6,301 bases of DNA from a virus (taxonomy: Duplodnaviria; Heunggongvirae; Uroviricota; Caudoviricetes). Shown here piece by piece: positions 1-6,301 of the stretch. The stretch lies in IMG/VR virus record IMGVR_UViG_3300029796_000386; one strand, 5' to 3'. The first letter of the stretch is position 1. The number at the start of each line of letters is the position of its first letter. The notes beneath the pieces are model-generated. The model did no database searches. It was not told where the DNA came from and saw only the letters and a list, made by a program, of their open reading frames with translations. Made by a program: the position numbers and the translations under genes.

Positions 1-1
1 G

Positions 2-922
2 TCGCGGAACCTGATTTTGTCTGCCATTTGCGGCCAGGTCGCAACACCATTTTATGCCGATGTCTTTATCGCTCATTTTGGCCCTGCGGGGGTAATCGCA
101 GCAAAACTACGGGAACTGGGTATCATTCGCGGCAAAATCGCTACTATCTTCCACGGCATTGATATCTCCAGTCGGGAAGTGCTCAACCACTACACTCCCG
201 AATATCAGCAACTGTTCCGCCGTGGCGACCTGATGCTACCGATCAGCGATCTGTGGGCCGGAAGGCTGCAAAAAATGGGCTGCCCGAGGGAAAAAATCGC
301 CGTATCGCGCATGGGCGTGGACATGACGCGCTTTAGCCCGCGTCCGGTGAAAGCGCCTGCAACGCCGCTGGAAATCATTTCCGTCGCACGCTTAACCGAG
401 AAAAAAGGCCTGCATGTGGCGATTGAAGCCTGCCGTCAGTTGAAAGAGCAGGGCGTGGCATTTCGCTATCGCATCCTCGGCATTGGTCCGTGGGAACGAC
501 GCCTGCGCACCCTCATCGAACAATATCAACTGGAAGATGTGGTGGAGATGCCGGGCTTTAAACCGAGCCATGAAGTGAAAGAGATGCTCGATGACGCGGA
601 TGTCTTCCTGTTGCCATCGGTTACGGGTGCGGATGGCGATATGGAAGGTATTCCGGTGGCGCTAATGGAAGCGATGGCGGTCGGTATTCCGGTGGTTTCT
701 ACTCTGCATAGCGGAATTCCTGAACTGGTGGAGGCTGACAAATCCGGCTGGCTGGTGCCTGAGAACGATGCTCGAGCACTGGCGCAACGACTGGCGGCGT
801 TTAGCCAACTGGACACCGACGAACTGGCTCCGGTCGTCAAACGCGCGCGCGAAAAAGTCGAACACGATTTTAACCAGCAGGTGATCAATCGAGAACTCGC
901 CAGCTTGCTGCAAGCTTTATAG
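2..922 (+). CDS. wcaL: Colanic acid biosynthesis glycosyltransferase WcaL, 5'-truncated at the window edge (C-terminal ~306 aa)
   Basis: The reading frame is open from the window start with no in-frame stop before TAG at 920-922; the TTG at 17 in the ORF track is only the first start-like codon, not the true start. The translation carries the GT-B/GT4 signature ([18 protein letters not shown], the E-x7-E motif) and matches my recollection of the WcaL C-terminus (...[16 protein letters not shown]). It sits immediately upstream of wcaM, as in the cps cluster. Confidence 0.88.
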
Positions 923-927
923 AGGAG
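922..927 (+). promoter_or_regulatory. Shine-Dalgarno sequence (GAGGAG) for wcaM
   Basis: GAGGAG lies 5 nt upstream of the ATG at 933 and overlaps the wcaL stop codon, consistent with tight translational coupling. Confidence 0.7.
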
Positions 928-932
928 AACGC

Positions 933-1016
933 ATGCCATTTAAAAAACTCTCCCGACGCAACTTCCTGACGGCAAGCTCGGCGCTTGCCTTCCTCCATAC
1001 GCCTTTCGCCCGTGCA
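933..1016 (+). other. Twin-arginine (Tat) signal peptide of WcaM, with predicted AxA cleavage after ARA (residue 28)
   Basis: S-R-R-N-F-L-T fits the Tat consensus S/T-R-R-x-F-L-K. It is followed by a hydrophobic h-region (ASSALAFL) and an A-R-A signal-peptidase site before IPAQQ. Confidence 0.8.
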
Positions 1017-2327
1017 ATTCCCGCTCAACAAAGCGTTAACATTAACGACTACAACCCTCACGACTGGATCGCCTCATTTAAACAAGCCTTCAGCGAAGGG
1101 CAAACGGTCGTCGTGCCCGCCGGATTGGTTTGTGACAATATCAACACCGGCATCTTCATTCCTCCTGGCAAAACGTTACACATCCTTGGAAGCCTGCGCG
1201 GCAACGGCAGAGGGCGATTTGTCTTACAGGATGGCAGCCAGGTGACAGGGGAGGGGGGCGGCAGTATGCATAACATCACCCTGGATGTGCGCGGCTCTGA
1301 CTGCACCATCAAAGGGCTGGCGATGAGCGGCTTTGGTCCGGTAACGCAGATTTATATCGGCGGCAAAAACAAACGGGTCATGCGTAACCTGACCATCGAT
1401 AACCTCACCGTTAGCCACGCTAATTACGCCATCTTACGCCAGGGATTTCATAACCAGATTATCGGTGCCAACATCACCAATTGTAAGTTCAGCGACTTAC
1501 AGGGCGACGCCATTGAATGGAACGTGGCAATTAACGACCGTGATATTTTGATATCTGACCATGTCATCGAGCGCATCAACTGTACTAACGGCAAAATCAA
1601 TTGGGGCATTGGCATAGGTCTTGCGGGGAGTACTTACGATAACAACTACCCGGAAGACCAGGCAGTGAAAAACTTTGTCGTGGCGAATATCACCGGATCG
1701 GACTGTCGACAGTTGATCCATGTTGAAAATGGGAAACATTTTGTTATCTGTAATATCAAAGCCCGCAATATCACGCCGGATTTCAGTAAGAAAGCAGGCA
1801 TTGATAACGCGACAGTCGCTATTTACGGTTGTGATAATTTCGTGATTGATAATATTGAAATGATTAATAGTGCCGGGATGTTAATCGGCTATGGGGTAAT
1901 TAAAGGCAAATATCTCTCGATACCACAAAATTTCCGAGTGAATAATATTCAACTGGATAACATCCATCTTGCTTATAAATTGCGCGGTATCCAAATCTCC
2001 GCCGGGAATGCTGTCTCCTTTGTGGCGCTGACTAACATTGAGATGAAGCGTGCGTCGCTGGAGTTACACAACAAACCGCAACACCTTTTTATGCGAAATA
2101 TCAAGGTGATGCAGGAATCCTCAGTTGGACCAGCATTGAGTATGAACTTTGACATGCGCAAAGACGTTCGTGGTGTTTTTATGGCGAAAAAAGAAACACT
2201 GCTGTCTCTTGCAAATGTTCATGCCGTGAATGAAAAAGGGCAAAGCTCCGTCGAGATCGACAGGATTAATCACCATATTGTTAATGTGGAAAAGATTAAC
2301 TTTAGATTGCCGGAACGGAGGGAGTAG
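933..2327 (+). CDS. wcaM: Colanic acid biosynthesis protein WcaM (464 aa), predicted Tat-exported right-handed beta-helix protein
   Basis: 464-aa ORF with a strong RBS. The N-terminus [28 protein letters not shown] matches the WcaM start as I recall it. The body shows repeated N-I-T / N-L-T / D-N-I segments ([65 protein letters not shown]) typical of the asparagine ladder of a parallel beta-helix (pectin-lyase-like fold). It is the last gene of the cps/wca cluster by position. Confidence 0.92.
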
Positions 2328-2484
2328 ATTTGCGACCATTCATAAACTTACTGGATATAATGTTCTAAAAGATTATAATCCTCACACTAACTGTTAAAGC
2401 TGGGGCTGGGCAGCATTGACTACTCAGGGAAGGTACTCATCTTTATCTTGTGTTTCTTACGTAACAACCAGACTAAAGTGATTT

Positions 2485-3480
2485 ATGAACGATAACGTTT
2501 TGCTCATAGGAGCTTCCGGATTCGTAGGAACCCGACTACTTGAAACGGCAATTGCTGACTTTAATATCAAGAACCTGGACAAACAGCAGAGCCACTTTTA
2601 TCCAGAAATCACACAGATTGGCGATGTTCGTGATCAACAGACACTCGACCAGGCGTTAGCCGGTTTTGACACTGTTGTACTACTGGCAGCGGAACACCGC
2701 GATGATGTCAGCCCTACTTCTCTCTATTATGATGTCAACGTTCAGGGTACCCGCAATGTGCTGGCGGCCATGGAAAAAAATGGCGTTAAAAATATCATCT
2801 TTACCAGTTCCGTTGCTGTTTATGGTTTGAACAAACATAACCCTGACGAAAACCATCCACACGACCCTTTCAACCACTACGGCAAAAGTAAGTGGCAGGC
2901 AGAGGAGGTGCTGCGTGAATGGTATAACAAAGCACCAACAGAACGTTCATTAACCATCATCCGTCCTACCGTTATCTTCGGTGAACGCAACCGCGGTAAC
3001 GTCTATAACTTGCTGAAACAGATCGCTGGCGGCAAGTTTATGATGGTGGGCGCAGGGACTAACTATAAGTCCATGGCTTATGTTGGAAACATTGTTGAGT
3101 TTATTAAGTACAAACTGAAGAATGTTGCCGCAGGTTATGAGGTTTATAACTACGTTGATAAGCCAGACCTGAACATGAACCAGTTGGTTGCTGAAGTTGA
3201 ACAAAGCCTGAACAAAAAGATCCCTTCTATGCACTTGCCTTACCCACTAGGAATGCTGGGTGGATATTGCTTTGATATCCTGAGCAAAATTACGGGCAAA
3301 AAATACGCTGTCAGCTCTGTGCGCGTGAAAAAATTCTGCGCAACTACACAGTTTGACGCAACGAAAGTGCATTCTTCAGGTTTTGTGGCACCGTATACGC
3401 TGTCGCAAGGTCTGGATCGAACTCTGCAGTATGAATTCGTCCATGCCAAAAAAGACGACATAACGTTTGTTTCTGAGTAA
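2485..3480 (+). CDS. gne: NAD-dependent sugar epimerase of the SDR family, Gne-type UDP-GlcNAc/UDP-GalNAc 4-epimerase (331 aa)
   Basis: N-terminal Rossmann motif LLIGASGFVG (GxxGxxG) and a catalytic YxxxK (Y-G-K-S-K). The 331-aa length and the MNDNVLLIGASGFVGTRLLE... start match the gne/Z3206-type gene that I recall lying between wcaM and galF in E. coli strains with GalNAc-containing O-antigens. The position between wcaM and galF fits that arrangement. The Shine-Dalgarno is weak (AAAGTGA). Confidence 0.85.
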   Translation: MNDNVLLIGASGFVGTRLLETAIADFNIKNLDKQQSHFYPEITQIGDVRDQQTLDQALAGFDTVVLLAAEHRDDVSPTSLYYDVNVQGTRNVLAAMEKNGVKNIIFTSSVAVYGLNKHNPDENHPHDPFNHYGKSKWQAEEVLREWYNKAPTERSLTIIRPTVIFGERNRGNVYNLLKQIAGGKFMMVGAGTNYKSMAYVGNIVEFIKYKLKNVAAGYEVYNYVDKPDLNMNQLVAEVEQSLNKKIPSMHLPYPLGMLGGYCFDILSKITGKKYAVSSVRVKKFCATTQFDATKVHSSGFVAPYTLSQGLDRTLQYEFVHAKKDDITFVSE

Positions 3481-3564
3481 TGCAGACGAGTCAGAGAAAA
3501 AAGGACCAGGTTGGACTACGATTATTCGGAAAGAGGTACTGATTAAATTATCTGTATGTGGATT

Positions 3565-3582
3565 TCCGAGTAATCCGAGTAA
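3565..3582. repeat. Perfect tandem direct repeat, 2 x 9 bp (TCCGAGTAA TCCGAGTAA), in the gne-galF intergenic region
   Basis: Read directly from the sequence at 3565-3573 and 3574-3582; the units are identical. Confidence 0.9.
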
Positions 3583-3722
3583 CCCAGATGCTGATGGTGT
3601 GTAGTGTTATCGTAAGGTTTAATCAAAGTTATGCGGAGCTAAGCTTTGGTATATAGCCATAACGTTTGGCTAACCTATGGCAATAATTTACGCACTATCA
3701 GCCACTTAGAGGTAGGAAAAGA

Positions 3723-4616
3723 ATGACGAATTTAAAAGCAGTTATACCGGTAGCAGGTCTTGGGATGCATATGTTGCCTGCCACTAAGGCGATTCCCAAA
3801 GAGATGCTACCGATCGTCGACAAACCAATGATTCAGTACATTGTAGACGAGATTGTGGCTGCAGGGATCAAAGAAATCCTCCTGGTAACTCACGCGTCCA
3901 AGAACGCGGTCGAAAACCACTTCGACACCTCTTATGAATTAGAATCTCTCCTTGAACTGCGCGTGAAGCGTCAACTGCTGGCGGAAGTACAGTCCATTTG
4001 CCCGCCGGGCGTGACCATCATGAACGTGCGTCAGGGCGAACCTTTAGGTTTGGGCCACTCCATCTTGTGTGCACGACCTGCCATTGGTGACAACCCATTT
4101 GTCGTGGTACTGCCAGACGTTGTAATCGACGACGCCAGCGCTGACCCGCTGCGCTATAACCTTGCTGCCATGATTGCGCGCTTCAATGAAACGGGACGCA
4201 GCCAGGTGCTGGCAAAACGTATGCCGGGCGATCTCTCTGAATACTCCGTCATTCAGACCAAAGAACCGCTGGATCGTGAAGGTAAAGTCAGCCGCATTGT
4301 TGAATTCATAGAAAAACCGGATCAGCCACAGACGCTGGACTCAGACATTATGGCCGTTGGTCGCTATGTGCTTTCTGCCGATATTTGGCCGGAACTGGAA
4401 CGCACTCAGCCAGGTGCATGGGGACGTATCCAACTGACTGATGCCATTGCCGAACTGGCGAAAAAACAGTCCGTTGATGCCATGCTGATGACTGGTGACA
4501 GCTACGACTGCGGTAAAAAAATGGGCTATATGCAGGCGTTCGTGAAGTATGGCCTACGCAACCTGAAAGAAGGGGCGAAGTTCCGTAAAGGGATTGAGAA
4601 GCTGTTAAGCGAATAA
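3723..4616 (+). CDS. galF: GalF, UTP-glucose-1-phosphate uridylyltransferase paralog (regulatory, low-activity GalU homolog), 297 aa
   Basis: 297-aa ORF whose translation matches E. coli GalF essentially along its whole length as I recall it ([74 protein letters not shown]...). It has GalF-specific G-M-H-M in place of the GalU G-T-R-M active-site motif. RBS AGGTAGGA lies upstream of the ATG. Confidence 0.95.
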
Positions 4617-4874
4617 TGAAAATCTGACCGAATGTAACGGTTGATAAGAAAATTATAACGGCGGTGAAGATTCGTGGCGAAAGTAATTTGTTTCGAATAT
4701 TCCTGCCGTTATTTTATATAAACAATCAGAATAACAACGAGTTAGCAATAGGATTTTAGTCAAAGTTTTCTAGGATTTCCCTTGTTTCCAGAGCGGATTG
4801 GTAAGACAATTAGCGTTTGAATTTTTCGGGTTTAGCGCGAGTAGGTAACGCTCGTCACATCGTAGACATGTATG

Positions 4875-4913
4875 CAGTGCTCTGGTAGCTGTAAAGCCAG
4901 GGGCGGTAGCGTG
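4875..4913 (+). promoter_or_regulatory. JUMPstart element (39 bp) upstream of the O-antigen gene cluster
   Basis: CAGTGCTCTGGTAGCTGTAAAGCCAGGGGCGGTAGCGTG matches the 39-bp JUMPstart consensus found in the 5' untranslated leader of polysaccharide operons, with one or two mismatches to the consensus as I recall it. It sits 76 nt upstream of rmlB in the galF-rmlB intergenic region, the expected position. Confidence 0.88.
4902..4913 (+). promoter_or_regulatory. ops (operon polarity suppressor) element, GGCGGTAGCGTG, the RfaH recruitment site
   Basis: Exact ops core GGCGGTAG followed by CGTG, located inside the JUMPstart. In the transcribed non-template strand this recruits the RfaH antiterminator. 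Confidence 0.88.
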
Positions 4914-4988
4914 CATTAATACCTCTATTAATCAAACTGAGAGCCGCTTATTTCACAGCATGCTCTGAAGTAATATGGAATAAATTAA

Positions 4989-6074
4989 GTGAAAATACTT
5001 GTTACTGGTGGCGCAGGATTTATTGGTTCTGCTGTAGTTCGTCACATTATAAATAATACGCAGGATAGTGTTGTTAATGTCGATAAATTAACGTACGCCG
5101 GAAACCTGGAATCACTTGCAGATGTTTCTGATTCTGAACGCTATGTTTTTGAACATGCGGATATTTGTGATGCAGCTGCAATGGCACGGATTTTTGCTCA
5201 GCATCAGCCGGATGCAGTGATGCACCTGGCTGCTGAAAGCCATGTTGACCGTTCAATTACAGGCCCTGCGGCATTTATTGAAACCAATATTGTTGGTACT
5301 TATGTCCTTTTGGAAGCTGCTCGGAATTACTGGTCTGCTCTTGATGGCGACAAGAAAAATAGCTTCCGTTTTCATCATATTTCTACTGACGAAGTCTATG
5401 GTGATTTGCCTCATCCAGATGAAGTAAATAATACAGAAGAATTACCCTTATTTACTGAGACAACAGCTTACGCACCAAGCAGCCCTTATTCTGCATCAAA
5501 AGCTTCCAGCGATCATTTAGTCCGTGCGTGGAAACGTACCTATGGTTTACCGACCATTGTGACTAATTGCTCTAACAATTATGGTCCTTATCATTTCCCG
5601 GAAAAATTGATTCCATTGGTTATTCTCAATGCTCTGGAAGGTAAAGGATTACCTATTTATGGTAAAGGGGATCAAATTCGCGACTGGCTGTATGTTGAAG
5701 ATCATGCGCGTGCGTTATATACCGTCGTAACCGAAGGTAAAGCGGGTGAAACTTATAACATTGGTGGACACAACGAAAAGAAAAACATCGATGTAGTGCT
5801 CACTATTTGTGATTTGTTGGATGAGATTGTACCGAAAGAGAAATCTTATCGTGAGCAAATCACTTATGTTGCCGATCGTCCGGGACACGATCGCCGTTAT
5901 GCGATTGATGCTGAGAAGATTGGTAGCGAATTGGGATGGAAACCACAGGAAACGTTTGAGAGCGGGATTCGTAAAACGGTGGAATGGTACCTGGCTAATG
6001 CAAAATGGGTTGAGAATGTGAAAAGTGGTGCCTATCAATCGTGGATTGAACAGAACTATGAGGGCCGCAAGTAA
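4989..6074 (+). CDS. rmlB: dTDP-glucose 4,6-dehydratase (RmlB/RfbB), 361 aa, GTG start
   Basis: Translation [43 protein letters not shown]... shows the Rossmann GxxGxxG (TGGAGFIGS) and catalytic YxxxK (Y-S-A-S-K). It is near-identical to E. coli RfbB as I recall it, including the GTG initiation codon. It is the first gene after the JUMPstart. Confidence 0.95.
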
Positions 6075-6301
6075 TGAATATCCTCCTTTTCGGCAAAACA
6101 GGGCAGGTAGGTTGGGAACTACAGCGTTCTCTTGCTCCTCTGGGTAACTTGATTGCTCTTGATGTTCACTCCACTGATTATTGTGGCGATTTCAGCAACC
6201 CAGAAGGTGTGGCTGAAACCGTCAAAAAAATTCGCCCAGATGTTATTGTTAATGCTGCGGCTCATACCGCAGTAGATAAAGCTGAGTCAGAACCCGAATT
6301 T
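6074..6301 (+). CDS. rmlD: dTDP-4-dehydrorhamnose reductase (RmlD/RfbD), 5' part only (76 codons), running off the window end
   Basis: The ATG at 6074 overlaps the rmlB stop codon (TAATG). The manual translation [76 protein letters not shown] matches the RmlD N-terminus as I recall it. GAGG lies about 10 nt upstream. It is absent from the ORF track only because no stop codon falls within the window. Confidence 0.9.
   Translation, partial: MNILLFGKTGQVGWELQRSLAPLGNLIALDVHSTDYCGDFSNPEGVAETVKKIRPDVIVNAAAHTAVDKAESEPEF

What the first reader, a model, noticed from the sequence alone, without database searches (positions are those of the whole stretch)
933..2327. WcaM combines a twin-arginine signal peptide with an asparagine-ladder beta-helix: candidate periplasmic glycanase for colanic acid
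The sequence shows a textbook Tat motif (SRRNFLT) with an AxA cleavage site, followed by about 430 aa dominated by short repeats rich in N, I, T and D, the signature of a right-handed parallel beta-helix. That fold is typical of polysaccharide lyases, hydrolases and phage tailspike depolymerases. The last gene of the colanic-acid cluster may therefore encode a folded, Tat-exported polysaccharide-processing enzyme (chain trimming or release) rather than a cytoplasmic biosynthetic enzyme. Its precise function is, to my knowledge, not firmly established.
Basis: partly seen in the sequence, partly recalled or inferred. Interest (0 to 1): 0.5.

Follow-up and report, generated by a model that had tools for sequence, protein, structure and literature searches.

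The report
WcaM: the cell's own colanidase
The last, functionally unassigned gene of the E. coli colanic acid cluster encodes a Tat-exported beta-helix protein of the same family as the phage enzymes that digest colanic acid, so it is most likely a hydrolase that trims the cell's own slime, which simple assays could now test.

Summary

The main new result is direct sequence homology between WcaM and phage colanic-acid depolymerases:
- Phi92 gp150 "colanidase tailspike": E 8e-24.
- NST1 CAE, shown biochemically to cut colanic acid into repeat units: E 2e-11.
- PHROG 6117 "colanic acid degradation": E 7e-52.

Three motifs are shared with these enzymes: GDAIEWN, NWGIGIG and RQxxHxE. D192, E195, H263 and E265 are near-invariant across 70 divergent relatives. 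Distant standalone relatives also carry export signals and sit in Wzx/Wzy polysaccharide clusters.

The closest functional precedent is Pantoea WceF, a Tat-signal, tailspike-like stewartan hydrolase whose loss gives larger polymer.

The Tat signal was already in standard substrate lists and the family is already in Pfam. I found no paper that infers the hydrolase function. Verdict: a new member of a known kind, of moderate interest.

The parts
923..927 (+). Shine-Dalgarno AGGAG, 5 nt before the wcaM ATG and directly after the wcaL stop codon (920-922); wcaM reads as the co-transcribed last gene of the cluster
   Evidence: Sequence read. wcaL lies directly upstream on the same strand in 80/80 species loci.
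933..1016 (+). Signal peptide, residues 1-28 ([28 protein letters not shown])
   Evidence: n/h/c-region analysis. Disordered in the AF2 model, pLDDT below 50 for residues 1-31. The same peptide (with T10) is listed as a Tat signal in PMC7549933.
951..971 (+). Twin-arginine motif S7-R-R-N-F-L-T13
   Evidence: Regex match. R8 and R9 invariant in 30 orthologues. RR motif in 80/80 species genomes and in distant standalone homologues.
1008..1016 (+). A26-R27-A28, predicted signal-peptidase I site with a basic residue in the c-region
   Evidence: Sequence. A basic c-region residue is common among the orthologues. That such a residue helps a signal avoid Sec is established knowledge about Tat signals, not a result obtained here.
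1017..2324 (+). Mature WcaM, residues 29-464: a single right-handed parallel beta-helix body with no phage-particle-binding domain
1395..1967 (+). Conserved core, residues 155-345, shared with phage colanidases
   Evidence: phmmer against PDB: 6e0v_A E 8.1e-24 over residues 163-345. BLASTP to a Phi92-type colanidase tailspike, 33% identity, E 5e-26. BLASTP to NST1 colanic acid-degrading protein, 35% identity, E 2e-11. PHROG 6117 'colanic acid degradation', E 7.3e-52.
1503..1523 (+). Motif 1, G191-D-A-I-E-W-N197; D192 and E195 are candidate catalytic carboxylates
   Evidence: D192 is D in 68 of 70 sequences, E195 is E in 64 of 70, N197 is N in 66 of 70. Present as GDAIELN in the Phi92-type colanidase and GDGIEMN in NST1 CAE. 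Intact in 80/80 species.
1599..1619 (+). Motif 2, N223-W-G-I-G-I-G229, on the rung between motifs 1 and 3; a candidate sugar-stacking Trp and glycine-rich floor
   Evidence: W224 in 61 of 70 sequences, G225 in 70 of 70. Identical NWGIGIG in both phage enzymes. Intact in 79/80 species. The functional reading is inference.
1707..1727 (+). Motif 3, R259-Q-L-I-H-V-E265; H263 and E265 are candidate catalytic or substrate-binding residues
   Evidence: H263 and E265 invariant in 70 of 70 sequences, Q260 in 66 of 70. RQCLHVE in the Phi92-type colanidase and RQVVHFE in NST1 CAE. Intact in 80/80 species.

Best explanation
WcaM is made with a twin-arginine signal peptide, folds in the cytoplasm into a right-handed parallel beta-helix, and is exported by Tat to the periplasmic side of the inner membrane. 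The signal is cut after A28. There WcaM acts as an endo-glycosidase on colanic acid, the polymer that WcaD (the Wzy polymerase) assembles in the periplasm and Wza exports.

Its active site is the one used by phage colanidase tailspikes. It lies on one face of three successive rungs and is built from GDAIEWN (D192, E195), NWGIGIG (W224) and RQLIHVE (H263, E265).

By analogy with Pantoea WceF, the likely physiological effect is to limit or remodel chain length and to help release or clear polymer. WcaM would therefore not add anything to the repeat unit.

Shown here: the gene, the signal, the fold prediction, the homology, the residue conservation and the gene context.
Inferred: catalytic activity, the bond cleaved, the oligomeric state, the final location and the physiological role.
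For: (1) Identity and export signal. WcaM is listed or used as a Tat substrate in PMC7549933, PMC8262268, PMC3027627, PMC9604234 and PMC6965018.

(3) Sequence homology to colanic-acid-degrading enzymes: the only PDB sequence hit is 6e0v, E 8e-24. Phi92-type colanidase E 5e-26. PHROG 6117 'colanic acid degradation' E 7e-52. 242 phage records carry the domain, many annotated as colanic acid degradation.

(4) Link to biochemistry: NST1 CAE converts colanic acid into repeat-unit-sized products with new reducing ends (PMC9143390). It aligns to WcaM residues 155-308 with all three motifs kept.

(5) Active-site-like conservation: among 70 relatives down to about 25% identity, the only near-invariant polar residues are D192, E195, N197, Q260, H263 and E265. 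They are intact in 80/80 Enterobacteriaceae species.

(6) Context: wcaM is always the gene after wcaL (80/80). Relatives 25-35% identical lie in unrelated Wzx/Wzy clusters with Wzc, Wza, Wzy or WcaD, a flippase, glycosyltransferases and an initiating transferase. Most of them carry Tat or Sec signals.

(7) Precedent: WceF has a Tat signal, is a tailspike-like trimer and is a stewartan hydrolase; its mutants make larger EPS (PMC7949094).
Against: - No enzymatic, localisation or mutant data for WcaM were found or could be produced here.
- Salmonella groups treat a wcaM deletion as colanic-acid-deficient and see phenotypes. That fits a gene required for production at least as well as a trimming enzyme, although the hydrolases of other EPS systems are also needed for normal production (from my own knowledge).
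- The catalytic residues of gp150 and CAE are not documented in anything I could read, so 'catalytic' rests on conservation only.
The stacking of the three motifs on one face is inferred from the strand pattern, not measured.
- WceF is a slow, lectin-like enzyme, so a cell-encoded homologue of a depolymerase need not be an efficient one.
Confidence: 0.65

Rival explanations
1. WcaM is an exported beta-helix that binds colanic acid but does not cleave it. It would act as a periplasmic lectin, chaperone or scaffold that guides nascent polymer from WcaD/Wzc to Wza, or that cross-links the matrix outside the cell.
For: WceF shows lectin-like autoagglutination with its polymer and only slow cleavage. 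Salmonella wcaM deletions are treated as lacking functional colanic acid, as expected if WcaM is part of the assembly or export machinery. No activity has been reported for WcaM in any paper found.
Against: The residues that stay invariant between WcaM, its distant cluster-encoded relatives and the proven phage hydrolases are carboxylates and a histidine. Pure binding proteins derived from enzymes usually lose such residues.
Confidence: 0.17
2. WcaM acts on colanic acid by different chemistry from glycoside hydrolysis: a lyase acting at the glucuronic acid of the side chain, an epimerase, or a deacetylase or depyruvylase.
Against: Detectable sequence homology is only to the colanidase family. 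The characterised member gives reducing ends and a product the authors identify as the intact repeat unit, which indicates hydrolysis of the backbone. No Pfam lyase, epimerase or esterase family matches at E <= 0.01.
Confidence: 0.1
3. wcaM is a domesticated or decaying fragment of a phage tailspike gene that sits at the recombination-prone boundary between the colanic acid and O-antigen clusters, with no role in colanic acid biology.
For: The gene has lower and uneven GC (0.47 overall, 0.33 in codons 301-350) compared with wcaL at 0.55. The closest non-orthologous relatives have tailspike-like architecture. Standalone and tailspike-like forms interleave in an unbootstrapped tree. A wcaM deletion had no significant effect on ExPEC virulence.
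Against: The gene is full length in 4629 of 5426 complete E. coli genomes. It has the same position, an intact RR signal and intact motifs in 80/80 species across many genera at 73-97% protein identity. The same protein type recurs in unrelated EPS clusters.
Confidence: 0.04

Closest known systems
Phage colanidase tailspikes / colanic acid-degrading proteins (Phi92 gp150, PDB 6e0v/6e0w; NST1 CAE, HM214492; PHROG 6117)
   Different: WcaM is 464 aa and has a Tat signal in place of the roughly 170-350-residue N-terminal particle-attachment region. It also lacks the C-terminal domains of the 790-804-aa phage proteins. It is chromosomal, is the last gene of the biosynthetic operon, and is made by the polymer's own producer. 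Its activity and oligomeric state are untested.
Pantoea stewartii WceF (PMC7949094)
   Same: WceF is encoded inside a Wzx/Wzy exopolysaccharide cluster of a related enterobacterium. It has an N-terminal Tat signal of 28 residues and a tailspike-like right-handed beta-helix without a capsid-binding domain. It hydrolyses its own cluster's polymer to repeat units, and its loss gives larger polymer. This is the best model for how WcaM probably works.
Glycosidases or lyases dedicated to other exopolysaccharide systems (alginate AlgL, Psl PslG, cellulose BcsZ, succinoglycan ExoK, Vibrio VPS RbmB)
   Different: Most of these have other folds and families and belong to synthase-dependent pathways. No sequence relationship to WcaM was found.
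GH28 polygalacturonases and PL6 lyases (pectin-lyase-like beta-helix superfamily)
   Different: No Pfam match to any GH28, pectate-lyase or Beta_helix model at E <= 0.01. Sequence identity in the structural alignments is 8-14%.

Membership tests
Twin-arginine (Tat) signal peptides | S/T-R-R-x-F-L-K-type motif at the boundary of the n- and h-regions | tested here: met
   SRRNFLT at residues 7-13. RR invariant in 30 orthologues and present in 80/80 species.
Twin-arginine (Tat) signal peptides | Moderately hydrophobic h-region, and a c-region with A-x-A and often a basic residue | tested here: met
   h-region of 13 residues with mean Kyte-Doolittle 1.03; c-region TPFARA containing R27.
Twin-arginine (Tat) signal peptides | Export that depends on TatABC and on the RR pair | not testable with these tools
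   WcaM is listed or used as a Tat substrate. The primary export study (Tullman-Ercek 2007, cited) was not readable here.
WcaM / colanidase domain family (Pfam PF27800 'WcaM'; PHROG 6117; NCBIfam NF007517 / TIGR04004) | Significant match to the family profiles | tested here: met
   NF007517 1014.7 bits (cut-off 808) and TIGR04004 963.4 bits (cut-off 794.6). PHROG 6117 E 7.3e-52. PF27800 is precomputed on all orthologues and named WcaM. That model is absent from the local Pfam copy.
WcaM / colanidase domain family (Pfam PF27800 'WcaM'; PHROG 6117; NCBIfam NF007517 / TIGR04004) | Conserved motif triad GD(A/G)IExN ... NWGIGIG ... RQxxHxE | tested here: met
   Motifs start at residues 191, 223 and 259 in WcaM, 386, 420 and 457 in the Phi92-type colanidase, and 341, 378 and 416 in NST1 CAE.
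WcaM / colanidase domain family (Pfam PF27800 'WcaM'; PHROG 6117; NCBIfam NF007517 / TIGR04004) | Endo-hydrolysis of colanic acid to repeat units | not testable with these tools
   Shown for NST1 CAE in PMC9143390. Nothing was found for WcaM.
Right-handed parallel beta-helix (pectin-lyase-like) fold | Stacked three-strand rungs forming a right-handed beta-helix | tested here: met
Right-handed parallel beta-helix (pectin-lyase-like) fold | Internal asparagine ladder | tested here: inconclusive
   The N-aliphatic rung motif is enriched, 10 occurrences against 2.5 +/- 1.4 in shuffles. Coordinates could not be inspected, so stacking of the Asn side chains is unverified.
WceF-type cluster-encoded tailspike-like EPS hydrolases | Tat signal, beta-helix body and a location in a Wzx/Wzy EPS cluster | tested here: met
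   for WcaM; for WceF.
WceF-type cluster-encoded tailspike-like EPS hydrolases | Sequence homology to WceF | tested here: not met
   phmmer against all PDB chains at E <= 10 returned only 6e0v. This assumes the published WceF crystal structure is in that PDB copy. WcaM therefore works like WceF but is not filed as a WceF family member.
WceF-type cluster-encoded tailspike-like EPS hydrolases | Native homotrimer | not testable with these tools
   The structure tool predicts single chains only.
GH28 polygalacturonase family | Match to the Glyco_hydro_28 profile | tested here: not met
   No Pfam-A family matched at E <= 0.01. The similarity is structural only.

The most novel reading that the evidence does not exclude
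WcaM is the missing termination and release step of the colanic acid pathway. It would be a periplasmic endo-colanidase that cuts the growing undecaprenyl-diphosphate-linked chain, setting polymer length and freeing it from the lipid carrier. That would explain why colanic acid is shed as slime, whereas the related group 1 capsules, whose loci have wzi but lack wcaM, stay attached. In addition, cell-encoded WcaM-type genes and phage colanidase tailspikes would have exchanged the catalytic body repeatedly, so that phages attack the slime with a copy of the host's own processing enzyme.
Probability: 0.2. Interest if true: 0.7.

Novelty: new member of a known kind. Interest (0 to 1): 0.5.

Why it matters
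Colanic acid is the standard model of a Wzx/Wzy-dependent exopolysaccharide. Among the papers I could read, a 2022 account of the 20-gene cluster assigns roles to 19 gene products and says nothing about WcaM.

Assigning WcaM to the colanidase family gives a concrete biochemical hypothesis with named residues to mutate (D192, E195, H263, E265). It also gives a predicted phenotype: larger, more viscous or more cell-bound polymer, as seen for wceF.

Three practical consequences follow:
- Strains with wcaM deleted are widely used as 'colanic acid-negative' controls in Salmonella biofilm work. If WcaM is a trimming enzyme, those strains may make altered polymer rather than none.
- Colanic acid production strains are limited by polymer size and viscosity and currently need added phage hydrolase. 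Tuning wcaM could do this from within the cell.
- The shared catalytic body in host and phage is a clear example for studying how depolymerases move between bacteria and their viruses.

Tried and rejected
- The local Pfam-A copy gave no hit for WcaM. The family (PF27800) exists only in a newer release and showed up through precomputed annotations.
- A profile search with 15 distant standalone homologues hit its candidate limit and returned only 9 proteins. That was enough for three gene-context look-ups but not for a census.
- Four primary papers were not held: Schwarzer 2012 on Phi92, Tullman-Ercek 2007 on Tat signal peptides, Stevenson 1996 on the cluster, and Ledeboer and Jones 2005 on the Salmonella wcaM mutant. 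What I recall of them is not used as evidence.
- Searches for WcaM together with tailspike, glycoside hydrolase, hydrolase, depolymerase, mucoid, undecaprenyl or helix found no paper that assigns a function.
- Model coordinates are not exposed, so I could not measure carboxylate distances, check the asparagine ladder, or superpose on the ligand complex 6e0w.
- The neighbour-joining tree has no bootstrap, and the origin of most sequences (phage or cell) is inferred from architecture only. I use it only to say that the two architectures interleave.
- A cytoplasmic biosynthetic role (glycosyltransferase, polymerase or modification enzyme) was considered and rejected. WcaM has an export signal, matches no such family, and the other cluster proteins already account for those steps.

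Full report
**What is in the window**

The window is an E. coli chromosomal segment that runs from the end of the colanic acid cluster into the O-antigen cluster:
- the 3' part of wcaL (17-922);
- wcaM (933-2327);
- an SDR epimerase gene (2485-3480);
- galF (3723-4616);
- rfbB (4989-6074).

All are on the + strand. The window is 100% identical to NZ_CP148378.1, which carries these annotations.

The finding's coordinates are exact. 933-2327 is a 464-codon ORF beginning at the first available start codon. An AGGAG ribosome-binding site lies 5 nt upstream, immediately after the wcaL stop codon. NCBIfam calls the product WcaM at equivalog level, 1014.7 bits against a cut-off of 808.

**Check of the observation**

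The N-terminus [28 protein letters not shown] has the features of a Tat signal:
- a +4 n-region;
- the motif S-R-R-N-F-L-T;
- a short, weakly hydrophobic h-region (mean Kyte-Doolittle 1.03);
- a c-region ending A-R-A, with a basic residue at -2.

R8 and R9 are invariant in 30 orthologues (75-97% identical to the window protein) while the rest of the signal varies in length and sequence. An RR motif is present in all 80 species-level genomes examined.

The mature protein is 11.0% Ile and 10.1% Asn. A rung-like motif (aliphatic-x-aliphatic-x-N-aliphatic and its mirror form) occurs 10 times against 2.5 +/- 1.4 in shuffles, with 0 of 2000 shuffles reaching 10. I chose that pattern after looking at the sequence. 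Thr and Asp are not enriched, and I could not inspect an asparagine ladder directly.

**Fold**

I used an alignment of 30 orthologues for the prediction. AlphaFold2 gives a model with mean pLDDT 81.5 and pTM 0.80. It is almost entirely beta-strand, and residues 1-31 are disordered, as expected for a signal peptide.

- Foldseek against the PDB puts 6e0v first, 'colanidase tailspike protein gp150 of Phage Phi92', at E 2.3e-10. GH28 hydrolases, PL6 lyases, alginate epimerases and other tailspikes follow.
- In the viral structure library, the top six matches are colanidase or WcaM-annotated tailspikes and tail-fibre proteins.

The right-handed beta-helix is therefore well supported as a prediction.

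**The key result: homology to colanic-acid-degrading enzymes**

This goes beyond fold resemblance.

- A sequence search of all PDB chains, even at E <= 10, returns only Phi92 gp150: E 8.1e-24, WcaM residues 163-345.
- A full-length Phi92-type 'colanidase tailspike' (804 aa) aligns at 33% identity, E 5e-26.
- PHROG 6117, annotated 'colanic acid degradation', matches WcaM residues 86-460 at E 7.3e-52.
- 242 phage genomes carry the domain. Many annotate it as colanic acid degradation, and a few as 'WcaM'.

The phage NST1 'colanic acid-degrading protein' (HM214492) has been characterised biochemically. Purified enzyme converts colanic acid into products of repeat-unit mass with new reducing ends, and lowers polymer size roughly 80-fold in fermenters (PMC9143390). 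This enzyme aligns to WcaM residues 155-308 at 35% identity, E 2e-11.

WcaM, the Phi92-type spike and NST1 CAE share three motifs with similar spacing:

| Motif | WcaM | Phi92-type colanidase | NST1 CAE |
|---|---|---|---|
| 1 | GDAIEWN (191) | GDAIELN (386) | GDGIEMN (341) |
| 2 | NWGIGIG (223) | NWGIGIG (420) | NWGIGIG (378) |
| 3 | RQLIHVE (259) | RQCLHVE (457) | RQVVHFE (416) |

In the model, each motif lies in or next to the last strand of three successive rungs. They should therefore line up on one face of the helix. This is an inference from the strand pattern, not a measurement.

**Conservation**

The family is small: 187 representative clusters out of 1.84 billion. In an alignment of 70 members of at least 330 aa, down to about 25% identity, the only near-invariant polar positions are these:

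| Position | Conserved in |
|---|---|
| D192 | 68/70 |
| E195 | 64/70 |
| N197 | 66/70 |
| Q260 | 66/70 |
| H263 | 70/70 |
| E265 | 70/70 |

This is the pattern expected of a catalytic centre. It argues against WcaM being a binding-only derivative. All three motifs are intact in essentially every Enterobacteriaceae species examined: 80/80, 79/80 and 80/80.

**Context and distribution**

- wcaM is present in 4643 of 5426 complete E. coli genomes and close to full length in 4629.
- In the one-genome-per-species collection, the 80 best of 191 matching genomes nearly all carry Enterobacteriaceae names: Escherichia, Citrobacter, Salmonella, Enterobacter, Kosakonia, Leclercia and others. The exceptions are a few unclassified records and one labelled Vagococcus.
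- wcaL is immediately upstream on the same strand in 80/80, and galF lies downstream in 79/80.

More distant standalone relatives (25-41% identical, about 330-500 aa) mostly begin with RR signals, and a few with Sec or lipoprotein-type signals. Three of them, on unrelated metagenomic contigs, lie inside Wzx/Wzy-type polysaccharide clusters. Their neighbours include Wzc-like co-polymerases, Wza, Wzy or WcaD-type polymerases, a flippase, glycosyltransferases and an initiating phosphotransferase. The link between this protein type and Wzy-dependent polysaccharide loci therefore extends well beyond colanic acid.

The long relatives (about 550-1000 aa) carry the same body behind N-terminal extensions and lack signal peptides, as tailspikes do. 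One of them, P0126, is 40% identical to WcaM over residues 32-434. In an unbootstrapped tree the two architectures interleave. That pattern suggests exchange between cells and phages but does not prove it.

**How it most likely works**

WcaM folds in the cytoplasm and is exported by Tat. On the periplasmic side it meets colanic acid, which is polymerised there and exported through Wza. It cleaves the backbone as the phage enzymes do.

The best functional precedent is Pantoea stewartii WceF (PMC7949094):
- it is encoded in the stewartan Wzx/Wzy cluster;
- it has a 28-residue Tat signal;
- it is a trimeric tailspike-like beta-helix without a capsid-binding domain;
- it hydrolyses stewartan to repeat units, slowly;
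- wceF mutants make larger polymer, up to 7.6 MDa.

By analogy, WcaM probably limits or remodels chain length and helps release or clear polymer. WcaM is not a WceF family member, because no sequence similarity was detected. The WceF paper does not mention WcaM or colanic acid.

**What remains uncertain**

- No activity, localisation or clean phenotype data for WcaM were found.
- Salmonella groups use wcaM deletions as colanic-acid-deficient strains and observe phenotypes. This is compatible with a requirement for production, as is known for the hydrolases of some other EPS systems, and it keeps a non-catalytic assembly role alive as the main rival.
- Fold alone cannot exclude lyase or epimerase chemistry. 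However, sequence homology is confined to the colanidase family, and the characterised member behaves as a hydrolase.
- A decaying phage remnant is unlikely, given strict synteny and motif conservation across genera.

**Novelty**

Several elements are already known. The gene is known. The Tat signal is in standard substrate lists. A Pfam family named WcaM exists. Phage annotators have noticed the similarity.

What I could not find in 8 million searchable papers is the reverse inference: that WcaM itself is a colanidase-type hydrolase and the counterpart of WceF. A 2022 paper on the cluster assigns roles to 19 of its 20 gene products and is silent on WcaM.

I therefore class this as a new member of a known kind. 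A specialist would not be very surprised, but the result turns a long-unassigned gene into a directly testable enzyme, with named residues and a predicted phenotype.

Noticed in passing
window 1683-1982 (wcaM codons 251-350): GC content drops inside wcaM to 0.43 (codons 251-300) and 0.33 (codons 301-350). The 5' third of the gene is 0.51-0.59 and wcaL is 0.55. The gene may be mosaic, or shaped by recombination at the boundary between the colanic acid and O-antigen clusters.
   Followed up: partly
window 4902-4909 (+): The ops core GGCGGTAG lies in the galF-rfbB spacer, as expected for the JUMPStart/RfaH element ahead of the O-antigen genes.
   Followed up: no
window 2485-3480 (+): An SDR-family epimerase gene sits between wcaM and galF. 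RefSeq names it N-acetyl-alpha-D-glucosaminyl-diphospho-undecaprenol 4-epimerase. No NCBIfam model reaches its cut-off.
   Followed up: no
window 960-962 (codon 10): This strain has SRRNFLT, whereas most E. coli WcaM sequences and the published signal peptide have SRRTFLT. The variable x position of the Tat motif differs.
   Followed up: partly
L001 14775-15369 (gene runs off the locus): The metagenomic EPS cluster that holds a standalone WcaM-like protein also encodes a 944-aa protein with Big_13/Big_6 repeats around a WcaM domain. This is a third architecture for the domain, probably a surface or secreted form.
   Followed up: no
L078 (NZ_JBQPOM010000031.1) and protein P0055: A record labelled Vagococcus sp. 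WN89Y, a Gram-positive genus, carries a 75%-identical WcaM with enterobacterial wcaL and galF synteny. The assembly is probably mislabelled or contaminated.
   Followed up: partly
phage records MG065650.1 and MG065656.1: Two roughly 150-kb records named 'Campylobacter phage' B15 and C3 carry colanidase segments with the same coordinates, identity and near-identical scores as those of E. coli Phapecoctavirus and Justusliebigvirus phages. This is odd for the stated host.
   Followed up: no
protein P0093 (761 aa): One metagenomic protein joins a 95%-identical WcaM to CoA_binding_3 and Bac_transf domains (WcaJ-like). It is probably a gene-call or assembly fusion rather than a real architecture.
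   Followed up: no
literature: PMC6128206 and PMC8171120: Group 1 capsule loci have wzi and lack wcaM, while colanic acid loci have wcaM. Salmonella biofilm studies use wcaM deletions as their only colanic acid-negative genotype. If WcaM is a processing enzyme, that genotype may not be a true null for the polymer.
   Followed up: no

What the first reader, a model, noticed from the sequence alone, without database searches (positions are those of the whole stretch)
2485..3480. gne-type epimerase inserted between the colanic-acid cluster and galF
As I recall it, E. coli K-12 has wcaM followed directly by galF. Here a 331-aa SDR epimerase with flanking AT-rich spacers (2328-2484 and 3481-3722) lies between them. 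This arrangement is characteristic of strains whose O-antigen or another surface glycan contains GalNAc, so it is a serotype-linked accessory gene and predicts a GalNAc-containing polysaccharide in this strain. The biochemical role of this family (UDP-GlcNAc 4-epimerase versus action on an undecaprenyl-PP-linked substrate) has been debated in the literature, so direct characterisation retains some value. The gene looks more AT-rich than wcaL or galF, consistent with horizontal acquisition.
Basis: partly seen in the sequence, partly recalled or inferred. Interest (0 to 1): 0.5.

Follow-up and report, generated by a model that had tools for sequence, protein, structure and literature searches.

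The report
Known gnu epimerase upstream of galF
The gene is real but ordinary: it is gnu, the known E. coli enzyme that converts the lipid-linked first sugar of the O-antigen from GlcNAc to GalNAc, and the matching strain's O51 antigen starts with GalNAc as expected.

Summary
A 331-aa SDR gene lies at 2485-3480 between wcaM and galF, flanked by AT-rich spacers. It is more AT-rich than wcaL or galF, and K-12-type genomes lack it.

The gene is gnu (Z3206 type), which RefSeq annotates as Und-PP-GlcNAc 4-epimerase. Its protein is 330/331 identical to the characterised O157 enzyme. About 24% of complete E. coli genomes carry it at this locus. It is not a member of the Gne/GalE clade: it shares 26% identity over 175 aa with a real gne, and its GalE model score is far below cutoff.

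The window is identical to E. coli Z1323HEC0067, whose cluster is O51.

"Inserted / horizontally acquired" needs qualifying. The wcaM-gnu-galF order is shared by about 35 enterobacterial species, there are no mobile-element scars, and 1364 bp replace 142 bp of the K-12-type spacer.

One side lead: Bacteroidota polysaccharide clusters carry 74-77% identical homologues.

Verdict: already known, low interest.

The parts
1..922 (+). 3' part of wcaL, the colanic acid glycosyltransferase; the gene runs off the 5' end of the window
   Evidence: NCBIfam TIGR04005 wcaL 650 bits, matching profile positions 106-406; annotated as wcaL in the identical genome
933..2327 (+). wcaM, the last gene of the colanic acid cluster; GC falls from 52.1% in the 5' half to 42.2% in the 3' half
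   Evidence: NCBIfam NF007517 1014.7 bits; GC values
2328..2484 (.). wcaM-gnu spacer, 157 bp, 36.9% GC; homology to the K-12-type allele ends at 2341
2342..3705 (.). Segment specific to the gnu+ allele (1364 bp); it replaces 142 bp of unrelated spacer in K-12-type genomes; no flanking direct or inverted repeats
   Evidence: blastn of the K-12-type wcaM-galF junction against the window; repeat scan
2352..2379 (+). Sigma-70-like promoter candidate (TGGATA-16-TATAAT, 10/12), about 105 bp upstream of the gnu ATG and inside the allele-specific segment; a consensus match only
2485..3480 (+). gnu (Z3206 type): 331-aa extended SDR, Und-PP-GlcNAc 4-epimerase; G9xxG12xxG15, D32, S108/S109, Y132, K136
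3481..3722 (.). gnu-galF spacer, 242 bp, 40.5% GC; only the last 17 bp (3706-3722) are shared with the K-12-type allele; no terminator-like site on the + strand
3723..4616 (+). galF, the conserved left flank of the O-antigen cluster
   Evidence: NCBIfam TIGR01105 685.4 bits
4875..4913 (+). JUMPstart element ahead of the O-antigen operon; gnu lies upstream of it and therefore outside that operon
   Evidence: Rfam RF01707, 60 bits against a gathering score of 35, E=2.6e-12
4989..6074 (+). rmlB (rfbB), dTDP-glucose 4,6-dehydratase; first gene of the O51 cluster (L-Rha pathway)
   Evidence: NCBIfam NF007490 792.9 bits
6074..6301 (+). 5' part of rmlD (rfbD); the gene runs off the 3' end of the window
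   Evidence: translation; annotation of the identical genome

Best explanation
The ORF at 2485-3480 is gnu. [quoted passage not shown]

Proposed pathway, by analogy to the O157 system. WecA, encoded elsewhere, makes Und-PP-GlcNAc on the cytoplasmic face of the inner membrane. Gnu inverts C4 of that lipid-linked sugar to give Und-PP-GalNAc. Inferred from SDR chemistry, this goes through a transient 4-keto intermediate using tightly bound NAD+ and the S108/S109-Y132-K136 catalytic set. The four glycosyltransferases of the downstream O51 cluster then add Glc, Rha, Rha and the side-chain GlcNAc. Wzx flips the unit and Wzy polymerises it.

The gene sits outside the JUMPstart-led O-antigen operon and has its own promoter-like site. 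In E. coli it behaves as a presence/absence allele that travels with O-antigen clusters whose first sugar is GalNAc.

Shown here: gene identity, locus, conserved catalytic residues, serogroup context and population distribution. Taken from the literature: the enzyme activity. Inferred: the chemical mechanism and how the gene is expressed.
For: - The protein is 330/331 identical (T53 versus A53) to the gnu product of O157:H7 Xuzhou21. According to PMC3682973, Rush et al. 2010 showed that the O157 enzyme acts on Und-PP-GlcNAc and has no activity on UDP-GlcNAc.
- RefSeq annotates this exact protein (WP_000999477.1) with that function.
- It occupies the canonical position just upstream of galF (PMC7685785).
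- The window is identical to a genome with O51-family wzx/wzy, four glycosyltransferases, rfbBDAC, no gne and no initiating transferase.
- The O51 unit is ->3)[bGlcNAc1-2]aRha1-2aRha1-4aGlc1-3bGalNAc1->. Its only main-chain HexNAc is GalNAc, the pattern that needs gnu but not gne under the scheme of PMC3682973.
- A second, independent O51 genome also carries gnu.
- The other gnu+ serogroups sampled (O157, O146, O160, O102) are listed in Table S2 of PMC3682973 as needing gnu (O160: gnu or gne, gnu present). The gnu-minus serogroups O16 and O25 have only GlcNAc.
- G9xxG12xxG15, D32, S108, Y132 and K136 are conserved in 35-36 of 36 homologues across phyla.
- Gnu co-occurs with a separate galE/gne-type gene in the O102 cluster and in a fucose-type cluster, which argues that the two functions are not redundant.
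Against: - No enzymology was or could be done on this allele, and the T53 variant is untested.
- The primary paper (Rush 2010) is not in the held library and is cited only through PMC3682973.
- Guo et al. 2007, as summarised in PMC5389812, reported UDP-sugar 4-epimerase activity in vitro for O86 Gne1, which PMC3682973 says is identical to the O157 protein.
- No NCBIfam model reaches its cutoff and there is no solved structure of a close relative. How a protein with no predicted membrane segment engages a lipid-linked substrate is unknown.
- The O51 assignment comes from the identical genome, not from the window itself, which ends in rmlD.
Confidence: 0.9

Rival explanations
1. It is a classical Gne: a soluble UDP-GlcNAc/UDP-GalNAc 4-epimerase that supplies UDP-GalNAc, which WecA then transfers to Und-P. 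This is the pre-2010 model and the literal reading of the reader's 'gne-type'.
For: Guo et al. 2007, as summarised in PMC5389812, reported that O86 Gne1 interconverts UDP-hexoses and UDP-HexNAcs in vitro. The protein is an SDR with the same catalytic Ser/Tyr/Lys as GalE and has no predicted membrane segment.
Against: [quoted passage not shown]
- Only 26% identity over 175 aa to a cluster-borne gne; GalE model 71.7 bits against a cutoff of 262.3.
- Its best Pfam and PDB relatives include lipid- and sterol-acting SDRs: 3Beta_HSD E=1.9e-27 and NSDHL E=1.7e-17, ahead of E. coli GalE at 1.5e-11.
- Genomes with two GalNAc-type needs carry both gnu and gne, and in O86 both genes are required (PMC3682973).
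Confidence: 0.05
2. The gene is a hitch-hiking or dispensable passenger in this strain. It is carried with the galF flank by recombination and plays no part in making this strain's O-antigen.
For: PMC3682973 reports 10 cases in which a gnu or gne gene is present without a predicted need. The gene lies outside the JUMPstart-led operon. IS elements have disrupted or deleted the locus in some genomes.
Against: The ORF is intact and differs by a single residue from the characterised enzyme. The O51 unit's only main-chain HexNAc is GalNAc. The cluster has no gne and no alternative initiating transferase. A second O51 lineage keeps the gene.
Confidence: 0.03
3. It is an SDR with a different reaction (dehydratase, reductase or 3-beta-HSD-like oxidoreductase) acting on another lipid or sugar.
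For: No curated NCBIfam equivalog reaches its cutoff; the top sub-threshold hits are HpnA, LegB and OleD. RefSeq names one 93%-identical allele only 'SDR family oxidoreductase'.
Against: Near-identity to the biochemically characterised enzyme, the strong serogroup correlation (PMC3682973), and the conserved polysaccharide-cluster context across phyla.
Confidence: 0.02

Closest known systems
Gnu (Z3206) of E. coli O157:H7, Und-PP-GlcNAc 4-epimerase, clade D of Cunneen et al. 2013
   Same: 330/331 amino acids identical and the same length. Same position between wcaM and galF, with the same 157-bp and 242-bp spacers. Same RefSeq product name.
   Different: One substitution (T53 here, A53 in O157) in a non-catalytic position. 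The downstream O-antigen cluster is O51 (rhamnose type), not O157.
Gne / GalE clade (clade A), UDP-GlcNAc and UDP-Glc 4-epimerases
   Same: Extended SDR fold, a GxxGxxG NAD site, Ser/Tyr/Lys catalytic residues that can be aligned, and C4 epimerisation chemistry.
   Different: Only 26% identity, confined to the N-terminal 175 residues, and below the GalE model cutoff. The substrate is lipid-linked, not nucleotide-linked (literature). The gene lies upstream of galF, not inside the galF-gnd cluster.
GnaB / WbpP / WbgU clade (clade B), UDP-GlcNAcA or UDP-GlcNAc 4-epimerases
   Same: SDR 4-epimerases of N-acetylhexosamine derivatives used in O-antigen synthesis.
   Different: Very distant: phmmer E=1.8e-5 to WbgU structures. 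Different substrate.
3-beta-HSD / NSDHL-type and HpnA-type SDRs
   Same: Best-scoring solved relative is human NSDHL (6jkg, E=1.7e-17). Pfam 3Beta_HSD E=1.9e-27. Best NCBIfam hit is HpnA at 95.5 bits. These act on, or are associated with, lipid substrates, which fits a polyprenol-linked substrate.
   Different: All scores are far below family cutoffs, and there is no C-terminal membrane anchor. The resemblance is suggestive only.

Membership tests
Gnu (clade D Und-PP-GlcNAc 4-epimerase) | Close sequence relationship to the biochemically characterised O157 Z3206 protein | tested here: met
   330/331 identical, no gaps
Gnu (clade D Und-PP-GlcNAc 4-epimerase) | In Enterobacteriaceae, the gene lies just upstream of galF and outside the galF-gnd O-antigen cluster | tested here: met
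   wcaM 933-2327, gnu 2485-3480, galF 3723-4616; the same order in about 35 species
Gnu (clade D Und-PP-GlcNAc 4-epimerase) | SDR NAD-binding motif and the Ser-Tyr-Lys catalytic set are intact | tested here: met
   G9xxG12xxG15, D32, S108/S109, Y132, K136; conserved in 35-36 of 36 homologues
Gnu (clade D Und-PP-GlcNAc 4-epimerase) | Associated O-unit has GalNAc as its initial sugar, and the cluster lacks its own initiating transferase (so it depends on WecA) | tested here: met
   The identical genome has an O51 cluster with no initiating transferase and no gne. [quoted passage not shown] That GalNAc is the first sugar is inferred from this pattern using the logic of PMC3682973.
Gnu (clade D Und-PP-GlcNAc 4-epimerase) | Epimerises GlcNAc-P-P-Und to GalNAc-P-P-Und and is inactive on UDP-GlcNAc | not testable with these tools
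   Known only from the literature on the O157 enzyme (Rush 2010, as described in PMC3682973)
Gne/GalE (clade A UDP-hexose/HexNAc 4-epimerase) | Scores as a GalE-family member and is highly similar to cluster-borne gne genes | tested here: not met
   TIGR01179 71.7 bits against a cutoff of 262.3; 26% identity over 175 aa to the galE/gne-type gene of L010
Gne/GalE (clade A UDP-hexose/HexNAc 4-epimerase) | Gene located within the O-antigen cluster between galF and gnd | tested here: not met
   It lies upstream of galF and upstream of the JUMPstart element
GnaB/WbpP (clade B) | Close similarity to WbpP/WbgU-type epimerases | tested here: not met
   phmmer E=1.8e-5 to WbgU chains, partial alignment only

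The most novel reading that the evidence does not exclude
The enterobacterial gnu lineage at the wcaM-galF slot may descend from a single old inter-phylum transfer involving Bacteroidota. There, 62-77% identical homologues end polysaccharide gene clusters. This would imply that epimerisation of the lipid-linked first sugar (Und-PP-GlcNAc to Und-PP-GalNAc) is widespread in Bacteroidota glycan synthesis, not an enterobacterial speciality. The evidence is a sampling-biased NJ tree: Enterobacterales monophyletic in 200/200 replicates, grouped with Bacteroidales-type sequences in 186/200, sister group unresolved. The gene context supports a polysaccharide role. Neither the direction of transfer nor the function in Bacteroidota has been shown.
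Probability: 0.35. Interest if true: 0.3.

Novelty: already known. Interest (0 to 1): 0.08.

Why it matters
For this window it matters little, because the gene, its locus, its function and its link to GalNAc-initiated O-antigens are all published and already in RefSeq annotation.

Practical value:
- Finding gnu upstream of galF is a reliable marker that the O-unit starts with GalNAc. That is useful for predicting the biological repeat unit, and the window fits O51.
- The family still has no solved structure, and how a seemingly soluble SDR engages a polyprenol-linked sugar is not known.
- A 93%-identical allele is under-annotated in RefSeq as a generic SDR.
- The Bacteroidota relatives are a modest evolutionary lead.

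Tried and rejected
- Structure route: single-sequence AlphaFold2 gave mean pLDDT 39.2 and pTM 0.38, which is unusable, so no fold search was run.
- Primary paper: attempts to read Rush et al. 2010 by DOI and by PMC id failed because the paper is not held. Its content is cited through PMC3682973.
- O51 in published tables: O51 is not listed in Table S2 of PMC3682973, and the FEMS review has no held supplements. The O51 structure was taken from a table in PMC11672820, which cites Perepelov 2011.
- Mobile-element insertion: rejected. There are no direct or inverted repeats at the 2342 and 3705 boundaries and no IS or integrase ORFs.
- Plasmid carriage: only two 'plasmid' records hold the gene, one of 4.8 Mb (clearly a chromosome) and one of 439 kb. 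I did not pursue this.
- RNA motifs: the Rfam scan found nothing in the gnu spacers, only the JUMPstart element downstream of galF.
- Technical failures: a three-way DNA alignment of the junctions was uninformative and was replaced by pairwise blastn. A first bootstrap run timed out and was redone with numpy distances.

Full report
OBSERVATION. The window holds an ORF at exactly 2485-3480 (+), with an ATG start and 331 aa. It lies between wcaM (933-2327; NCBIfam WcaM 1014.7 bits) and galF (3723-4616; GalF 685.4 bits). Further along are a JUMPstart element (4875-4913; Rfam RF01707, 60 bits), rmlB (4989-6074) and the start of rmlD. The protein is an extended SDR: Pfam Epimerase E=2e-30 and 3Beta_HSD E=1.9e-27. 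The gene has 45.1% GC and 48.8% GC3, against 55.4/59.6 for wcaL and 51.3/56.0 for galF. One qualification is that the AT-rich zone already begins in the 3' half of wcaM (42.2% GC) and continues into rmlB (GC3 33.1%), so the gene does not stand out sharply from its surroundings.

WHAT IT IS. A megablast of 2328-3722 against 5426 complete E. coli genomes finds the segment in 1324 genomes, and 1315 of them cover at least 80% of the query. [quoted passage not shown] The whole window is identical, 0 mismatches in 6301 bases, to E. coli Z1323HEC0067 (NZ_CP148378.1). The protein is 330/331 identical to the product of the same gene in O157:H7 strain Xuzhou21; the only difference is T53 here against A53 there. 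According to Cunneen et al. 2013 (PMC3682973), Rush et al. 2010 showed that the O157 enzyme has no activity on UDP-GlcNAc and instead converts Und-PP-GlcNAc, made by WecA, into Und-PP-GalNAc. Cunneen et al. placed these proteins in a separate clade D and named the gene gnu. The name gne is reserved for the GalE-clade UDP-GlcNAc epimerases. The 2019 review of E. coli O antigens states the same and notes that the gene sits just upstream of galF (PMC7685785).

TESTING THE 'gne-type' LABEL. The protein is not a Gne in the current sense.
- Against a genuine galE/gne-type gene that opens an O-antigen cluster (L010) it shows only 26% identity over 175 N-terminal residues.
- The GalE equivalog model scores 71.7 bits against a cutoff of 262.3.
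- WbgU/WbpP-type structures match at only E=1.8e-5.
- Its best solved relatives are human NSDHL (E=1.7e-17) and an unnamed SDR (8rdg), ahead of E. coli GalE (1.5e-11).
- The best sub-threshold NCBIfam hit is the hopanoid-associated HpnA.
This leaning towards lipid-acting SDRs fits a polyprenol-linked substrate, but it is only suggestive. No close relative has a solved structure.

THE GalNAc PREDICTION. The window itself ends in rmlD, so the serogroup is read from the identical genome. That genome has rfbBDAC, O51-family wzx and wzy, four glycosyltransferases and an LTA-synthase-family gene, with no gne and no initiating transferase. The O51 repeat is ->3)[b-GlcNAc-1-2]a-Rha-1-2-a-Rha-1-4-a-Glc-1-3-b-GalNAc-1-> (table in PMC11672820 citing Perepelov et al. 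2011). It has one main-chain HexNAc, which is GalNAc, plus a side-chain GlcNAc. In the scheme of PMC3682973 this pattern requires gnu and not gne, as listed there for O5. Four transferases for four added sugars also fits.

A second, independent O51 genome, whose segment is 98.6% identical at the DNA level, also carries gnu. Other gnu+ genomes sampled across the identity range are O157, O146, O160, O102 (which also has a galE/gne-type gene at the end of the cluster) and a fucose-type cluster with gne. Table S2 of PMC3682973 lists O157, O146 and O102 as needing gnu, and O160 as needing gnu or gne with gnu present. The gnu-minus examples O16:H48 and O25:NM have only main-chain GlcNAc. The sharper statement is that GalNAc is the first sugar of the unit.

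ANATOMY OF THE ALLELE. Compared with a K-12-type genome (wcaM, a 174-bp spacer, then galF), homology runs through wcaM to window position 2341 and resumes at 3706, 17 bp before the galF start. So 1364 bp (2342-3705) stand in place of 142 unrelated bp. This is a replacement, not a clean insertion. No direct or inverted repeats mark the boundaries, and no mobility genes are present. The allele-specific segment contains a sigma-70-like site (2352-2379, 10/12 match), and there is no terminator-like site on the + strand between gnu and galF. These are consensus matches only. Because gnu lies upstream of the JUMPstart element, it is probably transcribed independently of the O-antigen operon; this is an inference.

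IS IT A HORIZONTAL INSERTION? A scan of one genome per bacterial species found full-length relatives in about 35 enterobacterial species, including Shigella, E. albertii, Citrobacter, Enterobacter, Kluyvera, Lelliottia, Cedecea, Buttiauxella and Siccibacter. With one exception (Mixta), the gene sits in the same wcaM-gnu-galF order wherever the flanks are held; in Shigella flexneri and E. albertii the upstream WcaM match is weak (42-46%). Gnu identity to E. coli (82-94%) tracks GalF identity (84-95%) and exceeds WcaM identity (66-83%). Gene GC stays at about 0.38-0.52 whatever the host. In a neighbour-joining tree the enterobacterial sequences are monophyletic in 200/200 bootstrap replicates and roughly follow taxonomy. 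The gene is therefore an old resident of this slot in the family. In E. coli it is maintained as a presence/absence polymorphism in about 24% of complete genomes, most simply by homologous recombination together with the adjacent O-antigen cluster. Its low GC is real, but it is typical of the whole O-antigen neighbourhood and is not evidence for a recent event.

MECHANISM. The NAD-binding G9xxG12xxG15 motif, D32, S108/S109, Y132 and K136 are conserved in 35-36 of 36 homologues spanning several phyla. They align with the SSxxVYG and YGxSK motifs of a GalE-type enzyme. The inferred chemistry is the standard SDR 4-epimerase cycle: hydride abstraction from C4 to bound NAD+, re-presentation of the 4-keto intermediate, and return of the hydride to the opposite face. 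No transmembrane segment is predicted; the highest 19-residue hydropathy window is the Rossmann beta-1 region. Access to the membrane-bound substrate must therefore be peripheral, and how this works is unknown.

RESIDUAL DOUBT. Guo et al. 2007, as summarised in PMC5389812, reported UDP-sugar epimerase activity for O86 Gne1, which PMC3682973 says is identical to the O157 protein. This conflicts with Rush 2010. Three things favour the lipid-linked reaction: the field consensus, the co-occurrence of gnu and gne, and the genetic requirement for both genes in O86 (PMC3682973). I put the classical-Gne rival at about 5%.

SIDE LEAD. The same scan returned full-length homologues at 74-77% identity on megabase contigs of Bacteroidota (Prolixibacteraceae, Draconibacterium, Sunxiuqinia and a Maribellus isolate) and at 62-69% in other Bacteroidales. 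This is closer to the E. coli protein than the roughly 50% that PMC3682973 gives for Yersinia pseudotuberculosis Gnu. In these genomes the gene ends operon-like runs, directly after GT2 or GT1 glycosyltransferases. In one locus a WecA-family PF00953 gene lies 2.3 kb downstream. The enterobacterial clade groups with the Bacteroidales-type sequences in 186/200 replicates, but its sister group is unresolved. The sampling is biased, because the scan needs exact shared peptide words, so the direction of transfer is open. No Bacteroidota entries appear in the supplementary tables of PMC3682973 that are held as text.

VERDICT. This is a real gene, correctly located and correctly linked to GalNAc, but it is already known and already annotated. 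It is gnu, not gne. The 'insertion' is an old, syntenic presence/absence allele. Interest is low.

Noticed in passing
L045-L063, L072 (e.g. L048 4001-4993; L063 3998-4990; L046 4001-4996): Full-length Gnu homologues at 74-77% aa identity on megabase contigs of Bacteroidota (Prolixibacteraceae, Draconibacterium, Sunxiuqinia, a Maribellus isolate), and at 62-69% in other Bacteroidales. They are the last gene of polysaccharide clusters, after GT2 or GT1 genes, and L048 has a PF00953 WecA-like gene at 7266-8399. They are closer to E. coli Gnu than the ~50% reported for Yersinia Gnu, which suggests an old inter-phylum transfer.
   Followed up: partly
L004 6137-7132 (E. coli APEC E956, NZ_CP087294.1): A divergent gnu allele in the same wcaM-galF slot: 93% aa and 80.5% nt identity. 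RefSeq annotates it only as 'SDR family oxidoreductase'. Its flanking wcaM (77%) and galF (93%) are also divergent. It groups with Citrobacter in 161/200 bootstrap replicates, so the whole region looks imported from a Citrobacter-like donor, and the annotation is inconsistent with other alleles.
   Followed up: partly
L005 4288-5237 (E. coli G6/7, O169/O183-family cluster): An IS1A element has replaced the 3' end of wcaM and all of gnu, while the 238-bp gnu-galF spacer is kept at 97% identity. This is an IS-mediated loss of gnu from a formerly gnu+ allele. The consequence for that strain's O-antigen was not examined.
   Followed up: no
window 4875-4913 (+): A canonical JUMPstart element (Rfam RF01707, 60 bits) lies in the 372-bp galF-rmlB spacer. 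It marks the start of the O-antigen operon, and gnu and galF lie upstream of it.
   Followed up: yes
window 933-2327 (wcaM): GC content falls within wcaM, from 52.1% (GC3 63.1%) in the 5' half to 42.2% (GC3 48.7%) in the 3' half. The AT-rich zone therefore starts inside the colanic acid gene, not at the gnu boundary. This could reflect a recombination junction or a protein-composition effect.
   Followed up: no
L001 28377-29987 (outside the window, end of the O51 cluster): An 'LTA synthase family protein' gene closes the O51 cluster just before gnd. The O51 repeat as listed in the source used here shows no phosphate-linked substituent that such an enzyme would add.
   Followed up: no
H39 (E. 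coli BUCT2930, NZ_CP059723.1) and plasmid-collection hits H71, H72: In one genome the wcaM-gnu-galF stretch is interrupted by an IS3-family transposase. The two 'plasmid' records carrying gnu are 439 kb and 4.8 Mb; the larger is evidently a chromosome filed as a plasmid.
   Followed up: no
L012 (Shigella flexneri SFBU0723) and L014 (E. albertii): Gnu is 100% and 97% identical to the window's protein, but the upstream WcaM match is only 42-46% and partial. The colanic acid side of the locus seems to be degraded or replaced there while gnu-galF is retained.
   Followed up: no
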